A stretch of DNA of 64,000 bases from Candidatus Poribacteria bacterium. GTDB taxonomy: Bacteria > Poribacteria > WGA-4E > PCPOR2b. A program made the position numbers and the translations under genes. This document shows, in pieces, positions 1-64,000 of this stretch. The stretch covers positions 4,576,001 through 4,640,000 of the forward strand of contig OZ244587.1 of assembly GCA_965218095.1 (NCBI GenBank), given 5' to 3'. The notes beneath the pieces are model-generated. The model worked only from the letters and a program-made list of their open reading frames with translations, searched no databases and had not been told where the DNA came from. Positions within the stretch are counted from its first letter, which is position 1. Every line of letters starts with the position of its first letter.

Positions 1-273
1 CCATGTCTGAACATCAGGTTTGATATACTGCATCGTATCGTAGATTGCTAGCCCCGCTGATACTGAGCCACCGGGTGTATTTAAATAAAGCACGATGTCG
101 GAATCGTGCTTTTTGCTCTCCAGGAAAAGCATCTGAGCGATGATGCTGTTTGCAGCGGCATCGTCAATCATCGAACCGACCATAATGATCCGATCTTCCA
201 GCAATCGTGAGTAAATATCGTAGGAGCGCTCGCCGCGACTTGTTTGCTCCACAACGATAGGAATAAGATTCAT
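1..273 (-). CDS. clpP: ATP-dependent Clp protease proteolytic subunit (5' part; runs off the window)
   Basis: Manual translation from ATG 273: [30 protein letters not shown], the canonical ClpP N-terminus; lies downstream of tig. Confidence 0.95.
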
Positions 274-309
274 TCCAAAAATTCTCCTCAAATCAAGATG
301 GGACTTCTG

Positions 310-1626
310 TTATGGAATAATCACAGACTGTTTGGCGGACGCACGTTGAATTAGAAATCGGTAAATTTTATCATTCCGCAGCGTGTCCCGAAACTCCTCT
401 AAACGATTGTTCGCCTTGAGCAGGCTCGCGTATTTTTGAGGGTCTTGATTTTGCTGCTCTGCAATGAGCCGAATTTCTATATCTAACTCATCATCAGTGA
501 CTCTGATATTCTCACGTTCAGCGATGGCATCAAAGATCCATATCTGTTTCGTTTGCTTGATTGCATCTTCACGCAATTCCGCCGGCAAACTTTTCATATC
601 TATTCCCGCTTGCTCAGGAGTTTTTCCTTCACGTCTTAATTGTTGCTGAATATTTTGAATGGTTTGCTGCACATGCTGATCGACAATCGACTCGGGAATC
701 TCAATCGCCGTTTTTTCGATTAACTGTTGAAGGATCTCTTCGCGCTGGCGCTGACGGCGGATTTCCTTCTGTTCCTCGACGAGGTTATTCCAAATTGCGC
801 CATAGAGCTGATCATAATTTTCGTATTCCAAATCTTTTGCGAATTCATCATCAAGGGGCGGAAGCTGTTTCTCCGTAATCACATGTAGCATCACGTTGAA
901 TACAGCATGCTTGCCTGCAAGCTCAGGGTTTTCGTGATTCTGATTGAAGTCCACCTCAACTTGCCTGCTTTCCTCAACACGCATACCAATTAACTCGGCT
1001 TCAATCTCCGGTAAGAGCATCCCTTTTCCAACGTCGATATCTGCATCTTCCTTGCGCCCATCCGTAATTGGTTTGCCGTCCACAAGACATTCCCAGTCAA
1101 TCCTCACTGAGTCGCTGTCCTGGACAGGTCGATCCACCTCAAGTGGAATGTATGTCGCATGTTGTTCCTGCAACCTGCGGATGTACGTCTCCACTTCCTC
1201 ACGTGGGACATTCGGAGGAGATTTATCAATAACTAAATCTTCGTATTCCGGGAGGACAAATTCAGGCTTGACATCAATAGTCGCTTCAAACGCAAGGGGC
1301 TGATCCGCCTCAATTTCCATCTGGTTCATGGAGGGCGAAATCTCCAGATTACCAAGAGGAATCAGTCGCTCAGAAATCAAAGCCTGTTCGTAAGCGGGTG
1401 GGACGAGATTTTGGATGGATTCAGCTTTGATGTGTTCTGCAAATCGCGCTTTAAGGATGCCAGAAGGAACTCTGCCCTTCCGAAAGCCGGGAACTGAGAC
1501 TTTTGTTCGCACAGCCTGACAATTGCGCTCAAGCTCTTCATTGACTTCTTCAGCGGAGATTTCAATACGCAAGCGTACACGACTGTTTCCCAGCTTTCCA
1601 ACTTCAACCTTCAAGTAGACCTCCAA
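310..1626 (-). CDS. tig: Trigger factor (true start may be slightly downstream)
   Basis: VPGFRKGRVP ribosome-binding motif, FKBP-like middle domain, tig-clpP synteny. Confidence 0.95.
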   Translation of the reverse strand: MEVYLKVEVGKLGNSRVRLRIEISAEEVNEELERNCQAVRTKVSVPGFRKGRVPSGILKARFAEHIKAESIQNLVPPAYEQALISERLIPLGNLEISPSMNQMEIEADQPLAFEATIDVKPEFVLPEYEDLVIDKSPPNVPREEVETYIRRLQEQHATYIPLEVDRPVQDSDSVRIDWECLVDGKPITDGRKEDADIDVGKGMLLPEIEAELIGMRVEESRQVEVDFNQNHENPELAGKHAVFNVMLHVITEKQLPPLDDEFAKDLEYENYDQLYGAIWNNLVEEQKEIRRQRQREEILQQLIEKTAIEIPESIVDQHVQQTIQNIQQQLRREGKTPEQAGIDMKSLPAELREDAIKQTKQIWIFDAIAERENIRVTDDELDIEIRLIAEQQNQDPQKYASLLKANNRLEEFRDTLRNDKIYRFLIQRASAKQSVIIP

Positions 1627-1646
1627 ATTATCTCAGAAAAGGCATT

Positions 1647-1733
1647 TGGTGGGCGAGGAGGGACTTGAACCCTCACGGGGAGAACCCCAATAGATCCTAA
1701 ATCTATCTTGTCTACCAATTCCAACACCCGCCC
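1647..1733 (-). tRNA. tRNA-Leu(TAG)
   Basis: Cloverleaf with ATAGA-TT TAG GA-TCTAT anticodon arm, long variable arm, encoded CCA. Confidence 0.93.
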
Positions 1734-1742
1734 ACATAAAAA

Positions 1743-1819
1743 TGGTGCGCCGTGAAGGAATTGAACCTTCAACCGCCTGATTAAGAGTCAGATGCTCTGC
1801 CTGGTTGAGCTAACGGCGC
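1743..1819 (-). tRNA. tRNA-Lys(CTT)
   Basis: GCGCCGTTAGCTCA...CTGACT CTT AATCAG...TTCAA...CACCA. Confidence 0.93.
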
Positions 1820-1829
1820 AGAAGGAAAG

Positions 1830-1903
1830 CGCGTCCGGAGGGACTCGAACCCCCAACTTATAGGACTGAAGTCTATCGCTCTATCCAATTGAACTACGGA
1901 CGC
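1830..1903 (-). tRNA. Arg-type tRNA body with TCA anticodon (opal suppressor-like, or degenerate tRNA-Arg(TCG))
   Basis: GCGTCCGTAGTTCAATTGGATAGAGC...ATAGA-CT TCA GT-CCTAT...GGTTCGAGT; intact acceptor, D and T arms; A31-C39 mismatch. Confidence 0.75.
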
Positions 1904-1981
1904 ATTTCGTAACATTTAAGATTGAATATTGAGGATTGAAAGAGAACACAGTCCATATTCAATAATGCTGTAGACCAATGA

Positions 1982-2057
<76 letters not shown>

Positions 2058-2063
2058 AAGAAA

Positions 2064-2139
2064 GGGGTGGATGATGGGATTTGAACCCACGACCACTTAA
2101 TCCACAGTCAAGCGCTCTACCGACTGAGCTACATCCACC
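2064..2139 (-). tRNA. tRNA-His(GTG)
   Basis: G-1/C73 pattern; TTGACT GTG GATTAA anticodon arm. Confidence 0.92.
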
Positions 2140-2149
2140 ATAAACGAAT

Positions 2150-2226
2150 TGGCACGCCCGGCAGGATTCGAACCTGCGACCTACTGATTAGAAGTCAGTT
2201 GCTCTATCCAACTGAGCTACGGGCGC
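2150..2226 (-). tRNA. tRNA-Arg(TCT)
   Basis: GCGCCCGTAGCTCAGTTGGATAGAGC...ACTGACT TCT AATCAGT...GCCA. Confidence 0.94.
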
Positions 2227-2247
2227 AAACAAAAGGCAATCAGAGAA

Positions 2248-2326
2248 TCAGAGCGAGAAAAATCGAACCGCCGACCTTTCTGATCTCCTAGATCGGAACG
2301 CGCTAACCGGGCTGCGCTACGCCCTG
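2248..2326 (-). pseudogene. tRNA-Pro-like pseudo-tRNA (AGG loop, extended anticodon stem, broken T stem)
   Basis: 5' half nearly identical to tRNA-Pro(TGG); TTCCGAT-CTAGGAG-ATCAGAA arm; T stem GGCGG/TTTCT pairs poorly. Confidence 0.75.
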
Positions 2327-2362
2327 TGGATGTTTTGCCTCTTACTGCCCAAAAGCCCGGAA

Positions 2363-2392
2363 AATATACCACATGAGTATAGGCAGTTGCAA
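2363..2392 (-). promoter_or_regulatory. Putative sigma70 promoter of the tRNA-tig-clpP operon
   Basis: TTGCAA-N18-TATATT with extended TG on the minus strand. Confidence 0.45.
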
Positions 2393-2824
2393 GTCAAAAT
2401 TCAGATTGAGTAAAGAGAGAAGGAAATTGGAAATCAGATATTTGTCTGGCGGTTTGGGGGATTGTCTGCTAAAATAATGATGTGTATCAAAAGAATCACC
2501 CATCATGAAGAAAGACTTGGTAGACCCGACGACTTTTTCCCGGATTTTCAAGTTCAGTTGGAAATTGTTAGAAATGACGCACTGAATCCAATGAAATCGC
2601 TACAGGCATGGGCATATTGGAGACGGGAGTATGAGTCGGAAGTAACTGTTCATGTGATCGCGCAAACTGATAGTTTGCGTTACAAGCATCTGTCAGATTG
2701 CGCGTATTTCACGTTCTGCTTCATTTACGACCTGAACGGTTACAGTCGGAATAATAGAATGCGCCCACGCCCTGAATCAATTACAAAGTTGTCGCCTCAA
2801 CCTGTGTGCTAAAGTCGTCAAAGT

Positions 2825-3244
2825 CTGAATTTCCCACATAGCTTCCACATCAATTTCGGTCGCTGGCGCTCCACAAATGTCGCATGGCAATTGAGGCATC
2901 GTGTTACGCGCTAAAATCGGATTTTCTCTCGCTGGACTCCCTGACGTTCAGCAAATACTTGTCCTTCAAGGTTGGTCGTTGAACCAAAATCGTACTCATA
3001 TTCAAACTTATCTTTGACGCCGAATACCGTTTTTAAGGGAACATTCATGGATTTTGATTCGATGCCCCAAAAATCATCCTCCATGTCGGAAGCTGAATAT
3101 CTGACGCTGTTAATCGTAAACTCGCTGAGATGCTCACAACATTCAAGCCAAATCCTTCTCAAAAAATGATCGAGATCAGAAAGTGTCGCTGTGGATTTCG
3201 CTTCAAGGTGCAGCCAGAACGGCTTATAACTCCAAATTTTCAGA
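2825..3244 (-). pseudogene. pRiA4b ORF-3 / IS1096 TnpR-like protein fragment
   Basis: LSDLDHFLRRIWLECCEHLSEF and YEYDFGSTT motifs; frameshift near 2911 (continues ARNTMPQLPCDICG); 5' end replaced by intron sequence. Confidence 0.7.
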
Positions 3245-3325
3245 GTAAGCATAGGTTGATTCCTTGCGGAATTTTCCCTGCTTCTAAACCGTGCGTGCGA
3301 CTTTCACCGCACACGGCTTGCCCAG
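3245..3325 (-). ncRNA. Group II intron 3' remnant (domains V-VI)
   Basis: AAGCCGTGTGCGGTGAAAGTCGCACGCACGGTTT (3319-3286) matches the 34-nt domain V; followed by a DVI-like stem ending ...CCTATGCTTAC. Confidence 0.85.
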
Positions 3326-4257
3326 TCATAAGTGGCGATTAAATTGAAAATCCATGGGTTTTCCGTTAAAGTAGAGGTAATCCAAACCATAATACCTCAA
3401 AGGAGAAACCAAAGGAGAAACCCATGGACATCCAAATTGCAACCATTTTCTATCTCTGTGACAAGCTCTTAGAAGCACTCAACTCAAAACCACACCCACA
3501 AACGCAGATGTCTGATGCCGAAGTGATGACCACCGGCATCGTCGCTGCGTTGTTCTTCGGGGCAAACTTGCAAACCACTTGTGACTTTCTAAAGACTCAT
3601 GGCTATATACCCAAGATGCTTTCAAAAAGTCGATTAAACCGATGTTCACCACATTGTTCAAAATCTTGGGACGAAGCTATGTGCAACTTAATCAACAGAA
3701 AATCTATGCACTGGATACCATACCAATTGCTGTTTGTTCCGCATTCGTCGGTCAAAAATCTATACCGATAAGGCATATCGAGGCTATCAAGCGTCCAAAC
3801 GTCGGTATTTCTATGGCTTGAAAGTTCATCTGCTAGTGACTGCGAGTCGACACCCTGTTGAATTTTTTGTGACCCCAGCCAGTACAGGGGACGTTGAAGG
3901 GTTACAGTGGTTTGACTTCGACTTGCCACCGGGCTATGGTGACAAAGCATACAATAATTATGAGATAGAAGATATTGTTACATCAGTCGGAGTCGAATTA
4001 AAGCCAGTACGCAAGAAGAATTCCAAGCGGCTGTATCCACCATGGGAGACCTACTTGGCTAATTACCATCGTAAGTCTGTTGAGACGGCTGGCAGTTTGA
4101 TTAACAAACTGCTTTCACGTTCAATCCATGCAGTAACGCGACACGGATTTGAATTGAAAGTGGTCTTGTTTGTATTGGCTAGCAGTATCAATCAGCTCTG
4201 AGTTCACTCACATATTCAGTTCACTCACATATTCGATGAATAGGTCGCAACTTGGGT
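3326..4257 (+). mobile_element. IS982-family element with frameshifted transposase (3424..4201)
   Basis: MSDAEVMT, RYFYGLKVHL, YGDKAY, RKSVETAGS motifs; right end GCAACTTGGGT; left end similar (AAGTGGCGA), boundary approximate. Confidence 0.85.
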
Positions 4258-4589
4258 TATACTAAGAAAAATCACAGGTATTATAGTGATCCATTGGTTC
4301 TCTCTGCGAGCCGGATCAGTTTTCGTCGCCAGATTCTGACAAATCTGACGATCCCAAGGAGGTCTTTACTCCTATCAGTTACGAGCCGGCAATTTCATGG
4401 CTGTCAAACCGATGGTCATCCTTAAATAGGGGCGCTTGAATGAACAATAGAAAAATGTGGGTTCAATTCTCACCCGCAACGAAAGGGGTAGAGGTCGCAT
4501 CTAAGTCAACCTGCAAAATCTCCTATTGGGGAATTCAAGAGATCCTAAGTCGTCCTGTTATCTGTTTTTTTCCAGTTTACACAAACCAA

Positions 4590-4957
4590 TTGTAGACTGG
4601 CCGGCGGAAGTGCAGGGGCGTACCCGGTACTGGATTGGCGTCTATAAGCGTGTCCGTCATCTGCTGATGGGTAACGATTATTGCCTTTTGCCCCAGCCTC
4701 AGTCTGAGGTCGACTGGAACGCCAGGCAGTTTTGCAATGGCGCAGGGGAAGGGCTGGTGTTTGTCTTTCGGTGGACAGTGGCGACCAAGGGCTAGAACCT
4801 GGCGCTACGCGCTCTGGATGCCGGTTACTCATACTGCTTCCAAAACGAAGGAAATGGAGAAGAGACCGTGTATGTGGGCGAGAAGTTGATGGTTCGCGGC
4901 TTTTTGGCGAACCTGACCCCCAATTCAGCGAAACTCTTTTCATACAAGGACGAATAG
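4590..4957 (+). pseudogene. C-terminal fragment of an alpha-galactosidase-like glycoside hydrolase
   Basis: YKRVRHLLMG..LLPQP..W.A.QF..GEGLVFVFR..GLEP resembles a GH36 C-terminal region; frameshifted, no N-terminus. Confidence 0.45.
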
Positions 4958-4996
4958 GACCGGTACACGTTTGCCGGTGATAAGGAGGTAGCAACA

Positions 4997-5947
4997 ATGT
5001 CCTTTGCAGTGACTAACACAACGGGATACTTGACAGAGGAAGCCATCGCATATCTCGAAATGAACGGATGCCGGATAACCAACTGCCAGTTCGATCAGTT
5101 GACCGAAGAAGCATTTTGCGAGGAAATCCGTGGCATAGACGCGGTCATCGCCAGCGGTGAGCAGTATACTGAAAAAGTCTTTCAGGCAGCAGATAAATTG
5201 AAGATCGTGGCGCGAACAGGGGCGGGTTATGAGCGCGTGGACATCGAAGCGGCAGCAAAACATGGCATCTGGGTCACAACGACCCCGGGTGCGACAAGCC
5301 ATGCCGTGTCAGATTTCACCCTTGGCCTGATGCTGAGTCTGTTAAGAAATATCCCGGCGATGGCACAGGAAATGAAGGATGGTCAGTGGAACCAGTTCGC
5401 TGGGAAGGAACTGGCGAGTTTGACCGTAGGAATCGTTGGGGCCGGTTCCATCGGGCGGCAGGTCATCAAAAGGGCAACCGCTTTTGGCGCCAAAGTCCTG
5501 GCCTACGACATTCAACCGGACGACGAATTTGCCGATCAGTGGAATGTCCAATACCTTCCGCTGGATGAACTGATGGCTCAATCTGACATTGTTAGCCTCC
5601 ACGTTTCATTCAATGAGGAAACCCGGGGACTGATAGACCAGCGACGATTGAAGTTGATGAGGAAGGGAGCCTATCTGATAAACACCAGCAGACCCGCCGT
5701 TGTGGACAAGGAAGCCCTTATAAGAGTGCTGAAAGCGAAAGAGATTGCAGGGGCGGCAATAGATGTTCACGCGCCTGATCCTTGTCCGCCGGATGATCCG
5801 CTCGTTCAACTCGATAATGTCATTGCCACACCATGGACGGCATATAAAACGGAGGAGACGATAGCGCGGATGTGCATTATGGCAGCCACTGATGTGGTAA
5901 CGGTTTTGCATGGCGGCGCGCCACAGTTTCCGGTGAATAAGCTGTAG
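4997..5947 (+). CDS. D-isomer-specific 2-hydroxyacid dehydrogenase (phosphoglycerate dehydrogenase-like)
   Basis: VARTGAGYERVD, GIVGAGSIG Rossmann motif, LINTSR, AAIDV; RBS AAGGAGG. Confidence 0.9.
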   Translation: MSFAVTNTTGYLTEEAIAYLEMNGCRITNCQFDQLTEEAFCEEIRGIDAVIASGEQYTEKVFQAADKLKIVARTGAGYERVDIEAAAKHGIWVTTTPGATSHAVSDFTLGLMLSLLRNIPAMAQEMKDGQWNQFAGKELASLTVGIVGAGSIGRQVIKRATAFGAKVLAYDIQPDDEFADQWNVQYLPLDELMAQSDIVSLHVSFNEETRGLIDQRRLKLMRKGAYLINTSRPAVVDKEALIRVLKAKEIAGAAIDVHAPDPCPPDDPLVQLDNVIATPWTAYKTEETIARMCIMAATDVVTVLHGGAPQFPVNKL

Positions 5948-6000
5948 GATAGCTGAAGACGTAGTGGCCTATTTCTTAAACGCGCTTATAAGGTTTAGGC

Positions 6001-6029
6001 TTGCAAGTTTTGTGTAAATTTGATACAAT
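6001..6029 (+). promoter_or_regulatory. sigma70 promoter of the IS1595 transposase (at left IR)
   Basis: TTGCAA-N17-TACAAT. Confidence 0.6.
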
Positions 6030-6068
6030 ATAGGCATCAAACCCTTATGAATAAAGGAGTTGAGATGA

Positions 6069-6950
6069 ATGAACTTGTTTGATGCTGTAGAACGATTTTC
6101 TGACCAAGAGAGTTGTATTAAACACTTAGAAACTATCCGCTGGGGTGGCAAACCTGAGTGTCCATATTGCGAAAGTAAAAAGGTTGCACCGAAGAATGAA
6201 GCTAGCATAATTGGTCGTTGGAATTGCCATACTTGTAAGTCAAGTTTCAATGTGTTACAGGGAACGATATTTCAAGGAACACAGATTCCACTTCAGAAGT
6301 GGTTTATGGCTATCCTGTTAATGAACGATGCGAAGAAAAGCCTATCAAGTTGTCAAATGGCTCGTCATTTGGACTTAACGCAACCCTCAGCTTGGTTCAT
6401 GATGAAACGAATCAGGTCTGAGATGGGTAGAAAGGGCAAGGTTTTACTGAGAGGAATTATTGAATGCGATGAAACCTACGTGGGCGGTAAGCCCCGACGA
6501 CGAAAAGACAAGGACGGGAACTTGCCTCCACCGAGCAAGCGAGGTAGAGGCACGAAGAAAACGCCCGTTATCGGTGCTGTTGAACGGGCTGGGAATGTTG
6601 TGGCGCGTGTGGCTACGAGTTTGAGTCGTAAGGGCGTTTTGGGGTTCATCAAAGGCGTTATTGAGAAGCCGAAGGATTCAGTTCTAATGACAGATGAGTT
6701 CTCATCGTATGAGGCGGTTGATGGGCTCATGCCTCACCATGTCATCAGACACAAGAACTGGCAGTACGTGGACGGTAATACCCACACAAACACGATTGAA
6801 GGGTTCTGGTCGCTGGTGAAACGTGCGTTTCATGGTACACATCACCACTACAAGCATGTTTCGCTCTACATCGCTGAGGCGTGTTACAAGTACAACAACC
6901 GGAAGAACCGGAACATCTTCAAGAAGTTTATCAGGGAATGCTTTGTGTAG
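6069..6950 (+). CDS. IS1595-family (ISXO2-like) DDE transposase
   Basis: CPYC..CHTC zinc ribbon, ECDETYVGG, MTDE, NTIEGFWS. Confidence 0.93.
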   Translation: MNLFDAVERFSDQESCIKHLETIRWGGKPECPYCESKKVAPKNEASIIGRWNCHTCKSSFNVLQGTIFQGTQIPLQKWFMAILLMNDAKKSLSSCQMARHLDLTQPSAWFMMKRIRSEMGRKGKVLLRGIIECDETYVGGKPRRRKDKDGNLPPPSKRGRGTKKTPVIGAVERAGNVVARVATSLSRKGVLGFIKGVIEKPKDSVLMTDEFSSYEAVDGLMPHHVIRHKNWQYVDGNTHTNTIEGFWSLVKRAFHGTHHHYKHVSLYIAEACYKYNNRKNRNIFKKFIRECFV

Positions 6951-6988
6951 GGTGGGAAAACCTCTGGAGACTCCATAGAAGGATTAGA

Positions 6989-7183
6989 TTACACTATTTC
7001 CAACCTTTTGAAAATGGTTGTAATTAGTGTGTAGTCATTTTTAAGTAACTGAATTGCAACTCTTAAATCTTCTACGGTTGCAGTAGAGGTAAATAACCTC
7101 TCTTCAATTCGGTGGGTTTTATCAGCATGTTTTTGTAGATGTTCTTTAACACGTTGAATATCCACCTTCCTTTGTGATGACAT
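6989..7183 (-). CDS. Small helical hypothetical passenger protein (64 aa)
   Basis: Strong RBS AAAGGAGG upstream of ATG; flanked by 14-bp IR. Confidence 0.6.
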   Translation of the reverse strand: MSSQRKVDIQRVKEHLQKHADKTHRIEERLFTSTATVEDLRVAIQLLKNDYTLITTIFKRLEIV

Positions 7184-7230
7184 AACATCTGCCTCCTTTC
7201 TGAGTCATATTTTCAGAGGTTTTCCCATAA

Positions 7231-7354
7231 GGGAGTGTCCGGTGGGAGCCGGACACTCTAGCAACAAAATATCAGGGAGTGCTTTGTGTAGCACCCCCTG
7301 ATATTGCCTAAGAGTTATTGCTTAGGCGTAGCCGTATAAGGACTGCTATACGGC
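7231..7354. repeat. Array of four consecutive hairpins inside IS1595
   Basis: GAGTGTCCGG/CCGGACACTC; AATATCAGGG.GTGCT/AGCAC.CCCTGATATT; GCCTAAG/CTTAGGC; GCCGTATA/TATACGGC. Confidence 0.85.
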
Positions 7355-7372
7355 GTTTGATTACCCTTACGT

Positions 7373-7552
7373 TTAGCGATTTTGAGTACGATAAACGTAA
7401 AGGTTTTGCGTATTTTTATAAACACGATAATCCCTCCTTTCATTGGAATAAGTCGTGATGCAGAGGGTGTTATCAGCAGTTGTCCGTATATGTGGACTTA
7501 CAAGCGTGCCGTCTTTACGCCTGTAAGACTTGATGTATTTGATGCGTGGCAT
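7373..7552 (-). CDS. Small basic passenger protein (59 aa; not in ORF track)
   Basis: Manual translation MPRIKYIKSYRRKDGTLVSPHIRTTADN...; RBS AAAGGAG; Y-R-x-D-G-T-x-V-x-x-H-x-R motif. Confidence 0.6.
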   Translation of the reverse strand: MPRIKYIKSYRRKDGTLVSPHIRTTADNTLCITTYSNERRDYRVYKNTQNLYVYRTQNR

Positions 7553-7617
7553 GGGGGGTCTCCTTTGCCATGTTGTGGCGGTGGGGGTGCTATAACACCC
7601 CCTCGCCTGTTTTATGT

Positions 7618-8058
7618 CTATCTCATGTGCAATCTTCTAGCAACATTTCGGAGGGTTGTTTCGGTTTGCCCAAATCGTTCCTCCATTTGGGCATAACGCC
7701 CCTCTATACTATCTATTGACTTGATGACTGCTACATGAGTTGCAAGGGTAGTTGTCATGTACCTGTCCATTCTCGTTACTGACTGTTGAAAAGAATCAAG
7801 TTTCTTGTCAATATCTTCAACAGGTACGGTTTTCTTCGCAGTTGCATCTCTAGTTTTCAGATTCTCTGCGATGTTGGTAAGCTCTACCCTTCTTAAATTG
7901 ACGACTTCTTCTTTCAGTTGTTTTGCTTCATCTCTGAAGTCTATGAAGGACTTTCTGATACTATACAAATCGTCACTACTGGGAATGTGTTTCCAAATGA
8001 ACTTTCCAGCAGCAATGATAATGAGTATATCCGCTACTACACTAAGAAAATCACTCAT
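7618..8058 (-). CDS. Passenger protein with N-terminal TM helix and coiled coil
   Basis: FLSVVADILIIIAAGKFIW followed by heptad-rich helix; RBS AAAGGA. Confidence 0.65.
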   Translation of the reverse strand: MSDFLSVVADILIIIAAGKFIWKHIPSSDDLYSIRKSFIDFRDEAKQLKEEVVNLRRVELTNIAENLKTRDATAKKTVPVEDIDKKLDSFQQSVTRMDRYMTTTLATHVAVIKSIDSIEGRYAQMEERFGQTETTLRNVARRLHMR

Positions 8059-8142
8059 TGGGGTGTCCTTTACTTTGGCGAGGAAAGGTAAAACAAGCCA
8101 ACGATTTAATAAACTTCAGAATCACAGGCTTGTAACACCCCA

Positions 8143-8171
8143 ATAATATCACATATTCAAAGAATCTGCAA
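8143..8171 (-). promoter_or_regulatory. Inward-facing sigma70 promoter at IS1595 right IR, driving the passenger genes
   Basis: TTGCAG-N17-TATTAT on the minus strand. Confidence 0.55.
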
Positions 8172-8295
8172 GCCAATTATTTATAAATGCGTTTCTTAAA
8201 TTCGTGTCGGGTTTGGAGCACCCCAGACATCAATCGAATTTAAGAAGTGAATCAGTAGACGGTAGCTCATTCACACACAGATAGGAGGACGTTCA

Positions 8296-8620
8296 ATGTC
8301 AACCCAAGCCCCCGGCCATTGGAAACCCGGCGATCCAATCGGCTACATCCGTCCCGAAATCCCTGCGTTCGAGCTGCTGCCCTACCAGGGTGAGCGTTAT
8401 AAGACTATGGCGCCAGACACGCTGGAACTGCAAGACCGGGCAAGGCTGGCTATCTACACCATGACCGAAATCACCGATCCCCTGGCGGACTACTGGGACG
8501 ACGTCGACCATTGGATTCGCAACATGCTCACCGAGGGATAGTTGTTGGCGACGGACTGGATCTATCGGAGGTCAGATGCTGGAACCGAAACCAATCTCAT
8601 ACCAAAGCACCTAAATAAAA
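8296..8620 (+). pseudogene. Internally deleted hypothetical (possibly glycosidase-like) gene
   Basis: Good RBS/ATG; abrupt junction ...DPLADY|WDDVDHWIRN; in-frame TAG 8539. Confidence 0.45.
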
Positions 8621-8788
8621 CCAGGAAAGAGAAAATGTCAGTTTTCCGCCAATTTTTCGAGTATGCCTCAACGGAAGGATGGGAGAAAAAGGCTTCCACC
8701 CTTCCAATCTTTCCAATTTTCCATTCTTCATGACATCGCAAAAACGTTATTCATGGGGAATACATCACTTTACCAGAGGTAAATTACA

Positions 8789-10129
8789 ATGCATAATCTG
8801 GGTACAAATCAGCCAACAGCTAGGTCGACGTTAGCAAGGGACTTCTACGATAGGATGAGCCAACTGTGGATTATCGACGCCCACGAGCATCTTCCCGCCG
8901 AGGCAGATCGAGTCGCCATAGAGGTTGATGCTGTATCGCTTTTCGAGAACTATCCCCGGTTCAACTTGGCCTGCGCCGGTCTACCTGAAGACCAATTTGC
9001 GGCGATGGTGAACCGAGAATTACCCCTCGATGAGCGGTGGAATATTTTCAAGGAATACCTTCCTTTGATACGTAACACCTCGTTTACGCGGGTCGCCTTG
9101 TTGGGAATGCAAGCGATGTACGGGTTCGAGGATATCACGGAGGATAATTATCAGGAACTCTCCCGTGCGATGCAAGCCGCCAATACGCCTGGCATCTATC
9201 AGCGTGTCTTCCGCGATCAGGCGCAAATTCTGGTTGCGCTGAATCAAGAAAGCTATAATGAACCATGGGAGCTTCCACCGCCGAAGAGTTTTCGTCTTCC
9301 GCAGTGGTGGGAATCCCAATTCAGCATTGCGCTGCGGTCCAATGCACTGAAACGGATTGAGGCGCATCTTGGACGTGCCTTATTATCCCTTGACGCTTAC
9401 ATTGAGGGAATCGGAGAAGTCCTCTCATACTATAAGAGGCAGGGTGTCCTTGCGGTCAAACTCAACAAGGAAGCAATCGAGTTGTGGCCAGAAAAAGACG
9501 ACGTGGTGCCCCTCTTTGACAACTTCGTGCGAAACAAAGAACAGACCTCACCTACACGAGAATCACTATCCCCTTCAGCGTACAAGGCGCTGCGCGATTT
9601 CATTGCCCATGCCATCCTGCGCTTTGCTGGCGAAATGGGATTGGCTGTTTGCTTTCATTGCGGACACAGAGCGGAATGGAGAGATTATCGCATGACGAAC
9701 CCATCACTCATGGTGCCAATCTTCCAGCATTACCGAGATGTGAAGTTCGAACTGTACCACGCCGGTTTGCCCTGGGTTCGAGAAACAGGCTTGATTGCCA
9801 GTGCTTTTCCAAACGTTTGGATTAACATGTGCTGGGCGCATGCCCTGGCATCCACATTAGCTAGGAACGCCCTCAACGAATGGCTCGACATGGTGCCAGC
9901 TAACAAGATCATCGGATTTGGCGGAGACACCCAACTCTGGGTTGAATGGACGCTAGGCGACCTCATCGTGAGCCGGCAGAACATTGCGGCGGTGCTGGCA
10001 GGACGGGTGGAGGAAGGCCTGTTAAAGGAGGAACACGCCTTCGACATTGCCAGGATGATGCTTTACGACAATCCGAAAAATCTCTATCAGCTTGAATGTG
10101 AGCGTCTCAATGACGTCGAGTATGTCTGA
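8789..10129 (+). CDS. Amidohydrolase family protein (uronate isomerase-like fold)
   Basis: IIDAHEH, FHCG, LYHAG, FGGD metal-binding motifs. Confidence 0.85.
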   Translation: MHNLGTNQPTARSTLARDFYDRMSQLWIIDAHEHLPAEADRVAIEVDAVSLFENYPRFNLACAGLPEDQFAAMVNRELPLDERWNIFKEYLPLIRNTSFTRVALLGMQAMYGFEDITEDNYQELSRAMQAANTPGIYQRVFRDQAQILVALNQESYNEPWELPPPKSFRLPQWWESQFSIALRSNALKRIEAHLGRALLSLDAYIEGIGEVLSYYKRQGVLAVKLNKEAIELWPEKDDVVPLFDNFVRNKEQTSPTRESLSPSAYKALRDFIAHAILRFAGEMGLAVCFHCGHRAEWRDYRMTNPSLMVPIFQHYRDVKFELYHAGLPWVRETGLIASAFPNVWINMCWAHALASTLARNALNEWLDMVPANKIIGFGGDTQLWVEWTLGDLIVSRQNIAAVLAGRVEEGLLKEEHAFDIARMMLYDNPKNLYQLECERLNDVEYV

Positions 10130-10250
10130 TACTGGATTAGGCTTGCTGTTTCCCATTTGGTGTGTAATAAGCCCACCTCTATATCTCCCCCCAAAGTTAG
10201 GGGGAGATATAGAGGTGGGCGTCAAATGAGACATTTCACCTAAATCGGTA
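10130..10250. mobile_element. Putative 121-bp MITE with central perfect hairpin, flanked by TGA direct repeats
   Basis: Imperfect terminal IRs TACTGGATTAGG / CCTAAATCGGTA; hairpin GCCCACCTCTATATCTCCCCC/GGGGGAGATATAGAGGTGGGC. Confidence 0.6.
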
Positions 10251-10300
10251 TGACAGACTGACACCTTACAAAGCACAATCTTCCGATTGGAGGAATAACC

Positions 10301-11158
10301 ATGGCACAAGGTCTCACCGAACAACAAGTCAAACAATTTCACGACGATGGCTTCATAATCGTGCGAGATCGCCTGTCGTCCGAGGCGATACAACCCCTAA
10401 TCAACGACCTTGAGCACCGAATCGATCAGCTCGCAACCGAAGCGATGGAACAGGGCATCCTCAATGAGACGAAAACCTTTGCCGATGCGCCGTTTAACAA
10501 GCGCCTAGCGCTGTTGACGGAAGCCACCGGACACGAGATGTTCTTTGCAAAGTTGAAAGGCAAACAGTTTAAGACATCCGGCATGTTCGCCCTGCGAACG
10601 TATCCGGGCCTGCTAGACATGGTTGAGTCGATCATCGGCCCGGAGATCATGGCGCATCACCAGTATTCACTGCGTCCGAAACTGCCTGGCGCAAGTGGGG
10701 CGGTTGGATGGCACCAGGACAACGCATTACTCGACGAGGACGGCTGGGCAACGCTGGTCGCCAACTGCTGGGTACCGCTGTCCGAAGCGTCCCGAGCGCA
10801 CGGCTGCCTCCAGGTCATTCGTGGCTCACACAAGTTTGGCATCCTGTCAAGCGGATTTTTTCACAATCCACACCCGGGCGCCAATGGCCACTTACCAGAA
10901 GGTGAACGGGTATTCTGTGAAATGCAGCCGGGCGATGTCCTGCTCATGAGCGGAGGGGTGTTGCACCAATCAGACGACAACACCACCGACACGGTTCGTT
11001 GGAGCGTCGACTCACGGTACTGCCGCACAGGCTTGCCGACGGGGCGGACAAGCCCTTCATTTGTGGTACGCAGTAAAGCGAATCCGCAAAGTGTCGCAAA
11101 AGCGGTAGATGATTGGATTCAGCTTTATATCAATGCAGGAGCGGACGTCAGATATTAA
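10301..11158 (+). CDS. Phytanoyl-CoA dioxygenase (PhyH) family protein
   Basis: WHQD, WVPL, GSH, LHQS..N...R motifs. Confidence 0.9.
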   Translation: MAQGLTEQQVKQFHDDGFIIVRDRLSSEAIQPLINDLEHRIDQLATEAMEQGILNETKTFADAPFNKRLALLTEATGHEMFFAKLKGKQFKTSGMFALRTYPGLLDMVESIIGPEIMAHHQYSLRPKLPGASGAVGWHQDNALLDEDGWATLVANCWVPLSEASRAHGCLQVIRGSHKFGILSSGFFHNPHPGANGHLPEGERVFCEMQPGDVLLMSGGVLHQSDDNTTDTVRWSVDSRYCRTGLPTGRTSPSFVVRSKANPQSVAKAVDDWIQLYINAGADVRY

Positions 11159-11340
11159 CTCAAGTGTTGTAGCAACTTTGGTGCTAGATGGTGGAGGAGA
11201 AGGCTCTATCGCGCTAACTTCACCAATAAACTGAACATAGCTGAAAGTGAGGCAAGAGAAACACAGTCTTGGCTAGAAAATGCTGTTGAGTGTGAATACA
11301 TTACGAAGGAGGTTGGTGGTGAACTTGTCCAACAACATCA
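11150..11340 (+). pseudogene. Four-helix-bundle (23S rRNA IVS / bAvd-like) protein remnant
   Basis: Manual translation WRRRLYRANFTNKLNIAESEARETQSWLENAVECEYI. Confidence 0.65.
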
Positions 11341-11436
11341 TTGGCAAGCTCGTCGCAATATCGAAATAATTTCCCGTCTTCTCGTTCCCTCGCCTCCTCT
11401 AGTTGGCGCCAGCGCAAAGCCGCTTGAGCGTTGAGT

Positions 11437-11472
11437 TCTAACCACACCCTACGGTCTAACCACACCCTACGG
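11437..11472. repeat. 18-bp tandem duplication of a GTAG-type REP-like unit
   Basis: TCTAACCACACCCTACGG x2 (reverse complement CCGTAGGGTGTGGTT). Confidence 0.8.
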
Positions 11473-11525
11473 GATGGGAAATTATAACCCAAAATTCGTA
11501 TGAAACATTGTGAGAGGGGAAAACC

Positions 11526-12686
11526 ATGAAAGTGATTACTGACCCCAGTGTGAAAACCGATCGACTGGGCGGCGTGGACGTGCCGGCAGCTGAGGTGCTA
11601 AAGCAGATGCATCAGGACCAATACATTCTCCATGCGCGCGAGGGGAAACTCACACAGGTGCCGGTGGAGAAGAACTTGCTCCCCCATGATCTAAAAATTA
11701 AACCCCAAGGCGTGCGGGTTGCCTTTGGACCGGACAGCACGATTTATGTGGCTCAACCCACCATGGTATGTAAGTCCACCGATGGCGGGCGAATCTGGAC
11801 TTCGCACAAGCGCACCGACACGGACGGATTGTTGCAAAAATCCCCATTTTTTGCGGTGCTCAACGATGGGACGTTCGTCGGCATAACCGGCGGCGGAAAC
11901 GCAAACGAGCCGGTGGCAGTGATGTCCTCTTCGGACGAGGGGCGCACCTGGCGGGAGATCTCTCAGATTAAGCCGCCGCCCAACCACTTTGGGGGGGCTT
12001 GCTGGATATTGCACACCCCGGATGACATGCTGGTGTGTGCAGTAGGGGCAGCGAACCATGTTTTCAAATCTGTTGGTGGTACACTGAGGTTGATATCTGG
12101 TGGTGGTCGGCTGCGGACGTTCCGCTCCACGGATGGAGGCAAAACTTGGCAAGATCCCGCAACGGTGGCAGATTGGGGCAGTGAGGGCGGGTCGACACAA
12201 ACAGCTTCAGGCAAGTTGTTAGCGGTCATCCGCTATCAGCGGCCGCCGCTGCCCGGGGATCCACCCGACCTGGAGAAGCAGACAGGAAGCATTTCCCCAG
12301 GCTGGCCCTACAAGCATGTCTTTCTCGCCGATTCCCCGGACCAAGGGCTGACTTGGAGGAACTTCCGGCAATTGGCAACAGTCTTCGGCCAGACGCTTGG
12401 TTATCCTGCCGCGCTCAGGGATGGCACCGTGGTGGTCATTCATGACACGCGCTACGGGCCGGGGCCGCCGGGCAGTCGGGCGATGATTAGCCGTGATGAA
12501 GGACAAACCTGGGAGGACGAGGTCTATTACATGGACTACACCACCTTCACCGGTTGCTACAACACGAGCGTGGTGTTCGAGGACGATACCATCCTCACCA
12601 TTGCCGCATCGAGCCAGGCGGGTAATTCCTGGGATGCTGTTGCCGGCAACACTGACTTAATCGCGATTCGTTGGAAGCCTGTTTAA
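11526..12686 (+). CDS. BNR/Asp-box sialidase-like protein
   Basis: Five S-x-D-x-G-x-x-W Asp-boxes. Confidence 0.85.
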   Translation: MKVITDPSVKTDRLGGVDVPAAEVLKQMHQDQYILHAREGKLTQVPVEKNLLPHDLKIKPQGVRVAFGPDSTIYVAQPTMVCKSTDGGRIWTSHKRTDTDGLLQKSPFFAVLNDGTFVGITGGGNANEPVAVMSSSDEGRTWREISQIKPPPNHFGGACWILHTPDDMLVCAVGAANHVFKSVGGTLRLISGGGRLRTFRSTDGGKTWQDPATVADWGSEGGSTQTASGKLLAVIRYQRPPLPGDPPDLEKQTGSISPGWPYKHVFLADSPDQGLTWRNFRQLATVFGQTLGYPAALRDGTVVVIHDTRYGPGPPGSRAMISRDEGQTWEDEVYYMDYTTFTGCYNTSVVFEDDTILTIAASSQAGNSWDAVAGNTDLIAIRWKPV

Positions 12687-12712
12687 GTAGAATAGCTTTA
12701 CGACTTGTGCTA

Positions 12713-13562
12713 GGTTCTGTTGACATTTGAGTATAAGGTTGTGGCATAATAGAAGAATGACGCCAATAACCTTACCTGATGACCAATGGAATAAGATATA
12801 CCGGTTTCTTCTTAGCTGTCCCACCATCTATGTTGGCGACGAAGCTTCTACACGCCGCTTCGTCGAAGCCGTCCTGTGGGTGACTCGTAGCGGGGCTCAA
12901 TGGAGACTTCTACCAGACACCTATGGCAAATGGAACACCCGCTACAAGCGATTTGCTCGATGGTGCGACAAAGGTATCTTCACACAGATGCACCCCCACT
13001 TCGCCTCTGACCCCGATATCGAGTCGCTTATTGTGGACAGTACCATCTGCCGCGCTCACCCGTGTGCGGCGGGCGCCTTAAAAAGCTGGCGCCTTAAAAA
13101 AAAGGGTGGCACTGAAAACCAAGCATTAGGTCGGTCTCGGGGCGGTTTCAGCACAAAAATTCACATCACAGTTGACGGACTAGGCAATCCGCTAAGAATT
13201 CATCTGACCCCCGGTCAGAGACATGACATAACTGAGGCGGAAGGGTTGATAATCGGATATAACAGTGAATATGTGATTGGAGACAAGGGGTACGATTCGG
13301 ACGCTTTTATCGCTGTTATTGAGGCGAATGGAGCGATTGCGGTGATACCGCCCAAAAGTCATCGTGTTGACCAAAGAACGTATGACAAACACTTATACAA
13401 AGAGAGACATCGGGTTGAATGTTTCATCAACAAGATAAAATGGTATCGTCGTATCTTCTCTCGGTTTGAGAAGCTAGCTGTCCGTTATTTTGGATTTCTC
13501 AGCTTTGTCGCCACTCTTATATGGCTCCCTTTATATGGCTCCCTTGAAATGTCAACAGAACC
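12713..13562 (+). mobile_element. IS5-family (IS427-like) element, copy 1; likely transposase start 12757; stop lost through a 14-bp duplication
   Basis: 16-bp IR GGTTCTGTTGACATTT, TA/CTAG target; IVDST, GDKGYD, RHRVE motifs. Confidence 0.93.
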
Positions 13563-13738
13563 TAGCAACGCATTCCCCATTGATTGTTGGACTCACCAAC
13601 CGGGAACAAATTCTCTGTTTTGCCAAAAACCCTTCTGGTGCTACTTCAATCGTGCGTGGAAGTGAGCATCCAAAGTTAAAAGATTGGCAAGGGCAGGTCG
13701 ATTTAGGAACCCTATACGCGACAGGAGTTTTGGGATGA
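13563..13738 (+). pseudogene. C-terminal fragment of an ABC/AAA_21 ATPase (MAD3-like), truncated by IS5
   Basis: ATHSPL..EQILCFAKNPSGATSIVRGSEHPKLKDWQG..LG; overlaps the next ATG. Confidence 0.6.
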
Positions 13739-14369
13739 GGACAGTAAAGCAGGAACGGAGAGATTTGGTTGTCTTGGTTGCCGATAGCCATTAGAAGCAA
13801 ACTGTTGCGACATTGCTTAAACGACCTCAATCTCTGGGTATACAGGAGGTGTCTATTGATATTGATTCGGACATTTTCTCCCATCCTAATCGCGATCCGG
13901 GAGTGTTCCATGAAGCGGGACGTTTTCTGGCAGTCTTTGCCCAACAGTACGAACATGCCTTAGTGTTAATTGATGCAGAGTGGGAAGGCAGCCCCGCGAG
14001 TGCAGAGGAGATCGAGAAAAAAATCCAAGACGATTTGAACAGAAACGGCTGGGAGGGACGGAGTGCAGTCATTGTGATTGATCCAGACTCGAAATCTGGG
14101 TATGGAGTTAGTCACGTCATGTGCCCGAATTATTCGGAATGGATTGGGAGACGATAAAAGATCTGGGACATCAGACAAATTACTGGCAGGAGGGAGAAAC
14201 TAAACCTTCTCGCCCGAAAGAGCTTTTAGAGGAAGTACTTCGTCGTACCAGAAAAAGGCGTTCCGCTGCACTGTATCGACAGTTGGCACGAAAGGTGGGC
14301 TTGAGAACGTGTCGAGACGATTCTTTTTGCCGCTTCCGTGAAATCCTGCAACAGTGGTTTCCCGCATAA
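13735..14369 (+). pseudogene. MAD4-like (methylation-associated defence) protein pseudogene
   Basis: DLVVLVAD..LLKRPQSLGI..HPNRDPGV..YEHALVLID..IDP.LEIW; in-frame TAG 13792 and frameshift near 14088; family assigned from memory. Confidence 0.6.
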
Positions 14370-14400
14370 AGATTGGCACCTCAAAAGGAGGATCTACCTC

Positions 14401-14805
14401 ATGAAAACAGACAACGCAACAAAACTAACCAAACCCGTTATCATCTACGATGGAGAGTGCAATTTCTGCTTGAACGGTATCCGCCGCATTCAGAACAAAG
14501 ATCAAGCGGAGCAGTTTACCTATACCCCCAAACAAACCCCCGACCTCTACACGCACTATCCACAGCTTGAAGCCATTGAATCTAAAGAAGGGATGCGATT
14601 CATTGACTCAAACGGGAAGGTCTATTACGGAGCGGATACCATCTACCAGATTTATAGGCGACTTGGCAAGTATCGCTATATCACATGGCTCTACGTTGTG
14701 CCCGTCATTCGGACGCTGCTGAAGGGGGCGTACCTGATTATCTCGAAAAATCGGTCACGTTTGGGCAGGTCGGACTGTGAATCTGAAACCTGCTCTATTG
14801 AATGA
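14401..14805 (+). CDS. DCC1-like thiol-disulfide oxidoreductase (DUF393)
   Basis: IIYDGECNFC, Y..IS.NR; RBS AGGAGG. Confidence 0.85.
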   Translation: MKTDNATKLTKPVIIYDGECNFCLNGIRRIQNKDQAEQFTYTPKQTPDLYTHYPQLEAIESKEGMRFIDSNGKVYYGADTIYQIYRRLGKYRYITWLYVVPVIRTLLKGAYLIISKNRSRLGRSDCESETCSIE

Positions 14806-14826
14806 TAAACTTGTTCAGGCAAATAG

Positions 14827-16548
14827 TTGGAGGATGAAATGTCACTCTCAAAATCTGTAGATTCACAAAGCCACCTCGACTGCTCTCAAATGCGCGGCTG
14901 GGATATCGTGGTCGCCGATGCGGCGATTCCCGCCGAAAAGTATGCGGCGGAAGAATTTCAGCGATGGTTTGGTCGCGCAACGCGAATGAGACTGCCGCTG
15001 CATGCGTTGGCTGAATCCGTGACACACCACGTTTACATTGGTCCGGATGCAGCATCTCTTCACTCCGCCACAATGGGAGAAGAGGAAGTGCGGATTGTGG
15101 TTGAGGGCGATTGGGTAGTCATCGCCGGTGGACGTCCACGCGGGACGCTCTACGGGGTATACCAGTTTCTCGAAGATTACCTCGGCGTCCGCTTCCTCAC
15201 ATACGACCACACGTATGTTCCAGATGCGTCGGTGTTGAAGATTCCCTGTGGGATGTATAGCTACAATCCGCTGTTTTCATTCCGGTGGAGCTTCTACCGT
15301 GAGAATACGGAGCACCCCATATTTGCGGCGCGACTGCGGGTCAATACCGTCACAAACGATGAACGGCTAGGTGGCAAAACCGGACAGACGCTCATCAACC
15401 ACTCCTTCCATGCGTTGGTCCCCTTCAGTGAATACGGGGCAGACCACCCCGAATATTACGCTCTGGTTGATGGGAAACGCGATACGCGCACGCACGGCAG
15501 TGGTCCCCAATTATGCGTCACCAACCCGGGGAGCATTGAGGTTGCTGCAGCGGCAGCGATTAAATATCTGGATGGACACCCCGAACTCAAAAATGTCAGC
15601 GTCAGCCAAGCCGACACGGATGCCTACTGCAAATGCGACCATTGCGAAGAACTCAACCAGCGTGAAGACTCGCCGATGGGCGCTCAACTCACGTTTGTCA
15701 ACGCTGTTGCGGAGCAGGTTGAGAAAACGCATCCGAATGCCAAAGTTGGGACGCTCGCGTATTGGTACACCCGCAAACCACCGAAGACCGTCCGCCCACA
15801 GCATAACGTACAGATTCAACTTTGCAGCATCGAGTGTTGTACGCTGCACTCAATCGACAATCCAAATTGCGAGAAGAATCGCGACTTCTGCCGAGATATG
15901 GACGAATGGGGAAAAATCTGCGACGACATCTGGATCTGGAATTACAACACCAATTTCCGTGCTTACGACCTGCCCTTCCCTAATCTTCGGGTTATCGGCC
16001 CAAACGTGCGCTATTTCCTGCGAAACAACACCAAGGGCGTGTTCATGCAAGCAAACGGCAATGGTCTGACTGGCGAGCTCTGCGATTTGCGGAACTATAT
16101 CATCGGATGGCTGATCTGGAACCCCGACCTCGATGACAAGGCGCTTTGCGAGGAATTCATCAAATTGCACTACAAGGGCGCGGCGCAGCCAATTCTGGAT
16201 TACATCAACATGCTTCACGATAACGCCGACGCAAAGGGGGTTCATCCGAATTGCTTTCCATCGCCAGAGGAGGTTGGGCTGGACGCAGAGATTTCGCAGA
16301 GAGCACTTGACTACTTTGAGCAGGCGCTCACCCTGGCGGACGACAGCTTTGTTCGGGCGCGGGTCGAGAAGACTTCCATCTGCGCTTACAAGGCGATGAT
16401 TGTCGCAGGCGGAGAGATGGAGGCTGCGGAGCGTGAAAATCTCATCGACCGTTATATTGAATTGTGCGAGCGTTATCAGATGACCCATGCTTCGGAGGGT
16501 CAGCTTGCCTCCGAGTATTTTAAGGAGCTCAAGGCGATAGAACCGTAG
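14827..16548 (+). CDS. DUF4838 domain protein
   Basis: RGTLYGVYQFLE..LGVRF, HPEYYAL, QLC, CKCDHC, TLAY motifs. Confidence 0.85.
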   Translation: MEDEMSLSKSVDSQSHLDCSQMRGWDIVVADAAIPAEKYAAEEFQRWFGRATRMRLPLHALAESVTHHVYIGPDAASLHSATMGEEEVRIVVEGDWVVIAGGRPRGTLYGVYQFLEDYLGVRFLTYDHTYVPDASVLKIPCGMYSYNPLFSFRWSFYRENTEHPIFAARLRVNTVTNDERLGGKTGQTLINHSFHALVPFSEYGADHPEYYALVDGKRDTRTHGSGPQLCVTNPGSIEVAAAAAIKYLDGHPELKNVSVSQADTDAYCKCDHCEELNQREDSPMGAQLTFVNAVAEQVEKTHPNAKVGTLAYWYTRKPPKTVRPQHNVQIQLCSIECCTLHSIDNPNCEKNRDFCRDMDEWGKICDDIWIWNYNTNFRAYDLPFPNLRVIGPNVRYFLRNNTKGVFMQANGNGLTGELCDLRNYIIGWLIWNPDLDDKALCEEFIKLHYKGAAQPILDYINMLHDNADAKGVHPNCFPSPEEVGLDAEISQRALDYFEQALTLADDSFVRARVEKTSICAYKAMIVAGGEMEAAERENLIDRYIELCERYQMTHASEGQLASEYFKELKAIEP

Positions 16549-16786
16549 ATTTCGTAGAATAGCGCGGATTCTGATTTTCCCATAACTGCTCAAGTGGTAA
16601 AATGAACAGGAGTTGGAAATCAGCGCGATCACCTGAAGGTTACTTGACAAGAGACATAGTTGATAGGGAACAGCGGATAGGCCTGACATGGGAGAGGCTA
16701 ACGAGTAACAACAAAGACATTCGAGGTCAGAGGAGGCATTTGGATATCCTCCTCTGACAGAAAGAGCCAGAAATTTAGCCATTTTA

Positions 16787-17194
16787 ATGGCTGGCACACT
16801 GGATTTGGCTGGTTTCCGATACAGTCCAGCAGTTGGGGTCATGACCCATTCTGATGGTAGTATCACTGTGGCCGTTTCAGGTCTGGCTCAGAGAAATGTC
16901 ATCGATCACCTTGAACCGCAACTTATTGAGTTGCAGAATAAAGGTTCGATAACAGGCTACCGTTTCGGCCCTGAAATGCCTGACCCTAATCGCCCCCCTC
17001 TTCGACCGACATTATTCCCGGCTGGAACAGTTAGGACGAGTCTTGTTTGTGCTGAGATCAGATTAGGTGAAACTGCAAGAGACCATGATTCACCACCAGA
17101 TGGTATGGCAGTCGTTTGGCGGAAAGAGGGTGCGAGAGGTAGAGGCAATCCCTATCCCGATTTCTTGAGGTTTATGTGTCCATGTAATAATTGA
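16787..17194 (+). CDS. Hypothetical protein
   Basis: 135-aa ORF, no recognised motif. Confidence 0.35.
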   Translation: MAGTLDLAGFRYSPAVGVMTHSDGSITVAVSGLAQRNVIDHLEPQLIELQNKGSITGYRFGPEMPDPNRPPLRPTLFPAGTVRTSLVCAEIRLGETARDHDSPPDGMAVVWRKEGARGRGNPYPDFLRFMCPCNN

Positions 17195-17215
17195 TCTTTG
17201 GTGCTAGTTGGTGAG

Positions 17216-19363
17216 TATACTTACCCCCATTGTCTAGACAAAAATGAACGATATTTAAGGTGGAAAAGCTAACCAATTCGGTCAGGTTTGAACGCCTGAT
17301 ATTATTGGAAATACACCGGGTATGGTGTTTGATAATTGAGGGATTGATGAAGTTGCCGTCGATTGTAGAAGTTGAAATAGCGTTTCAATCCACACAAAGC
17401 CGCGTTAACTGAGTCATAGTCGTTGATATAAACATCTTCATACTTCACGCCTCCGCCAGAACCGTTCAATGAAGATGTTATCAAAAACGCGGCCGCTGCC
17501 CGCCTAGCTGATGGCAACATAAGCTGCTTTGAGTCGAGCGGTAAAGGCGTCAGAAGTAAACTGACTGCTCTGATCGCTGTTGAAAATCAAGGGCTTGGTT
17601 CGGCTGAGAGCCCGTTGGAGAGCTGACAGACAAAAGAAAACGTCTAGGGAGTTTGAAGGTTCCCATGACAACACATAACGAGAAAACCAATCGATAATCG
17701 CTACCAGATAAACAAAGCCATTGTTCAAGCGAATATAGGTGACGTCAGTTGCCCAGACCTGATTCGGTTTTATGATACCTAACTCCTTCAGCAGATAGGG
17801 ATACTTTTTCGACGGTTTGCCCATGCCAGAGGTTTTGGGCTTGAGATAGATGGCGGCCAATCCCATCTTCCGCATCAACCGAGCCACCCGTTTGGGATTG
17901 ACAACCTGTCCTTGGGAACGAAGTCATGCGGTCAACCGTGGCGCCCCGTAGAACGGCGTCTTCGTGTACTGCTCATCTAACAGACGAATATATAGCAAGT
18001 TTTGTGGCGACTCTGCTACCGGCTGATAGTAGAACGAAGCTCGAGCCAATCCCAGCAGTTGGCATTGCTTCAAAATCGACAGAGAACAACGCCCCTGTTC
18101 AACAAGCTCCCGCTTCTGTTCAACGGAGCGGTTCTGTTTTTTTTGTAGCCAGTCCAGTTCTACCTTCAACTGACCGATTTGCGATATAGTTCTGCGACTA
18201 GGTTCTGTTGACATTTCAAGGGAGCCATATAAGAGTGGCGACAAAGCTGAGAAATCCAAAATAACGGACAGCTAGCTTCTCAAACCGAGAGAAGATACGA
18301 CGATACCATTTTATCTTGTTGATGAAACATTCAACCCGATGTCTCTCTTTGTATAAGCGTTTGTCATACGTTCTTTGGTCAACACGATGACTTTTTGGCG
18401 GTATCACCGCAATCGCTCCATTCGCCTTGATAACCGCGATAAAAGCGTCCGAATCGTACCCCTTGTCTCCAATCACATATTCACTGTTATATCCGATTAT
18501 CAACCCTTCCGCCTCAGTTATGTCATGTCTCTGACCGGGGGTCAGATGAATTCTTAGCGGATTGCCTAGTCCGTCAACTGTGATGTGAATTTTTGTGCTG
18601 AAACCGCCCCGAGACCGACCTAATGCTTGGTTTTCAGTGCCACCCTTTTTTTTAAGGCGCCAGCTTTTTAAGGCGCCCGCCGCACACGGGTGAGCGCGGC
18701 AGATGGTACTGTCCACAATAAGCGACTCGATATCGGGGTCAGAGGCGAAGTGGGGGTGCATCTGTGTGAAGATACCTTTGTCGCACCATCGAGCAAATCG
18801 CTTGTAGCGGGTGTTCCATTTGCCATAGGTGTCTGGTAGAAGTCTCCATTGAGCCCCGCTACGAGTCACCCACAGGACGGCTTCGACGAAGCGGCGTGTA
18901 GAAGCTTCGTCGCCAACATAGATGGTGGGACAGCTAAGAAGAAACCGGTATATCTTATTCCATTGGTCATCAGGTAAGGTTATTGGCGTCATTCTTCTAT
19001 TATGCCACAACCTTATACTCAAATGTCAACAGAACCTAGTTGGTTGCTGTCAGAAGAAGCCTGCGTGCGTTCGTTTGTAAAGATTTGAGGCAATTCTTCG
19101 AGCACCTGTTTTTTCCATTTGCTCACTTGATTGAGGTGGACTCGATATTCACTGGCAATCTGAGCGATAGTTTGTTGATTGTTTATCGCTTCAATAGCGA
19201 CCTGCGCTTTGAATCGTCCATCGTACTGTTTTCTCCGAGTCATGGGATATAAACTCCTTTCTTTTTCTTGGGGTTTCTGAGCCATATTTTCGCCCAGATG
19301 ATGACCGTTTTGCCAGTCGGAAATCCACCTTAGTCACCTGTCTAGTTTTTGGAGGTAATTATA
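17216..19363 (-). mobile_element. Degenerate IS3-family element interrupted by IS5 copy 2
   Basis: OrfA RKQYDGRFKAQVAIEA..QVSKWKK; OrfB PNQVWATDVTY, FNSDQ, KYEDVY; IRs TATAATTACCTCC..CTAGACA / TATACTTACCCCC..CTAGACA. Confidence 0.9.
18201..19036 (-). mobile_element. IS5-family element, copy 2 (uninterrupted transposase 18216..18992)
   Basis: Same IRs and CTAG target as copy 1; near-identical sequence. Confidence 0.93.
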
Positions 19364-19845
19364 GGATACTGCTCTCAGCAACCAGGATGAGGAAGCTATC
19401 GATGAATTGCAGGAAGAACTTCTGGATCTCTTGTATGAGTTGGGGGATTGATTGAAAGGCGAATATAGGGGTGTTGAAATGGGAAGTTGGAAGGAGAGAA
19501 TGTAGGACTGGAAGTAAAGAAAGGGACAGAATCGCACTCGTAGTAGTTTTGGAACAATTTTGATCGATGTGTCGGATTCCATGGTGAAAGAAACGTCAGA
19601 ATCCGCTTTTTTCGCCAATGATTAGCTGAGATACCGACTGGCTTTCCAACCAAGAAACCGGATTTCTTCTCCAGAAACGCGGTCATGAAGCGAGTTTTGA
19701 AGAAGTCGCTCAAGTGGATCGACATTTATGTTCGATTGCTACAAACACTCCAACATCTTCCTTTGCTTCTCTTCTTTCTCGATTTCATTGTGATCCAAAA
19801 CGACTTTTCTGCATCTTACATCCGCGATTTCAAGTCGAAATCGTC

Positions 19846-21261
19846 CTACCGCCGTTCAGTAGCAAGCGTAGCCCCGGGCATGATGTAATGGTGCCCTCTT
19901 GTGACTTCGGTAACACGTTGCTGAAATTTGTCAGAAAATGAACCACTAGGCATTGGCTTGAGACCGCCGATGACATAGACTTGCGCCCTGGGTTGACGAC
20001 AAGCTGCGATTGCATTTTCAGATGTATATCCTTTTTCTTTACGGCGGCTTGTTGATTCATCAGTTACGATAAAGAGGACAAGCTGACGATCATCCGGCGT
20101 TTGGAGTCTGGGTACTCCTTCCACAATTGCATCTAGCAGATGTTCATCGCCACGTTTGGGCGTCCGAAACAGCTTCTTGACTTGATTAGGGTCTAAAGGC
20201 GGTTTTGTTGTCAAAATGAAACTTTCTCCGCCGCCTGCCCTTGCCCAGAATCTGATGACTCCAAACCGATAGTCTAGCCCTTCGCCATCCAGGATTTTGA
20301 CCAGTTTATCGAACCCGGTGCAAATCTCATCCACTTTATTCTCCATGCTCAGGCTTGAGTCAAAGACAAACACAATGTCGGCTGCTGGCTTCACGGTTGC
20401 CGCGATGTGTTGCGCGATGCGCCTGAAAATCCCCTCGATCTTGAGTATGGACCTGTCTATCATAGGGACTTTCATAGAGGCTTGGCTGACTGTCCGCTGA
20501 TTTTTGTCGATGGCGTACCACTTGCCATCTGTTTCATCGGCTAATTGTATCTGTATCTGTTCGCCTATCCCAACGACGTTGATGTGAATTTCGTCCTGTT
20601 TACACCGATCAAGAATCTTCCCAACAACCTGATTTTTCCCGCTGTCCATCTCCCAAGACGTTTTCAGTTCCGAATTTGTCGCGAGGACAATGTGCTTTTC
20701 GGCATCCAATCGCAATTCTGACTCCTCGAGCCCTCGCATAATCGCGTCGAGCCCATATCCAGCAACGACATCCCCAAATTTTATCGGCAAATTGCGAAGG
20801 CTTTTTTCAAGCGGACTTAACCCGCTCTCCAGCGGTTTGACCATGATGCGCGGCGTGCCTTTGATGCTTTGAAACCAGATGAGTGCAAACTGATAGTCGA
20901 TTATTGATTCCTCAAAGACACTTGCCACGTCGGCAAGCCGTCTTTCAATGGAGGCGACTGGTGCCTTCATTTCCTTACTTCCATCAATGACGAGTACGAG
21001 ATCAACCATCTGGTTCGTGCTCTGGCGACTAGCCCGCTGGGCAATCTCCACAAGGCTTTTCCCAATGTCAATCTTTGTTTCATCCTTTTCCTGTTTATCC
21101 TTTGTGCTGATCATCACTCGTCTTTTTCGACGGGGCGGACGCACTTCCGCGGTTGTGATTGTCGCCACGCCATCGAGGCTAATCCAGGCTACCAATATCA
21201 GCAAAGCAATTCGCCATTGCCAAGCGTGCCGCTTAGACGATTTCATCGATTCTCCTTCCAT
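19846..21261 (-). CDS. Secreted tandem VWA-domain protein
   Basis: Signal peptide; DLVLVIDGS and DIVFVFDSSLSM MIDAS-like motifs, IVTDE. Confidence 0.85.
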   Translation of the reverse strand: MEGESMKSSKRHAWQWRIALLILVAWISLDGVATITTAEVRPPRRKRRVMISTKDKQEKDETKIDIGKSLVEIAQRASRQSTNQMVDLVLVIDGSKEMKAPVASIERRLADVASVFEESIIDYQFALIWFQSIKGTPRIMVKPLESGLSPLEKSLRNLPIKFGDVVAGYGLDAIMRGLEESELRLDAEKHIVLATNSELKTSWEMDSGKNQVVGKILDRCKQDEIHINVVGIGEQIQIQLADETDGKWYAIDKNQRTVSQASMKVPMIDRSILKIEGIFRRIAQHIAATVKPAADIVFVFDSSLSMENKVDEICTGFDKLVKILDGEGLDYRFGVIRFWARAGGGESFILTTKPPLDPNQVKKLFRTPKRGDEHLLDAIVEGVPRLQTPDDRQLVLFIVTDESTSRRKEKGYTSENAIAACRQPRAQVYVIGGLKPMPSGSFSDKFQQRVTEVTRGHHYIMPGATLATERR

Positions 21262-21381
21262 GAACGTCGTAATATGTGATTTGTAAAGCGCGAAGATGGC
21301 TCATTTCCTGACTTTTCCATCTCTATGTCTGGTATTTTAGTCCCTCACAGTCTGTTTGTCAACTCCTTTTCCTTTTTGCCC

Positions 21382-21410
21382 TTGCGTCACTTTCGCGTTT
21401 GTGCTATAAT
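21382..21410 (+). promoter_or_regulatory. sigma70 promoter of smpB
   Basis: TTGCGT-N17-TATAAT with extended TG. Confidence 0.65.
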
Positions 21411-21419
21411 TCACCTGTT

Positions 21420-21884
21420 ATGAAAGATGCCAAGTCTGCCGCAGCTATCAAAACCGTTGCTATGAACAAGAAAGCGCGGCACGACTATCACCTGCTAGAT
21501 CGTTACGAAGCTGGGATTGCCCTTCAGGGGACAGAAGTCAAGGCGATTCGTGCTGGCAGGCTGAATCTGACAGATAGTTATGCGCGAGTCGAGGACAGCG
21601 AAGTTTTTCTGATCGATGCCCATATCGGTCCTTACGAGCAAGGAAATCGCGAGAATCATGAACCAAAGCGGAAACGGAAGTTGCTGCTGAACCGCAGAGA
21701 GATTAAGAAAATTGACGCGAAAACCGGTTCGGCTGGCATGACGATTGTCCCAACAAAGGCTTATTTCAGTAGCGGGGTGGTAAAAGTCGAGATAGCGTTG
21801 GCGCGTGGCAAGCACGCTTATGATAAACGCGAAGATCTCAGGCAAGATGCCGATCAACGCGCTATTCAATCATATCTGGGGTAG
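21420..21884 (+). CDS. smpB: SsrA-binding protein
   Basis: NKKARHDY, EAGIALQGTEVK, RKLLL, GKHAYDKRE. Confidence 0.97.
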   Translation: MKDAKSAAAIKTVAMNKKARHDYHLLDRYEAGIALQGTEVKAIRAGRLNLTDSYARVEDSEVFLIDAHIGPYEQGNRENHEPKRKRKLLLNRREIKKIDAKTGSAGMTIVPTKAYFSSGVVKVEIALARGKHAYDKREDLRQDADQRAIQSYLG

Positions 21885-22025
21885 CAGCGGCGATCAAGTC
21901 ATTGGCGCTTATACCAATTGAAACTTGGAATTGCGATTGAACAGCATTCCAAGAATTCAAGGGTTCAGGTGCTCAAGCGTTCAAAAGTTCAGCGCCCTAT
22001 GAACTCATGAATTGATAATCAACAT

Positions 22026-22380
22026 GGGGGTGCAAAGGTTTCGACGGGAGTGGATGATATAAAGGTTGCATGCCGAGGTCTCCGCAGGCCTCGTTAAACA
22101 GGCGGAAAAAATTTAATTGCCGATGAAGAATTGGCTCTAGCTGCTTAATAAAGCAGTTCGTCTCGCTAATTTGCGGTCCCGTCGAGTTAGCGAGACGTCA
22201 TAAAACGGGCTTTGCGCCTTGCTTGGTCTCAAGGGGCAAGCTGTGAGACTCAACTTGAGATAGTCCGCAGCGAATCCGGCATAAGGGAGTCTTGTGGACG
22301 AAACGCTAAAACTTATGCTATGCATGTAGTAGCCTTTATTGAACTGCTCTCGGACGCGGGTTCGATTCCCGCCACCTCCA
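22026..22380 (+). ncRNA. ssrA: tmRNA; tag peptide (A)ADEELALAA resuming at 22119
   Basis: GGGGGTG..TTCGAC 5' end, GGACGCGGGTTCGATTCCCGCCACCTCCA 3' end, tag ORF ending LAA TAA TAA. Confidence 0.97.
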
Positions 22381-22422
22381 TTATATTTTTTTACAACTGA
22401 GCCATAAACGTTTCTCACCTAA

Positions 22423-22550
22423 GAGCCTATTTAATAATTCAGATTAACCCAGTGTTTACGGGCATTGACGAAAAATTCATCATTTCGGACACCAACGCTG
22501 TCCTAATCAAAGTTGGTTTGATGTTTGCTCCAGATTTTTTAGATAGGCTC
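22423..22550. mobile_element. 128-bp MITE with IS5/IS1031-like ends
   Basis: IRs GAGCCTATTTAATAATTC / GATTTTTTAGATAGGCTC; TAA duplicated on both sides. Confidence 0.7.
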
Positions 22551-22688
22551 TAAGCCTCTTAATATCTGCACACCGCATACGTTTCCTGTTGCGTAACCTT
22601 CCGCAAATGGCAATATCCTTGTAACCCGACACATATCTATTGGTTTAGGATCTTGATACCCAACAACGCTACGAGGATGAACTGAATC

Positions 22689-23387
22689 ATGCAAACGCTA
22701 AACCGAGCCAAACTCATCGTTAGATCGCATGTGAACGATCTCCTGGTAAAGGCTGAAGATACACGCAAAACGCGCAGCCTGATGGTGGAAGAGATGCATC
22801 AGAACATCCGCAATGTTAAGTCTTTGATTGCAGGCGCGATTACCGATCTCAAGCTAATCGTACGGGAGATTGACATACATGAGGGTGAAGCGAAAAGGTG
22901 GGAAGAGAAAGCAGTTTTCGCCTTGAAAAAAGGGGAAGAAGACTTGGCACGCCGCGCACTCACTCGAAAATGTGAGCATATTAAGAAGGCGGACCAATAT
23001 CGGGAGCAGATAGCGACACAGCAGGAAACCATTAACTCCCTCAAGTCTAGTCTGGAAACGCTGGAAGCCAAGCTGGATACCATCCGTTATCAGACTGCAA
23101 AATTAGCTGTGGCGGAAAGTCTGGAATCCTCCCGACCGGTTGTCACCTCAACGCCACCTGCTGATACGGTGATTGACACAAGTGCATTCGATGCCTATGA
23201 TCGACTGGTTGATCGCGTCCGAGATCTCGAAGCGCATGCAGAAGCGTTAGCCGAGTTGACACAAGGCGATGACCTTGAGCAGAAATTTCACGACCTGGAG
23301 AGCAAAGAAAAGGTTGAGGAAGATCTTGCGGCATTGAAAGCAAAAGTCGATGCTAAGAATCGAGAAGGCTCGTCCGCAATGGAGTAA
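22689..23387 (+). CDS. PspA/IM30 (ESCRT-III-like) protein, divergent paralog
   Basis: WEEKAVFALKKGEEDLARRAL; AFDAYDRL..EAHAEA; LAALKAK. Confidence 0.9.
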   Translation: MQTLNRAKLIVRSHVNDLLVKAEDTRKTRSLMVEEMHQNIRNVKSLIAGAITDLKLIVREIDIHEGEAKRWEEKAVFALKKGEEDLARRALTRKCEHIKKADQYREQIATQQETINSLKSSLETLEAKLDTIRYQTAKLAVAESLESSRPVVTSTPPADTVIDTSAFDAYDRLVDRVRDLEAHAEALAELTQGDDLEQKFHDLESKEKVEEDLAALKAKVDAKNREGSSAME

Positions 23388-23392
23388 CGAAG

Positions 23393-23761
23393 GTGGCTGA
23401 GTTTCATCATTTGCCATCTCGAATTCAAGAAACAGCCCAGGCCCAACTGACTATGAATGAGCAGGTCAGATTGTGTATGCTTGGGCGATCTAATCTGCTC
23501 AATCCCGATTTTATCATTATCACTTCTGACCGGGTATTGGTGCTGGAGGAGCGTCAGATGGGTAGCCTCAGTGCTTCCTACATCAATATTCGGTGCAACC
23601 TCCCGTTTTCCCAGATTACGGCGGTCAAACTTGACCGAAGCTTCAAACACCACATCTTTGGGCAAGCTGACCTCGAAATCAGAGTAAATGGTGATAAGTA
23701 TCTGATAAACAACATCAGCCATCGCGAAGCCGAACACGCGCTAGCGTTGATTCCCTCATAA
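23393..23761 (+). CDS. Bacterial PH-domain-like protein
   Basis: IIITSDRVLV..LPFSQITAV..FGQADLEI pattern. Confidence 0.6.
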   Translation: MAEFHHLPSRIQETAQAQLTMNEQVRLCMLGRSNLLNPDFIIITSDRVLVLEERQMGSLSASYINIRCNLPFSQITAVKLDRSFKHHIFGQADLEIRVNGDKYLINNISHREAEHALALIPS

Positions 23762-23877
23762 ATCACACCGAAGCGGGAAAGGGGTAACAGGGCTGCGAAG
23801 GGAAATGCGTAAAGCACAACCTCATTAACTCATTCTTCCTGCGCAATACGCATCACTTGCACAGTTGGGGTGTCGAT

Positions 23878-24576
23878 ATGTCAGACCTCCTCATTGAATT
23901 GAGCCGCTGGTATAATCTATTATTCGTCCTGCCCATCCTCATCATATTCGTTTACCAAGTTTTACACATGTTGGCGGGTCTGAATATCGGTGGTCTGGAC
24001 TTGGCGTTTGGCGACCTCGGAGCGATTATCGCGAATCAATTATCTAGTTCCAAACCCGCCTCTCCACTGAACCGATTCTTCGCTTTCCTGAATGCGGGAC
24101 GAATTCCCTCTCTCATAGTTATTGTTACTTTTCTGTTCTTCTGGGGAATCGTGGGTTTTGCCTGTAACCACTGGTTCATTCCGTTGTTTGGAAATTTTGT
24201 TCTCCCTGCCGTTGTCATCTCATCTCTTACCGCTTTTACACTCAGCAGCCTGATAACCCACCTCGTTTCGCAAGCGATCGACCTCATCTTTCCCACCCCC
24301 CACGCCGACGAATTGCGTCGTGCAGATCTTGTCGGCATGGTTGCGAAAGTCACCAGCCGTGAGGTAAATACCGCCTTCGGAATCACACGAACCGAAGATT
24401 TCCCTGTCCGTACGACGATATACTGCCAGGTTGACCCGGAAGAGGAAAGTGTGAAGCAGGGCGAAAAGGTGGTGCTTTGGGATTATGACCCGCAAACACA
24501 TTTCTATAAAGTGCAACGGCTTGACGGAGAGGGAGGTAGATATAGACTTTCTACATTACATCCTTGTCTGGTATAA
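23878..24576 (+). CDS. YqiJ/NfeD-like membrane protein with C-terminal OB fold
   Basis: WYNLLF, GRIP, several TM helices, DLVGMVAKV..FG..GEKVVLWDYD. Confidence 0.7.
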   Translation: MSDLLIELSRWYNLLFVLPILIIFVYQVLHMLAGLNIGGLDLAFGDLGAIIANQLSSSKPASPLNRFFAFLNAGRIPSLIVIVTFLFFWGIVGFACNHWFIPLFGNFVLPAVVISSLTAFTLSSLITHLVSQAIDLIFPTPHADELRRADLVGMVAKVTSREVNTAFGITRTEDFPVRTTIYCQVDPEEESVKQGEKVVLWDYDPQTHFYKVQRLDGEGGRYRLSTLHPCLV

Positions 24577-24751
24577 CGTCTGGTTTACAGCGCCGATCGC
24601 TTTCGTCTTTCTTTTTGCCATTTTTCAACTCGTCATGGGCGGCGTGGATTTTGGGGGCGGGGATGCCGACGTCGATGTGGACGTTGACGCCGATGCGGAT
24701 GCGGACGCTGATACCCACAACGACTCAGGGGTGCAGCAGTGCCGGCACTAA
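24542..24751 (+). pseudogene. Truncated second YqiJ-like gene
   Basis: RBS GGAGGT then ATA (lost ATG); WYNVWF..GGGDADVDVDVDADADAD acidic linker; sequence then becomes unrelated. Confidence 0.65.
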
Positions 24752-25092
24752 AGGAGATTTTGAATTTTACGGATGTTGACCCCTAGAAACTCGCCAAGAC
24801 TGTGAGTGAGTATGTTCCTGACTTGAATTTTGCCGCCAAAAGTGAAGCCCAAGAATCAACTGACTCGAATGTATCAGAAACCTGAAAGTGCAATTTGGGT
24901 TTATCGATGGCAAGACGATTGGCAACATTCTTGTAGCATTGCATCGTGTCATCGGATCCCCAATTGAAATTTCAAATTCGCTCGAAGTTACCGAGCAGAT
25001 TCCCTTCACCCCAAAGGGAAATTAGCAAATAAGGAGTCTTAAAGATGAAAGATTCAAAAGCTAATGAACTCCTCCAGATCAGAGGAGAAAAT

Positions 25093-25581
25093 ATGATCGA
25101 AGTTGATGTTGCATTCATCTCTATCGAAGCGAGTAGCGGCACCCCAATTCTCTTTCTGAGAGAAAAGAAAGGGGATCCAAAATCTATGTTACCAATATGG
25201 ATTGGACAAGGAGAAGCTTTTGCAATTCAGTTCCAGCTCAAAGGCGAATCGCCACCTCGTCCAATGACCCATGATCTCATGAAAAACATCATCGAAAGCC
25301 TTGATGCGAAAGTTGATGGAGTCTATGTGCATACCATGAAAGATTCAACTTATTTCGGGCAAATTGATCTGAAAATCAATAGCAAAACGCTGGAGATTGA
25401 TGCTCGCCCCAGTGATGCGATTGCCCTTGCATTGAGGTTTGGAGCGCCCATCTATGTGGCAGAGCAGATTGTTCAAGAAATTGGTTTTCCTGAAACAGAG
25501 TTGAAAGAAGCTGAAAAGCAACAGTCAAGAGAAGAGTTAGAGAATTTAGATGAGGAGACGTTAGGAAGGTATACTGTATAA
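25093..25581 (+). CDS. Bifunctional nuclease family protein (DUF151)
   Basis: LPIWIG..EA.AI, PPRPMTHDL, DARPSDAIALALR. Confidence 0.93.
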   Translation: MIEVDVAFISIEASSGTPILFLREKKGDPKSMLPIWIGQGEAFAIQFQLKGESPPRPMTHDLMKNIIESLDAKVDGVYVHTMKDSTYFGQIDLKINSKTLEIDARPSDAIALALRFGAPIYVAEQIVQEIGFPETELKEAEKQQSREELENLDEETLGRYTV

Positions 25582-25610
25582 ATCGTTGCGGATGATAAGG
25601 GAGTGCACCA

Positions 25611-26276
25611 ATGCCAATCTTTGAGAAAGTCAAGCGAATACTCAAATCGAACATTAACGACCTGCTCGATCGGGGTGAAGATCCGGAGAAAATCTTGAAT
25701 CAACTTCTGGAGGATATGCAGCACGAACTCAAAGAGGTAAAGATTCAGGTTGCTGCGGCGATCCGGGATGGGAACAAATTTGAAGCGCAGCACAAGGAAA
25801 ACCTGGAAAGCGCGGAGAAATGGGAGAGGCGTGCCATCGTGTTTATCCAGAACAGCGATGATGTTCGCGCAAAAGAAGCCCTTCGCCGGAAGCAATCTTT
25901 CACCGATTTAGCAGAGAGTTTTCGTAAACAGTTCGAGGCGCAGAAAGAGAGTGTTTCTGTACTCAAAGATGGGCTGGCAACCCTGGAAGCAAAAATTGAA
26001 GAGGCAAAGAACAAACGTACCTTGCTGATGGCTCGTCAGAAACGGGCGGAGGCAGAGCGAACAATTCATCAAACAATGTCGGGCATTGCGGATTCCAATG
26101 CGTTAAGTGTTTTTGATCGCATCGAAGACCGTGTCCTTGATGCGGAGGCGAATGCCGAAGCCCTCAGCGAAATGCGTCAACTCAGTTTGGACAATGAGTT
26201 GGACAAACTGAATCGCAGCGACGAAATCGATGATGAACTTACCGAACTCAAAGCCCGGTTAAAAAACCAGGGCTGA
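25611..26276 (+). CDS. pspA: PspA/IM30 family protein
   Basis: MPIFEKVKRILKSNINDLLDRGEDPEK, FDRIEDRV, ELTELKAR. Confidence 0.92.
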   Translation: MPIFEKVKRILKSNINDLLDRGEDPEKILNQLLEDMQHELKEVKIQVAAAIRDGNKFEAQHKENLESAEKWERRAIVFIQNSDDVRAKEALRRKQSFTDLAESFRKQFEAQKESVSVLKDGLATLEAKIEEAKNKRTLLMARQKRAEAERTIHQTMSGIADSNALSVFDRIEDRVLDAEANAEALSEMRQLSLDNELDKLNRSDEIDDELTELKARLKNQG

Positions 26277-26314
26277 GAATTTTGTGAAACCTGAATTCAA
26301 AAGGAGTCAATCTA

Positions 26315-26488
26315 ATGGGATTACTTAGAAATCTCGTCATCTTAGCATTGATACTCGGGCTGATTCTGTTCGCGTTAAAAATTGTCCTGCCGATTATCGG
26401 CTGGGTATTTCAGCTTGCTATCACTCTTATCCTGCTGGGGGTGATCGGTCTTGCAATCATCTATCTTTACCGGAAACTTCGAGCGTAA
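26315..26488 (+). CDS. Small two-TM membrane protein (57 aa; not in ORF track)
   Basis: RBS AAGGAG; MGLLRNLVILALILGLILFALKIVLPIIGWVFQLAITLILLGVIGLAIIYLYRKLRA. Confidence 0.75.
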   Translation: MGLLRNLVILALILGLILFALKIVLPIIGWVFQLAITLILLGVIGLAIIYLYRKLRA

Positions 26489-27075
26489 CGTTTATCGCTA
26501 TGACTTCTGCTCCCTCTGCTTCAAACGCTTTGTAATCTTTCTGCAACTCGCCAAGCTATTCCATGCAAGGCGGTCACCAACTGCCTCGGTAAAAAACCAG
26601 CACAATCTTCTTTTTCCGGACATAGTCGGCGAAGGAGTGAATCTTCCCATTCGCATCTGGCAGGCTGAAATCTGGGGCTTTTGTACCGACTCTCAAGCCA
26701 TCATCGATGGGGAGTTAATCCGGATCAATGAACGCAAGTTCGACCTCAACCTTTGCCATTTCACCAACTGGAATGAGGTTGATGGGAATTTCCTGCCTTT
26801 TGTATCTCTCGACATTGATGATGACGGTGAATTGTTGATTTGAGGGAACGGTTTCAAATTCAAAGACTCCTGTTTCCCTTGTAACGACTTCACGGACACT
26901 GCCGCCCCTGAATATAGGGAAGCGGAAGTTCTAATGCCTTTGATGTGTCTTGCGGCTCGGTTGGCGTGCCTTATTTGACGACAGGCTCATCGCTGCTGCC
27001 ACACCCGCCCCAAACAAGCATCGAAACTCCCAAGAGCGCCAATACCAAAGTTTTATAAATAGGTCTATTCCTCAT
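26457..27075 (-). pseudogene. AhpC/TSA (Prx-like) redoxin lipoprotein pseudogene with UxxC motif
   Basis: Lipobox-like WGGC; VGTKAPDFSLPD..VLVFYRGSW(TGA)PPC; further TAA/TAG stops and a frameshift. Confidence 0.8.
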
Positions 27076-27454
27076 AGCTATTTCTTCAACTCACTTTCAT
27101 ACTATACTTTCTAACTTTAATGAGTTCTGTACTAAAATGTCTAAAGTTGGGTAGGGGCTAGATAAATCCACTATTTTCATTTCTCAAATTCTGCTTGGCA
27201 AGCGGACTTGAAGAAAATCGAATCGACCTCGAAGGGAGCGTTTTTAACTTTAGCACACTCTAGCAAACGTTAGGATACTTTAGCGCACTTGGTAGCTGAG
27301 AGAGATGAATTTCCGTTCTGTTAAAAACAGACGCGAAAAAGTGCGAAAGTATAGTTTCATAGATTGCTTTCTCTGCCTGTGCACCGTTGAACACTTTCAC
27401 GACCCTTCGGTGGCGAAGGCTACGGATTCATAGCTACTTACTATTCATCACGTT

Positions 27455-28909
27455 TCATTGATTTGTATTTGTGATGGCTTCCAGATACGCCTTAATCTGG
27501 TGCCGATACCGCACAGGAATCCGATCTCTTTCCATCGCCTCCGCGTAAGCCTGTTTTGCACTGAGGTAGACTTCGCGGTATTGCATATAAGCGGGTTCGT
27601 CTTCACTGCTTGGAGGCTCTTGCATGGCGACCGAGGAGAAATCCTGCGAAGCCGATGCTGCACTCGTCAGCCGTAGCTCTTCTGCAGGTTGAGCCTCCAA
27701 ACCACCTGATCCATTTTCAACCTGTGTGCCTTGCGCCTCTCCTGTCTCAGATTCCTCACCCGGGCCGCCTCCACCACTTGCTACGCCCCCCGTTTTACGC
27801 GCCATTTCAATACCTGCCAATCCGATATTTTTTCGACTTGACTTAATCTCCTCCAAAATCTTTTCCATTTGAGCAATGTCTTTCGCCTGCTGATCGATTT
27901 CTAGCAATGAACGCGCAATTTTCTCCAGCATCTCAGGGCTGACTCTCTGTGTTTCAATCTCTTTCAATCGATCGGCGAGGCTGTTGGCGGCGGTGTTGCC
28001 TGCAAGCTGTTCAGCGAGCTGTCTGAGCATGGCCTCCAATTTCGCCCGTTGCTCCGCAGTGAGTCCACCCATCTGGCCAGCGATTTTCTCAAGCTCTGAA
28101 GCGGTCTCACGTACATCCGTTCCACTGAGAAGTTTGGATGCTTCGCCGAGTTTGGAAATGGCTTCGACTGCCTGATCAATTTCATTCTCTGTAACCTGGC
28201 TTTCTTGCGCTTGAACCGCATCACGTAGCTTGCTGAGTTGCTTTTGCGCGGCTTGCACGTCAATGCGTTTATTCCTTAACCCTTTGACGGTATCCTGAAC
28301 CCGCTTGGCAAGTGCAGCGTCGTTGATACCGCTGATCTCCCGTTCAAGCCTTGCCGCGGCTTCATCAATGGCGGCTTGCTCGGCTGCCGTTGGCGGGGGA
28401 GGAATCTCATACATGTGTGGGATGAAAAAGGAAAGTCCAATGAGCAACATGGGTATGGGGAGCCATTTGAGGGTGGATGGAAGCCTGTGGGATACAGCAG
28501 TGGAAGGGATAATCCCTTGGGCAACCTTTGCAGCGTCACGAATTTGCAAAATGGCGAAATCGTCCACCAATCCCCGTTGAATCGTCTCAAGAGCAGTGCT
28601 GAGGCGTTCCTTCAGAGTTAGGCGTTGGTCTACGAGGCGTGCGACATCGAGTTGATCAGTTTTCCGCAGCAAGCTCAAACCGACTGCTATGGTGATTGCA
28701 ATAACAAGCGACAGGGAAGTCACAAAACCGATCGGTATCGGCAAAGGGAAAAATCGGTTGACTATGAGCAGCACCCCAGTAATGAGGAGTCCCCAGAAGC
28801 CGCAGCTAGCCAGATTCTGGAAGATACCATCGATTTGCATTCGGTGTTGGATGGCGGATAGCCGGCTCTGGATAATTTGTTCAGGTTGATTTTGCATTGC
28901 GTTTCGCAT
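27455..28909 (-). CDS. Membrane-anchored coiled-coil hypothetical protein
   Basis: TM helices, LKERLSTALE, C-terminal IPVRYRHQIKAY. Confidence 0.75.
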   Translation of the reverse strand: MRNAMQNQPEQIIQSRLSAIQHRMQIDGIFQNLASCGFWGLLITGVLLIVNRFFPLPIPIGFVTSLSLVIAITIAVGLSLLRKTDQLDVARLVDQRLTLKERLSTALETIQRGLVDDFAILQIRDAAKVAQGIIPSTAVSHRLPSTLKWLPIPMLLIGLSFFIPHMYEIPPPPTAAEQAAIDEAAARLEREISGINDAALAKRVQDTVKGLRNKRIDVQAAQKQLSKLRDAVQAQESQVTENEIDQAVEAISKLGEASKLLSGTDVRETASELEKIAGQMGGLTAEQRAKLEAMLRQLAEQLAGNTAANSLADRLKEIETQRVSPEMLEKIARSLLEIDQQAKDIAQMEKILEEIKSSRKNIGLAGIEMARKTGGVASGGGGPGEESETGEAQGTQVENGSGGLEAQPAEELRLTSAASASQDFSSVAMQEPPSSEDEPAYMQYREVYLSAKQAYAEAMERDRIPVRYRHQIKAYLEAITNTNQ

Positions 28910-28972
28910 CGTTCTCTCCTTACCACCAAACTTCAGAAATCCGGGTTAAATACAGGTGCCTGACCTACCTAA

Positions 28973-29920
28973 TTAATCCTCCAGTTTGAAGTGATACGGA
29001 ATTTGTACATTCCGCACAATTACTGCCCCATCCCCCCGCTTGGCTGGCGCGAAACGTAACGCCTTCAGGGCTTCAATCGCAGCTTTATCACAGCCAAATC
29101 CGATTCCGCGAATCACTTTAATATCTCTGGCGATGCCGTCAACGCCAATCGAGACTTCGAGATGCACAATACCCTCTCTCTGAGCACAACGCGCGAGTTC
29201 CGGGTATTTAGGTAAGACGCGATGGAGAAAGCGGGGCGGCTGTGTGACATCACTTAGATCAACCGTTGGTGGCTCAACCGCATCCGGATTGAAATCCGCC
29301 TGGGGAATCTGCGCCGATTCAATTTTGTCGATTATTGATAAACCGATCGACCAGCCCGGCTCAATTTTAGGGATGACAGAAGGAATCTGGGCGTGATGTT
29401 TACCTGAAAGTAACCGTCTTTCAAGCCCTCCCGCCCCAATTCCCGTACCACCGGGAAAAGCAGATTGAATAGGAATAGAGATGTCACTTGCTGGGAGCGT
29501 GAATCTTGCATCTCCTGTTGGGATTTTAACCGCTGTTGTGATTGGTTGCTGCAATCGTGGCGGTTGAGTTTGTGAAGATCGTGGATTTTCAATCCGTTTG
29601 ACCCTGCGGGCTGGTATCCGGTGTCTGGGTTTGGGTGGTTCTTTCAACTGGAGAATCTCCGCAATCACCACATCATCATCGATTTCTGCAATCTGGACAA
29701 CAAATAGCGTTGCGATCATTCCCACAATAAGGTGGAAGGCAAGAGAAATCAACAGCGAAAAACGTCTCGGCGTAATGATCTGGAATTCTTGTTCCTGGTG
29801 AGAACCCGCTTGAATCGCAGAAATGGCTCGCTTCTGTTGGGAATCCAGTGGAATAGATTTCAGAAGTACAGCATTAGGGAGACCAGCCACCATCTGCCTT
29901 TGGGTTTCATGGGCTTTCAT
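28973..29920 (-). CDS. Energy transducer TonB family protein
   Basis: SLAFH TM motif, PKYPELAR..EGIV..CDKAAIEAL..RFAPAK. Confidence 0.88.
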   Translation of the reverse strand: MKAHETQRQMVAGLPNAVLLKSIPLDSQQKRAISAIQAGSHQEQEFQIITPRRFSLLISLAFHLIVGMIATLFVVQIAEIDDDVVIAEILQLKEPPKPRHRIPARRVKRIENPRSSQTQPPRLQQPITTAVKIPTGDARFTLPASDISIPIQSAFPGGTGIGAGGLERRLLSGKHHAQIPSVIPKIEPGWSIGLSIIDKIESAQIPQADFNPDAVEPPTVDLSDVTQPPRFLHRVLPKYPELARCAQREGIVHLEVSIGVDGIARDIKVIRGIGFGCDKAAIEALKALRFAPAKRGDGAVIVRNVQIPYHFKLED

Positions 29921-29999
29921 CGAAGATTTGGATCAACGATATGTCTGTTGAGTGTAACAGATAAAATTCCTAATTTCAACCCCAAAAGATTTATGACAT

Positions 30000-30171
30000 A
30001 GGGTTATTTCACTCTTCGGCAAAGTGAGCGTTGAGCCTACCCTCGTAGTGAAGTGTATCGAAACCAGGTTGAGCGAAGCTGCTTGCATCCCGATCTATTG
30101 GGGCGGGCATTGGTTTCGATAGGCCGAAGGCCACTCGACTGACGCCCGAAGGTGGAAAATGAAATACCCCT
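30000..30171. repeat. Structured IR-bounded element containing a TATCGAAACC palindromic repeat
   Basis: AGGGTTATTTCA / TGAAATACCCCT ends; TATCGAAACCA/TGGTTTCGATA stem; core related to 62879-62965. Confidence 0.65.
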
Positions 30172-30409
30172 GATTTACGACAATCTTTCCTGCAGTTGTG
30201 CGACGGTGGTTTGCAGTTGTCTTTCTCTTGCTTACAGAGTAACATCGCAGGTGACAAAATAAGCGCAAATGCCATCACGTCGAAAACTGCTTGTCTCTGG
30301 TAAACCAATGATACAGGTATATCGTCGCAAAAGTAGCAGCTCTTACGGAAGTTAATACTTTGCAAAGGATGTGTTCAGGTTGAAAGCAAATCAACAGATC
30401 GACGAATCG

Positions 30410-32353
30410 ATGAATTGTTTACGCAATACGCAATACGCATCACGTTTCACGTTTTTGCTCATTGCCGTGCTTATGGGTGGGCTCATTGGGTGTACGACAG
30501 ATCAAAAGCCAAAGTCCGGTCATTGGGAAATTGTTCGGCGTGCAGATTGGGAGACGCGGTTCTATGATGTATTCTTCATTGACGAGAAAACAGGGTGGGC
30601 AGTTGGAAATAACGAGGGAAGCACATTTGCAGAGGAGTTCGATAGCGTCATCGCACACACAACGGATGGCGGTGCAACATGGCATCCGCAAAAGAGTGGA
30701 ACGTATTATTCGTTGCGAGAAGTGCGATTTATTGATCGCCAGATAGGGTGGATTGCCGGCGACAACGGCGTCATCTTACACACGGTGAATGGCGGAAAAA
30801 CGTGGGAACCGCAAGCAACAAATACTCATAATAGCCTGTTCGATCTCCATTTTGTTTCAGCAAAACAGGGCTGGGCAAGCGGTGATTTCGGAACCGCGTT
30901 GTACACAGGGGATGGCGGAGAGACGTGGGTGAATCGGGCTCAAGGGATCGGCGAAAATTCGCTGAGGGGTGTCTATTTTCTCAATCCTCAGCGAGGCTGG
31001 GTCGTTAGCTATGAAGGTTACGCCTATCACACGAATGATGGTGGAGAGACCTGGAAACGCCAAAAGACGAATGTGCGCTACGAGTTATCTGATGTCTTTT
31101 TTGTCGATGAGAATCATGGGTGGATTGTCGGGGATAGACGCATAATTCTTGCAACAACAGACGGCGGTAAAAACTGGAAGTATTTGACCCAGGGATCGAA
31201 TAATCGACACGAACAGCTCTATGGACAACAGGTCAAAACCGGGAAGGAACCTTTGCACAGCTTCCTCTTATCCGATCTCTACTTTACCAATGCCAACAAT
31301 GGTTGGATCGTTGGCGACTTAGGCGCTATCTTACATACCAGTGACGGTGGCAAGACATGGAAGCATCAGCGAGGCGGTCCCACGCGGCTTGTTGGCGGCG
31401 ATAACGTCTTGCTAGGCGTACATTTTGTCAACAATCAACAAGGTTGGGCGGTCGGTGAAGTTGGGACAATCTGGCATACAGCAAACAGCGGGAAAACATG
31501 GGAACTCCAATCCTCGCCGAGCTATCTGTTATCGGACATCCATTTTATCAACAATAAGGTTGGATATGCGGTTGGCGATCGCGGGGAGATCCTTAGCACA
31601 AATGATGGGGGACGACACTGGCAGTCGCAAGACAGTGGGACAATGGAGTGTTTTGGTTCAACACATTTCATCAACGATCAGATGGGCTGGGCGGTTGCGG
31701 AATGGGGAATGATTGTCCACACGGTTGATGGCGGCAAAACCTGGTCGCAGCAAAGAACAGATACGGAGCAGGCGCTTCTTGGCGTCTTCTTTATTGATGC
31801 ACAGCAAGGGTGGGCAATTGGCAACAACGGCGAAATTGTGCATACCGCAAACGGTGGCAAGACGTGGAAACGTCAACGCAGCGGCATTAGTCGCGATCTC
31901 TTCGGCATTCATTTTATCGACGCTCAGACAGGGTGGATCGTCGGCGATGGCGGTATGGTTCTCTATACCAGGGACGGTGGGGATAAATGGGAACTTCAAA
32001 CCCGTCTCGGTGAGGTATGGCTGTCAGGCGTCTATTTTACAGATCACTTCAATGGCTGGATTGTTGGGATTGACGGGCTTATTCTGTACACAGCCGATGG
32101 CGGGAACACATGGAGGCGTCAAAAAAGTTACGCGGACAGTTTTCTGCGCAGGGTCTTTTTCCTCAATCCGAACGAGGGCTGGGTTGTCGGAGGCAAAGGC
32201 ACAGTGCTTCACACAATCAATGGCGGAGAAAACTGGCGTCCGCAAAGGTGCGAGACTCGCTACAATCTGAATTCAATCTATATGACAAGCCCTGAAAATG
32301 GCTGGATTGTCGGCGATCTCGGGATTATGTTGAAGTATGTCGTTGATGAGTAA
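30410..32353 (+). CDS. YCF48-like beta-propeller lipoprotein
   Basis: Lipobox LIGC; many GW.VG..G.I..T.DGG.TW repeats. Confidence 0.9.
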   Translation: MNCLRNTQYASRFTFLLIAVLMGGLIGCTTDQKPKSGHWEIVRRADWETRFYDVFFIDEKTGWAVGNNEGSTFAEEFDSVIAHTTDGGATWHPQKSGTYYSLREVRFIDRQIGWIAGDNGVILHTVNGGKTWEPQATNTHNSLFDLHFVSAKQGWASGDFGTALYTGDGGETWVNRAQGIGENSLRGVYFLNPQRGWVVSYEGYAYHTNDGGETWKRQKTNVRYELSDVFFVDENHGWIVGDRRIILATTDGGKNWKYLTQGSNNRHEQLYGQQVKTGKEPLHSFLLSDLYFTNANNGWIVGDLGAILHTSDGGKTWKHQRGGPTRLVGGDNVLLGVHFVNNQQGWAVGEVGTIWHTANSGKTWELQSSPSYLLSDIHFINNKVGYAVGDRGEILSTNDGGRHWQSQDSGTMECFGSTHFINDQMGWAVAEWGMIVHTVDGGKTWSQQRTDTEQALLGVFFIDAQQGWAIGNNGEIVHTANGGKTWKRQRSGISRDLFGIHFIDAQTGWIVGDGGMVLYTRDGGDKWELQTRLGEVWLSGVYFTDHFNGWIVGIDGLILYTADGGNTWRRQKSYADSFLRRVFFLNPNEGWVVGGKGTVLHTINGGENWRPQRCETRYNLNSIYMTSPENGWIVGDLGIMLKYVVDE

Positions 32354-32556
32354 AAGCGCCGTATCGCCTCCCAAATTACGTGAAAAGGTAGGGTGAGGCG
32401 TCGGGATTTGACGTTTTCGGCAATCTGTCAAATTTTCTGTCCCAGATCACTCAAAGAAAACTAGCACACCTTGAAGGGAATGGAAGAGAGGACAGGTTCC
32501 CCTTCCATTCTTCCAGACGGATACCGATCCTACAAAACGACAAACCGGAATCCGTA

Positions 32557-33339
32557 CTAAACAACCGCTGACAATCCCCCATCAATATTGATCGCCGCCC
32601 CCGTAATGTACGAAGCCCGATCCGAAACGAGAAAGGCAACGAGGTCGCCAACTTCGTTGGGTTCACCCAGGCGTCCAAGCGGGTGCTCACGACCACGCGC
32701 CTCCCAATATTCCTCAAGCGTGTCGGGGGCCCCTTCCCTTTTCCACGCACGTTTTCCCTGTGCACTCTTGATTGAAGTCAAACAAACAGTATTGACGAGG
32801 ATCTTGTCAGCGAGCAGTTCTTTGGAGAGGGCTTTTGTCATCGCGATTCCTGCCGCTCGACTGACAGAGGTCGGACAGGAGCCTGCGTCCGGCTGTTTGC
32901 CGCCGGGGTGTGTAATATTAATGATGCGTCCCCCACCAGCGGCTCTGATGTGAGGGATAGCCAACCGCGCACACCGCACTGCACCCATCAACTTGAGATC
33001 GAGATCTTCGTACCACGCCTCATCAGTTACCTCTTCAAAATTCCCGCCCGCAGAACGTCCTGCGTTGTTGATCAGAATATCGATCCGTCCGAAATGCTCA
33101 ACGGTTTGGTTGATGAAGTTTTCGAGCGTTTCCGGCTTCGTCACATCAGCGGAGATGGCAAGGACGTCGCCCCTCGTCGCGTCACGAATTTCCTCTGCTG
33201 CCTGTTGCAAGACATCATCACGGCGAGCGCAAATGGCGACCTTCGCTCTTTCTTCTGAGAGCCGCAGGGCGATTCCTTTACCAATACCTTCACTGCCGCC
33301 CGTGATGACGGCAATCTTTCCTGCTAATTCGAGATTCAT
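32557..33339 (-). CDS. SDR family oxidoreductase
   Basis: TGGSEGIG, NNAG, YITGAAINIDGG. Confidence 0.92.
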   Translation of the reverse strand: MNLELAGKIAVITGGSEGIGKGIALRLSEERAKVAICARRDDVLQQAAEEIRDATRGDVLAISADVTKPETLENFINQTVEHFGRIDILINNAGRSAGGNFEEVTDEAWYEDLDLKLMGAVRCARLAIPHIRAAGGGRIINITHPGGKQPDAGSCPTSVSRAAGIAMTKALSKELLADKILVNTVCLTSIKSAQGKRAWKREGAPDTLEEYWEARGREHPLGRLGEPNEVGDLVAFLVSDRASYITGAAINIDGGLSAVV

Positions 33340-33753
33340 GGCAATCTCCTGTGATTGAGTTTACTTAGTAGACGATTACAAAAGGTCTACTGAACCCAGT
33401 TGTCATCAATAGGGAAGCCCCCTGATTGCAAAAGCAAATGGGACAAGGGCTTTGGCGCGTTTTGGCTTAACAACGGTTAAAAGACTGGACGATCCGATAA
33501 GAAAGTGGGATTCTCCTTTTGTCAATTCAATTGGAAAAATCGAAAGGAGAATACCAATCAATGCGCCATATCATAACCTACCAGAAACCTTCAGTCAAGG
33601 GTTGTTTAGTTTGCTCAATGACGTCGAGGCACTGGGCATTGACCCCCAAGAACTCTTTGCCTATTGCTGCTTCCAATGGTTTGAGACAATTTTCAAACCA
33701 CCGAAACGGTTGCCCGGCAACGAAGCGTGGGAAAAATAAAATTGAATTCGGTC

Positions 33754-34782
33754 TTACGTACGATGGCGCCCGTTTCGATAGTGCAAACGGAGTAGGTCTA
33801 CACCGAAATCATCTTCGATATGTCGCCAAACGGTGTGAATATGGTTCGCGTTATTTTGCGTGTTGTCATATTCTACGAAGAAGAAGGGTCCGTGAAGGCG
33901 GTAGTAATGCGGCTGTCTACGATTTGCCGGTCCCGCCCAGGCGAAATGGATGTCATTTACACCGGCATCGCGCAGCTTCTGCTCCTCAATTTTGGCTAAC
34001 TCGTCGGGCAGTCGATCGATGTACGCCTCAATGAGCTTCGCCAAAACCTCACGTTGTCCAGTTGTCATTGACTCTGCTGCCAGTCCTTCAGCAGTACCAA
34101 ACTCGACTTTCGGCTCTGCCTGCGTGATGATGTCTCTGGGAGCGGTTGCATTGATAACCGTTTTCGCTTTCTGATCAGCATTCAGGCACCCTAGGAGTTG
34201 CCGCGCAAGGTCCTCCTCCGCCGATAAGATCCGCAGCCCTTTCTTGGGCCCATGCCGTACCTCTGCGGGGTTGGTGCCAAAGAAGAAGGGATTTGGAGTA
34301 ATCAACTTCCGATTCACAACAGTAAAATGGAGCGATACATGATGTCCCTCCGACCGCCAACTCCACGCTTTATGATTCGTCGGATCACCAAAGATGCTAA
34401 AAGCGTAAAACTCCGGATCGCGGGCAAGCCGGGCAGTCCCCTCCGACCGCTCCTGCTCACCGAGCGTGGTCTCCAGATCGATAATCGCTGTCGCCTTTTG
34501 ATAGCCTCTCTGACTTAATCCAGTGGCAAACAGGTTGAAAGCTGCACCCTGTTGCTTCTCATTCATCTCCTCGAGGAATACCCCTTTGCGCTCAAACATC
34601 TCCCGCGGGAAGTAGTGCCAACGCTGCCGTTCAGCGTCTTCAAACGGAAGTTCCGCCTTTCGCCGCAGATCGGGCGTCAAGGTTTCCAAAAAATTCACGC
34701 AAGCGACCGCCATCCGCTCGGCTGTCTCTGACGCGGGAATCACTGTAGATGCAGGTGAAATGTTATGCGTATGTTCTGTCAT
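33754..34782 (-). CDS. DUF3500 domain protein
   Basis: WRSEGHHVSL, PFFFGTNP, FAWAG, EYDNTQNNANHIHTVWR. Confidence 0.88.
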   Translation of the reverse strand: MTEHTHNISPASTVIPASETAERMAVACVNFLETLTPDLRRKAELPFEDAERQRWHYFPREMFERKGVFLEEMNEKQQGAAFNLFATGLSQRGYQKATAIIDLETTLGEQERSEGTARLARDPEFYAFSIFGDPTNHKAWSWRSEGHHVSLHFTVVNRKLITPNPFFFGTNPAEVRHGPKKGLRILSAEEDLARQLLGCLNADQKAKTVINATAPRDIITQAEPKVEFGTAEGLAAESMTTGQREVLAKLIEAYIDRLPDELAKIEEQKLRDAGVNDIHFAWAGPANRRQPHYYRLHGPFFFVEYDNTQNNANHIHTVWRHIEDDFGVDLLRLHYRNGRHRT

Positions 34783-34797
34783 GTTGAAACCTCCCTG

Positions 34798-35925
34798 TTA
34801 GTGATGCGTGAAACGTGAAAACGGTACCAATTGTACCTTAATCGAATTTTTCGCCGCCTGAACCATCTCAAACCCTTTGATGTATTCTGCTAGTGGTAAT
34901 TGATGCGTGACGATGGGACTGACGTTGATTAGCCCGCGATGGATGTAGTCAATTGCCAGTGGATAAGCGTGCGGCCCGAGATGTGCGCCATGGATGTTGA
35001 GTTCCTTTGTGTCACCGATAATCGTCCAATCTACCGTGACCGGCTCACGCATCACGCTGAATTCGACGAAGGTGCCTGCCTTCCGTATCATCCGAAGCCC
35101 CTGCTCCACCGCGCTCGGATACCCCGTCGCTTCAATGTAGACATCGCAGCCGTAGCCTTCCGTCAGGTCGAGCACTTTCTGCACGGCATCTTCTTTGCCT
35201 AGATTGATTGCCAAATCTGCGCCGAGTTTCTTCGCAATCTCTAGGCGAGAGTCTACGAGGTCCACAGAAATCAGCAGACCGGGGTTTTTCAGCCGGGCCG
35301 CGCCGACCATCCCCAACCCAAGCGTCCCCGCCCCAGCAATCACGACGACGTCGCCAAACTCAATCTCTCCGCGTTGCACAGCGTGGATGGAACAAGACAA
35401 CGGCTCGATCATCGCCGCGCTTGCCGGCGGTATATCTTTTGGGACCTTGTAGATAAGCGAGCTCGCCGGAAACTTCATATACTCCGCCATCCCGCCATTC
35501 ACGACGTGCTGAAATCCGTAAATGTTGTGAACCTGACAGAGCCAGTATTTTCCGGTGTGACAGTAGCGGCAATTCCAACACGGGACAATCTGCTCGGAGA
35601 TTGCGGTGTCACCGAGTGCCAATTCATGCTTTTCGCCGGCCCTCTCACCTAGCTGGACGACTTCACCGATGAACTCATGACCGGCAATTACGGGGCCATC
35701 AACGTAAGGCTTACGGTGCTCATCTCCCCAGAAAAGCGGTGCCCCTGTGTAACACTTTATATCGCTGGCACACACGCCGCACGCCTGCAATTTAATCACG
35801 ACTTCGCCCGGCCCCGCTCGCGGTGTTTGCACCTCCTCCAGACGATAATCCCACGGCCCATGACACATAACGGCTTGCATCGTCTTGGGTGTTGACTCGG
35901 ATTGAGTAGGTGTCGACATCGGCAT
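34798..35925 (-). CDS. Zinc-binding polyol dehydrogenase (erythritol/L-threitol dehydrogenase-like)
   Basis: CGVCASD, GHEF, C-x2-C-x2-C-x7-C, GAGTLG. Confidence 0.88.
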   Translation of the reverse strand: MPMSTPTQSESTPKTMQAVMCHGPWDYRLEEVQTPRAGPGEVVIKLQACGVCASDIKCYTGAPLFWGDEHRKPYVDGPVIAGHEFIGEVVQLGERAGEKHELALGDTAISEQIVPCWNCRYCHTGKYWLCQVHNIYGFQHVVNGGMAEYMKFPASSLIYKVPKDIPPASAAMIEPLSCSIHAVQRGEIEFGDVVVIAGAGTLGLGMVGAARLKNPGLLISVDLVDSRLEIAKKLGADLAINLGKEDAVQKVLDLTEGYGCDVYIEATGYPSAVEQGLRMIRKAGTFVEFSVMREPVTVDWTIIGDTKELNIHGAHLGPHAYPLAIDYIHRGLINVSPIVTHQLPLAEYIKGFEMVQAAKNSIKVQLVPFSRFTHH

Positions 35926-35999
35926 ATCCTCTTGAGGTATAGAGCTAGGTCTTTGTGAAGGTTCAAAACCTTCGCAAGGTTAGAAATTCTAACACCTTC

Positions 36000-36770
36000 T
36001 CACGCGACCTTGCGCAGGCGTCGTTTCACATACTGACGAGCAATCGACACATCAAAGTCAATCTCCGAACGGCTCGACATACCGAGATTGATAGCGTGCG
36101 CCGTTTCCAGTTCAAATCCCCAGCGGATCCAATCTTCAAAATCCGATTCCGGGATGTCCCCGGCGGCGATTACTTTCATGATGCTAATCCCTTTGCCGAG
36201 ATTGTAGGCACGCTGGAGGTATTCAAGATGACGATCGAAAGAACCACCCTCTAGCATTCTGCCCTCTTTGTTCGCCGTCGCCAGAATGATCTGAATCTCC
36301 GGATGATTAATCACAGCATCCATGACGGGGCCGGTGTAGACATGCGTTGAGCAACCGATGACGCGGACAATTCCTTCGCTTTTCGCATCCAGGAATGCGG
36401 ACAACGCCCCTTCCCGTGATTCCAAATCTTCAGGCGAGGAAACACCATGCAGCAAGAGCACATCGATGTAATCGGTTCCCATCTCTCGGAGGGAGCGTTC
36501 AATGCTCTTCCGCGTGCCGTCGTAATCTTTCGCGCCGGTTTTCGTCTGGATGACCACCTGACCACGGTCTATGCCCTTTAACGCCACGTCCAGGTGCGGC
36601 TGACTGCCATAGCTTTCAGCCGTATCCCAGAAGGTGATACCTTGATCTAACGCCTCGTAGAGCAGGTCGCCGCCTTCCGCGTAACTCGCACACACATTAT
36701 TGAGATGCCCTGCCCCAAGGCAGAGCCGTGAGATTTCGAGTCCGGTGTTTCCGTATTCAAGACGTTCCAT
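36000..36770 (-). CDS. Aldo/keto reductase
   Basis: GNTGLEISRL, WDTAESYG, SLREMGTDYID..LH. Confidence 0.88.
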   Translation of the reverse strand: MERLEYGNTGLEISRLCLGAGHLNNVCASYAEGGDLLYEALDQGITFWDTAESYGSQPHLDVALKGIDRGQVVIQTKTGAKDYDGTRKSIERSLREMGTDYIDVLLLHGVSSPEDLESREGALSAFLDAKSEGIVRVIGCSTHVYTGPVMDAVINHPEIQIILATANKEGRMLEGGSFDRHLEYLQRAYNLGKGISIMKVIAAGDIPESDFEDWIRWGFELETAHAINLGMSSRSEIDFDVSIARQYVKRRLRKVA

Positions 36771-36781
36771 TTTGCCCTCCT

Positions 36782-37207
36782 TCACTCTAAAAGCCCGTTT
36801 TCCTTGTACCATTCGGTGTTTGGATACAAAGCCATAACGGATTTATGTTTTAAGAATCCCAATTTTCTATAGAAGCCTTCTTGCCCAATCACGCAGGCGA
36901 GAAGAACCTTGTCAGCGTGTAACCTTTCGAGCATCGCGTTCATGATGCGTGTTCCTATCCCCTGGCGTTGAAACTCTGGTGAGACGACGATGTCGCAGAC
37001 AAAGGCGAAATATTCTCCATCAGACAATGCCCGTCCGGCGGCAACCAACTGTGTCCCGCGATATACAAAGCAGCAGACATTGCTCTTTTCGTAAGTACGC
37101 TGTAGCCGCTCCGGGTCGTATGTGCCTAATGGCGCCAGTTAGTACACTTCAGCCAATTCTGTCCAATTGACGGAATCGATTGAATACACAAGCGTAATGT
37201 CATCCAT
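36782..37207 (-). pseudogene. GNAT acetyltransferase with one in-frame TAA (37139-37141)
   Basis: MDDITLVYSIDSVNWTELAEVY*LAPLG...VVSPEFQRQGIG..FYRKLGF, all in one frame. Confidence 0.8.
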
Positions 37208-37256
37208 ATTGATTTCCTCCTCTGTCCCATTCGATCTGACAGATGGCATTTCACTA

Positions 37257-38084
37257 GGTTCTGTTGACATTTGAGTATAAGGTTGTGGCATAATAGAAGA
37301 ATGATGCCAATAACTTTACCCGATGACCCATGGAAAAAGATATACAGATTTCTTCTAAGTTGCCCCACCATCTATGTTGGCAACGAAGCGACAACGCGCC
37401 GCTTTGTCGAAGCGGTTCTGTGGGTGACTCGTAGCGGCGCTCAATGGCGGCTTCTGCCAGACACCTATGGCAAATGGAACACCCTCTACAAGCGGTTTGC
37501 TCGATGGTGCGACAAAGATGTTTTGACACAGATGCACCACCACTTCGCCTCTGCGAGTCGATTATTATTGACAGTACCATCTGCTGCGCTCACCCGTCTG
37601 CGGCGGGCGCCTTAAAAAGCTGGCGCCTTAAAAAAAAGGGTGGGACTGAAAGCCAAGCATTAGGTCGCTCTCAAGGTGGCTTCAGTACAAAAAATCGCAT
37701 CGCAGTTGACGGACTAGGCAATCCCCTAAGAATTCATCTGACCCCCGGTCAGAGACACGACATAGTTGAGGCGGAAGGGTTGATAATCGGATATAACAGT
37801 GAATATGTAATTGGAGACAAGAGATACGATTCGGACGCTTTTATCGCGGTTATCAAGGCGAATGGAGCGATTGCGGTGATACCGCCCAAAAGTCATCGTG
37901 TTGACCAAAGAACGTATGACAAACATTTATACAAAGAGAGACATCGGGTTGAATGTTTCATCAACAAGATAAAATGGTATCGTCGCATCTTCTCTCGGTT
38001 CGAGAAGTTAGCTGTCCGTTATTTTGGATTTCTCAGCTTTGTCTCCACTTCCTTATATGGCTCCGTTGAAATGTCAACAGAACC
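37257..38084 (+). mobile_element. IS5-family element, copy 3 (diverged, frameshifted)
   Basis: Same IRs, TA duplication; small deletion near 37550. Confidence 0.9.
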
Positions 38085-38134
38085 TAATGATTCTACTGAG
38101 AATTTCATCAGCCATTCTTTCTTTCCCTCGGCTG

Positions 38135-38860
38135 CTAACCATCATACCGCTGCCCATCTTTCGCAACCCAAAGCCGATCGGTAAACGGCTCATTATTCCT
38201 TGCGTTCTTGGCGTGAGCCGGTATATACTGGATAATATAGGCTTTGCGGATGCTATCCGTCAGATTCGGACCGCTCCGATGAAAGAGGAGGGATGAGAAG
38301 ACAGCCATGCTCCCCTTTTTCAGGGGCACTGCGATACCCGGATTATTGCCGAAGTAGCCGACCTGCCCGAGTTCCTTTCGCTCATGGGGTTGTGTGCCAA
38401 GTTTATGACTTTCAGGCAGCACCCAGATGCAGCCGTTTTCCAGCGTTGCATCACTGAGCGCCAGCCAACAGGTGTAATACTGTTCCGGGTCTAGTGGCGT
38501 GTACCCGTTGTCTTGATGCCACGGAAATTCTTGTGGGGTCTCAGGGTATTTGAAAACCGCCTGATTCCAGTAGAGACGCACATCAGGACCGATGAGTCCC
38601 GTCGTCAGTTGGACAAATGGATCCTGTTTGACGAAGGATTGAATCTTCTCGTTCTTTTCCGCAATGAAGGCGGTAAACACGATCTCGTCTGGGCGGCTAA
38701 TTCTCTTGTTGCCAGCCTCCTTGAGTTGTTGGTTTGCTTCGTTAACATACGTTTCAATCTCGGCGGTGAGGTTGTTGATCTCGGACCCGTCGAAGATATC
38801 TTCAAGGACGAAAAATCCCTTTTCGTCAAACCGTTTTTTCTGTGCTTCGCTAATCAGCAT
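38135..38860 (-). CDS. PhyH family dioxygenase
   Basis: PWHQD, CWLAL..NGC, LFHRSGPN. Confidence 0.9.
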   Translation of the reverse strand: MLISEAQKKRFDEKGFFVLEDIFDGSEINNLTAEIETYVNEANQQLKEAGNKRISRPDEIVFTAFIAEKNEKIQSFVKQDPFVQLTTGLIGPDVRLYWNQAVFKYPETPQEFPWHQDNGYTPLDPEQYYTCWLALSDATLENGCIWVLPESHKLGTQPHERKELGQVGYFGNNPGIAVPLKKGSMAVFSSLLFHRSGPNLTDSIRKAYIIQYIPAHAKNARNNEPFTDRLWVAKDGQRYDG

Positions 38861-39007
38861 ATTTTCCCTCTGTGAATGTAGAAACCAATTTCACGATAGT
38901 TTAGCATCACGAGAGGAAAGAATCAAGCGTAAAACGCGATGTGGGAAAGATTGCGTGACAGCGCTTTGTGGAACAATCGGAATGGCTATGCACTCCCTAT
39001 TCAGATA

Positions 39008-39754
39008 ATGATGCGAAATATCAAACTCACCATTGAATACGATGGCACAAACTATCACGGCTGGCAGATCCAGCCCAACGCGATAACGATTCAAGCAGCC
39101 ATCCAGGATGCGCTCACAAAGATTACCAAGACGCAGACGCAAATCATTGGGGCAGGGCGGACGGACAGGGGTGTACATGCCGCCGGTCAGGTTGCCAATT
39201 TCCATGCCCGTTCCCAGATGCCGCCAATCGCGTTTCAAAAGGCGCTCAACGCTACTCTGCCGCGAGACATCGCGATTATTGATGCAGAAGAAGCCTCTCC
39301 CGATTTTCACGCCCGTTTCAGCGCGACAAGTCGGACCTATCGGTACACGATTCTCAACCGTACATATCCTTCCGCATTCTTATGGAACAATGCCTATTTT
39401 CTGCCTCACCCAATAATCAACGTGCACCCGGTGGACGCCATCTGCCGGGCGTTAGTCGGCAAGGGGGATTTTTCCTCGTTCCAGCGTACAGGGAGCGATC
39501 GAATCAACCCGATCTGTGAAATTTACGAATCCCGCTGTTGGAGAGAAGGAGATCTGATCTACTTCGAGATTAAGGCGGATGCCTTTCTGCGGGGTATGGT
39601 TCGCGCGATTGTCGGCACCGTCTTGAAACTGCATGGCAGAAAGGATGGAGTCGATCGGTTGCACAGGATTCTTGATGCGCGGGATAGGTCTGCGGCGGGA
39701 CCTTCCGCGCCTGCGCACGGTTTGTCACTCCTATGCGTAAAATATAATATGTAA
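39008..39754 (+). CDS. truA: tRNA pseudouridine(38-40) synthase
   Basis: YDGTNYHGWQ, GRTDRGVHA, FHARFSA, FLRGMVR, APAHGL. Confidence 0.96.
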   Translation: MMRNIKLTIEYDGTNYHGWQIQPNAITIQAAIQDALTKITKTQTQIIGAGRTDRGVHAAGQVANFHARSQMPPIAFQKALNATLPRDIAIIDAEEASPDFHARFSATSRTYRYTILNRTYPSAFLWNNAYFLPHPIINVHPVDAICRALVGKGDFSSFQRTGSDRINPICEIYESRCWREGDLIYFEIKADAFLRGMVRAIVGTVLKLHGRKDGVDRLHRILDARDRSAAGPSAPAHGLSLLCVKYNM

Positions 39755-39837
39755 AACCAGCATAAAAATCGGTTGGCACATTCCTTGCTGCGACTCCATT
39801 GACTTTCAAATTGCCCAGACTCAGAAAGGAGCGCGAG

Positions 39838-40876
39838 ATGAATCGAATAAACATCTCAAGAGTTGCTTCGATCGTATTTAGAATGACGCTAGTTGCTCTG
39901 TATAAGTGGTGTAGTTCCCTTGACAAACTTTCAAGCGCAAGTGCACTCAAAGGTGCAGATTGCTTTTGTCTCCGAGCGAAATGGGAACCGTGAAATCTAT
40001 GTGATGGATGGACGTGGGAAGAATCTCCGCAACCTGACAAACCATCCTGCGACTCACGGCGATCCAGTGTGGTCTCCTGGTAGTCGAGAGATTGCCTTCA
40101 GGCGGGAAAGGGATGAACAGGATGGGCACCACGGGAAACCGGCTATCTAACCGGCTATCTATGTGATGCGCGCTGATGGGAAGAACGTCCGTAAATTGAC
40201 AAACGATCCCGCCGGTGCTGTCCACCCCGCCTGGTCCCCTGATGGCCGTTAGATTGCCTTCTCATCCTTTCGAGATGGGGATTCAGGACCCCAAATCTAT
40301 GTAATGAAAGCTGATGGCACAAACGTCCGCAGGCTCACAGACCATCCTGCATTGGATTACTTTCCCGTCTGGTCCCCTGATGGTGGCAGGATTGCCTTTC
40401 AATCGGATCGAGACTGGGGCATAAGGCTGGACGATGACATCTATGTGATGGATGCCAATGGCAAGAAAATCCAAAACTTGACAAAACACCTTGGACGCGA
40501 CCGACATCCCGCATGGTCGCCAAACGGTCGCCAGATTGCGTTTTCCTCCATACGAGTCGGAAATTTTGGCAACGGAAACTACGACATTTACGTCATGGAT
40601 GCCAATGGGAAAAACGTCCGCCGTATGACAGAAGATCGAAGCGATGATATTCTGCCAGCCTGGTCACCTAACGGCCAAAAGATCGCCTTTTCCTCAAGAC
40701 GGGAGGGGAATTTTGACATGTATGTGATGAATGCCGATGGAACAAACGTCCGCCAGCTCACAAACCACCCAGCAGATGACTGGGGACCAACCTTTGGTTT
40801 CACTGTTGCCCTCTCTGTTTCCTCTTCAGGCAAATGGGCAACGAGATGGGGGAGGCTGAAGCAGATCCGCAAATAA
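39838..40876 (+). pseudogene. TolB/PD40-repeat secreted protein pseudogene with C-terminal putative sorting motif
   Basis: WSPDG..IAF repeats; frameshift near 39895, TAA 40148, TAG 40250; ends LSVSSSGKWATRWGRLKQIRK. Confidence 0.85.
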
Positions 40877-41033
40877 ATTCGCACCAAATCGTCAGTAGCT
40901 GATGTGAAGAGTTTGCCCAATTCCGTGCAACAGCGGCGCTCTGAACGGTGAAGACGTCGCTTTTGAGGCTGGCACACACCTTGCAATTTCATGTCTCCGA
41001 TTTACACTCCATGCGTAAGGATGTAATTTTGTC

Positions 41034-41939
41034 ATGAAGTTGCCAACAGTTGCTATCGGCTCGCACCGGATAAGCCGATTAATCATCGGTGGAAACCCAT
41101 ATAGCGGCATTTCCCATCATTCCCCCGCGAAGTCGAAGGAGATGGAGGATTACTACACCGCAGATCGGATGATGGCAGACCTACGGGAAGCGGAACGGTG
41201 CGGAATTAACACTGTCTTGGCGCGGGCGGACCGGCATATCATGCGGGTTTTGAACGAGTATCGAAACGCTGGTGGTCGGATTCAGTGGATTGCGCAGACG
41301 GCAAAAGGGAGTGAGTATGCCGACCTGATGGAGCATATTCGACGAATCGCTCGCTACCAGCCGATTGCCATCTACCATCATGGTGGCACTACAGATCAAC
41401 TCTACGATGCTGGAAAACTAGGTGATACGTTGCACGATGCGTTGAAACTGATCCGAGAGCTCGGCTTTGCTTCTGGTTTGGGGACGCATGACCCATCCAT
41501 TCTAAAAGAGTGCGACGATGAAGGCTACGACGTCGATTTCTACGTCTGTGCGCTTTACAATCACACCCGCCATCGTGAGATGTACCTCCACACAGATCGA
41601 GATACAGCGATTGCAGCAATTCAAACTGTAAATCTTCCGGTGATTGCGATTAAAGTCCTCGCCGCCGGGCGAAGTCAGCCGCTACCGGCGTTTCGATTTG
41701 CGCTCGAAGGTATCAAGCCAATTGACGCAATCGCGGTCGGGATGTATACAAATCGTCAGCCAGATCAGGTCTGCGACAACGTAACGGCGGTTGCTCATCT
41801 AATCCAAGAACAGAAAAAAAGGAGAGTCCATGAAACGCATTTTAGAACCCGAAGTGATGGACACCCGCGAGGAAGCGGAAGCATACAACGCAATGGATCA
41901 CACCGAAGTCAACACGGCATTTGTGGAGCGCGTGGTTGA
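41034..41939 (+). CDS. Aldo/keto reductase-like hypothetical protein (3' end overlaps next gene)
   Basis: SRLIIGGNP, IAIYHHG, IAIKVLAAGR. Confidence 0.7.
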   Translation: MKLPTVAIGSHRISRLIIGGNPYSGISHHSPAKSKEMEDYYTADRMMADLREAERCGINTVLARADRHIMRVLNEYRNAGGRIQWIAQTAKGSEYADLMEHIRRIARYQPIAIYHHGGTTDQLYDAGKLGDTLHDALKLIRELGFASGLGTHDPSILKECDDEGYDVDFYVCALYNHTRHREMYLHTDRDTAIAAIQTVNLPVIAIKVLAAGRSQPLPAFRFALEGIKPIDAIAVGMYTNRQPDQVCDNVTAVAHLIQEQKKRRVHETHFRTRSDGHPRGSGSIQRNGSHRSQHGICGARG

Positions 41940-42489
41940 ACTCGGTGCGAGCGAAGGGCATTTTCTAGACATCGGGACAGGGCCCGCCCAAATTGCCATC
42001 TTTTTAGCCCAGCGCTGCCCAAAGATCCGGATTACGGCTATCGATCTCTCAGTAAACATGCTCAAACTTGGCGGGAAGCATGTCGCTGAAGCTGGATTGG
42101 CGGATCGGATCTCATTGGAACATGTCGATGCGAAAGACCTGTCCTATTCCGATCAATCCTTTGACGGCGTGATTTCCAACAGCATTATCCACCACCTGCG
42201 AGACCCGATTCCTGCCTTCCGCGGAATAAGCCACGTCATTTGTCCCGGTGGTCTAATCCTCATCCGCGATCTGATGCGTCCCGAAACTCCCGACGCCGCC
42301 CTGGCACTTGTTGATTGTTACGCAGCAAACGACACGCCCTACCAAAAGAAGCTGTTCTACGATTCCTTCCTTGCCTCTCTCACCCTCCCTGAAATCGAAG
42401 CCATGCTTGCCCAGGTAGACCTACCCGGCACCGTTGTCGTTCAGAGTTCAGATCGGCATTGGTCTATCGAGCGCCCTGCAAATGATTAG
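41830..42489 (+). CDS. Class I SAM-dependent methyltransferase
   Basis: RILEPEVMD, LDIGTGPA, SNSIIHHL. Confidence 0.9.
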   Translation: MKRILEPEVMDTREEAEAYNAMDHTEVNTAFVERVVELGASEGHFLDIGTGPAQIAIFLAQRCPKIRITAIDLSVNMLKLGGKHVAEAGLADRISLEHVDAKDLSYSDQSFDGVISNSIIHHLRDPIPAFRGISHVICPGGLILIRDLMRPETPDAALALVDCYAANDTPYQKKLFYDSFLASLTLPEIEAMLAQVDLPGTVVVQSSDRHWSIERPAND

Positions 42490-42568
42490 GTCATATTTGA
42501 AGTTTTTTTCACTTCCAATTTTTTCCTTTGTGTGATAAAATAAATGAAAACGTGTAACAGGAGCAGCA

Positions 42569-43903
42569 ATGAAACCGGCTCGATTTCTCCGTAAACTCCG
42601 TCTCCCAGGCATAGTGCTTCTGGCTTTACTGATCGCTGGAATAGGAACGGGTTACTATCTGACTCGCCGGTATTCTAAAGAATGGAATTACTGGAAAAAC
42701 CTCCCCGGATCGGAGAAAAGTTTAGCTATTGAATTAGAGATTGAACGTTTCTGGCATCGGATTTTCCCACCTTCCCCTCAGCCTGAACGCTACGCCCATG
42801 TGACAGCGGAAAAATTGGAGAACTCTATACATCTTGGCGCGAATTGGATTCTCGCTATGCAAGAGCATCACGGGCGGTTTCAATACTGGTATAATCCCGT
42901 TGGCGACGAGTTCAGTAGTAAGAGTAATGATAACTTTTTGCGCCAGGCAGGCACCTCATTCTCGCTGGTGCTAGCTTATGAAATGACAGGAGAACCCCGT
43001 TATTTGAAGGCGGCGCGCCGGAGTGTCCAGTACTTATTGACATTCACAGAACAACTTGACGCTGACAAAGCTTACTTCCTTTTCTACAGAAAAGCGAAGC
43101 TAGGCGGAATTAGCCTTCCAATGTTAACCATGCTCAAAATTCGTCAGCTTACGGGGACCACCGAATTCGATGAGATCTTGACGAAATTGGCAAACATGAT
43201 CCTGTTTCTACAAGAAAAATATAATAGCGGACAATATAAAAGCACGTATGTATATCGCGGCGATTACGAATATGAAAAAAACTCCGGTTGGGAATCGAAG
43301 ATTTATCCCGGTGAGGCGCTTTTTGCGTTAGCAAACATGTATCGAGCTTTTGGGGATAGGCGCTATAAGCAGAGTATGGACTGGGCGTTAGAATTCTATT
43401 ATCTCGAAAAATGGAAGTCCCATGCGTTTCTCCCCTGGACAATTTCCGCTTTCACTTCCCTTTATGAGCAGACAGGTGAACAGAAATACGCCGATTATGT
43501 TTTCTTCTTGAGCGATCACCTGCTGACGCAGCAAAATTTAGATAGTGATGATGAGGCTTATGGCAGTTTTCATGGATTACCCTCCGCCAATACAGGAAGT
43601 TACATGGAAGGGCTGGGCGATGCCATTCATCTCGCACGACTGACACGAGATGAACACCGATTACGCCTTTATCAGGAACGCGCCAAAATGGGATACCGCT
43701 GGTTAGTGATGCTGCAATACACAGCATCCGATATTGCCGATTTGGAGCGTCCTGAACTGGCGATTGGTGGTTTTCGGAAGACCCTCACTGATTTTCAATT
43801 ACGGATTGATAACACCCAACATGCGATTAGCGCTTTTGCGAAAGGCTTACGCTTCGTTTTTGGGGCACAGCCCGCCGTGCAAGCTGTAGATCGCTTCCAA
43901 TAG
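42569..43903 (+). CDS. Membrane-anchored (alpha/alpha)6-barrel-like protein
   Basis: N-terminal TM; NFLRQAG, IYPGEA, RIDNTQH. Confidence 0.7.
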   Translation: MKPARFLRKLRLPGIVLLALLIAGIGTGYYLTRRYSKEWNYWKNLPGSEKSLAIELEIERFWHRIFPPSPQPERYAHVTAEKLENSIHLGANWILAMQEHHGRFQYWYNPVGDEFSSKSNDNFLRQAGTSFSLVLAYEMTGEPRYLKAARRSVQYLLTFTEQLDADKAYFLFYRKAKLGGISLPMLTMLKIRQLTGTTEFDEILTKLANMILFLQEKYNSGQYKSTYVYRGDYEYEKNSGWESKIYPGEALFALANMYRAFGDRRYKQSMDWALEFYYLEKWKSHAFLPWTISAFTSLYEQTGEQKYADYVFFLSDHLLTQQNLDSDDEAYGSFHGLPSANTGSYMEGLGDAIHLARLTRDEHRLRLYQERAKMGYRWLVMLQYTASDIADLERPELAIGGFRKTLTDFQLRIDNTQHAISAFAKGLRFVFGAQPAVQAVDRFQ

Positions 43904-43909
43904 GATGTC

Positions 43910-45151
43910 ATGAACGAAAACAATGCGAATCGAACGATGCAAACAAAAAACTGGTTATTTCACATAGTCTTAGTGGCAGGGACGCTAAGTCTGGTCACGT
44001 TCTTTGTCTTACTGGTGGCCTCCTGTCGTTCCGAGCAACCCAGGCGACTGAACCGTGCGATTCTTGACCGTTCACTTGAACTTGGGACTCAGTTTATGAT
44101 CAATCACCAGAAGCCGGAGGGAAATTTTGACTACGAGTACGATTGGATTAAAAAGACCTACACGCCTGGCGACTTTCAGGTTCGGCAGGCTGGGGCGATG
44201 TGGGGTTTGGCGCTGATATATAACGATCAGCCAGATCCGAAAGTTGGGGAAGTCGTAGAGAAAGCGATGGACTTCTTCGCACAAAAGTCAAAGCTTACGC
44301 CCGATGGTCTCCGCTATGTAGTCTATCCAGGGACTGATTTCGGAAGTACAGGGACTGTGGCGCTTTGTGCGCTAGCGCATATTGACTACCTGCGTGCTGC
44401 CAAGCCCAGAATCGCCGAAGAGAAATTCCAGAAATACCAAGACCTTCTCGAAGAGTATCTCGAATTTCTCATCAAGGCGCGTATACAAACGGAACCAAAG
44501 GCTGGACTTTGGCATCGAAGCTACAGCATCTCCAGCGGACACCCCTACGGTCAGTCCTCCCCCTACTTTGACGGTGAATCCCTACTCGCACTGGTTAAAG
44601 CAGCAAAGTATATGGGGCGTGAAGATTTGCGCCCAATTATCATCGCTTCGGCTGATGCCGGCTATCGACATAATATTCAAGAAGCTCTTCGGGATGATCC
44701 GGATTCAGACATCACGAAGGGTTACTATCAATGGAGCTCCATGAGTTTTTTCGAGATTGCCACTAGTAGCTGGGAGGGGGTGGAAAAGTACGGGGATTAC
44801 CTCATCGATCTCGCTGACTGGATGATCGACGTTCACGAGACGCTAAGACGGAGGCGCAACACCGGTTATGCTTATGAGGGAATTATCCACGCTTATCAAC
44901 TAGCTGTGCAACGCAACGATACCCGGCATGTCAAGAAATTCGCCGGCGTTATCAATACCGGTTTGGCAAAATTAACTTCATGGCAGGTCGGTAGTCCACT
45001 AATGAACAAGTTTATCCGCAGCCATCCCACGGACGATCCGCTTGCGATAGGTGGCATACAGAATCATCGCCGCGAATCTCCTCTGCGCATTGATGTAACA
45101 CAACACCAGATGCATGCGGTTATTCTCGCTCGCCGTTATGTGTACAAATAA
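43910..45151 (+). CDS. Paralogous (alpha/alpha)6-barrel-like lipoprotein
   Basis: Lipobox VASC; QVRQAG, YFDGES, RIDVTQH. Confidence 0.7.
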   Translation: MNENNANRTMQTKNWLFHIVLVAGTLSLVTFFVLLVASCRSEQPRRLNRAILDRSLELGTQFMINHQKPEGNFDYEYDWIKKTYTPGDFQVRQAGAMWGLALIYNDQPDPKVGEVVEKAMDFFAQKSKLTPDGLRYVVYPGTDFGSTGTVALCALAHIDYLRAAKPRIAEEKFQKYQDLLEEYLEFLIKARIQTEPKAGLWHRSYSISSGHPYGQSSPYFDGESLLALVKAAKYMGREDLRPIIIASADAGYRHNIQEALRDDPDSDITKGYYQWSSMSFFEIATSSWEGVEKYGDYLIDLADWMIDVHETLRRRRNTGYAYEGIIHAYQLAVQRNDTRHVKKFAGVINTGLAKLTSWQVGSPLMNKFIRSHPTDDPLAIGGIQNHRRESPLRIDVTQHQMHAVILARRYVYK

Positions 45152-45170
45152 TTTTTTTTGTCTTTTATTG

Positions 45171-45199
45171 TTGACAAAGTTTTTGAGGTGTGCTATACT
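45171..45199 (+). promoter_or_regulatory. sigma70 promoter of dprA
   Basis: TTGACA-N17-TATACT with extended TG. Confidence 0.7.
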
Positions 45200-45364
45200 T
45201 GCGCTGTCATTCCGATATGGAGTGCAATAAGTGCTGTTTGACATGTGTGAAAAAGCGTGACGACAAGGTTTGACTTTGTGAAACGAGCTTCAAATTTATT
45301 CGATGAATTTGTAAGACGTGTCAAACCGCAATGGAGTCAGAGCTTTGAGGCCATATAATGAGTT

Positions 45365-46303
45365 ATGTCCGGACGAGAATTTTGGTTCGCGCTCGCATCA
45401 GTAGAAGGTGTCGGCCCAATGCGAATTAAGCGATTGCTCAATCGCTTTGGGACAATTGAGGCAGTCTTTGATGCAGATCTCTCCGAGATTGCGCGGGTAC
45501 CGCTCTTTAACCCACTGTTGGCGGCACGGGTTCTAAAGGCAAGGATACGGGCTGCTGAATTCCGCCGTCAGATCAAGTGGTTCAACAGTCGTGGTATCGA
45601 AATTCTCTCTCTTGAAGATCCGGATTATCCCGAACAACTCAAGAAAATCCCGGACGCACCGGTGATCCTTTGCAAAAAAGGGAGTTCATCTCAGTTCAGC
45701 CAGCCGGCTGTCGCTATTGTCGGTACGACGAACCCCACAGAGTTAGGAATCCTGACAACGCTTGAACTGTCAACAATCCTTGTTCAAGCAGGATTTACCA
45801 TCGTCAGTGGGCTCGCCAAAGGAATTGACACCGCTGCTCATTTTGGAGCATTATCAGCAAACGGCACAACTGTTGGTGTTCTGGGGTGTGATCTGTTTTC
45901 AATCTATCCGAGTGAAAACCGCGAACTTGCAGATCGGATCTGTGAGAATGGCGCTTTATTTTCGGAACACCCTTTTACGATACAACCCACGCCCGTAAAT
46001 CTGATTCTTCGGAATCGGATTATTAGTGGGCTTTCAATGGGGACAATTGTTATTGAATCCGGTGAAAACGGTGGTGCGATTCGCACTGCAACGTTTGCCC
46101 TGGAACAAGATCGTTTCGTGTTTGCTTGTGATTGGCAGGGTCAGTATCGATTGAGTGAGGGTCCACGCAGCCTTATTCAACAAGGCGCGTATCCGATCTC
46201 ACCCAATCGATTGGAGGATGTCGTTGACATCTTGTTGAACCCTGATAGCTTGAAAAAGGTTGAACGGGCTAACCTTACAGGTGAACAGATGAAGTTGTTC
46301 TAG
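45365..46303 (+). CDS. dprA: DNA-processing protein DprA
   Basis: VAIVGT, IVSGLAKGIDTAAH, RNRIISGLS. Confidence 0.95.
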   Translation: MSGREFWFALASVEGVGPMRIKRLLNRFGTIEAVFDADLSEIARVPLFNPLLAARVLKARIRAAEFRRQIKWFNSRGIEILSLEDPDYPEQLKKIPDAPVILCKKGSSSQFSQPAVAIVGTTNPTELGILTTLELSTILVQAGFTIVSGLAKGIDTAAHFGALSANGTTVGVLGCDLFSIYPSENRELADRICENGALFSEHPFTIQPTPVNLILRNRIISGLSMGTIVIESGENGGAIRTATFALEQDRFVFACDWQGQYRLSEGPRSLIQQGAYPISPNRLEDVVDILLNPDSLKKVERANLTGEQMKLF

Positions 46304-46383
46304 GAATGCAAAGGCTGGATTCAGTCCTTTGAAAAAAAAATATTGGGAAACCAAATTTTGATGAAAAAATGTGAAGATTTCTC

Positions 46384-46412
46384 TTTACAAAATTCACAAA
46401 ATTTGGTAGAAT
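46384..46412 (+). promoter_or_regulatory. Putative sigma70 promoter, about 280 nt upstream of the lipoprotein gene
   Basis: TTTACA-N17-TAGAAT. Confidence 0.5.
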
Positions 46413-46690
46413 TTTAACATTGTGCAACGTGGGAATCCTACTATTCAATATTCCAATATTGAAAATCAGGGGGATTCGTCACTAATGATAAGCGCAAAAA
46501 CTAAAGCGCCGTTTTTATCCATGTATCGGTGCTGGATTTTTTTGAATCTATATTTGGATGCGGTTTCATTCGCGACTTAATCTTATTAGAAAGTTGTATG
46601 AATTTGCGCGACTCGCTATCAAGAGAAGGTCACGAGAAGTGCATACTGCACAAGATCTATAAACCCCTATTTAGGAGGAGCAACAAAACA

Positions 46691-47440
46691 ATGTATCAAA
46701 TCACGCAGCACAAATTCTGGGGAGCATTAGCTCTCATAATGTCTATCATGTTAGTTGTCTTCATGGTCGCCTGCGGTGACGACGATGATGATGATAATGA
46801 CACCGGAGACGACGACGATGATGATAACAACAATAACAACAATGATGCTGGGGAGCCACCACCACCCAAGGCGACAACAGTCACTGGAGATCCTGCGCCC
46901 GGCGGTGCGGCAATTCCATCGAATACCGAATTCAAACTCACGTTTGACCAGGGCGTCAAGAGCGCTACTATTAATGGTGGACCCACTGTGGGATCGGGAC
47001 TTAGCTTTAGCGGGCCAGCGCCAGACATTGCAAGCGGCCAGAGCGCAATCCTTAAAATCGCGTGGGTAAACAGAGACGACAGCCCCGGCAGTGCAACTCT
47101 TGGCCCTTATACAATTGAAGACCCGGATGAGCAGGCGCCAGAGGTTCAAGATAGTACAGTGAACAATGGGGATGATGCGGTTGATCCAGCGGCGGTCAAT
47201 GCCAGTGGTATCAACGTGAATTTCACCGAAGATGTTACAGGCTCCATTAAACTCACCCTGGAGGATGGGACTGACAACAAGTGGAGTGGGAACGTCGCAG
47301 GTCGGACAGCGAGCCTTACTGTTGTCGCAGGGCAGGAACTCGCCAACGAGACAGCGTATAAGGTTGAGATCGACGTTAAGGATGGTGCGGGTAATGTAAC
47401 GAAACTCACAATTGAGTTCACCACCAAACCCAAAGACTAA
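46691..47440 (+). CDS. Lipoprotein with D/N-rich linker and two Ig-like domains
   Basis: RBS AGGAGG, lipobox VAC, Big-type beta-rich repeats, DGAGN. Confidence 0.8.
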   Translation: MYQITQHKFWGALALIMSIMLVVFMVACGDDDDDDNDTGDDDDDDNNNNNNDAGEPPPPKATTVTGDPAPGGAAIPSNTEFKLTFDQGVKSATINGGPTVGSGLSFSGPAPDIASGQSAILKIAWVNRDDSPGSATLGPYTIEDPDEQAPEVQDSTVNNGDDAVDPAAVNASGINVNFTEDVTGSIKLTLEDGTDNKWSGNVAGRTASLTVVAGQELANETAYKVEIDVKDGAGNVTKLTIEFTTKPKD

Positions 47441-47475
47441 ATCAAACCATTTCGTTTAAGGTTCCAATGTTTGAC

Positions 47476-47512
47476 AAAGGGCAACATGTCACAGACATGT
47501 TGCCCTTTTTTT
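47476..47512 (+). terminator. Intrinsic terminator
   Basis: AAAGGGCAACATGTC-ACA-GACATGTTGCCC-T7. Confidence 0.9.
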
Positions 47513-47644
47513 GGGTGCCGGTGAGTCGGCTTACATTGCAGGTGGGCTATCGTCCACATGGTCGGCAATCATGTTTTCATCGGTCCGGGCGTGACGTTCC
47601 TCTGGCGCCCACCCTGTCCTCTTTCCACGCGTTGACAGTGAGGT

Positions 47645-48466
47645 TTACTGGTATCGCGTTTCGGGATGGAATCGGTGATCGCCCAACACCTTGAGCAGGC
47701 GTTCGCTTGCATCCTCAAGGAGATGTTTGGGCATCTTGTATTTGATGTAGGTATTGTAACGTGGAAAGGGCCATCTCGTTCCGTATTGCTGCTGGAACAG
47801 ATAGCGGACGCGATTCGACTAGTTTGGTGTCCCGCGATGCCAGCATTGCGGATTGTGCAGGTAGATGTCACCTGCCTTGCAAGGGACTGACACCGGGCCT
47901 CGTCCTTCAAATTCCGGCGTTTCTGTTTTCGGCGGCTGTCGGCCGGAATAATGGCTGCCTGGGACGTACTGCGACGGCCCATGGTCAATTGATTCGATGT
48001 CCGTCAGCGGAACCTGCACGGTCAGCCACAAGATCGGTAGATCAATGCGCGGATCGTGGCGGGGGACGTCGTCTATCAGTGGAAAAAACAGGGCGTCATC
48101 CACATGCCACCGGTCTATCGCGTTGGTGTGGTCAGTTCTCAGCACGTTCATGCCGCACTGCTGGCAGTCCGGCCCAAAAATCGCTTCCATCAGACTGATA
48201 ATCGGCTCACGAACTAGCATATCACAGAAGGTGCGGTCCAGTTCATTAAGGTGCCAGAGGATGAAGTGATTTTCCCGTAAGTGGCCGCTCTGAATCATTT
48301 CGGGGTCATCGAACAGTTCGTCGGTCTTCTCTCGAAGCGCTTCCATTTCGTCTTGTTCAAGTACATTCGGAATCAGGACAAACCCCTCTCGTTTGAAATC
48401 GCGGATGATTTCACGAGTGCGTTCTTCACTGAAAGGCTTTCCGTTTTTAATCGGGCTTCGATTCAA
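47645..48466 (-). pseudogene. PhyH family dioxygenase with one in-frame TAG (47819-47821)
   Basis: WHVD, WHRGTPN*SNRVRY...; the frame stays open to TAA at 47645. Confidence 0.8.
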
Positions 48467-48626
48467 GTGATTATCCTCCTCTGTTTTCTAACCCCGATCT
48501 TTAATCGGGGTTCAGCAGGGAATGTGCTTCGCAGTTGGCTGTCAAATCCGCCCACCCAAAAGACTCTGTTTTGTTAGAAGCCTTCCCAAGGTTTACTAGG
48601 AACTCATTGTGGGTAGTTTCTTGGAA

Positions 48627-48695
48627 GTCTAATAGAGCGCAGCGAAGAATCTCCTCGTTAAGGTGCAAGAGATCCGTCCCTTCGTTGAGGCTGAC
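48627..48695. repeat. Degenerate GAGCGCAGCGAAGAATCTC-type palindromic repeat
   Basis: GAGCGCAGCGAAGAATCTC...GAGATCC..CTTCG.TGAGGCTGAC. Confidence 0.5.
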
Positions 48696-48782
48696 GGGAG
48701 AAGCGCGCGTTCTACTCGCTATAAGTTCAAGCCTAAAAAGTATTATGTCCTTTGCTCCAGGGACGAAGTTCAGCCTCAAACA

Positions 48783-48848
48783 AGTCTATCAATTTTTCCG
48801 CCTTGTGTCAATCATTTTTATTGACATACCTCTGCAATCGGATATAAT
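48783..48848. promoter_or_regulatory. Divergent sigma70 promoter pair
   Basis: Minus: TTGACA(48811)-N17-TAGACT; plus: TTGACA(48821)-N16-TATAAT. Confidence 0.65.
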
Positions 48849-48995
48849 ATCCAACAATGGAGAAGCAGGGTATGGGTGAATCGACGGGGCTACGAATCTT
48901 CTTACGTTTCACGCATCACACCTCACGCTTCGCGCTTCAGCCCATACTTGAGCCTAGCAACACTACCCAAAAGAAAACCGGAGGAAGAAAAAACC

Positions 48996-50036
48996 ATGCC
49001 GAATCGATATTGTGTCTGTATTATCGGATGTGGCAGAATGGGTGGAACCATTGACGAAGAGGTGAAAGGGGGGCCGAATGGGGCATTGCCATATTCTCAT
49101 GCCGCCGGATATACAGCTTACGAGCGAACAACTATCGTTGCAGCGTCAGATGTCGTCGAGGAAAAGGCAAAGTATGTCTGCTCGAAGTGGAATATCCCCA
49201 AACAGTATGCTGACTACCGGGAGATGATCGAGAAAGAACAACCGGATATTGTGAGCGTGGCAACTCGCCCCGGAAATCATGCAGAAATCACCATCTTCGC
49301 GGTAGAACACGGGGTGAAGGGGATTTACTGTGATAAGCCGCTGTGTGCGTCGATGGACGAAGCGGATGCCATGTATGACGCTTGCGAGCGGTATAGGGTG
49401 AAATTTAATTTGGGAACGCAGCGCCGGTTCTCCCCTGGTTATATCAAGATGCGAGAGATTGTCGAGAGTGGCGAGATAGGCGAGCGGCGTTCGGTCATCG
49501 CCTATTCCGGCGGTTCGGCGCTTTGGGGATATACGCATGCCGCAGATATGCTCCTCTTTTTAGCAAGCGATTCTGAAGTGGAATACGTCCAGGGTAACGT
49601 TGCCGTTGATGACGCTGACTTCGAGGACAACCGCACCGAATCTGACCCCGGCATCGTTATGGGGTACGTCCGATTCAAAAATGGCGCCCATGGGGTCAGT
49701 ATCCCAGGAAGTGCATACGAATTTGAAGTCGATTGCAGCGACGGAATGGTACGGTCGCTGAATAACGGATCGGGGTTCCAACTGCGCAGACGAGGGGGAC
49801 AATTCAATGAGATATTGGATCCCGAATATCCACCCTTTGAGCGGAAAAGTGGTACTGTCGGCTGCATTGAGGATATCGTCGAGGCGATTGAAACCGGTCG
49901 AGAGACGAAAGGAAATATCCGCCTGGCACGTATCAGCACAGAAATCACTTTCGGCATCGTTGATTCACAACGCCAAAAAGGCGCCCAGGTAAGTATGCCG
50001 ATGGAAAACCGATCGCTGTATCTGGGACGGTGGTAG
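48996..50036 (+). CDS. Gfo/Idh/MocA oxidoreductase
   Basis: IIGCGRMG, PDIVSVAT, YCDKP; RBS GGAGG. Confidence 0.9.
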   Translation: MPNRYCVCIIGCGRMGGTIDEEVKGGPNGALPYSHAAGYTAYERTTIVAASDVVEEKAKYVCSKWNIPKQYADYREMIEKEQPDIVSVATRPGNHAEITIFAVEHGVKGIYCDKPLCASMDEADAMYDACERYRVKFNLGTQRRFSPGYIKMREIVESGEIGERRSVIAYSGGSALWGYTHAADMLLFLASDSEVEYVQGNVAVDDADFEDNRTESDPGIVMGYVRFKNGAHGVSIPGSAYEFEVDCSDGMVRSLNNGSGFQLRRRGGQFNEILDPEYPPFERKSGTVGCIEDIVEAIETGRETKGNIRLARISTEITFGIVDSQRQKGAQVSMPMENRSLYLGRW

Positions 50037-50148
50037 CAATAGGCAAAATAGCGAATAGGCGAATGGATGGAATTTGCAGTTTCGCGAATTGACTCATCAC
50101 TCACCGAGAAAGAAAATGAGTAACCGTTCAGGTAGTGACAACGAAGAC

Positions 50149-50260
50149 AGGCTTTGACGCAATCTAACAGATTGCGTTACAAGCCTAACACTTACGCATG
50201 TTGTAACGCAAATCCCGATGCTGTAATCCCAATCTTTCGATTGTGAACAACGTCGGGACT
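50149..50260. repeat. REP-like palindromes
   Basis: ACGCAATCT-AAC-AGATTGCGTTACA and an inverted TGTAACGCAA partner. Confidence 0.5.
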
Positions 50261-50423
50261 GTCAGTTTGCGCCGCCCCACCTGAACGGTTACCTTTAGAG
50301 ATGGTATTCTGCTTGACAAGGCATTGGGGGGTATAATAAAATGTTGAAAATCTGGAGTGGATTTGGATTAAACTCTCTATAGCATCGGATCTAGGAAGGA
50401 CAGCCAGCGAAGGAGACGACATC

Positions 50424-51078
50424 ATGGCGAAAATGAAGCGAACTGATGCGACAGCAAAGCGAAAGTGGAACGGAGTATCATTGATGTTCTCAAGGATGTT
50501 CCCGTTTTTGAGGAATTGAACAATCGCGAAATTCAAAACATCGCACGTATCGCCTATCGGCGACATTATAGTGCAGGAGAAGTTGTGATCCACGAAGGGC
50601 AAAATGCAGCGGGAATGTATATCATGATGGATGGAGAGGCGGAGGTTACTAAAGAATTTGAAGATGGTACAATTCTACACCTTACGACGTTAGAAGATAG
50701 CGGATTATTCGGTGACGTCGGGTTATTGGATAGGTCTGCACGGACAGCCACAGTCACAGCCACCCGCGACTCAAGCATTATCGGTTTGTTCCGACCGGAG
50801 CTCCTTCAGTTAATGGATTCGGATCCAAGGCTAGCATCCAAGGTCCTCTTTAAGCTTGCCAGATCCTCACTATGCGCCTTCGGTTTATACACAACGAATT
50901 TGAGAAAGCACAGGCAGAAATTGATCGTTTGAAGACACTGCTAACAGCGGCGTCGGATACAAAGGGCGAGGAGATAAGTGTGGTCTACAGTGAAACCCCT
51001 ATCCGCGCATCGAGGTTGGAGATTGAAGCACTTGATTGCATCAGGCCTGATGCAATCGAAGAGGAGGAAAACCGATGA
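50424..51078 (+). pseudogene. Cyclic-nucleotide-binding domain protein, frameshifted
   Basis: FGDVGLL..RTATV cNMP motif; frameshifts near 50450 and 50862. Confidence 0.75.
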
Positions 51079-52766
51079 ACGAATCTGCCAATCAGAATGC
51101 GACTCTGCATCAATCCACTGAGGAAGCGACTTCGCTCAAAGCAGTCGAGTCCTCCAGTCAGATCGAAGCAGACCAAGCATACGCGCAGACCACCGTACTT
51201 GCAAGAGAGACCGTCATTCCGTTGGCGCAAAATATCGAGGCGATGACGTCGGATATCCGGTTAATTGTCCGTGAAAGCCGTGACACAGACACGTCAAGCA
51301 CGGGTAATGAATGCCTCTTTGAAAATCATCGCTTTTGGCACAATGCTGATTTCACTTGCAATTCTCGTCGGCGTTGTCTACCTGCTCAAGGATATTCTTG
51401 CGCTGGTGGTGATTTCGTTTCTCATCGTCTATATATTAAGTCCGATTGTCGATATCATAGAGCGAAGAGGGGTTAACCGGACACTTGTGGTCATTATCAT
51501 GATGCTGTTAATTCTTAGCAGTTTTGCCTTTCTTTCAACAATGGCTGTGAGCAGTATCACCGGAAAATCACGAACTTCGGCAAAGATGTAAGAAATCTGT
51601 TACTGTTTAGTGTGGGATTGGACCTCGAAAATGATGTAGACCTTGGCAAAATCCCAGAGGATTTACGACAGCAGTTTGTGACTCACGGTGTCACACTTCC
51701 TCAAAATGCCATGATTTCCGTTGAAGAGGCAGGTAACAAATGGAAACTAGCCAATCCGCATAATAACCGGATATACAATGTCAGGAAAGAAGAAGGTCAA
51801 CTAAAGGTTTACAAAACGTTTGATCACCTTGTCGATACAGCCGCAACAGGGCTGAATCGAATACTAACATTCCTCCGCACCCCCGTCCTCAACTATCTTG
51901 AGGAGCGTGAAAGAGCCGAAGACAAGGTTAGAGCCTTTGAGAATATCCTCATCCAAGACGCTGACGTTCTCGACGAGGGTGATATGGTGATGCCACCGGC
52001 GACAACCGAGTCTGCGAATTCCAAAGAAGAAGTCGTCGATCGTGAACGGGTGGAGCACCTTGTCGAGCGGGCGCAAAAGAAAATTTCCGTATTTGTTATC
52101 GGACAATCTCAACAAATTATCAATGCGATTAGTAGCTCTGCGAAAGGCGTGTTTTCAGCTTTCACAACTGGTGTCATTATTCTATTCTTAACCTTTTTCC
52201 TGCTCAATGGCGGACAGCAGATGAAGAAAGCCTTCATTCAGATTGTGCCGAATCGTTTCTTTGAACCGGCCTAGTTGCTGATTGAGGAACTCGATCAGCA
52301 ACTAGGGGACTACCTTCGCAGCCGTTTGGTTCAAACAATTATACTCTCCATCCTTGCCGCAATTGGGTACTAGATCTTGGGATTACGGTTTGCAATCCTC
52401 CTTGGGATTATTGCTGGAATGGCGAATCTGATTCCCTATATTGGTCCGTTCATTGGGGCAATCCCTGCAATCATTGCTGTTTTCCTCGACGCCCGATTCG
52501 GGATCGGCTGGAGCCTGTTAGCCGTTATCATTTTGACGCTTGTGATACAGATCATCGATAACGCGATTATTACGCCACTGGTCATTGGCAAAAGTGTTGA
52601 GCTCGGTCCCGTAACAACAATTGTCGTGGTCTTGCTTGGCGACCAGTTACTCGGCTTAATCGGTTTGCTGATGGCGGTACCGATTGCCGCAATGTGCAAA
52701 TTAATCTTCCAGGAAGTATGGAGGCAGTTTAAGGGATATTCGCGATCGATTCTTCTGGGGCACTAA
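51075..52766 (+). pseudogene. AI-2E family transporter pseudogene
   Basis: YILSPIV, LIPYIGP, ITPLVIGKSV, MAVPIAA; frameshifts plus TAG 52272 and TAG near 52371. Confidence 0.85.
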
Positions 52767-52862
52767 ATGCGGATTGATAATAGGGCGTAACGATGATACA
52801 ATTCAATTACCGTACTGAAGATGAATTTTATCAGAATAGATGAGTAGAGGATTTAAAGACTC

Positions 52863-55499
52863 ATGACAGACATTCCAAAAACATATTCACCACACGACAT
52901 CGAAGAAAAATGGTACAAGTTCTGGCAGGACAAGGATTATTTCCATGCCGCCGACACATCCGAGAAGCCCCCTTACTCAATCGTAATTCCGCCGCCGAAT
53001 ATCACGGGGAGCCTGCATATTGGACACGCGCTCAATAATACATTGCAGGACACGCTCATCCGTTGGAGACGCATGCAGGGCTACAACACCCTCTGGATGC
53101 CGGGTACAGACCATGCGGGCATCGGCACAGAAATCATCATGGAAAAACAACTCGCCGGTTGGGGAACGAACCGTGATGAACTCGGACGTGAGAAATTCAT
53201 TGAGAAGATGTGGGGCTGGAAGGATGAAACGCACGCAACCATCATTGATCAGTTGGAGCAACTCGGTTGTTCCTGTGATTGGAAGCGTGAACGATTCACG
53301 ATGGATGAAGGGCTATCCAGGGCAGTCCGCACGGCATTTGTCAAACTCTACAACGAGGGCTTAATCTATCGCGGCACAAACTTGGTCAATTGGTGCCCAA
53401 ACTGCCGCACCGTCATTTCCGACCTTGAGGTTGAGCCGGTCGAGATCGACGGGAATTTCTATCACATCAAATACCCGATCAAGGATTCAGAGACGTTTGT
53501 TGAAATCGCAACAACGCGCCCGGAAACGATGCTTGGTGATACGGCGGTTGCTATCCACCCGGAAGATGGGCGTTACCAACACCTCATCGGCAAAACGGCA
53601 GTCTTACCGATTCTTGAGCGTCAACTTCCGATTATCGCAGATCCATATGTAGACCAGGAATTTGGTACGGGAGCATTGAAGGTCACGCCAGCACACGATC
53701 CAAACGACTACGAAATCGGTCAGCGGCATGAACTTGAGCAGGTCAACATACTTAATCCGGATGGCACATTGAATGAAAATGCGGGTGCAACGTATCAGGG
53801 CATGGATCGGCTTCAATGCCGCGAAGCCCTGGTCGAAGAGCTGCATGAACAGGGGTATCTGCTCAAAATTGTCCCACACAGACACGCGGTTGGACATCAT
53901 GAGCGATGTGACCGGATCATTGAACCCTATATCTCGTCGCAATGGTATCTCAATGTTAAGCCGCTTGCAGAATGCGCGATTGAAGCGACGAAGCGCGGTG
54001 AAATTGTATTTCTCCCGGAGCGTGAGGAAAGACGATTTTATCAATGGATGGAAAATATTGAGCCGTGGCCGATTTCCCGTCAACGCTGGTGGGGACACAA
54101 ACTCCCAATCTGGCACTGCGACGATTGCGACGAAATCACGGTGGCGGTGGCCCCACCTTCTCAGTGCTCTCACTGTGATTCTGAGAAGATTCGGCAAGAA
54201 GAGGAGGTTCTCGATACATGGTTCAGCTCGGGACTCTGGCCCTTCTCGACAATGGGCTGGCCCGATGATACGGAGCTCCTCAAGACTTTCTATCCGACCT
54301 CTGTATTGGTGACTGCGTGGGACATCCTCTTCTTCTGGGTCGCCCGGATGACGATGTTCGGGCTCCAGTGTATGGACGAAGTCCCGTTTCGTTGCGTCTA
54401 TCTCCATGCATTGGTTGCGGATGAACATGGGCAGAAACAGAGTAAGTCGAAAGGTAACGCGATTGACCCTGTGCCAACCATCCACAAGTACGGTGCCGAT
54501 GTGTTTCGCTTCGCGCTTGTATTCTCCGCTGTGCCCAATCCATATATTGCGTTGGCTGAATCCCAAATTGAGGCAGGAAAGCGGTTCGCCAACAAGATCT
54601 GGAATGCCTCTCGATTCTTGCTCATGAATCTTGACGACTTTCAGCCCGCACCGCCAACCTCCCTCAGCTTGTGCGATCGGTGGATTCGTAGCTGTTTCAA
54701 CGCAACCGTGCAGAATGTGACGACATACCTTGAGCAGTTTCGTTTCAGTGATGCAGCACACTGCCTCTATGAGTTTCTCTGGCACGAGTTCTGTGACTGG
54801 TATATCGAGCTGATTAAGCAGCGGTTATATTACTCCACGGATGCGACAGCGAAGCACACAGCGCAAACGATCGCGGGCGAAATCCTCGAAGGCACCATGC
54901 GTTTGTTGCACCCGATTATGCCGTTCATCACCGAAGAGATCTGGGGTCGGCTGCCACATAAAGGTAAGAGCATTGTCGTCGCCCCCTGGCCAGAGCCAAA
55001 TGGAGAGTGGGAAGATGAACAAGCAGCGGATGTGATGAAAACAATCATGACTGTTATCGAGGCCATCCGCAGCATCCGCGGCGAGATGAATGTCCCGCCG
55101 TCTAGCGAAATCGAGATCTTGATCCAAGCACCTGACCCCGCAATTCGTGCTCTTCTGGATGAACACTTGCAAGAATATCTTCCGGCGTTTACACGCTTTT
55201 CACGAATCTCTATCGCGGAACATCAAGATAGGCCCGATGCAGCAGCCGCAGCGGTGATTGGAGATACAGTAATCTATATCCCGCTCGCGGAGATCATTGA
55301 TATCGAAGCGGAAAAGGCACGCTTGCGGAAACGGTTGGACAAAGTTATCAAAGATCTTACCGGCACGCAGAAAACCCTCAACAATCCGGCGTTCATCGAA
55401 CGTGCGCCAAAAGCGGTTGTCGAACAGAAACACGCTCGACTTGCAGAACTCGAATCGGAGAAAGAGAAGTTAGAAGCGAATTTGGAAATGTTGAGGTGA
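52863..55499 (+). CDS. valS: Valine--tRNA ligase
   Basis: PPPNITGSLHIGH, GTDHAG, DTWFSS, KQSKS, C-terminal coiled coil. Confidence 0.97.
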   Translation: MTDIPKTYSPHDIEEKWYKFWQDKDYFHAADTSEKPPYSIVIPPPNITGSLHIGHALNNTLQDTLIRWRRMQGYNTLWMPGTDHAGIGTEIIMEKQLAGWGTNRDELGREKFIEKMWGWKDETHATIIDQLEQLGCSCDWKRERFTMDEGLSRAVRTAFVKLYNEGLIYRGTNLVNWCPNCRTVISDLEVEPVEIDGNFYHIKYPIKDSETFVEIATTRPETMLGDTAVAIHPEDGRYQHLIGKTAVLPILERQLPIIADPYVDQEFGTGALKVTPAHDPNDYEIGQRHELEQVNILNPDGTLNENAGATYQGMDRLQCREALVEELHEQGYLLKIVPHRHAVGHHERCDRIIEPYISSQWYLNVKPLAECAIEATKRGEIVFLPEREERRFYQWMENIEPWPISRQRWWGHKLPIWHCDDCDEITVAVAPPSQCSHCDSEKIRQEEEVLDTWFSSGLWPFSTMGWPDDTELLKTFYPTSVLVTAWDILFFWVARMTMFGLQCMDEVPFRCVYLHALVADEHGQKQSKSKGNAIDPVPTIHKYGADVFRFALVFSAVPNPYIALAESQIEAGKRFANKIWNASRFLLMNLDDFQPAPPTSLSLCDRWIRSCFNATVQNVTTYLEQFRFSDAAHCLYEFLWHEFCDWYIELIKQRLYYSTDATAKHTAQTIAGEILEGTMRLLHPIMPFITEEIWGRLPHKGKSIVVAPWPEPNGEWEDEQAADVMKTIMTVIEAIRSIRGEMNVPPSSEIEILIQAPDPAIRALLDEHLQEYLPAFTRFSRISIAEHQDRPDAAAAAVIGDTVIYIPLAEIIDIEAEKARLRKRLDKVIKDLTGTQKTLNNPAFIERAPKAVVEQKHARLAELESEKEKLEANLEMLR

Positions 55500-55600
55500 A
55501 ACCTGATCGGTAACTTTGTCGAGAACCTGACGAAATTATCGACAGAAAGACGCCTGGTTGGTAATGCGTAAATTTTACAATCGGAACAGCGGACAAAATC

Positions 55601-55977
55601 ATGGGGCGAATTATTAAAACGACTGAAATTGAGAGGCAGCCGGCTGTCGCTCTGTTCGACGGCGGAGCGGTGTACACTTAGTCTGTTCCCCTCTGGTGCA
55701 GAATGTGCCCAGGAAGTCAGTGAGCCGGCCAGTTCGCGTGACTTTAGAGGGGCAAGGGATTGACATTCGGGAACTATGCTTCATCGAAGGAAAAATCGGG
55801 GGACTGGACTTTTTTGCTGATGTGGTTCCTGCCGCCAAACTGGGTTAGGCGGATGGCCACAATTTGGACACGATCATCGGAGCGCTCACAATGGAAAGGT
55901 GGGAGATCAAACTTGACCTCAAAAACGGCACGCTGGATTTGGAAGGGCTTCTGCGTCGGGCGTTCACCGGATTTTGA
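55601..55977 (+). pseudogene. Retropepsin-like aspartic protease pseudogene
   Basis: Manual translation MGRIIKT..ALFDGGA (degenerate DTGA)..IIGALTMERWEIKLD..; stops and frameshift. Confidence 0.6.
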
Positions 55978-56027
55978 ACATTTGCGTGGATCGATGGTCA
56001 GATTAGGAGACGTTCAACAGCGTATGA

Positions 56028-56564
56028 TTACGCCTCACGCAGCTTAATCGTGAGCGCTTCCTTGTAAGCTGTCACCGCCTCACGACGTTGCCCTTGCGCT
56101 GCATAAGCAGACCCGAGTCGAGAATACGCTTCAGCGTTATTCGGTGCCAGCGCAATCGTCTGTTGATAGGATTGAATCGCCTCATCGTAACGTTCGAGCA
56201 ACTGGCAGACAAGTCCTAGATTCAGGTGAATGGCCGGATCGCTAGGTTCACAGACAATTGCCCGTTTGTACGAAGCCACCGCGTTATCATAATCCCCAAC
56301 CATGAAATAGCTCAAACCAAGATAGAAATGCCCATCCGCGGATTCTCGATTGTGCTGCAACGCCTCTTGGAATGCCCCAATTGCCCTCTGATAATCTTTT
56401 GCATTCAGTGCTGCAACCGCCCGATCGAGGTGTTCTGCTGCGGCTTGATCGGATTATATATATGCTTGACCCCGCTGAATCAGATCTTCCTGGGATATAC
56501 CCTTCGTTATCGTATCATCAGAGGAGATTAAGGCGTGGTCTGGATCTTCTTTGCGATTTTTCAT
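56028..56564 (-). pseudogene. TPR protein with one in-frame TAA (56454-56456)
   Basis: ATG overlaps the upstream stop (ATGA); frame continues into TPR repeats. Confidence 0.75.
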
Positions 56565-57685
56565 GTTTTGATGATCTCCACATTTGCGCGCGGTAGGGTA
56601 ATGTAACTTCCATCCGCCAGTTCAACCTCCAACACGCGAACCTTTGCTTCGGTTTCAAGCTGTTGAAGTTTGACCGGCAGGGCGGAAACCCGTCCTAGCT
56701 GTCCGAAATAGGGTTCACGGATAATGCGAATTGGCGTTCCGATATTGAGTTCAACCCCGCTGGCGGTTTCTTTTTCCATCATTTGCTTGTGCGGCTGGAA
56801 GGGAATGACGATCTCCGGACGCAGAACACCGGCTCGAATCTGTGTTGCACCATTGATCGAAGCGGTCATGCCTTCTCGTTCCTTGAGGAGATTGAAGGTT
56901 CGTGATGCTATACCGATCTCTCCAAACCCTTCTGTGATGATGAGCGTAATCCCAAGCGTTTCTGAACCTGTAATTGCGACGCCGAGCTCGTAGCCCAACA
57001 GGTCGCGGAGATCGCTGTCATGAATACCCCCCACAATCAGCCCCTTGACGCCCTGGTGAATCGCCTCCTGGATGGTGTCATTCCGAACGACAGAACCGCC
57101 GAGGAGGATCTTGTCCTGATGCGCTGGTCGAATGAGATCGGGTGTTAATGGGGCATCCGGCGAATCCGCCACGACTTCAAGCCTGCCGACCGTCTCCCCG
57201 CCGACGCCGAAGATCCCTTGAATGTACGTCCCATAAGTTTCCACGACTGCCCCTTCGTTGGGGACAACCTCGACAATTAATCCCTCAACATAACCCTTGA
57301 CATTGATGGGGATTGGCGCTTCACGAAGGACTGCCTGTCCTGTTACATCGGAAATGCTTTCGATTGTCCCATCAATTGGGGCTCGTACTTGCGATTTGAA
57401 GAGTCCAAAAAAGCCCTTTGTCGTTGCGAGGAGCTCATCTTTCTCGACGGTTTCTCCCTCTTTTTTGAGCATGTAGTCCTTTACATCTCCGGGGGGAATA
57501 CTCAGTAAATTTGTGATATTCACAAGCTGAACATTTCCCGGCAGATCTGCTTTTGCAACAACACCTTCTGCTTCGACTTTATCCCCCACTTGAACGATCA
57601 CTTCTCCTTCGATTGGGAGCCGGCGCTCAACCTGTATTGTTATGTCTGCCGCAACTTTGAGTCCGGGAGTATATGCGTGCGCCAT
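56561..57685 (-). CDS. Conserved hypothetical protein (barrel-sandwich hybrid motifs, C-terminal KOW-like)
   Basis: MAHAYTPGLKV, QGIFGVGGE, GATQIRAGVLRPE, PRANVE. Confidence 0.75.
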   Translation of the reverse strand: MAHAYTPGLKVAADITIQVERRLPIEGEVIVQVGDKVEAEGVVAKADLPGNVQLVNITNLLSIPPGDVKDYMLKKEGETVEKDELLATTKGFFGLFKSQVRAPIDGTIESISDVTGQAVLREAPIPINVKGYVEGLIVEVVPNEGAVVETYGTYIQGIFGVGGETVGRLEVVADSPDAPLTPDLIRPAHQDKILLGGSVVRNDTIQEAIHQGVKGLIVGGIHDSDLRDLLGYELGVAITGSETLGITLIITEGFGEIGIASRTFNLLKEREGMTASINGATQIRAGVLRPEIVIPFQPHKQMMEKETASGVELNIGTPIRIIREPYFGQLGRVSALPVKLQQLETEAKVRVLEVELADGSYITLPRANVEIIKT

Positions 57686-57930
57686 AAATTAAACCTCTTA
57701 GGTGAAATGCAAGACGTATTGCGTAATGTGTGACGCGCAAGAATCGGCGAAATGGAAGATCACCTTTATGATAGCAGATTCCCTTTCAAAAGACAACGCA
57801 ATTTCGATAGCGAGGAAATCGCTTGCCTTCATGCTTGATCGGGGTTATACTTCATTAGCATTTTTCGGAATTTGTGTAATGGTCAACAGGATGATAGACA
57901 CTTTTGCTCACCAAATCTAAGCGACAAATC

Positions 57931-57990
57931 GTAGGGTGGGCACTGCCCATCGCGTGCTTCGGTGCTTTTGGTGGGCGGTGCCCACCCTAC
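57931..57990. repeat. GTAG-family REP doublet (REPIN)
   Basis: GTAGGGTGGGCACTGCCCA ... TGGGCGGTGCCCACCCTAC inverted pair. Confidence 0.85.
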
Positions 57991-58069
57991 AAGGAATGAT
58001 GTCTACCATCTTCCTGACCAATACAATTTTTCGGAATTTGCTTATTTCTCCCTTGATAAGGAGGTTACC

Positions 58070-60694
58070 TTGCGACAAAAATATCGTTCTGTTTTCATTG
58101 GAATTGTCGGCATATTACTGATAGCTACGCCAACGCAATCACAGATTATCAGCCCAGAGGAAGCAATCGGCTTTCCTGTCGGGTCAGATTACAAGTTAGC
58201 ACGTTGGGAGGCGATCATCGGCTATCTGCGATCGCTGGCAGCACACGCTGATCGGGTAATGCTGGAAGACCGCGGCAAAACCACCGAAGGACTCGATTTT
58301 GTGTTAGCGCTGATCTCTTCGCCGAGAAATTTGGCGAACCTTGACCATTACAAAGCCATTCAGCGAAAACTTGCTGATCCGCGTGGGCTGGACGTAGCAG
58401 AGTTAGAGCGCCTTTCCCAAGAGGGAAAAGCGGTTGTCATGATCAATTGCAACCTGCATTCGACAGAGATTGCGTCATCACAGATGTCGATGGAGCTGGC
58501 TTATCAATTGGCGACGGAAGACACGCCGCAGGTCAAAGAAATTTTGGAAAACGTGATGATCCTGCTCATTCCTTCCGCGAATCCCGATGGACTGAACATG
58601 GTCGTCGATTGGTACAATCGCACCGTCGGTACGCCGTATGAGGGTTCGCCGATGCCCTGGCTCTACCACAAATACGCGGGGCACGATAACAACCGGGATT
58701 GGTTTATGCTGACGCAGGTTGAATCGCAGATTCTGACTAGGATACTCTATGAAGAGTGGTTTCCTGAAGTTATCTACGATGTCCACCAGATGGGGAATGC
58801 GGGGGCGCGGTTCGTCATCCCCCCTTATTTTGACCCCGTCAATCCAAATATCCACCCTCTCTTGCAGCGTGAACTTTCCCTAATCGGCGCACAAATGGCG
58901 TTAGATCTCACTTCGCAGGGGTTCACCGGCGTGCTGTCCAATGCGGTATATGATACATGGTGGCACGGCGGATTCCGCACGGCGCCGTATCGTCACAACA
59001 TGGTGGGCATCTTGACAGAGGCCGCAAGTGTCAACATCGCTTCGCCGATCTTTCAACCTAGATCCAGTTTGCAGGGGCATCAACGCGGTTTGAGCAGATA
59101 CGCGCAACAGACTAACTTTCCTGAGCCGTGGCCAGGGGGCTGGTGGCGGTTACGCGACATCATTGATTACGAGAAAACGGCGGTGTATTCGATCCTTTCA
59201 CTCGTTGCCAAACAGAAAGCGTTGTTTCTCTCGAATTTTTACAAGATGGGATTGCGCGCAGTCGAAAAGGGAAGGCATGAACCGCCTCGCGCCTTTCTCG
59301 TGCCGGCGGAGCAGCGGGATGCCAATACCATGCTCAAGATGTTGGCACTCTTACAGCGAGGCGGCGTGGGAATCCATCAGGCAAACGCGGATTTCACAGC
59401 CGATGGGGTCGAATACCCCCAGGGCGCTTACGTCATCTCGATGGCGCAGCCGTTTCGCGCACATGCCAAAGATCTCCTTGAGGTGCAGCATTATCCCCAA
59501 CGCCGCGTGTCACCGGGAGCGTCGCCCGAACGTCCGTATGACATCGCTGGCTGGACGCTGCCGCTGCAGATGGGCGTCAGGACCATCACGGTGGTCAGCG
59601 AATTTCAGGTGGATCTGACGCTTGTCGAAGACTTGCCTGCAGCAGAAGGTAGACTCCATGTTGGGGATGCCGATCTCTGGGAAGGTTCGGAACCAATTGT
59701 GTATCTGTTCAAAAATCAGACGAATTCGGGGGCAATCGCTCTCAATCGATTGCTCCAAAGAGAGGAATATACGCTCCGCCAGTCGCCATCAAAATTTATC
59801 GTTAAAGACCAGCATTTTCCCCGCGGATCAATCTTCATTACATCAGACCTGGGAACAGATGTTGTGTCTGCAGAGCTGCGTGACCTCGCCGAGTCGCTTG
59901 GCATCGAGCTCTATGCGTTTAACCATCAACCACTGGAGATGCCAAAGGCGCATTTAATGTTGCCGCGTCTAGGGCTTTACAAGCCTTGGGTGGCGAACAT
60001 CGATGAGGGGTGGACACGATTTGTACTGGAACAACACGAGTTCCCCTATCGCAATCTGACAGATGCCGAGATTCGCGCTGGAAATTTAGCTGAGCAGTAC
60101 AATGTGATCATTCTGCCTGACATGAAGGTGTCAATGATGATCAACGGTCACGCTGATGGCAGTCTACCCCCAGAGTATGTCGGGGGGATTGGATTGGAGG
60201 GTACAGCGAACCTCCGCACGTTTGTTGAGGAGGGTGGAACGCTTATCTGTTTGAACGGGGCGACAGAGCTACCCACGGAATATTTCGGACTGGAAATCAC
60301 CAACGTCCTCGATTCATCAAACCAATCGAACCAGAACCAATCTAAGGGAAAGGGGTTTTTCTGCCCCGGTTCGCTGCTGCGTGTTTTCGTCGAGACGACC
60401 CACCCAATCGGCTACGGGCTCGAACGGGAGATGGCAGTATTTTTCAAGTCAGGTCCGGCGTTTGAGGTAAGAGGTGGGAAAAAGGTTGCCTCCTATCCCG
60501 ACTTCAATCCGTTAATGAGTGGCTGGATCGAGGGAGATAAACGCATTCGTGGGAAAGGGGCGCTCTGGGATGTCAATCTGGGTAAAGGGCATGTCATCTT
60601 GTTTGGCTTTAAGCCGCAGCATCGCGGTCAATCGCACGGGACGTTTAAGCTGTTGTTTAATGCGATCTACTATAGTGTTGTTGAACGCCAGTGA
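58070..60694 (+). CDS. M14 zinc carboxypeptidase with C-terminal GATase-like domain
   Basis: HSTE, NPDG, HDNNRD, DVHQM, YDIAGWTLP; RBS AAGGAGG before TTG. Confidence 0.9.
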   Translation: MRQKYRSVFIGIVGILLIATPTQSQIISPEEAIGFPVGSDYKLARWEAIIGYLRSLAAHADRVMLEDRGKTTEGLDFVLALISSPRNLANLDHYKAIQRKLADPRGLDVAELERLSQEGKAVVMINCNLHSTEIASSQMSMELAYQLATEDTPQVKEILENVMILLIPSANPDGLNMVVDWYNRTVGTPYEGSPMPWLYHKYAGHDNNRDWFMLTQVESQILTRILYEEWFPEVIYDVHQMGNAGARFVIPPYFDPVNPNIHPLLQRELSLIGAQMALDLTSQGFTGVLSNAVYDTWWHGGFRTAPYRHNMVGILTEAASVNIASPIFQPRSSLQGHQRGLSRYAQQTNFPEPWPGGWWRLRDIIDYEKTAVYSILSLVAKQKALFLSNFYKMGLRAVEKGRHEPPRAFLVPAEQRDANTMLKMLALLQRGGVGIHQANADFTADGVEYPQGAYVISMAQPFRAHAKDLLEVQHYPQRRVSPGASPERPYDIAGWTLPLQMGVRTITVVSEFQVDLTLVEDLPAAEGRLHVGDADLWEGSEPIVYLFKNQTNSGAIALNRLLQREEYTLRQSPSKFIVKDQHFPRGSIFITSDLGTDVVSAELRDLAESLGIELYAFNHQPLEMPKAHLMLPRLGLYKPWVANIDEGWTRFVLEQHEFPYRNLTDAEIRAGNLAEQYNVIILPDMKVSMMINGHADGSLPPEYVGGIGLEGTANLRTFVEEGGTLICLNGATELPTEYFGLEITNVLDSSNQSNQNQSKGKGFFCPGSLLRVFVETTHPIGYGLEREMAVFFKSGPAFEVRGGKKVASYPDFNPLMSGWIEGDKRIRGKGALWDVNLGKGHVILFGFKPQHRGQSHGTFKLLFNAIYYSVVERQ

Positions 60695-60842
60695 ATTCGG
60701 AAGTTCACAGTTTTCGCCTTCAATGCTCCGTCGGATTGCTAACTCCGACGGTTCTGGCGTGGATTTGGCAATTGCTTGCATCCCAATCGGGGCCACGCCG
60801 AGCATTTTCCAGACCTGTCAAGTGAACGTCTGTCAGAGCGAT

Positions 60843-61510
60843 TCAGACCCGCTCCGGAAATTCCTTACCTCGGATGCGCATAAAACGAAAAGCACCCGGC
60901 GGCTTTCCGCATTCAGTCCGGAGACGTGATTCCTCATCGTCAATCCCAAGGTACTTCGTCTCGGCGCGGATATAGTGCAGCGCCAGACCGCGGCGACGGT
61001 TCGGCGTTGGATTGGCGCCGGTCCGGTGGAAGTTCAGACTGTGGTGGAATATGCAGCGCCCAGCCTTCAACTCCACAGGCGCCGGACTGACAATCTCCGG
61101 GTCAGCGAGGAATGTCTGCTTATACTCACGCGCGACGGGGCTCCACTTGTGACTGCCCGGGATGACGGTCATACAGCCGTTTTCGACGGTGGTGTCGTCC
61201 AATGCAACCTAACAGGTCACATGATCTTGCGGCACGAAAAAAGGCCAAGCGAGTGAGTCCTGGTGCCAGTCGGTAACGGTTCCATTATAACGGGGCTTCA
61301 TCATCAGTTGGTCGGTGTGGTTGTATCTTTACCGTCCTGGAAAGCCGCTTCAAGCTGGATGTAGCGCGGCGGCAGGTGGGTGAGCCGTCCTTCAGCAATA
61401 TCCTCGCTGCGTTGACACAGTACCTCCAATTCCTCGTCAGACAGCACGCGCTTGTAAGGCAAATAACCGTACTTCTGGAAAAACGCTTTCTGATCGGCCA
61501 TAAGCGTCAT
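60843..61510 (-). pseudogene. PhyH family dioxygenase pseudogene (internal deletion/frameshift)
   Basis: N-terminus FFQKYGYL; WHQD at ~61260; ENGCM..PGSH..FHRTGAN spread over different frames. Confidence 0.8.
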
Positions 61511-61665
61511 AATGGGTCTCCTTGTTACCACAAGCTAAATCGCAATCAATTTTGCCTTGACATATTACCGCAACACTTATTTCACTGATTTGAGGTAATT
61601 TGACTTTGGTAAATTAAAAAGCGCTCATCGGCCAAAGTCAAGGTAAGACGTGGATCATATTGTTC

Positions 61666-62739
61666 CTATTTTTTTACCCTGAGTCCACCATAAAACTCAC
61701 TTTCGCGTCGGCAGAACAGATCAAGGAAATTGTTCGGATAAGGACGGGGCGGCTCACTGACTTCCCTCAATTCACTCACCTCCTCATCGGAGAGCTGAAA
61801 GCTCAACGTTTCGAGAAGGTCTGAGAATTGTTCCAACCGGGAGACGCCCACCAGCGTGACATCGCAGGTCCCTGCCTGAAGCAACCAGCGCGTGGCCACA
61901 TTAGCGATTGTCTTCCCATGTCCTTTGGCAATGCGATCCAGGGCATCTAGCGTCGCCCAATTTCTCTCGACAGCGAGGTTTTTCCAGGAGGAACTCTCGA
62001 CGTCCTCCATTAGTTCAAATCGGCTGTCCGGCGCTGGCTCTTTAGCACCCCGGCGGTACCTGCCCGTCAGGAATCCCTGCGCCAAGGCGCCCCAGACGAT
62101 AATGGAGACGCTCTGGTCCCGACAGGCCGGAATGATGGCGTTCTCAGCGACCCGATCCGCGAGGTTGTACCAGATTTGGTTGGAAACCAGGGGGGTCAAT
62201 CCCTCGAACCTAGCATACGTATTTGCCTTCACAACGTGCCACCCATCCCAGTTGCTGACCCCGATATAGCGAATCTTTCCTGCCCTGACAAAGTCATCCA
62301 GAACCCGCATCGTCTCTTCCACCGGCGTATAGAAATCCCAGACGTGGCACTGGTAGAGATCAATGTAGTCTGTATTGAGTCGCCGCAGGCTGGCTTCGAT
62401 CTGGGTTGCCAGATAGGTACGGGAGAGACCGACACTGTTCGGTCGGACCTCGTCCTCCATCAGCCAGTACCCCTTGGTCTCGATAACGAACCGGTCTCGT
62501 CTACCCTTGACAACCTTTCCAACCATCCGCTCCGAGGTCCCTGCCATGTCGGTGTTCGTGCTGCGGAGTCCCCCGCCGTATAGGTTTGCTGTATCTAACA
62601 GGTTGCCACCGGCATCGTAATACATGTCCACAATTCTCTGGCTTGTTTTTTTATCCAGCGTGGTACCGAAAGGAATTGCCCCCAGACCGATGCGCGACAC
62701 CTGCAATCCAGAATTCCCCAAATGACAGTATTCCATCAT
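61666..62739 (-). CDS. Aldo/keto reductase
   Basis: LGNSGLQVS, DTANLY, SLRRLNTDYIDLYQ, RYIGVSN; RBS GGAGG. Confidence 0.92.
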   Translation of the reverse strand: MMEYCHLGNSGLQVSRIGLGAIPFGTTLDKKTSQRIVDMYYDAGGNLLDTANLYGGGLRSTNTDMAGTSERMVGKVVKGRRDRFVIETKGYWLMEDEVRPNSVGLSRTYLATQIEASLRRLNTDYIDLYQCHVWDFYTPVEETMRVLDDFVRAGKIRYIGVSNWDGWHVVKANTYARFEGLTPLVSNQIWYNLADRVAENAIIPACRDQSVSIIVWGALAQGFLTGRYRRGAKEPAPDSRFELMEDVESSSWKNLAVERNWATLDALDRIAKGHGKTIANVATRWLLQAGTCDVTLVGVSRLEQFSDLLETLSFQLSDEEVSELREVSEPPRPYPNNFLDLFCRRESEFYGGLRVKK

Positions 62740-62878
62740 TTCCTCCCTAAATAAATTGAAATAATAGATAGAAGAATGAAAGGACGGGAAGAGAGTGGTG
62801 GCTTTCTTCCATCTTTCCCTTCCTGATTTTCTTCCGATGCCGAAAAAGAATCGGAATACGACTTTTTCAGTTAGCGAA

Positions 62879-62965
62879 CGCCGGTTGAGTAGCGAAGCGT
62901 ATCGAAACCAAGTGAGCGACATCGGGTGGGTTTCGATACGTCGCAGTGCTCCTACTCGACCAGCG
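62879..62965. repeat. Palindromic repeat GGTTGAGTAGCGAAGCGTATCGAAACC...GGTTTCGATACG..CTACTCGACC
   Basis: Two nested inverted arms. Confidence 0.8.
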
Positions 62966-63076
62966 CAACTCCGCGTCGCCGGTGCTGAGGCAGACAATCT
63001 CAGGGAACGCGGCGTTCCACTTGCTCTCAGGGTCTCAATATACCGTGACGTGCTGAAGCTCATTTACTGTAGCCAT
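62966..63076 (-). pseudogene. N-terminal fragment of a sialidase-like gene
   Basis: RBS AAGGAG; MATVNELQHVTVY*DPESKWNAAFPEIVCLSTGD; ends at the palindrome. Confidence 0.5.
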
Positions 63077-63108
63077 TGGTTTCTCCTTTTCAACGTTAGT
63101 GGTTGTCA

Positions 63109-64000
63109 CTAAGGCGTAAAGGCGCAGCGAAAGCCAATGCCGGAGTTCGTGGTCGTGGGAGCGCGCCCGCCCCGTCTCAGCACGCTCACCTGATCGCCGA
63201 GGGTGCTGAAAAACGCCCCGCCGCGCGTCACACGCCGCGTGTCAACATTTGTGAAATCATCATTCACAAAAGCAACCGGGCCGCCGGCGATTGGGTTGTG
63301 CCTTGGGCTATTTGCGTAGAAGTCCTCCTGATACTCATCCATGCACCACTCGAAGACGTTCCCCGCCATGTCGTGCAAGCCGTAGCCGTTGGGTGGAAAG
63401 CTTCCCACAGGCGCCGTTTGTTCCCACTCATCGTTGCCTTCGACGCCCAGGGTATTGGCGTTACGGACGCGCTCATCCCCCCACGGCAACTTCTTGCCCT
63501 TCAGTTTCCCGCGGGCTGCCTTCTCCCACTCCGCTTCCGTCGGCAGCCGTTTGCCCGACCACTGCGCATACGCGGCGGCGCCGTACCAACTCACTTGAAT
63601 CACCGGATGATCCGCGAACCCCGCCTTCGGGCGGTACTGCCCCCCATCCAATTCTATCAACTCGCTGCCGCCGGCCTCAAGGTTGAACCAGGTCTTGCCA
63701 TCATCCCCCACATGCTTCCCAACCGCATTGAGGAATTTGGCGTACATGGCGTTGGTCACTTCCGTCACGTCAATGTAGAAGTCGTCGAGCTCGACGATGT
63801 GGACCGGGCGTGCGGTGCCGTCGTGGGCTCCATTGAAATGGTCGCCCATCTCAAACTCACCGGCGGGGATTAGCTGCATCGTCGCCCCGTCCGCGTCCCA
63901 GGTGAGCTCCGTCTTCCGCCTGATGGATATCGGCATTGTCTGCTCCGCCGTGACGGGGGGAGAAGTGCTGTTGCGGACCGTGAGCGTGATTGTATATATT
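63109..64000 (-). CDS. FGE-sulfatase (SUMF1) domain protein; frame open to the window edge
   Basis: IPAGEFEMG, RLPTEAEWEKAARG, DMAGNVFEW, GFRCA; upstream YTITLTV (PKD-like). Confidence 0.9.
   Translation of the reverse strand, partial: IYTITLTVRNSTSPPVTAEQTMPISIRRKTELTWDADGATMQLIPAGEFEMGDHFNGAHDGTARPVHIVELDDFYIDVTEVTNAMYAKFLNAVGKHVGDDGKTWFNLEAGGSELIELDGGQYRPKAGFADHPVIQVSWYGAAAYAQWSGKRLPTEAEWEKAARGKLKGKKLPWGDERVRNANTLGVEGNDEWEQTAPVGSFPPNGYGLHDMAGNVFEWCMDEYQEDFYANSPRHNPIAGGPVAFVNDDFTNVDTRRVTRGGAFFSTLGDQVSVLRRGGRAPTTTNSGIGFRCAFTP

Follow-up and report, generated by a model that had tools for sequence, protein, structure and literature searches.

A tRNA-Arg(UCG) orthologue with a UCA anticodon in the core tRNA operon of a sponge-symbiont bacterium and of a second, non-sister genus

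Introduction

The anticodon-mutant tRNA-Arg of phage T4 is an opal suppressor. In organisms that read UGA as tryptophan (NCBI table 4), a tRNA-Trp(UCA) derived from tRNA-Trp accompanies the loss of RF2, and TGA serves as a sense codon. The 'tRNA-Other' of Bacillus cereus is a pseudo-tRNA with a non-translational role. Reassignment of a stop codon is thought to start with a stop-reading tRNA while the release factor persists. To our knowledge, natural bacterial examples of such an ambiguous stage are scarce once the Sec and Pyl systems and phages are set aside.

A full-text literature search, supplements aside, did not turn up any natural bacterial tRNA-Arg(UCA), the engineered human suppressor being the only one described, or any account of stop-codon oddities in Poribacteria. 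For human tRNA-Arg(UCG), five of six variants (isodecoders) carrying G36A are reported to suppress nonsense codons (PMC12361112). Bacterial tRNA-Sec is described as having an 8-bp acceptor and a 5-bp T stem, a long variable arm and a length of about 90–100 nt (PMC5330540). In the Sec-related UCA tRNAs, namely selC* tRNA-Cys and the allo-tRNAs, the acceptor and T stems are arranged as 8/5, 8/4 or 9/3, the variable arm is long and dedicated factors are used (PMC7609411).

Here we describe a tRNA of canonical size with a UCA anticodon in a sponge-symbiont bacterium, whose genome (G000) is a single contig of 6.35 Mb with 50% G+C. The gene lies in a stretch of 64,000 nucleotides that was analysed as a whole and is called the window below. 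Coordinates refer to the window unless they are marked as genome coordinates.

Results

The UCA tRNA and its operon

ARAGORN calls a tRNA with the anticodon tca at 1829–1903 on the minus strand. The Rfam tRNA model RF00005 matches 1830–1903(-) over the full model (1–71) with 58.3 bits (E 7.9e-12), exceeding the gathering score of 29 bits. Read on the minus strand, the 74-nt tRNA has the acceptor stem GCGUCCG/CGGACGC with the discriminator G73, the D stem GUUC/GAGC, a D loop (AAUUGGAUA) in which A20 is present, the anticodon stem AUAGA/CCUAU, the anticodon loop CUUCAGU, a 5-nt variable loop and the T stem GGGGG/CCCUC, forming a 7/5 cloverleaf. The one non-standard pair that Rfam marks in the anticodon stem is A31·C39. 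The anticodon U34 C35 A36 occupies 1867–1869 on the minus strand and is complementary to UGA, as in opal suppressors. ARAGORN, Rfam and our reading of the minus strand thereby agree with a sequence-only reading of the window on the cloverleaf, the acceptor, A20, G73, the loop, the mismatch and the anticodon position; that reading gave the anticodon in plus-strand coordinates with no strand named, and the strand proved to be minus.

A20, C35 and G36 or U36 are identity elements for ArgRS in the E. coli literature, and G73 is an identity element for TrpRS. The UCA tRNA retains A20 and C35 and has A36 in place of G36 or U36. ARAGORN attaches the label 'SeC' to the gene due to the anticodon alone. 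The 74-nt length, the 7/5 arrangement and the 5-nt variable loop do not match tRNA-Sec, for which the gene had already been judged too short. In addition, it is not the tRNA-Sec of this bacterium, because a genuine 94-nt tRNA-Sec lies elsewhere, at genome 2576029–2576122, directly after selB.

On the minus strand, the operon runs from a relic tRNA-Pro through tRNA-Arg(UCU), tRNA-His, tRNA-Pro(UGG), the UCA tRNA, tRNA-Lys(CUU) and tRNA-Leu(UAG), and the genes for trigger factor and ClpP follow downstream. ARAGORN and Rfam both support tRNA-Arg(UCU) (2150–2226), tRNA-His(GUG) (2064–2138), tRNA-Lys(CUU) (1743–1819), which follows the UCA tRNA after about 10 nt, and tRNA-Leu(UAG) (1647–1733), the last gene of the operon. 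The trigger factor gene (310–1626, minus), with the Pfam domains Trigger_N, FKBP_C and Trigger_C, served as a linked marker for the local phylogeny. Upstream of the operon, a promoter-like site at 2363–2392 (minus) consists of TTGCAA, 18 nt and TATATT, with TG before the second hexamer, and is a candidate by its match to the consensus.

The position of tRNA-Pro distinguishes the operons of the family. In other genera, the ancestral order is Pro-Arg-His followed by the Arg(UCG) slot, and a functional tRNA-Pro stands where the relic lies here. In G000 and genus g4, a working tRNA-Pro is located between tRNA-His and the Arg(UCG)/UCA slot; in G000 this is the tRNA-Pro(UGG) at 1982–2058 (minus; ARAGORN and synteny), whose derived position belongs to the order common to genus g4. 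The decayed tRNA-Pro copy at the ancestral position (2248–2326, minus) is called by ARAGORN as a 79-nt 'Pro(agg)', and it has no Rfam match even at E<=1. It provides a local yardstick for the decay of an unused tRNA gene.

A fragment of a DDE transposase lies near the operon at 3734–4201 (plus). Farther along the window, a tmRNA gene with the tag peptide ADEELALAA is found at 22026–22380 (plus).

Three substitutions relative to the UCG orthologues

A BLAST search with the 74-nt query gave a match in 40 of 41 genomes of the same order. The genome without a match, G002, has an operon from which both tRNA-His and the slot tRNA are absent. ARAGORN was run on 39 of the 40 matching loci for a comparison of the slot. 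The same operon slot holds tRNA-Arg(tcg) in 36 of these 39 loci, with 82–95% identity to the tRNA of the window, which establishes the UCA tRNA as the positional orthologue of tRNA-Arg(UCG). The derivation from tRNA-Arg(UCG) offered by the sequence-only reading is therefore upheld, and the relatives do carry TCG, a point it had listed for checking. The other three loci comprise two tca tRNAs, in G000 (genus g1) and G006 (genus g7), and a copy in G012 with a 4-nt deletion, which ARAGORN no longer calls.

Alignment of the two tca tRNAs with all UCG orthologues revealed an identical trio of substitutions, G36A, A38U and U39C. Derived A36 is encoded at 1867, where the relatives have G36. Derived U38 (1865) and C39 (1864) replace A38 and U39 of the relatives and yield the A31·C39 mismatch together with a C32·U38 combination. 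The 31–39 pair is Watson-Crick in all 36 UCG orthologues, covarying among A-U, U-A and C-G, and A·C occurs solely in the two UCA tRNAs.

Outside the anticodon arm, the tRNA of G000 shows just two differences from the g4 orthologues. The bodies of the two UCA tRNAs are distinct, with C6, G26, A69 and G73 in G000 and U6, A26, G69 and A73 in G006, which is also shorter by one G ahead of the T stem. Meanwhile, the flanks of each UCA tRNA resemble those of its own relatives. Another assembly of the species of G006 (the metagenome contig L072), 99.2% identical in this context, contains the G006-type tRNA with the same anticodon arm. The Rfam tRNA score is 64.1 bits for a g4 UCG orthologue, 51.1 bits for the tRNA of G006 and 44.5 bits for the broken copy of G012, with the 58.3 bits of G000 lying between the first two.

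We searched for further cases by pattern. A first scan of 159 genomes of the order matched two of them, and a wider pattern matched five, with tRNAs in G000 and G006 only (the reversed-pattern control gave four matches); no Arg-type UCA tRNA beyond G000 and G006 was found by the two scans in the 159 genomes. When a single representative genome of each prokaryote species was scanned, with a pattern of one particular D arm plus G37 and U38 that other UCA designs would escape, 28 matches were obtained. The sole true tRNA among them is identical to that of G006 over the compared stretch. Ten matches, judged by eye, resemble 5' halves of tRNA-Arg genes and continue after CTTC into non-tRNA sequence. 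These loci (L077, L080, L084–L086, L089–L093) belong to other phyla, several lie between tRNA-Pro and tRNA-His, and ARAGORN calls no tRNA at any of the ten. They may be intron-bearing tRNA-Arg genes. The other matches appear random.

Two lineages with the same triple change

In a trigger-factor tree of all 29 genomes of the family, rooted with the neighbouring family, genus g7 (that of G006) and genus g3 are basal. G000 is nested as the sister of g4, and the genera g5, g2 and g6, all with UCG, branch in between. The rpoB tree groups G000 with g4 and g6, and G006 with g3, g5 and g2. Forcing G000 and G006 into one clade costs 69.8 log-likelihood units and is rejected (AU p = 5e-9). The gene order is concordant with the trees: G000 has the derived Arg-His-Pro-X order of g4, and G006 has the ancestral Pro-Arg-His-X order, where X is the UCA tRNA. 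G000 and G006 thus represent non-sister genera with the same triple change.

Because the lineages are separate and the bodies and flanks of the two tRNAs differ, the triple change must have had two origins or have passed between the genera as a patch no longer than about 20 nt. Within G000, the derived 12- and 14-mers have no second copy and the 10-mers are no more frequent than expected by chance, so that the genome holds no donor for gene conversion elsewhere. A scan of IMG/VR for a phage-borne copy gave a single match, which is not a tRNA. Template switching is no more than a possibility for a one-step origin of the three changes: the derived AGUC mirrors GACU, but the ancestor had just one pair in that register beforehand. 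By our own rough arithmetic, the chance that the same two extra substitutions are drawn again is about 1 in 24,000.

Two observations on the marker genes were made along the way. In each of the four g5 genomes (L188, L189, L190, L192), the match to trigger factor contains one TAG, which may be the natural stop with an overrun of the alignment. The rpoB gene of G000 (genome 1014233–1019158, L050) is a single frame of 1675 aa, in which a large insert splits the model match into 2–275 and 297–1238; the match is likewise split in several g4 genomes. The insert may be an intein or specific to the lineage.

Redundancy of the UCG isoacceptor

Besides the UCA tRNA, the Arg tRNAs of G000 have the anticodons ACG, CCG, CCU and UCU. 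The tadA gene (178 bits; genome 1301258–1301865, L294) adjoins that of tRNA-Arg(ACG), the tRNA edited by TadA. With both present, CGA is readable through inosine; the share of CGA among Arg codons is 15.6% in G000, 17.2% in G003, 16.4% in G002 and 17.4% in G006. Since tRNA-Arg(ACG) with TadA reads CGU, CGC and CGA and tRNA-Arg(CCG) reads CGG, the UCG isoacceptor is dispensable in the family. It has been lost in two other lineages of the family, deleted in G002 and broken in G012, and selection on it appears to be relaxed.

Coverage by RNA contigs

Four runs from four studies were compared over 1200–2800 of the window, one of which (X3) is a sponge metatranscriptome from another study. A 216-nt contig of X3 with a depth of 28.6 covers 1795–2010, that is, the whole gene and both spacers, with 0 differences. 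The depth over the adjoining tig gene is about 7. A second X3 contig has the form of the relatives, with the linked plus-strand changes 1864 G>A, 1865 A>T and 1867 T>C. The depth of X3 is 40–360 over the operon and 0 at 2334–2441, upstream of the promoter-like site, a segment that the DNA-type runs do cover. The contigs of this one RNA library fit the transcription of the operon as a precursor.

Stop codon usage

TGA terminates 40.1% of the 2613 ORFs of at least 300 codons in G000 and is the commonest stop there. Among all stops counted, the share of TGA is 39.9% in G000 (n=4415), 33.0% in G003 (n=273), 38.6% in G002 (n=280) and 36.4% in G006 (n=118), so that the UCA carriers show no avoidance of TGA as a stop relative to their relatives. 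Backup stops are not in excess either: in G000, a further stop occurs within three codons after 12.8% of TGA and 13.0% of TAA stops. The release factor gene prfB (512.6 bits) keeps its CTT TGA C +1 frameshift site with AGGGGG before it, and selB and tRNA-Sec are present. The genetic code of G000 is unchanged, and UGA is still its main stop.

In-frame stops inside genes

Screens by coding potential alone yielded hundreds of same-frame pairs for all three stops. Because neighbouring genes and antisense frames made up most of these pairs, we used a stricter screen, Pfam checks and a homology screen. Under the strict screen, a stop was kept only if it was flanked on both sides by 60 or more coding-like codons, lay in the best of the six frames and was followed by no start codon over a stretch of 20 codons; 36 in-frame TGA, 22 TAA and 48 TAG passed. 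Among the top 20 cases of each stop, a Pfam domain spans the stop in 9 for TGA, 10 for TAG and 3 for TAA; in one more TAG case the stop falls between the HAMP and HisKA domains, and the picture is ambiguous for two of the TAA cases.

Two of the nine Pfam-spanned TGA cases resemble selenoproteins. One is thioredoxin-like with a W-X-G-W-C motif, X-G-W-C standing for CxxC, and the other is a UGSC-family protein; these likely selenoprotein genes lie at genome 841057 and 2610648 (L114, L116). A possible third selenoprotein, at genome 5450815 (L113), is MetE-like and has TGA where its 31%-identical homologue in G003, probably a paralogue, has Cys.

The homology screen used 1.2 Mb of G003, the closest complete relative (19% of its genome), and included 627 ORFs with matches and 225,994 aligned residues. 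In the coding frame, it found 10 TAG, 4 TAA and 3 TGA, and a second TGA in one of the genes was dropped by the filter, so that in-frame TGA number 3–4. In a reverse control, ORFs of G000 against 400 kb of G003 gave 26 stops, most of them near ORF starts or in multi-stop frames, under filtering that differed from that of the forward screen. Among the sites with a legible ancestral residue, those at which Trp is replaced by TGA and by TAG number five each, two of the assignments being read by eye from motifs or paralogues.

TGA is not over-represented among the in-frame stops of G000. The excess of in-frame TGA that the sequence-only reading had proposed to look for is absent from both the strict and the homology screen. 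No tRNA with a CUA or UUA anticodon is present in the tRNA set of G000; as no tRNA reads TAG or TAA, the genome carries a general load of nonsense-interrupted genes. In-frame stops within conserved genes, TAG being the commonest, are found for example at genome 6172137, 1274394, 5918751 and 2620420. The many in-frame stops look like a sizeable load of young pseudogenes. A CCWGG-type context was considered for the many in-frame TAGs; CTAGG stands at three of ten sites.

One gene deserves separate mention. A PhyH-like gene (genome 4258529–4259665, minus) contains two in-frame TGAs, both at Arg codons of G003 (CGG and CGA). Downstream of the first TGA, conservation is undiminished (0.78, against 0.77 upstream of it), and the gene has no other lesion. 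Suppression with insertion of Arg would allow this gene to be read, which is the only hint of a read-through trace; genes with two TAA or two TAG stops likewise occur in G000. A candidate CGA>TGA site at 63035, pointed out earlier, found no backing. In its ORF (62747–63109, minus; TGA taken as X), no homologue covering the site was found in five relatives, in which a single weak match extends over residues 48–83, off the site. Taken together, the avoidance of TGA, backup stops and tolerated in-frame TGA give no genomic trace of read-through.

An alternative helix in the anticodon arm

Positions 36–39 of the UCA tRNA, AGUC, are the exact reverse complement of positions 30–33, GACU. All three substitutions contribute to pairing in one alternative register, which consists of G30-C39, A31-U38 and C32-G37. 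According to a 17-nt model, which leaves aside tertiary structure and modifications, the UCA arm has +0.5 kcal/mol in the canonical form and -1.0 kcal/mol as the alternative hairpin, and the corresponding values for the UCG arm are -0.5 and +4.8 kcal/mol. Minimum-energy folding of the whole tRNA is uninformative, because it fails to recover the cloverleaf even for normal UCG orthologues.

Discussion

A redundant isoacceptor with a remodelled anticodon arm

We favour, with a probability of roughly 55%, the reading that remodelling of a redundant tRNA-Arg(UCG) gave rise to a UCA tRNA that is still made, has a crippled anticodon arm and is at most a weak suppressor with no visible effect on the genome. 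Redundancy would have let tRNA-Arg(UCG) change, and G36A, A38U and U39C remodelled its anticodon arm. The product is a tRNA transcribed with the operon, with a canonical body and with UCA displayed in a weakened arm.

We infer the charging of this tRNA and its decoding strength from sequence features. ArgRS probably still charges it, with A20 and C35 kept and G36 alone lost, and TrpRS might charge it as well through C35, A36 and G73. Efficient UGA readers have a modified A37 and an intact 31–39 pair, and natural UCA tRNAs have A37 and A38. TrmD needs G36-G37, and G37 after A36 is no substrate for it. The UCA tRNA probably decodes UGA poorly on three counts: it has neither the G36-G37 context of TrmD nor a hypermodifiable A37, its 32–38 combination is unusual, and its 31–39 pair is broken, such that a helix of G30-C39, A31-U38 and C32-G37 can close the loop. 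Given such poor predicted decoding, it would be at most a weak opal suppressor that inserts Arg or Trp. RF2 would outcompete it at ordinary stops and leave the genome with no detectable mark, and the tRNA would be tolerated in a genome already rich in nonsense-interrupted genes. As five of six human G36A variants suppress, a single G36A is likely dangerous, and A38U and U39C may make it tolerable.

The sequence-only reading had posed the alternative of a natural UGA suppressor or a decaying isoacceptor. The UCG origin in that alternative stands. The case for an efficient suppressor is weakened, as in-frame TGA are not in excess, TGA is not avoided as a stop and backup stops are no commoner after it. 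Nor does plain decay account for a tRNA that is otherwise intact, is represented in RNA contigs and has the same substitutions in a non-sister genus. Since the body differs from the g4 orthologues at only two positions while the neighbouring tRNA-Pro copy has decayed, either the body is still constrained or the change is recent.

The recurrence counts against the reading we prefer. Unselected decay is not expected to repeat three substitutions in two non-sister genera, and the two extra changes that are identical in both lineages are unexplained by it. The recurrence and the intact body keep two further explanations alive.

Could the tRNA be under selection?

The tRNA could be a selected, working opal suppressor, charged with Arg or Trp, for which low-level or conditional read-through of UGA is beneficial; A38U and U39C would then tune its strength, and the state would have been reached twice. 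We regard this as a minority possibility, at about half the weight of the reading above or a little less. It would account for the identical triple change in two non-sister genera, for the intact body and for the exact RNA contig, whose depth surpasses that over tig. The single gene in which two TGAs stand at Arg positions and the downstream part is conserved also points this way, and G36A suffices in human tRNA-Arg(UCG) (PMC12361112). On the other side, TGA is neither depleted as a stop nor provided with extra backup stops. In-frame TGA are fewer than in-frame TAG, which no tRNA of G000 can read, and replacements of Trp by TGA and TAG are equally numerous. The loop does not have A37 and A38, the features of efficient UGA readers. 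Moreover, the copy of G006 has lost one G in the variable loop/T stem, has A73 and scores only 51.1 bits, and g3, the sister genus of that of G006, has lost the tRNA altogether.

A wider version of this idea is that sponge symbionts of the Poribacteria lineage have twice made a UGA-reading tRNA by the same remodelling and kept it under the standard code, either as a weak or conditional read-through device or as a regulatory tRNA with a masked anticodon. We consider it doubtful, somewhat more so than the selected suppressor.

It is less likely still, though worth setting out, that the gene encodes a tRNA-shaped RNA that does not decode at all. In such an RNA the loop would be closed into a UUCA-capped helix, and the molecule might act as a folded spacer that secures the processing of the neighbouring operon tRNAs by RNase P and RNase Z, or it might be a pseudo-tRNA with a regulatory role. 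The exact complementarity of 36–39 to 30–33 suggests this, as does the alternative hairpin, which is favoured over the canonical arm by about 1.5 kcal/mol and, in the UCG ancestor, disfavoured by about 5 kcal/mol. The conservation of the tRNA body is consistent with it. Since the three changes all pair in one register, this explanation would also account for the recurrence of the same three. However, the energies are small and come from the 17-nt model, in which tertiary structure and modifications have no part. A processing role is not essential, because G002, in which the tRNA is lost, and G012, in which it is broken, manage with no replacement; a regulatory role has no known partner or target.

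Two explanations can be set aside as extremely improbable. A sequencing or assembly error in place of a true TCG, which the sequence-only reading had named as what would overturn it, could draw on the TCG-form contigs of relatives that co-occur in the samples, but it is excluded by the exact 216-nt contig over the whole gene in an RNA run of another study, by the separation of the two forms by three linked changes rather than one, and by the same arm in G006 and the independent contig L072. A reassignment of UGA to Arg or Trp, for which the sole support is a UCA tRNA other than tRNA-Sec, conflicts with TGA as the stop of 40% of long ORFs and the commonest one, with an RF2 that is neither lost nor altered and keeps its UGA-dependent frameshift site, and with in-frame TGA that show no excess.

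Significance

A tRNA-Arg with an anticodon for UGA resides in the core operon of a 6.35-Mb genome in which TGA ends 40% of the long ORFs, and a second genus has taken the same path. If the tRNA is active, it would be an intermediate of code evolution that exists today, and also a natural blueprint for an attenuated Arg suppressor, the type of tRNA that is now engineered against human disease alleles with CGA-to-UGA changes. If it is inactive, it would show how a dangerous anticodon mutation can be disarmed with the gene left in place. The significance of the finding lies in the recurrence.

Comparison with known systems

The UCA tRNA would resemble an anticodon-mutant tRNA-Arg opal suppressor in its working, by analogy. 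Like the human G36A and phage T4 suppressors, it is of the Arg type, has A at position 36 and thus UCA, and keeps C35 and the rest. Those suppressors are laboratory mutants, rare alleles or engineered forms with a single change, whereas the tRNA of G000 is a fixed chromosomal copy in the core operon of a wild bacterium. It further differs from them in two additional changes that break the 31–39 pair and in its occurrence in two genera, and its activity is a prediction from sequence.

With tRNA-Sec, selC* tRNA-Cys and the allo-tRNAs, it has in common that its anticodon is UCA and that UGA nevertheless serves its bacterial host as a stop. In contrast to these, it has a 7/5 arrangement, 74 nt and a 5-nt variable loop, and it is no member of the group. 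The tRNA-Trp(UCA) of organisms with UGA as Trp is similar in its canonical size, in UCA and, for G000, in G73. Here, however, the tRNA descends from a tRNA-Arg, in a genome with an intact RF2 and with TGA as its main stop.

The loss of redundant isoacceptors offers another parallel, since tRNA-Arg(UCG) is redundant with tRNA-Arg(ICG) and has been deleted in G002 and broken in G012. Unlike in such pseudogenisation, the full cloverleaf is kept in G000, and a stop anticodon was gained by the same three changes in two lineages. The 'tRNA-Other' of Bacillus cereus likewise combines an altered anticodon region with retention in the chromosome; this is a resemblance only, with no regulatory target or phenotype known in G000.

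Follow-up and report, generated by a model that had tools for sequence, protein, structure and literature searches.

The segment at positions 5981–8191 of the window, the 64,000-nt stretch of DNA analyzed here, is a recently active transporter insertion sequence (IS) of the IS1595 family in a genome of the sponge symbiont Candidatus Poribacteria. Besides its transposase gene, it carries three small open reading frames (orf146, orf59, and orf64) on the opposite strand. The following account of the whole element is probable in our view: the IS has two inward promoters, a terminator shared by both transcription units, a leader that insulates the passenger genes from the insertion context, and passenger modules that were recombined between related elements. 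The promoter in the left inverted repeat would drive the transposase gene, the promoter in the right inverted repeat would drive a three-ORF passenger operon on the opposite strand, and both transcription units would converge on a hairpin at 7268–7305. Insertion sequences are usually seen as bare transposase genes; here a second promoter, a translation-controlling leader, and a shared terminator are predicted, and related elements reuse one scaffold for different small genes.

The mobile unit has 2211 bp, and its boundary is common to nine copies in the genome, seven of which are identical and two of which differ by 1 nt. All nine copies contain the same 1.24 kb 3′ of the transposase gene inside their target duplications, confirming the original prediction that the cargo lies within the moving unit. 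The ends proposed in that prediction (5966..8206) were each 15 nt too far out; the sequence outside the true inverted repeats, earlier counted as repeat, consists of target duplication and a host palindrome. The left terminal inverted repeat (IRL; 5981–6007, plus strand) and the right terminal inverted repeat (IRR; 8165–8191, minus strand), each defined by the border of the nine copies, agree in 18 of 27 positions, and GGCTTGCA is found in each. The copies are flanked by AT-rich target duplications of 8–9 bp (exact 8-mers in six copies, 9-mers in two, and an imperfect repeat in one). The duplication of the window copy is the 9-mer TTTCTTAAA at 5972–5980 and 8192–8200. The last 8 nt of the left copy form the usual 8-bp repeat, 8 bp being the usual target duplication of the IS1595 family, and the right copy was identified from the comparison of copies and from a contig of the empty site. 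In this contig, obtained from an RNA library (run X9), position 5971 is connected directly to 8192, the two flanks overlapping by 9 nt. Nine near-identical copies and a contig without the insertion show that transposition moves all 2211 bp together with the cargo, into AT-rich sites that are duplicated over 8–9 bp. In the RNA-library contigs, which carry neither strand nor transcript starts, depth was ca. 3 on the flanks and 16–42 on the element, a difference that nine DNA copies would give likewise and that cannot show expression.

The transposase gene (6069–6950, plus strand) encodes a 293-aa protein that was assigned to the IS1595 family using Pfam, NCBIfam, and the positions of key residues. 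Residues 127–276 matched PF12762 (DDE_Tnp_IS1595; 1.6e-34), the N-terminus matched the zinc ribbon PF12760 (3.6e-8; 33.7 bits against a cut-off of 25.4), and NF033547 reached 181.9 bits against a cut-off of 75. The zinc-ribbon residues are CPYC at 31 and CHTC at 53, and the catalytic residues are D134, D209, E244, and K251. With a DDE domain, an N-terminal zinc ribbon, terminal inverted repeats, and an 8-bp duplication all present, the family assignment in the original prediction holds. Besides the DDE transposase, no Pfam or NCBIfam match above the curated cut-offs was obtained within the element, and neither its ORFs nor the profile searches revealed a second recombinase or a dedicated capture enzyme. 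Transposases with 50–62% identity were found in genomes labeled as several different phyla, and this spread may reflect traffic of such elements between unrelated bacteria. Many of these phylum-diverse genomes share one genome-assembly series with the Poribacteria relatives. The plasmid collection contained no similar DNA, and the transposase relatives in it were all below 60% identity (best, 41%); a metagenome scan gave nothing closer than 52%.

Passenger-carrying subgroups of the IS1595 family are included in ISfinder, e.g., ISNwi1+ and ISPna2+. As in such elements, genes without a role in transposition lie between the inverted repeats of the Poribacteria element and are mobile with it as a unit. 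A passage of PMC3129680 that cites Siguier, Gagnevin and Chandler 2009 describes IS1595 elements with passenger genes as a category, the transporter IS; the statement that IS1595 members can carry passengers is thus in print, and the suggestion that the element represents an undescribed system is not supported. The Poribacteria element resembles transporter ISs in its zinc-ribbon DDE transposase, inverted repeats, 8-bp duplication, internal passengers, and size (about 1.6–5 kb), but differs from them in combining a conserved non-coding scaffold with exchanged ORFs and in having a remnant of the transposase 3′ end behind cargo located at the transposase stop. Neither scaffold conservation with ORF swapping nor such 3′-end remnants were found described in the literature searched, Siguier 2009 lying outside it. 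The passenger-carrying IS1595 kind is already known, and the modularity is the unusual part.

The predicted transposase promoter (6001–6029, plus strand) consists of TTGCAA at 6001–6006, a 17-nt spacer, and TACAAT at 6024–6029, the −35 hexamer lying within IRL. The left ends of relatives show the same layout, and this promoter was the sole match in a consensus promoter scan (one site versus a mean of 4.4 in shuffled sequences). The predicted cargo promoter (8143–8171, minus strand) consists of TTGCAG at 8171–8166 within IRR, a 17-nt spacer, and TG-n-TATTAT at 8148–8143. Its −35 hexamer has three of six consensus matches, which is below the scan threshold, and hence it was unlisted; its geometry is repeated in the related loci L063 and L022. 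The −35 hexamers within both inverted repeats, the inward orientation, and the 17-nt spacing are thus all present in the sequence, as first described. The ends of relatives read GGCTTGA(C). At the right repeat, TTGAC is kept in all five elements with adjoining convergent cargo (L043, L066, L070, L073, and L083), whereas TTAA is found instead in all three with only co-directional methyltransferase cargo (L079, L081, and L117), a small sample of elements that are related to each other.

The cargo promoter is followed by a structured leader (8055–8146, minus strand), for which folding predicted an outer stem (8135–8146 with 8055–8066) that pairs the AUG of orf146, an inner stem (ACAAGCC/GGCTTGT; 8093–8099 with 8127–8133), and a third stem (8084–8088 with 8067–8071) that pairs the ribosome site. 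When the 5′ arm of the outer stem was included, the leader had a dG of −33.3 kcal/mol and a z of −3.7 to −4.1, and only 0–1 of 200 shuffled sequences folded as well. The nested stems noted at the outset are real. The 5′ arm starts 1 nt after the −10 hexamer, and the start site predicted from the −10 hexamer (8148–8143), near 8136, falls inside the arm (8146–8135). RNA from this start site had a dG of −18.4 kcal/mol and a z of −1.3. The element's own cargo transcripts would begin inside or after the 5′ arm and stay translatable, and host read-through transcripts would include the arm and be locked, with the ribosome site and the AUG of orf146 paired. The leader would thereby insulate cargo expression from the insertion context, if the start site lies where it was placed solely from the predicted −10 hexamer. 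Such insulation would be like the fold-back inhibition of IS10 and IS50, in which sequence from the element end pairs with the translation start, and only transcripts that started outside are locked. The present case differs in that a passenger gene, not the transposase gene, would be protected and in that the start site is predicted only. The inner stem is invariant in the four available sequences and therefore yields no covariation. Its sequence is similar to the core of the right repeat (13/15), so that it may represent a binding site for protein on the DNA instead of an RNA stem. The leader sequence was present in 3 of 176 Poribacteria genomes, and a leader covariance model run against 76 loci detected only the training sequences and one degenerate solo remnant (L145).

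All three cargo ORFs lie on the minus strand, carry AAAGGA(G) 6–8 nt before the ATG, and have hairpins between them, in agreement with the original prediction. orf146 (7618–8058) encodes 146 aa that belong to no family, with a predicted N-terminal membrane helix (about residues 2–24) followed by three long helices. Its only relatives are P0001 (99% identical) and P0002 (67% identical, with gaps in whole residues only), and a search of 175 other Poribacteria genomes with orf146 gave no match. A hairpin at 7577–7607 on the minus strand (dG −22.9 kcal/mol, z −4.3) separates it from orf59 (7373–7552). The latter encodes a basic product whose residues 1–29 fall in a 61-aa family with an RKDGT-type motif and whose remainder is unrelated to it. 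A family member with 62% identity was found in the distant IS variant L045, and P0004 is the intact 61-aa product of a variant element. Judging from these sequences, orf59 is likely a recombinant remnant of a 61-aa gene and no intact cassette. A segment of 169 nt (7303–7471), containing hairpins at 7306–7327 and 7331–7354 and the second half of orf59, is replaced by 110 other letters in the variant B element and is skipped, with sharp borders, by contigs of four RNA-library runs. orf64 (6989–7183) encodes 64 aa without a family; it forms a module between the transposase stop and the terminator, and thus lies 3′ of the terminator, and a promoter of its own was not recognizable. Its stop is 38 nt from the transposase stop, as the described head-on arrangement implies, and its sole relative is P0017 (89% identical, 64 aa). 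A similarity between orf64 and the module ORF of L043, consisting of two short segments in swapped order (E of 0.001 and 0.064 in a single comparison), was not accepted as a relationship. The cargo ORFs have only one or two clusters of relatives each among 5.8 billion protein clusters; they are orphans, which automatic annotation would miss or misread. Because the relatives of orf146 (67%) and orf64 (89%, same length) keep the frame, the ORFs look coding and do not look like parts of a non-coding RNA.

The first ORF is predicted to be membrane-anchored or exported in five of the six leader or right-end positions examined (the window, L063, L021, L022a, and L043, but not L022b, the second leader position of L022). 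Our best guess is that the cargo encodes small proteins of the envelope or membrane from which the element or the host profits, e.g., through exclusion, defense, or addiction. A more specific reading is that the cargo serves addiction or exclusion as a module of toxin–antitoxin type, in which RNA structure restrains a small membrane protein, orf64 is locked in a hok-like manner, and the module stabilizes the element or protects the host against phage. The frequency of membrane or exported first ORFs would fit this reading, as would the sequestration of the ribosome site and AUG in the predicted fold of the leader. A further point in its favor is a 14-nt perfect inverted repeat around orf64 (left arm, 6953–6966; right arm, 7214–7227), which is paired in the minimum-energy fold; the stem encloses orf64, its loop containing the ribosome site and the entire ORF, and would pair the ribosome site with the 3′ end. 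The idea of a long structured RNA with ORFs in its loops is thus literally true of orf64, but the ORFs keep their frame and look coding. The possibility that this module is an independent miniature transposon was rejected; the 14-nt repeat occurs in the genome only within IS copies. In hok-type type I toxin mRNAs, long-range 5′–3′ pairing closes the mRNA and hides the ribosome site. The predicted stem around orf64 is similar, but orf64 does not encode a short hydrophobic peptide: its maximum 19-residue hydropathy is 0.8, and orf146, with one membrane helix in 146 aa, is likewise untypical of short hydrophobic toxins. A feature search with orf146 gave weak leads (score 0.90) to phage clusters of membrane-helix and coiled-coil proteins, with a recognition value below the level of reliable scores (Atlas). 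Moreover, a Foldseek search of the PDB and viral libraries with the AlphaFold model of orf146 (pLDDT 69.5) gave no match with E <0.1, and the three window ORFs gave nothing above cut-off in Pfam, PADLOC, and NCBIfam; neither did the seven cargo ORFs of L063 and L021 in Pfam or PADLOC. No antisense RNA or antitoxin was identified, the RNA evidence consisting of contigs that carry no strand, and a toxin gene present nine times would be a burden. We therefore regard an addiction or exclusion module as doubtful.

The exchange of modules was examined at the level of the relatives. Those with borders confirmed by inverted repeats and target duplication are 1637–5139 bp long and do not end after the transposase gene, and in a scan of 77 loci of relatives, 31 had 8-bp duplications at their predicted ends, a few of which were regarded as unreliable. 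Cargo varies among these homologs, while the leader and the stop hairpin are conserved. Between the window and L063, DNA identity is 74.8% in the transposase gene and 88.7% in the right end plus leader, versus undetectable similarity in the interval between the two, and the homology stops within 3 nt of the first cargo ATG. The first ORF behind the leader is unrelated among the window, L063, L021, and L022, and the cargo of the nearest relatives consists of unrelated small ORFs, mostly for membrane proteins. In L022, two copies of the leader module flank an additional pair of ORFs, and in L021, a duplicated 83-aa ORF lies on either side of a 293-aa ORF. Some relatives carry DNA methyltransferases in the cargo position. 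One Latescibacterota genome harbors at least eight variants whose transposase genes are 85–90% identical and whose cargo is different or mosaic. From these comparisons, we infer that the passenger region is modular, the scaffold (ends, promoters, leader, and terminator) being kept and the ORF modules exchanged.

The putative terminator of the cargo operon (7268–7305, minus strand) is a 16-bp hairpin with a U-tract that was recognized as a terminator-like site in a scan. The terminator hairpin is located directly at the transposase stop in L063, L044, L045, and L051, and the hairpin of the window appears to be the ancestral hairpin over the transposase stop. In this ancestral layout, the hairpin would overlap the stop codon and act as a shared terminator. 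Among eight relatives, 82% of the cells of the stop hairpin are paired versus 36–47% when the partners are slid, and compensatory changes occur in 4 of 15 pairs; the covariation score was reached by 9 of 500 shuffles. The final 22 nt of the transposase gene (6929–6950) recur in a second copy at 7270–7291 on the plus strand (21/22 identical). Cargo directly after the transposase stop, followed by a copy of the last 22–48 nt of the transposase gene, was found in 5 of 64 distinct relatives; the controls gave no such result, neither in 1107 tests with foreign 24-mers nor in the 64 elements at any of seven internal offsets. The remnant of L043 has the Arg codon AGG versus CGA in its own transposase gene and therefore stems from another variant. 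We think that co-resident IS variants exchange the modules, either by recombining or by template switching, and that the breakpoints lie at scaffold elements, namely the first ORF's start codon, the terminator, and the transposase stop. On this view, orf64 entered behind the stop as one such module, accompanied by a copy of 22 nt from the transposase 3′ end. Random recombination and deletion alone do not account for all five remnants being shorter than ca. 50 nt. Two other origins were considered and rejected: nested insertion of one IS in another, there being no sequence like the right inverted repeat before any remnant, and dif- or lox-like site-specific recombination at the hairpin, because a right arm is missing from the first junction and remnants differ in length. 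If exchange exceeds occasional recombination, the elements would provide a simple integrase-free means of shuffling and spreading small membrane proteins among bacteria.

A dedicated form of gene capture is an unlikely alternative to such exchange. In that case, the hairpin at the transposase stop would be a specific capture site of an integron-like platform without an integrase; the capture agent would be the transposase, a host enzyme, or polymerase stalling and template switching at the hairpin. Every event would regenerate the left arm of the hairpin, and the right-repeat promoter and leader would form a fixed expression slot. The recurrence of cargo plus a 22–48-nt copy in five independent elements whose transposase 3′ ends differ considerably fits this proposal, and no element retains a longer remnant. 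Ends of RNA-library contigs give further junctions 38–39 nt before the stop, homology to relatives ends precisely at the ATG that follows the conserved leader, and the doubled leader module of L022 and the duplicated ORF of L021 point in the same direction. However, the element has no second recombinase, the left border of the remnant varies (22–48 nt) unlike in site-specific recombination, the first junction lacks a right-arm-like sequence, the L043 remnant comes from another variant, and the feature is confined to 5 of 64 elements. Furthermore, long direct repeats are lost by recombination, so the short remnants could be mere survivors, and the cargo of the nine copies is invariant. Given this invariance and the presence of no recombinase but the DDE transposase, the originally suggested accumulation of cassettes is not supported. 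That the sponge-symbiont IS1595 clade as a whole serves as an integrase-free capture and expression platform, with a fixed slot at the right repeat expressing any ORF that comes to lie at its ATG, modules copied in at the stop hairpin (e.g., by stalling and template switching while the element is repaired or replicated), and 22–48-nt copies left behind, is correspondingly improbable. Like integron cassettes, the modules are promoterless ORFs behind a fixed promoter, with hairpins at their borders and cargo that varies between similar platforms. Unlike in integrons, the element contains no tyrosine-recombinase integrase beside the array and no apparent attI or attC (with no Rfam match above threshold), the duplicated scaffold borders vary in length, and the platform is a DDE transposon. 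The mobile insertion cassettes (MICs) of IS231, named in a title in the reference list of PMC3129680, are similar in being modular IS-derived units with unrelated genes between IS ends, but MICs are without transposase and mobilized in trans, whereas the Poribacteria element is autonomous.

That the right half of the element is non-coding, with the ORFs being chance frames in a structured RNA or in transposase-binding DNA that regulates transposition, is highly improbable: the extreme structure, the lack of a protein family for any of the three ORFs, the remnant nature of orf59, and the repetition of the core motif of the right inverted repeat in the leader would agree with it, but orf146 keeps its frame against the 67% relative, orf64 is as long as its 89% identical relative, conservation of the 61-aa family extends to the distant L045 (62%), strong and well-spaced ribosome sites precede all three ORFs, and relatives carry clear genes (DNA methyltransferases) in the same position. 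Compared with shuffled sequences, the structure of this region had a z of −6.2 for 7184–7310 and −8.9 for 6940–7310. Rfam gave one match, which was far below the gathering score. A GC-rich hairpin 5′ of orf64 (7233–7258, minus strand) has a homolog in the hairpin that separates two unrelated cargo ORFs in L021 and L022, and outside the nine copies its motif occurs at the L022 locus only. The hairpins were also considered as genome-wide repeats, which was rejected; the motifs are confined to the IS copies and two degenerate relatives.

A DNA search of the bacterium's own 6.35-Mb genome found nine full-length copies of the IS1595-family element. When the flanks of the nine copies were aligned, they shared the borders CGCGCTTATAAGG... 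and ...TTTATAAATGCG, which delimit a mobile element of 2211 bp at 5981-8191 of the window. Seven copies, counting the window copy itself, have the window sequence, and the other two show a one-base difference. All are flanked by AT-rich direct repeats (exact 8-mers in six, 9-mers in two, and an imperfect repeat in one), and the window copy has the 9-mer target duplication TTTCTTAAA. A contig of one sponge metatranscriptome run fuses position 5971 to 8192 with a 9-nt overlap. It represents an empty site, which shows that in nature the locus exists both with and without the insertion. The whole unit transposes, and did so recently. The original prediction of an IS1595 element stood, but its ends (5966 and 8206) had to be revised, since that span overruns the nine-copy borders into the target duplication and partly into a host palindrome. 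This palindrome (8193-8246; TTCTTAAATTCG, 30 nt, CGAATTTAAGAA; arms 8193-8204 with 8235-8246) received the window copy within its left arm, ca. 25 nt 3' of a 2-hydroxyacid dehydrogenase gene (4997-5947). The copies at C1:5923005 and C1:6069770 (C1, an own-genome contig) lie inside open frames of 387 and 526 codons that run across the rebuilt empty sites; these insertions therefore probably disrupt genes.

The transposase ORF (6069-6950, plus strand) matched PF12762 (1.6e-34), the zinc ribbon PF12760 (3.6e-8), and NF033547 (181.9 bits; cut-off, 75 bits), and its key residues are CPYC31, CHTC53, D134, D209, E244, and K251. Both terminal repeats contain GGCTTGCA, and they agree with each other at 18 of 27 positions. 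As originally proposed, each repeat has the -35 of a putative inward-facing promoter with a 17-nt spacer. The predicted left promoter (6001-6029, plus strand; TTGCAA, TACAAT) was the sole promoter-like site of a consensus scan. The predicted right promoter (8171-8143, minus strand; TTGCAG, TATTAT, with TG upstream) was absent from the scan list because its -35 scores only 3/6. Ten relatives likewise have the -35 inside the repeat at their left end, and in the wider clade this layout recurs at either end. In the right repeat, the -35 TTGAC is kept in all five elements whose cargo is read inward from there (L043, L066, L070, L073, and L083), whereas TTAA is present in all three whose sole cargo is a co-directional methyltransferase (L079, L081, and L117). 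In this small sample of related elements, the contrast fits a functional right-repeat promoter.

On the minus strand, three small ORFs were found, orf146 (7618-8058), orf59 (7373-7552), and orf64 (6989-7183), each with AAAGGA(G) 6-8 nt 5' of its ATG. The hairpins separating them are much stabler than shuffled sequence (z -4.3, -6.2, and -8.9), and the predicted layout of ORFs with ribosome sites and intervening hairpins was borne out. A perfect 14-nt stem, for which we estimate a chance expectation of roughly 0.01 in 2.4 kb, encloses orf64, pairing its ribosome site with its 3' end; it is confined to IS copies in the own genome. Among 5.8 billion protein clusters, orf146 and orf64 each had relatives in two clusters only, and family, feature, and structure searches assigned no function to the cargo. 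Contig depth in the RNA libraries (four sponge metatranscriptome runs) was ca. 3 on the flanks and 16-42 on the element, which nine DNA copies alone would match, and the contigs are strandless.

The leader (8055-8146, minus strand) precedes orf146, and its predicted fold (dG -33.3 kcal/mol, z -3.7 to -4.1) agrees with the nested stems proposed earlier. The outer stem (8135-8146 with 8055-8066) pairs the AUG of the first cargo ORF, an inner hairpin is formed by ACAAGCC/GGCTTGT, and a third stem pairs the ribosome site. The inner stem did not vary among the sequences compared and matches the right-repeat core at 13 of 15 positions, so what looks like an RNA stem may in fact be a binding site in the DNA. 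In another Poribacteria genome (G019), a solo degenerate remnant of leader and right end (L145, 1422-1545) adjoins a gene whose 155-aa product looks peroxiredoxin-like by eye.

A search of 41 related genomes found transposase relatives in 24 of them, the nearest being in Candidatus Poribacteria, and transposases with 50-62% identity were found in MAGs labelled Latescibacterota, Chloroflexota/Caldilineaceae, Nitrosomonadaceae, Alphaproteobacteria, and Pedosphaera. Boundaries, set by inverted repeats and an 8-bp duplication, could be defined for a subset of ca. 25 relatives of 1637-5139 bp, lengths which mean that nearly all carry cargo. Once identical copies and two elements with doubtful boundaries were set aside, the list comprised 17 distinct cargo regions; in our reading, they include putative N4/N6 DNA methyltransferases, a 938-aa restriction-modification-like protein, and many small membrane ORFs. 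Nearly all homologues with defined boundaries thus do not end right after the transposase, and among the nearest relatives the cargo differs while the scaffold is kept.

The closest outside relative, L063, has a transposase 79% identical to that of the window element. At the DNA level, the transposase genes are 74.8% identical and the right end plus leader 88.7%, and nothing in the stretch that separates these two segments is detectably similar; homology stops at most 3 nt from the ATG of the first cargo ORF. Behind one leader type stand four unrelated first ORFs, encoding a protein of 146 aa whose single membrane helix is followed by three long helices (window), a 125-aa protein with a signal peptide (L063), and, in the own genome, a 67-aa multi-helix membrane peptide (L021) and an 82-aa membrane protein (L022). 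A hairpin that in relatives lies at the transposase stop (7268-7305 in the window) is also kept. In L063, L044, L045, and L051, the stop codon lies in its loop, and the 3' end of the coding sequence forms its left arm. In the eight sequences compared, 82% of cells were paired versus 36-47% with the partners slid, and 4 of 15 pairs showed compensatory changes (e.g., CAGGG/CCCTG versus CCGAG/CTCGG). On the minus strand a U-tract follows and the hairpin scores as a terminator, indicating that two transcription units converge there. At least eight variants share one Latescibacterota genome. Their transposase genes are 85-90% identical, this similarity ends at the stop codon, and the cargo is different or mosaic. 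In a Latescibacterota genome (L068, L070, and L072), a 1535-bp cargo segment of one variant recurs, inverted and 99.6-99.9% identical, 1.5-2.5 kb 3' of two other variants and absent inside their borders. This segment is either a derivative that lacks the transposase or a partial copy lying alongside.

These features suggest how the element would work. The two inward promoters would drive convergent units with a shared terminator, and the leader would gate translation of the first cargo ORF. Because the right -10 hexamer ends one base ahead of the 5' arm, the element's own RNA, with a predicted start near 8136, is expected to lack that arm and would fold less stably (dG -18.4 kcal/mol, z -1.3). 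Read-through RNA from beyond the element would fold into the complete lock (dG -33.3 kcal/mol). IS10 is subject to fold-back inhibition; the leader lock would share this logic, here acting on a passenger gene.

In the window, the left arm of the stop hairpin duplicates the final 22 nt of the transposase gene (21 of 22 nt identical), and the orf64 module (6951-7269) sits between the transposase stop and this hairpin. Cargo that begins at the stop codon, with 22-48 nt of the element's own transposase 3' end repeated behind it, was found in 5 of 64 distinct elements (window, L021, L043, L048/L065, and L052). In the controls the count was zero, both for 1107 tests using foreign 24-mers and for the 64 elements at every one of seven more internal gene offsets. 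Since the transposase 3' ends of the five are very different, the events were independent. In the L043 remnant the Arg codon, which pairs with the hairpin arm, reads AGG, and the resident gene has CGA; this remnant therefore derives from another variant. RNA-library contigs include variants with the hairpin arm directly after the transposase stop, and contig ends suggest more junctions 38-39 nt 5' of the stop. Modules elsewhere are also bordered by duplicated scaffold. L022 (C1:2550800-2553400, ca. 600-1320), a transposase-less fragment, carries the leader module twice around an extra convergent ORF pair (65 and 62 aa), and the inner leader copy is missing the outermost part of the right inverted repeat, about the terminal 30-35 nt. 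L021 (C1:5095000-5099600, 1568-3333) is a degenerate sister element with the transposase gene frameshifted into 209 and 74 aa. It has four plus-strand cargo ORFs, the first of which overlaps the transposase stop with its ATG (TAATG), and an 83-aa ORF is duplicated, with one copy on each side of a 293-aa ORF.

Variation at the level of the population was seen in the orf59 region. In all four RNA-library runs, a variant contig runs through 6879-7302, 110 other letters, and 7472 to 7892-7975 depending on the run; the 169 nt replaced comprise two hairpins together with the latter half of orf59. The variant encodes a 61-aa product, P0004, that is 93% identical to orf59 residues 1-29 and divergent thereafter, and a full-length homologue (62% identical) is the sole cargo of the distant variant L045. 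The longest contigs of P0004 and of a 99% copy of orf146 are equally long, fitting one contig. Judged from these sequences, the window orf59 is what recombination has left of a real basic protein of 61 aa with an RKDGT-type motif at its N-terminus. The motif, V-[KR]-G-Y-x-[RK]-K-D-G-T-Y-V-x-P-[HY]-x-R, is repeated 3-5 times in longer proteins of 211-553 aa. None of six motif proteins scanned (P0004 and five longer ones) reached a Pfam cut-off, and the three motif-repeat proteins read (P0005, P0006, and P0011) have a hydrophobic, signal-like start.

We propose that co-resident variants swap ORF modules, with the breaks falling at scaffold elements, and that the cargo region evolves in this way. 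The favoured route would be recombination among paralogous copies, or template switching from one to another, possibly helped by stalling at strong hairpins, which would explain why the remnants are always short. IS1595 elements with passenger genes are already described as transporter IS (passages of PMC3129680, which cite Siguier et al. 2009; a figure legend of PMC9330008). The sequence observations of the original prediction were confirmed overall, and its interpretation was supported in part: the reading as IS1595 with passengers holds, but the proposed undescribed system falls into a described category. The element belongs to the known transporter-IS kind; its conserved expression scaffold is unusually well defined, and its junction signature recurs. 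No description of either feature was found in the literature searched.

The loci with 50-62% identical transposases (L064-L120) are in MAGs labelled as at least six phyla or classes, many from the genome-assembly series of the Poribacteria relatives, and this spread of labels may reflect horizontal transfer between unrelated bacteria. Another related Poribacteria genome (G029) has 49 transposase matches, mostly near-identical 287-aa copies, and the three copies compared share a 1250-bp element almost without cargo. The same family therefore has bare, highly expanded members beside cargo-bearing ones.

Follow-up and report, generated by a model that had tools for sequence, protein, structure and literature searches.

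Transporter ISs (tISs) of the IS1595 family reportedly carry, inside their inverted repeats, passenger genes that are unrelated to transposition, and how such genes are acquired and swapped is poorly understood. Genomic islands and prophages, for their part, integrate into the 3' ends of genes (e.g. tRNA genes), whereby the incoming element restores the gene end and direct repeats, attL and attR, flank it. The gene cassettes of integrons carry attC hairpins with a GTTRRRY core, and bidirectional intrinsic terminators occur between convergent genes.

The locus described here lies in a 64,000-nt stretch (the window, to which all coordinates refer) of a Candidatus Poribacteria bacterium genome (GenBank assembly GCA_965218095.1, contig OZ244587.1, positions 4,576,001 to 4,640,000), and is best explained as the cargo slot of an IS1595-family tIS. 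It belongs to a series that comprises an empty form in the relative L021 (79% in the transposase), three differently filled forms, namely element A of the window, element B of the same genome (78% in the transposase DNA) and the relative L047 (61% in the transposase), and a relic, element C, that has no transposase gene. Across this series the coding 3' end of the transposase gene appears to double as a structural element that is preserved as a fossil upon cargo addition, and the series thus offers a concrete, testable model of cargo turnover in small mobile elements. It does not represent a new class of system, its cargo proteins are without assigned function, and the novelty of the feature is modest.

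An excerpt of PMC3129680 cites Siguier, Gagnevin and Chandler 2009 (Res Microbiol 160:232) for tISs and the IS1595 family. Element A resembles these in its DDE transposase with IS1595 domains, N-terminal zinc ribbon, terminal inverted repeats, 8-bp duplication and passenger genes, whereas a hairpin overlapping the stop codon (HP1), a mirror-image partner on the passenger ORF (HP2) and a second transposase 3' end that has persisted are features of this lineage. To our knowledge, neither the stop-overlapping hairpin nor its mirror partner nor the second 3'-end copy flanking the cargo is known from the tIS literature, and none of the titles listed by a literature search addresses any of them.

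As in the integration of islands and prophages into gene ends, the inserted DNA is bounded by a direct repeat of a gene 3' end, and the gene itself remains whole; here, however, the element contains no integrase, there is no attP-bearing element, the repeat varies in length, and the second copy resembles a different allele rather than an element-borne copy. With integrons the locus shares small promoterless cargo beside an imperfect palindrome and variable cargo at one fixed place, but no IntI-type integrase is encoded within the element, no palindrome travels with each cassette, and HP1 is part of the IS backbone (as in L021) and not of the cargo. Nor do the boundaries, marked here by a slash (TAG/GGTGGG and AACAAAA/TATCAGG in A, TAA/TGGACT in B, TAG/TAGGCG in L047), share a common core or GTTRRRY. 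The likeness to bidirectional terminators lies in stable hairpins between convergent units, with a minus-strand U-tract after HP1 and a plus-strand T-rich tail after 7331-7354 in element A; the differences are that the last codons of two genes make up the stems while their stop codons fall in the loops, and that L021, B and C have weak U-tracts or none.

A multicopy IS1595-family element

Element A is a complete IS1595-family tIS of 2,211 bp (5981-8191, plus strand). Its transposase gene (6069-6950, plus strand; 293 aa) encodes an ISXO2-like DDE_Tnp_IS1595 domain (PF12762; 1.6e-34, 119.6 bits against a cut-off of 27) and an N-terminal zinc ribbon, Zn_ribbon_IS1595 (PF12760; 3.6e-08, 33.7 bits against 25.4), and the protein matches the IS1595 family transposase model NF033547 (1.4e-53, 181.9 bits against 75). 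A promoter-like site, by consensus match only (TTGCAA-17-TACAAT; 6001-6029, plus strand), precedes the gene. The left terminal inverted repeat (CGCGCTTATAAGG...GGCTTGCA; 5981-6012, plus strand) agrees with the reverse complement of the right one (8160-8191, minus strand) at 21 of 32 positions. The target-site duplication, TTTCTTAAA at this site (5972-5980 and 8192-8200), measures 8 bp in the other copies; the flanking 8-bp duplication is perfect in eight of the nine copies and matches at seven of eight positions in the remaining one. A target-site duplication of 8 bp is typical of the IS1595 family, to which element A belongs by its DDE_Tnp_IS1595 domain, zinc ribbon, terminal inverted repeats and 8-bp duplication. 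The element is mobile: nine near-identical copies in the genome (seven identical, two with a common SNP at 6611) occupy separate sites, and contigs of runs X5 and X12 hold the unoccupied site, joining 5971/5972 to 8192/8193. To judge from record titles and run labels, the IS lineage resides in genomes of sponge symbionts.

Inside all nine copies lie predicted ORFs of 64, 59 and 146 aa, the putative passenger genes that make element A a tIS. The 59-aa ORF (7373-7552, minus strand) is basic and has no family in Pfam, NCBIfam or PADLOC; the 146-aa ORF (7618-8058, minus strand), whose N-terminus is hydrophobic by eye, gave weak, sub-threshold matches to DUF16, SMC and JetC (coiled-coil) in the same three collections. 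Upstream of these minus-strand genes lies a conserved right-end module (RE; 8058-8159).

The 64-aa ORF (6989-7183, minus strand), preceded by AAAGGAGG, sits apart from the other two in a cargo insert of 319 bp (6951-7269) that is absent in L021 and replaced by other DNA in B and L047. It has no match in Pfam, NCBIfam or PADLOC, and a collection of 5.8 billion proteins contains, besides itself, one homologue at 89% identity. Within the genome the cassette DNA is confined to the nine IS copies, and among 176 genomes of the phylum it was found in the window's genome alone, short chance-level matches elsewhere having E values of at least 7e-4.

Repeats flanking the cargo

An earlier note, which missed the IS context, had reported a duplicated transposase 3' end of 22 nt, a perfect 14-bp inverted repeat around the 64-aa ORF, and a hairpin formed by the second copy whose 3' arm could alternatively pair with the transposase end. 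A repeat search over 5900-7700 bears out this anatomy in every part; all of it lies within the one IS. The direct repeat (6929-6950 and 7270-7291) is identical at 21 of 22 positions, for which our own arithmetic gives a chance expectation of ~1e-5 in 1.8 kb. Its first copy (plus strand) comprises the last six codons of the transposase gene, part of the preceding codon and the stop codon TAG, whereas the second (plus strand) is a non-coding relic of that 3' end, with an in-frame TAG nine codons ahead of its terminal TAG, and supplies HP1 with its loop and 5' arm; the pair of copies occurs in 9/9 full-length elements A of the genome. The hairpin itself appears as an inverted repeat of 16 nt (7268-7283 and 7290-7305; 94% complementary, 6-nt loop), and its 3' arm is 86% complementary to the first copy (6929-6942 with 7290-7303).

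The 14-bp inverted repeat (6953-6966 and 7214-7227) brackets the 64-aa ORF with arms that are complementary at 14/14 positions (chance expectation ~6e-3) and that pair in folds of both strands. Is the 275-bp unit that it bounds (6953-7227) then a MITE/MIC-like element that inserted downstream of the transposase gene and has nothing to do with the 22-bp repeat? A perfect terminal inverted repeat would suit such an element, but the perfect 14-mer is confined to the nine IS copies, four further genomic sites having one mismatch each, and a target duplication is absent at the ends of the unit. Moreover, B, C and L047 would be left unexplained, and in predicted folds the two 14-nt arms also form a long-range stem that closes the transcript of the 64-aa ORF; this origin is therefore very improbable.

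Between the right arm and HP1 lies hairpin 3 (GAGTGTCCGG-TGGGAG-CCGGACACTC; 7231-7259), which is seen in folds of both strands and contains an 11-mer, GTGTCCGGTGG, that recurs in the hairpin preceding a small minus-strand ORF of B and C. The order of the A cassette, i.e. small minus-strand ORF, RBS and GTGTCCGGTGG hairpin, recurs in B and C in the part of the passenger operon that is proximal to the transposase, and this likeness fits a join between two IS variants.

Hairpins between convergent genes

HP1 (7268-7305) is terminator-like on the minus strand, where 16 pairs are followed by a T-rich tail, TTGTTGCTAG. In element A it reaches -23.2 kcal/mol on the plus strand (z -6.7) and -26.2 kcal/mol on the minus strand (z -8.5); across the elements the values range from -16 to -26 kcal/mol (z -3.4 to -8.5), with the minus strand the stronger in three of four, whereas the surroundings of the first copy do not fold (z near 0). 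Compensating changes, seen by eye, accompany this stability: a G-C pair in A corresponds to A-T in L021, and AATATC...GATATT in A to TTTATC...GATAAA in C. In L021 the 5' arm consists of the last transposase codons, the loop contains the stop codon and the 3' arm comes immediately after it. HP2 (CCTAAG-N8-CTTAGG; 7307-7326), conserved in B and C, mirrors this arrangement for the convergent small passenger ORF on the opposite strand, whose last codons lie in the stem and whose stop codon lies in the loop; its stem letters in A, B and C differ from those in L021, yet the stem is retained. A third hairpin of this stretch (7331-7354, plus strand) is terminator-like on the plus strand and has a T-rich tail.

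A clear U-tract follows HP1 in A alone, on the minus strand, the minus-strand tails of L021, B and C not being T-rich by inspection, so that a role as canonical terminator does not extend to the series as a whole. A further point against termination is a contig from an RNA library that extends across HP1, although such contigs show neither strand nor ends and the library may contain DNA. The relic of L047 is found within the loop of another stem, and the argument from the hairpin is correspondingly weaker for this element. A covariance model of HP1 and HP2, built from four sequences, was searched over 76 loci, one per distinct element from ~156 after near-identical same-genome copies and most metagenome loci of 34-40% had been set aside; it matched L021, itself a training sequence, with one further hit at E 0.39.

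The possibility of an RNA switch, also raised by the earlier note, deserves consideration at this point. The 3' arm of HP1 would pair alternately with the first or the second copy and thereby alter termination or translation, be it for the transposase or for the 64-aa ORF; the first copy is 86% complementary to this arm on the plus strand and, by inspection and with G-U pairs, fully so on the minus strand. However, in the folds computed for either strand of 6915-7340 (minimum free energy and centroid) the arm consistently pairs with the adjacent second copy and never with the first, which lies 341 nt away, and an Rfam scan of 5000-9000 gave no match at E up to 1. Since the empty elements have a single copy, a switch cannot be the conserved function, and we regard it as improbable in the extreme.

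Empty and alternatively filled relatives

Do elements exist in which the slot is empty, or filled with something else? In L021 the transposase gene ends in ...GTGTAA and is followed directly by AGCATCCCCTGATAA, i.e. the 3' arm of HP1, and then by HP2, which is the empty form without cargo. Loose contig ends in two runs read like the empty form as well, one past 6946 in run X6, an RNA library (starting ATAAGCACTCCCTGAT), and the other past 6943 in run X12 (starting CGTATGAAACACTCCCTGATAAAC). Run X12 also contains a joint from 6946 to 7249 (side 27). At the same place, element B carries ~1.7 kb of plus-strand genes between its two 3'-end copies, three of its cargo proteins having no family in PADLOC, and L047 carries 548 bp between copies that match at 20 of 22 positions. 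In A, B and L047 alike the cargo starts directly past the transposase stop and a second, non-coding copy of the 3' end follows, which in A and B completes the hairpin. With L021 empty and B and L047 otherwise filled, both empty and alternative-cargo alleles exist. The L047 element is single-copy in its genome, and accordingly no empty or filled sister of it was found.

Wider searches delimit the distribution of this arrangement. The last 22 nt of each transposase gene were sought 3' of the stop codon in 124 of 145 loci, 21 having been dropped for an incomplete 3' end or fewer than 300 nt of following sequence, and L047 (20/22) alone stands out. The next locus, L035 (17/22), turned out to be a solo right end belonging to a second short IS, and eight loci at 16/22 do no better than controls, of which 7/496 22-mers reached 16 and one reached 19. 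The exact pattern of loop and 3' arm occurs, among 176 genomes of the phylum, in the window's own genome alone, and a looser version had 0 matches in metagenome_contigs. This last collection holds 65 loci with relatives of the transposase, all at 52% identity or less, and so yields no new close elements. In a Latescibacterota genome, related IS variants lose homology within ~25 nt of the stop codon. A donor variant, with the transposase of A and the 64-aa ORF but lacking the second copy, was not found.

Origin of the second copy

What, then, is the second copy? The length of the repeat varies from 22 nt in A and ~24 nt in C to at least 29 nt in L047 and ~39 nt in B, and the junction of cargo and relic lies at a different distance in A, B, C and L047, while the whole hairpin arm is always kept. 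In B, the 39 nt of the second copy read D I F E K F I R E C F V stop and differ from the first copy at six positions, four of them synonymous; one of the two non-synonymous changes falls at a residue that is variable in the family (K, G or E). The copies of A differ by GAA/GAG and those of L047 by AGG/AAG and TAG/TAA. The second copies thus have the look of transposase 3' ends from other coding alleles, a resemblance that rests on 5 to 9 nucleotide differences, which hairpin constraint or gene conversion could also shape.

These differences bear on the view that the repeat was duplicated in place, i.e. that a single cargo-entry event copied the 22-39 nt before the insertion point, by staggered breaks and fill-in or by template switching at a stalled hairpin, and that both copies descend from one allele. 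The copies within one element are indeed close (21/22 in A, 27/29 in the core of B and 27/29 in L047), and hairpins are known sites of replication stalling. The pattern of differences in B is, however, that expected of two alleles diverging while coding and not of a free copy, and the A cassette resembles a piece of another variant's passenger operon. Duplication in place is, on balance, rather unlikely.

The earlier note had proposed att-like integration of a ~340-bp cassette at the stop codon, and the two halves of that proposal fare differently. The segment does behave as an insert at the transposase stop, as the empty L021 and the otherwise filled B and L047 indicate. The mechanism fits less well. 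HP1 would act as a site-specific (att- or integron-like) recombination site at which cassettes enter between the stop-containing loop and the 3' arm, with the repeat as its duplicated core. Several features are in keeping with this: the right edge of the repeat coincides with the end of the stop codon in A, B and L047, the slot is empty in some alleles and variously filled in others, HP1 has the form of an imperfect palindrome (arms of 13-16 bp, loop of 6-8 bp), and a breakpoint recurs at 7302, the end of the 3' arm. A duplicated core should nevertheless not vary in length as the repeat does (22, ~24, at least 29 and ~39 nt) nor show coding-like differences, and the cargo ends share no motif. 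Furthermore, no R-like site occurs in 6.35 Mb of genome other than in the IS copies, B and C, the cassette occurs nowhere free or in another context in the genome or the 176 genomes of the phylum, and no recombinase is encoded within the element. Among the joints listed (all but four), which come from contigs and hence drop rare variants, there is no go-back joint and no exact skip of 341 bp. Capture of this sort is therefore unlikely.

A bolder variant would make HP1 a dedicated capture site, an integron-like slot in which a hairpin in the transposase gene end takes up and exchanges cassettes at the junction of loop and 3' arm, served by the DDE transposase or a host recombinase; the repeated 3' end would then be the signature of each capture, and recombination between the copies would remove the cargo without a scar. 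We give this proposal little credence. Nested insertion, with the right end of a second IS just ahead of the relic, was also considered; inspection of A and B shows no IRR-like sequence there.

We lean, with some reserve, towards the reading that the second copy is a remnant of the transposase end of a different IS variant, which illegitimate recombination brought in and which is kept because HP1, together with HP2, insulates the convergent transposase and passenger genes. In the base form, as in L021, the transposase gene runs into HP1, and HP2 next to it does likewise for the convergent passenger ORF. Element A would have arisen when the right-hand part of one variant, comprising the HP1 3' arm, HP2, the passenger operon and the right end, was joined to the left-hand part of another, which brought its transposase gene and its own downstream DNA; illegitimate or unequal recombination may have provided the route. 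The 319 bp with the minus-strand 64-aa ORF would thus have come to lie directly after the stop codon, with the second 3'-end copy completing HP1. The relic would then decay upstream, its hairpin-forming portion being retained by selection, and HP1 and HP2 would most probably act as terminator, insulator or 3'-end structures between the convergent units, HP1 of A having gained a minus-strand U-tract. Were the two copies to recombine, the cargo would be deleted scarlessly and the base form restored. Against this reading count the missing donor variant and the start of the cargo right after the stop codon in three lineages, which a site-preferring process explains more simply than independent illegitimate joins; the Latescibacterota variants, with their loss of homology so near the stop codon, point the same way.

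For annotation, a practical rule may be drawn from the series: a short downstream repeat of the end of a transposase gene marks the limit of a cargo segment. The second transposase 3' end is not the only boundary to be found twice. The RE module of A, 89% identical to that of L021 over 133 nt and present in B, occurs twice in element C, in which the relic, HP1 and HP2 persist although the transposase gene is absent; the two RE copies flank further cargo there, and duplicated boundary modules thus recur in this lineage.

A transporter IS enclosing the repeats

The cassette-like feature recorded in the earlier note is enclosed entirely in one insertion sequence (IS), element A, a 2,211-bp unit (window positions 5981-8191) that occurs in nine copies in its own 6.35-Mb genome, seven of them identical and two with one common SNP. 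Its terminal inverted repeats are imperfect (21/32), its 8-bp flanking duplications are perfect in eight of the nine copies, and an unoccupied target site, with 5971/5972 joined directly to 8192/8193, appears in contigs of two other public sequencing runs. A 293-aa ORF (6069-6950) carries IS1595 transposase and zinc-ribbon domains in profile searches, and beside it lie three ORFs of 64, 59 and 146 aa, all on the minus strand, to which Pfam, NCBIfam and PADLOC assigned no family; the 64-aa protein has a single relative (89% identity) among 5.8 billion proteins. Every defining feature tested was found, and element A is a transporter IS (tIS) of the IS1595 family, a kind already known from the literature (cited in PMC3129680). 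Element A qualifies neither as an integron cassette nor as a MITE, and no known RNA family fits it.

The repeats themselves were recovered as the earlier note had described them. Positions 6929-6950 (c1), the 3' end of the transposase ORF including its stop codon, recur at 7270-7291 (c2) with 21/22 identity, and a perfect 14-bp inverted repeat (6953-6966/7214-7227), whose perfect copies in the genome are confined to copies of this IS, brackets the minus-strand 64-aa ORF. The second copy is indeed part of a hairpin, HP1 (7268-7305), in which 7268-7283 pairs with 7290-7305 (16 nt, 94%). By our own arithmetic, the direct and inverted repeats in this 1.8-kb region are far beyond chance expectation.

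The basic form and its fillings

Empty elements, for which the earlier note had proposed a search, do exist. The closest element outside the genome, L021 (transposase identity 79%), on a 2,227-bp contig that starts at the IS left end and contains ~1,675 bp of the IS, lacks an insert: directly after the transposase end, ...TTTATCAGGAAATGCTTCGTGTAA, the sequence continues with AGCATCCCCTGATAA, so that HP1 takes its 5' arm from the last codons, has the stop codon in its loop and is completed by the 3' arm immediately after. Within a few bases downstream there is another hairpin, HP2 (7307-7326 in A); in L021 its loop contains the stop of a convergent minus-strand ORF of 41 aa, just as the HP2 loop of element B, a relative of A, holds the stop of its 57-aa ORF. 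With stops in both loops, the basic form is thus a pair of back-to-back hairpins, each derived from the end of one convergent gene. Element A has the HP1 3' arm and HP2 at 7290-7326, with 319 bp of other DNA between the transposase stop and this region, and c2 supplies the 5' arm and loop. Loose contig ends in two public runs, X6 (an RNA library; after 6946) and X12 (after 6943, three contigs), continue from the stop codon into the 3' arm and are probable empty forms.

Alternative cargo at the same site was likewise found, in B and in L047. Element B, a 3.3-kb relative in the window's own genome (G000:C1:5095600-5098870; loci L010 and L108), has a frameshifted transposase gene (78% in DNA) whose TAA stop overlaps the start codon (ATG) of the leading plus-strand cargo gene, one of several; ~1.7 kb past the stop come a second copy of the 3' end, the HP1 3' arm, HP2 and a minus-strand operon. 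The cargo includes an 83-aa gene twice and a gene for an internally repetitive protein of 293 aa, secreted or membrane-bound; those of the cargo genes that were tested have no Pfam or PADLOC family. L047 (transposase 61%) carries a 548-bp insert between two copies that match at 20/22 or 27/29 positions. Element C (G000:C1:2551363-2553870, minus strand; L102), a remnant in the same genome, is devoid of a transposase gene and has B-like cargo followed by a 3'-end relic with HP1 and HP2; its right-end module is present twice, around two further ORFs, with a terminal inverted repeat only after the outer copy.

The right-hand passenger region also differs between populations, as seen in two contigs: a 1,644-nt contig of X6 is near-identical to A over 6190-7302 and 7472-7892, with 110 other letters replacing the 169 bases of 7303-7471, which hold HP2 and the terminal part of the 59-aa ORF, and a contig of another public run, X5, joins 7302 to 8083.

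Stability and possible role of the hairpins

HP1 is predicted to be stable in all four elements, with plus- and minus-strand energies of -23.2 and -26.2 kcal/mol in A, -16.5 and -22.4 in L021, -16.2 and -20.2 in B, and -22.5 and -19.6 in C (z-scores between -3.4 and -8.5); no folding is predicted around the first copies, where z is near 0. Its non-Watson-Crick positions are, by inspection of the alignment, mostly A.C on the plus strand and hence G.U on the minus strand. Stem-preserving changes include G-C in A versus A-T in L021, and AATATC...GATATT in A versus TTTATC...GATAAA in C. Between HP2 of A/B/C and that of L021, three double changes were counted by eye, and RNAalifold on a MAFFT alignment found one pair changed on both sides. 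Coming from four sequences only, short of statistical proof, these compensating changes are suggestive of stems that have been kept.

What might the hairpins do? The interval that separates the convergent transposase and passenger units holds HP1, HP2 and, in A, a third hairpin (7331-7354); we infer a putative insulator or 3'-end role. In a consensus scan, HP1 of A scores as a minus-strand terminator (16 pairs, then the T-rich tail TTGTTGCTAG) and 7331-7354 as a plus-strand one. The U-tract after HP1 in A consists of the non-coding bases immediately upstream of c2; the empty form cannot have such a tract, because the corresponding bases encode transposase. T-rich tails are lacking in L021, B and C. 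The RNA evidence consists of contigs only, one of which runs through HP1. As for the RNA switch proposed earlier, the alternative pairing of 6929-6942 with 7290-7303 is possible on paper (86%) but is absent from the folds of 6915-7340 on both strands (z-scores -8.6 and -10.0), which makes a switch unlikely. Both folds instead comprise HP2, HP1 with c2, hairpin 3 (7231-7259) and a long-range stem in which the 14-bp arms pair across the 64-aa ORF. The inverted repeat is most plausibly a closing stem, either for the transcript of this ORF or, on the other strand, for the transposase 3' UTR.

Origin of the second copy

The earlier note had offered att-like integration of a cassette at the stop codon as one of two readings. 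The search for hallmarks of a site-specific system was negative throughout: the element encodes no recombinase, the cargo ends have no motif in common, no site resembling the repeated 3' end lies elsewhere in the 6.35-Mb genome, the cassette was not found free in that genome or in 176 genomes of the phylum, and no circular or exact-skip joint was among those listed from contig data, which drop rare variants. Site-specific capture of cargo is accordingly improbable, and the boldest reading, HP1 itself as a built-in capture site, is very improbable.

We prefer to regard the second copy as a relic of a transposase end. Its length varies (22 nt in A, ~24 in C, at least 29 in L047, ~39 in B) and always includes the whole hairpin arm, and the relics fade upstream of the conserved core. 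The 39 nt of B can still be translated, as D I F E K F I R E C F V stop; four of the six differences between the B copies are synonymous, and of the two replacements one affects a family-variable residue (K in A and B, G in L021). The sole difference between the A copies is GAA/GAG, and those in L047 are AGG/AAG and TAG/TAA. Judged by these substitutions, second copies appear to differ from first copies as one coding allele does from another; duplication of the 3' end in place is unlikely. L047 contains an inserted C run that pairs with a run of G downstream of the stop. In layout, the cargo of A matches the transposase-proximal end of the B/C passenger operon (a small minus-strand ORF, a Shine-Dalgarno sequence and a hairpin with GTGTCCGGTGG), and the two right-end modules around cargo in C indicate that duplicated boundary modules are a recurring product in this IS family. 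Together with the lack of site-specific traits, variable length, coding-like differences, upstream fading, cargo layout and duplicated modules are the reasons for preferring the relic.

Such a relic would arise if the left part of one IS variant (the transposase and the DNA after the stop) became joined, by illegitimate or unequal recombination, to the right-hand part of a second variant that had broken a few dozen bases ahead of its own transposase stop; the hairpin-forming part of the fragment might then be kept by selection for HP1. The join is only inferred, since no donor was found. A process that prefers stop/right-end boundaries is a further alternative: in A, B and L047 the cargo follows the stop directly, two runs have a breakpoint at 7302, where the HP1 3' arm ends, and at least eight variants of a related IS in a Latescibacterota genome lose homology within ~25 nt of the stop and resume it in a common right end.

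Distribution and related observations

Outside the group of A, B, C, L021 and L047 the feature is rare. Only L047 among 124 related loci has a downstream repeat above the control distribution, a model of HP1 and HP2 combined gave no new instance among 76 loci, and the exact loop-arm pattern occurs in one of 176 phylum genomes, the window's own. Judging by a limited literature search, three features together seem to make up an undescribed variant of IS1595/tIS organisation: the pair of hairpins with stop codons in their loops, the fossil of a transposase end marking added cargo, and the allelic series (empty, three fillings, relic). The cargo slot is real and orderly but of modest surprise.

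In the Latescibacterota variants (L036-L046, L049, L055, L061 and L065), most transposase genes are 85-91% identical in DNA, L049 and L055 being only ~68-70% identical to the rest; unrelated cargo follows where homology stops, most share the ~60-bp right end, and no repeat of the transposase 3' end was seen in them. In the relatives L022, L025, L026, L062, L081 and L083, the transposase stop overlaps a downstream start codon (ATGA), and the first residues of the downstream gene (M N/.. L Y Y G D C) resemble, by eye, what we take to be a DNA methyltransferase N-terminus.

Partial transposase-gene remnants, 66-82% identical, are dispersed in the window's genome (L011-L020; sites including G000:C1:1200447, 1203216, 2241253, 2802585, 4117360 and 5434776), indicating a long history of the IS family in this host. 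About 1.8 kb upstream of the IS, a 155-aa ORF (3734-4201) with weak DDE_Tnp_1 and DDE_Tnp_1_3 matches looks like a fragment of another, IS4/IS5-like IS, with a 2-hydroxyacid dehydrogenase gene (4997-5947) in between. The right-end module of A is 89% identical to that of L021 despite differing neighbouring genes. Within 5981-6012 and 8058-8191, the motif GGCTTG (or CAAGCC) lies in both terminal inverted repeats of A and twice more, as an inverted pair, inside this conserved module; these may be subterminal transposase binding sites.
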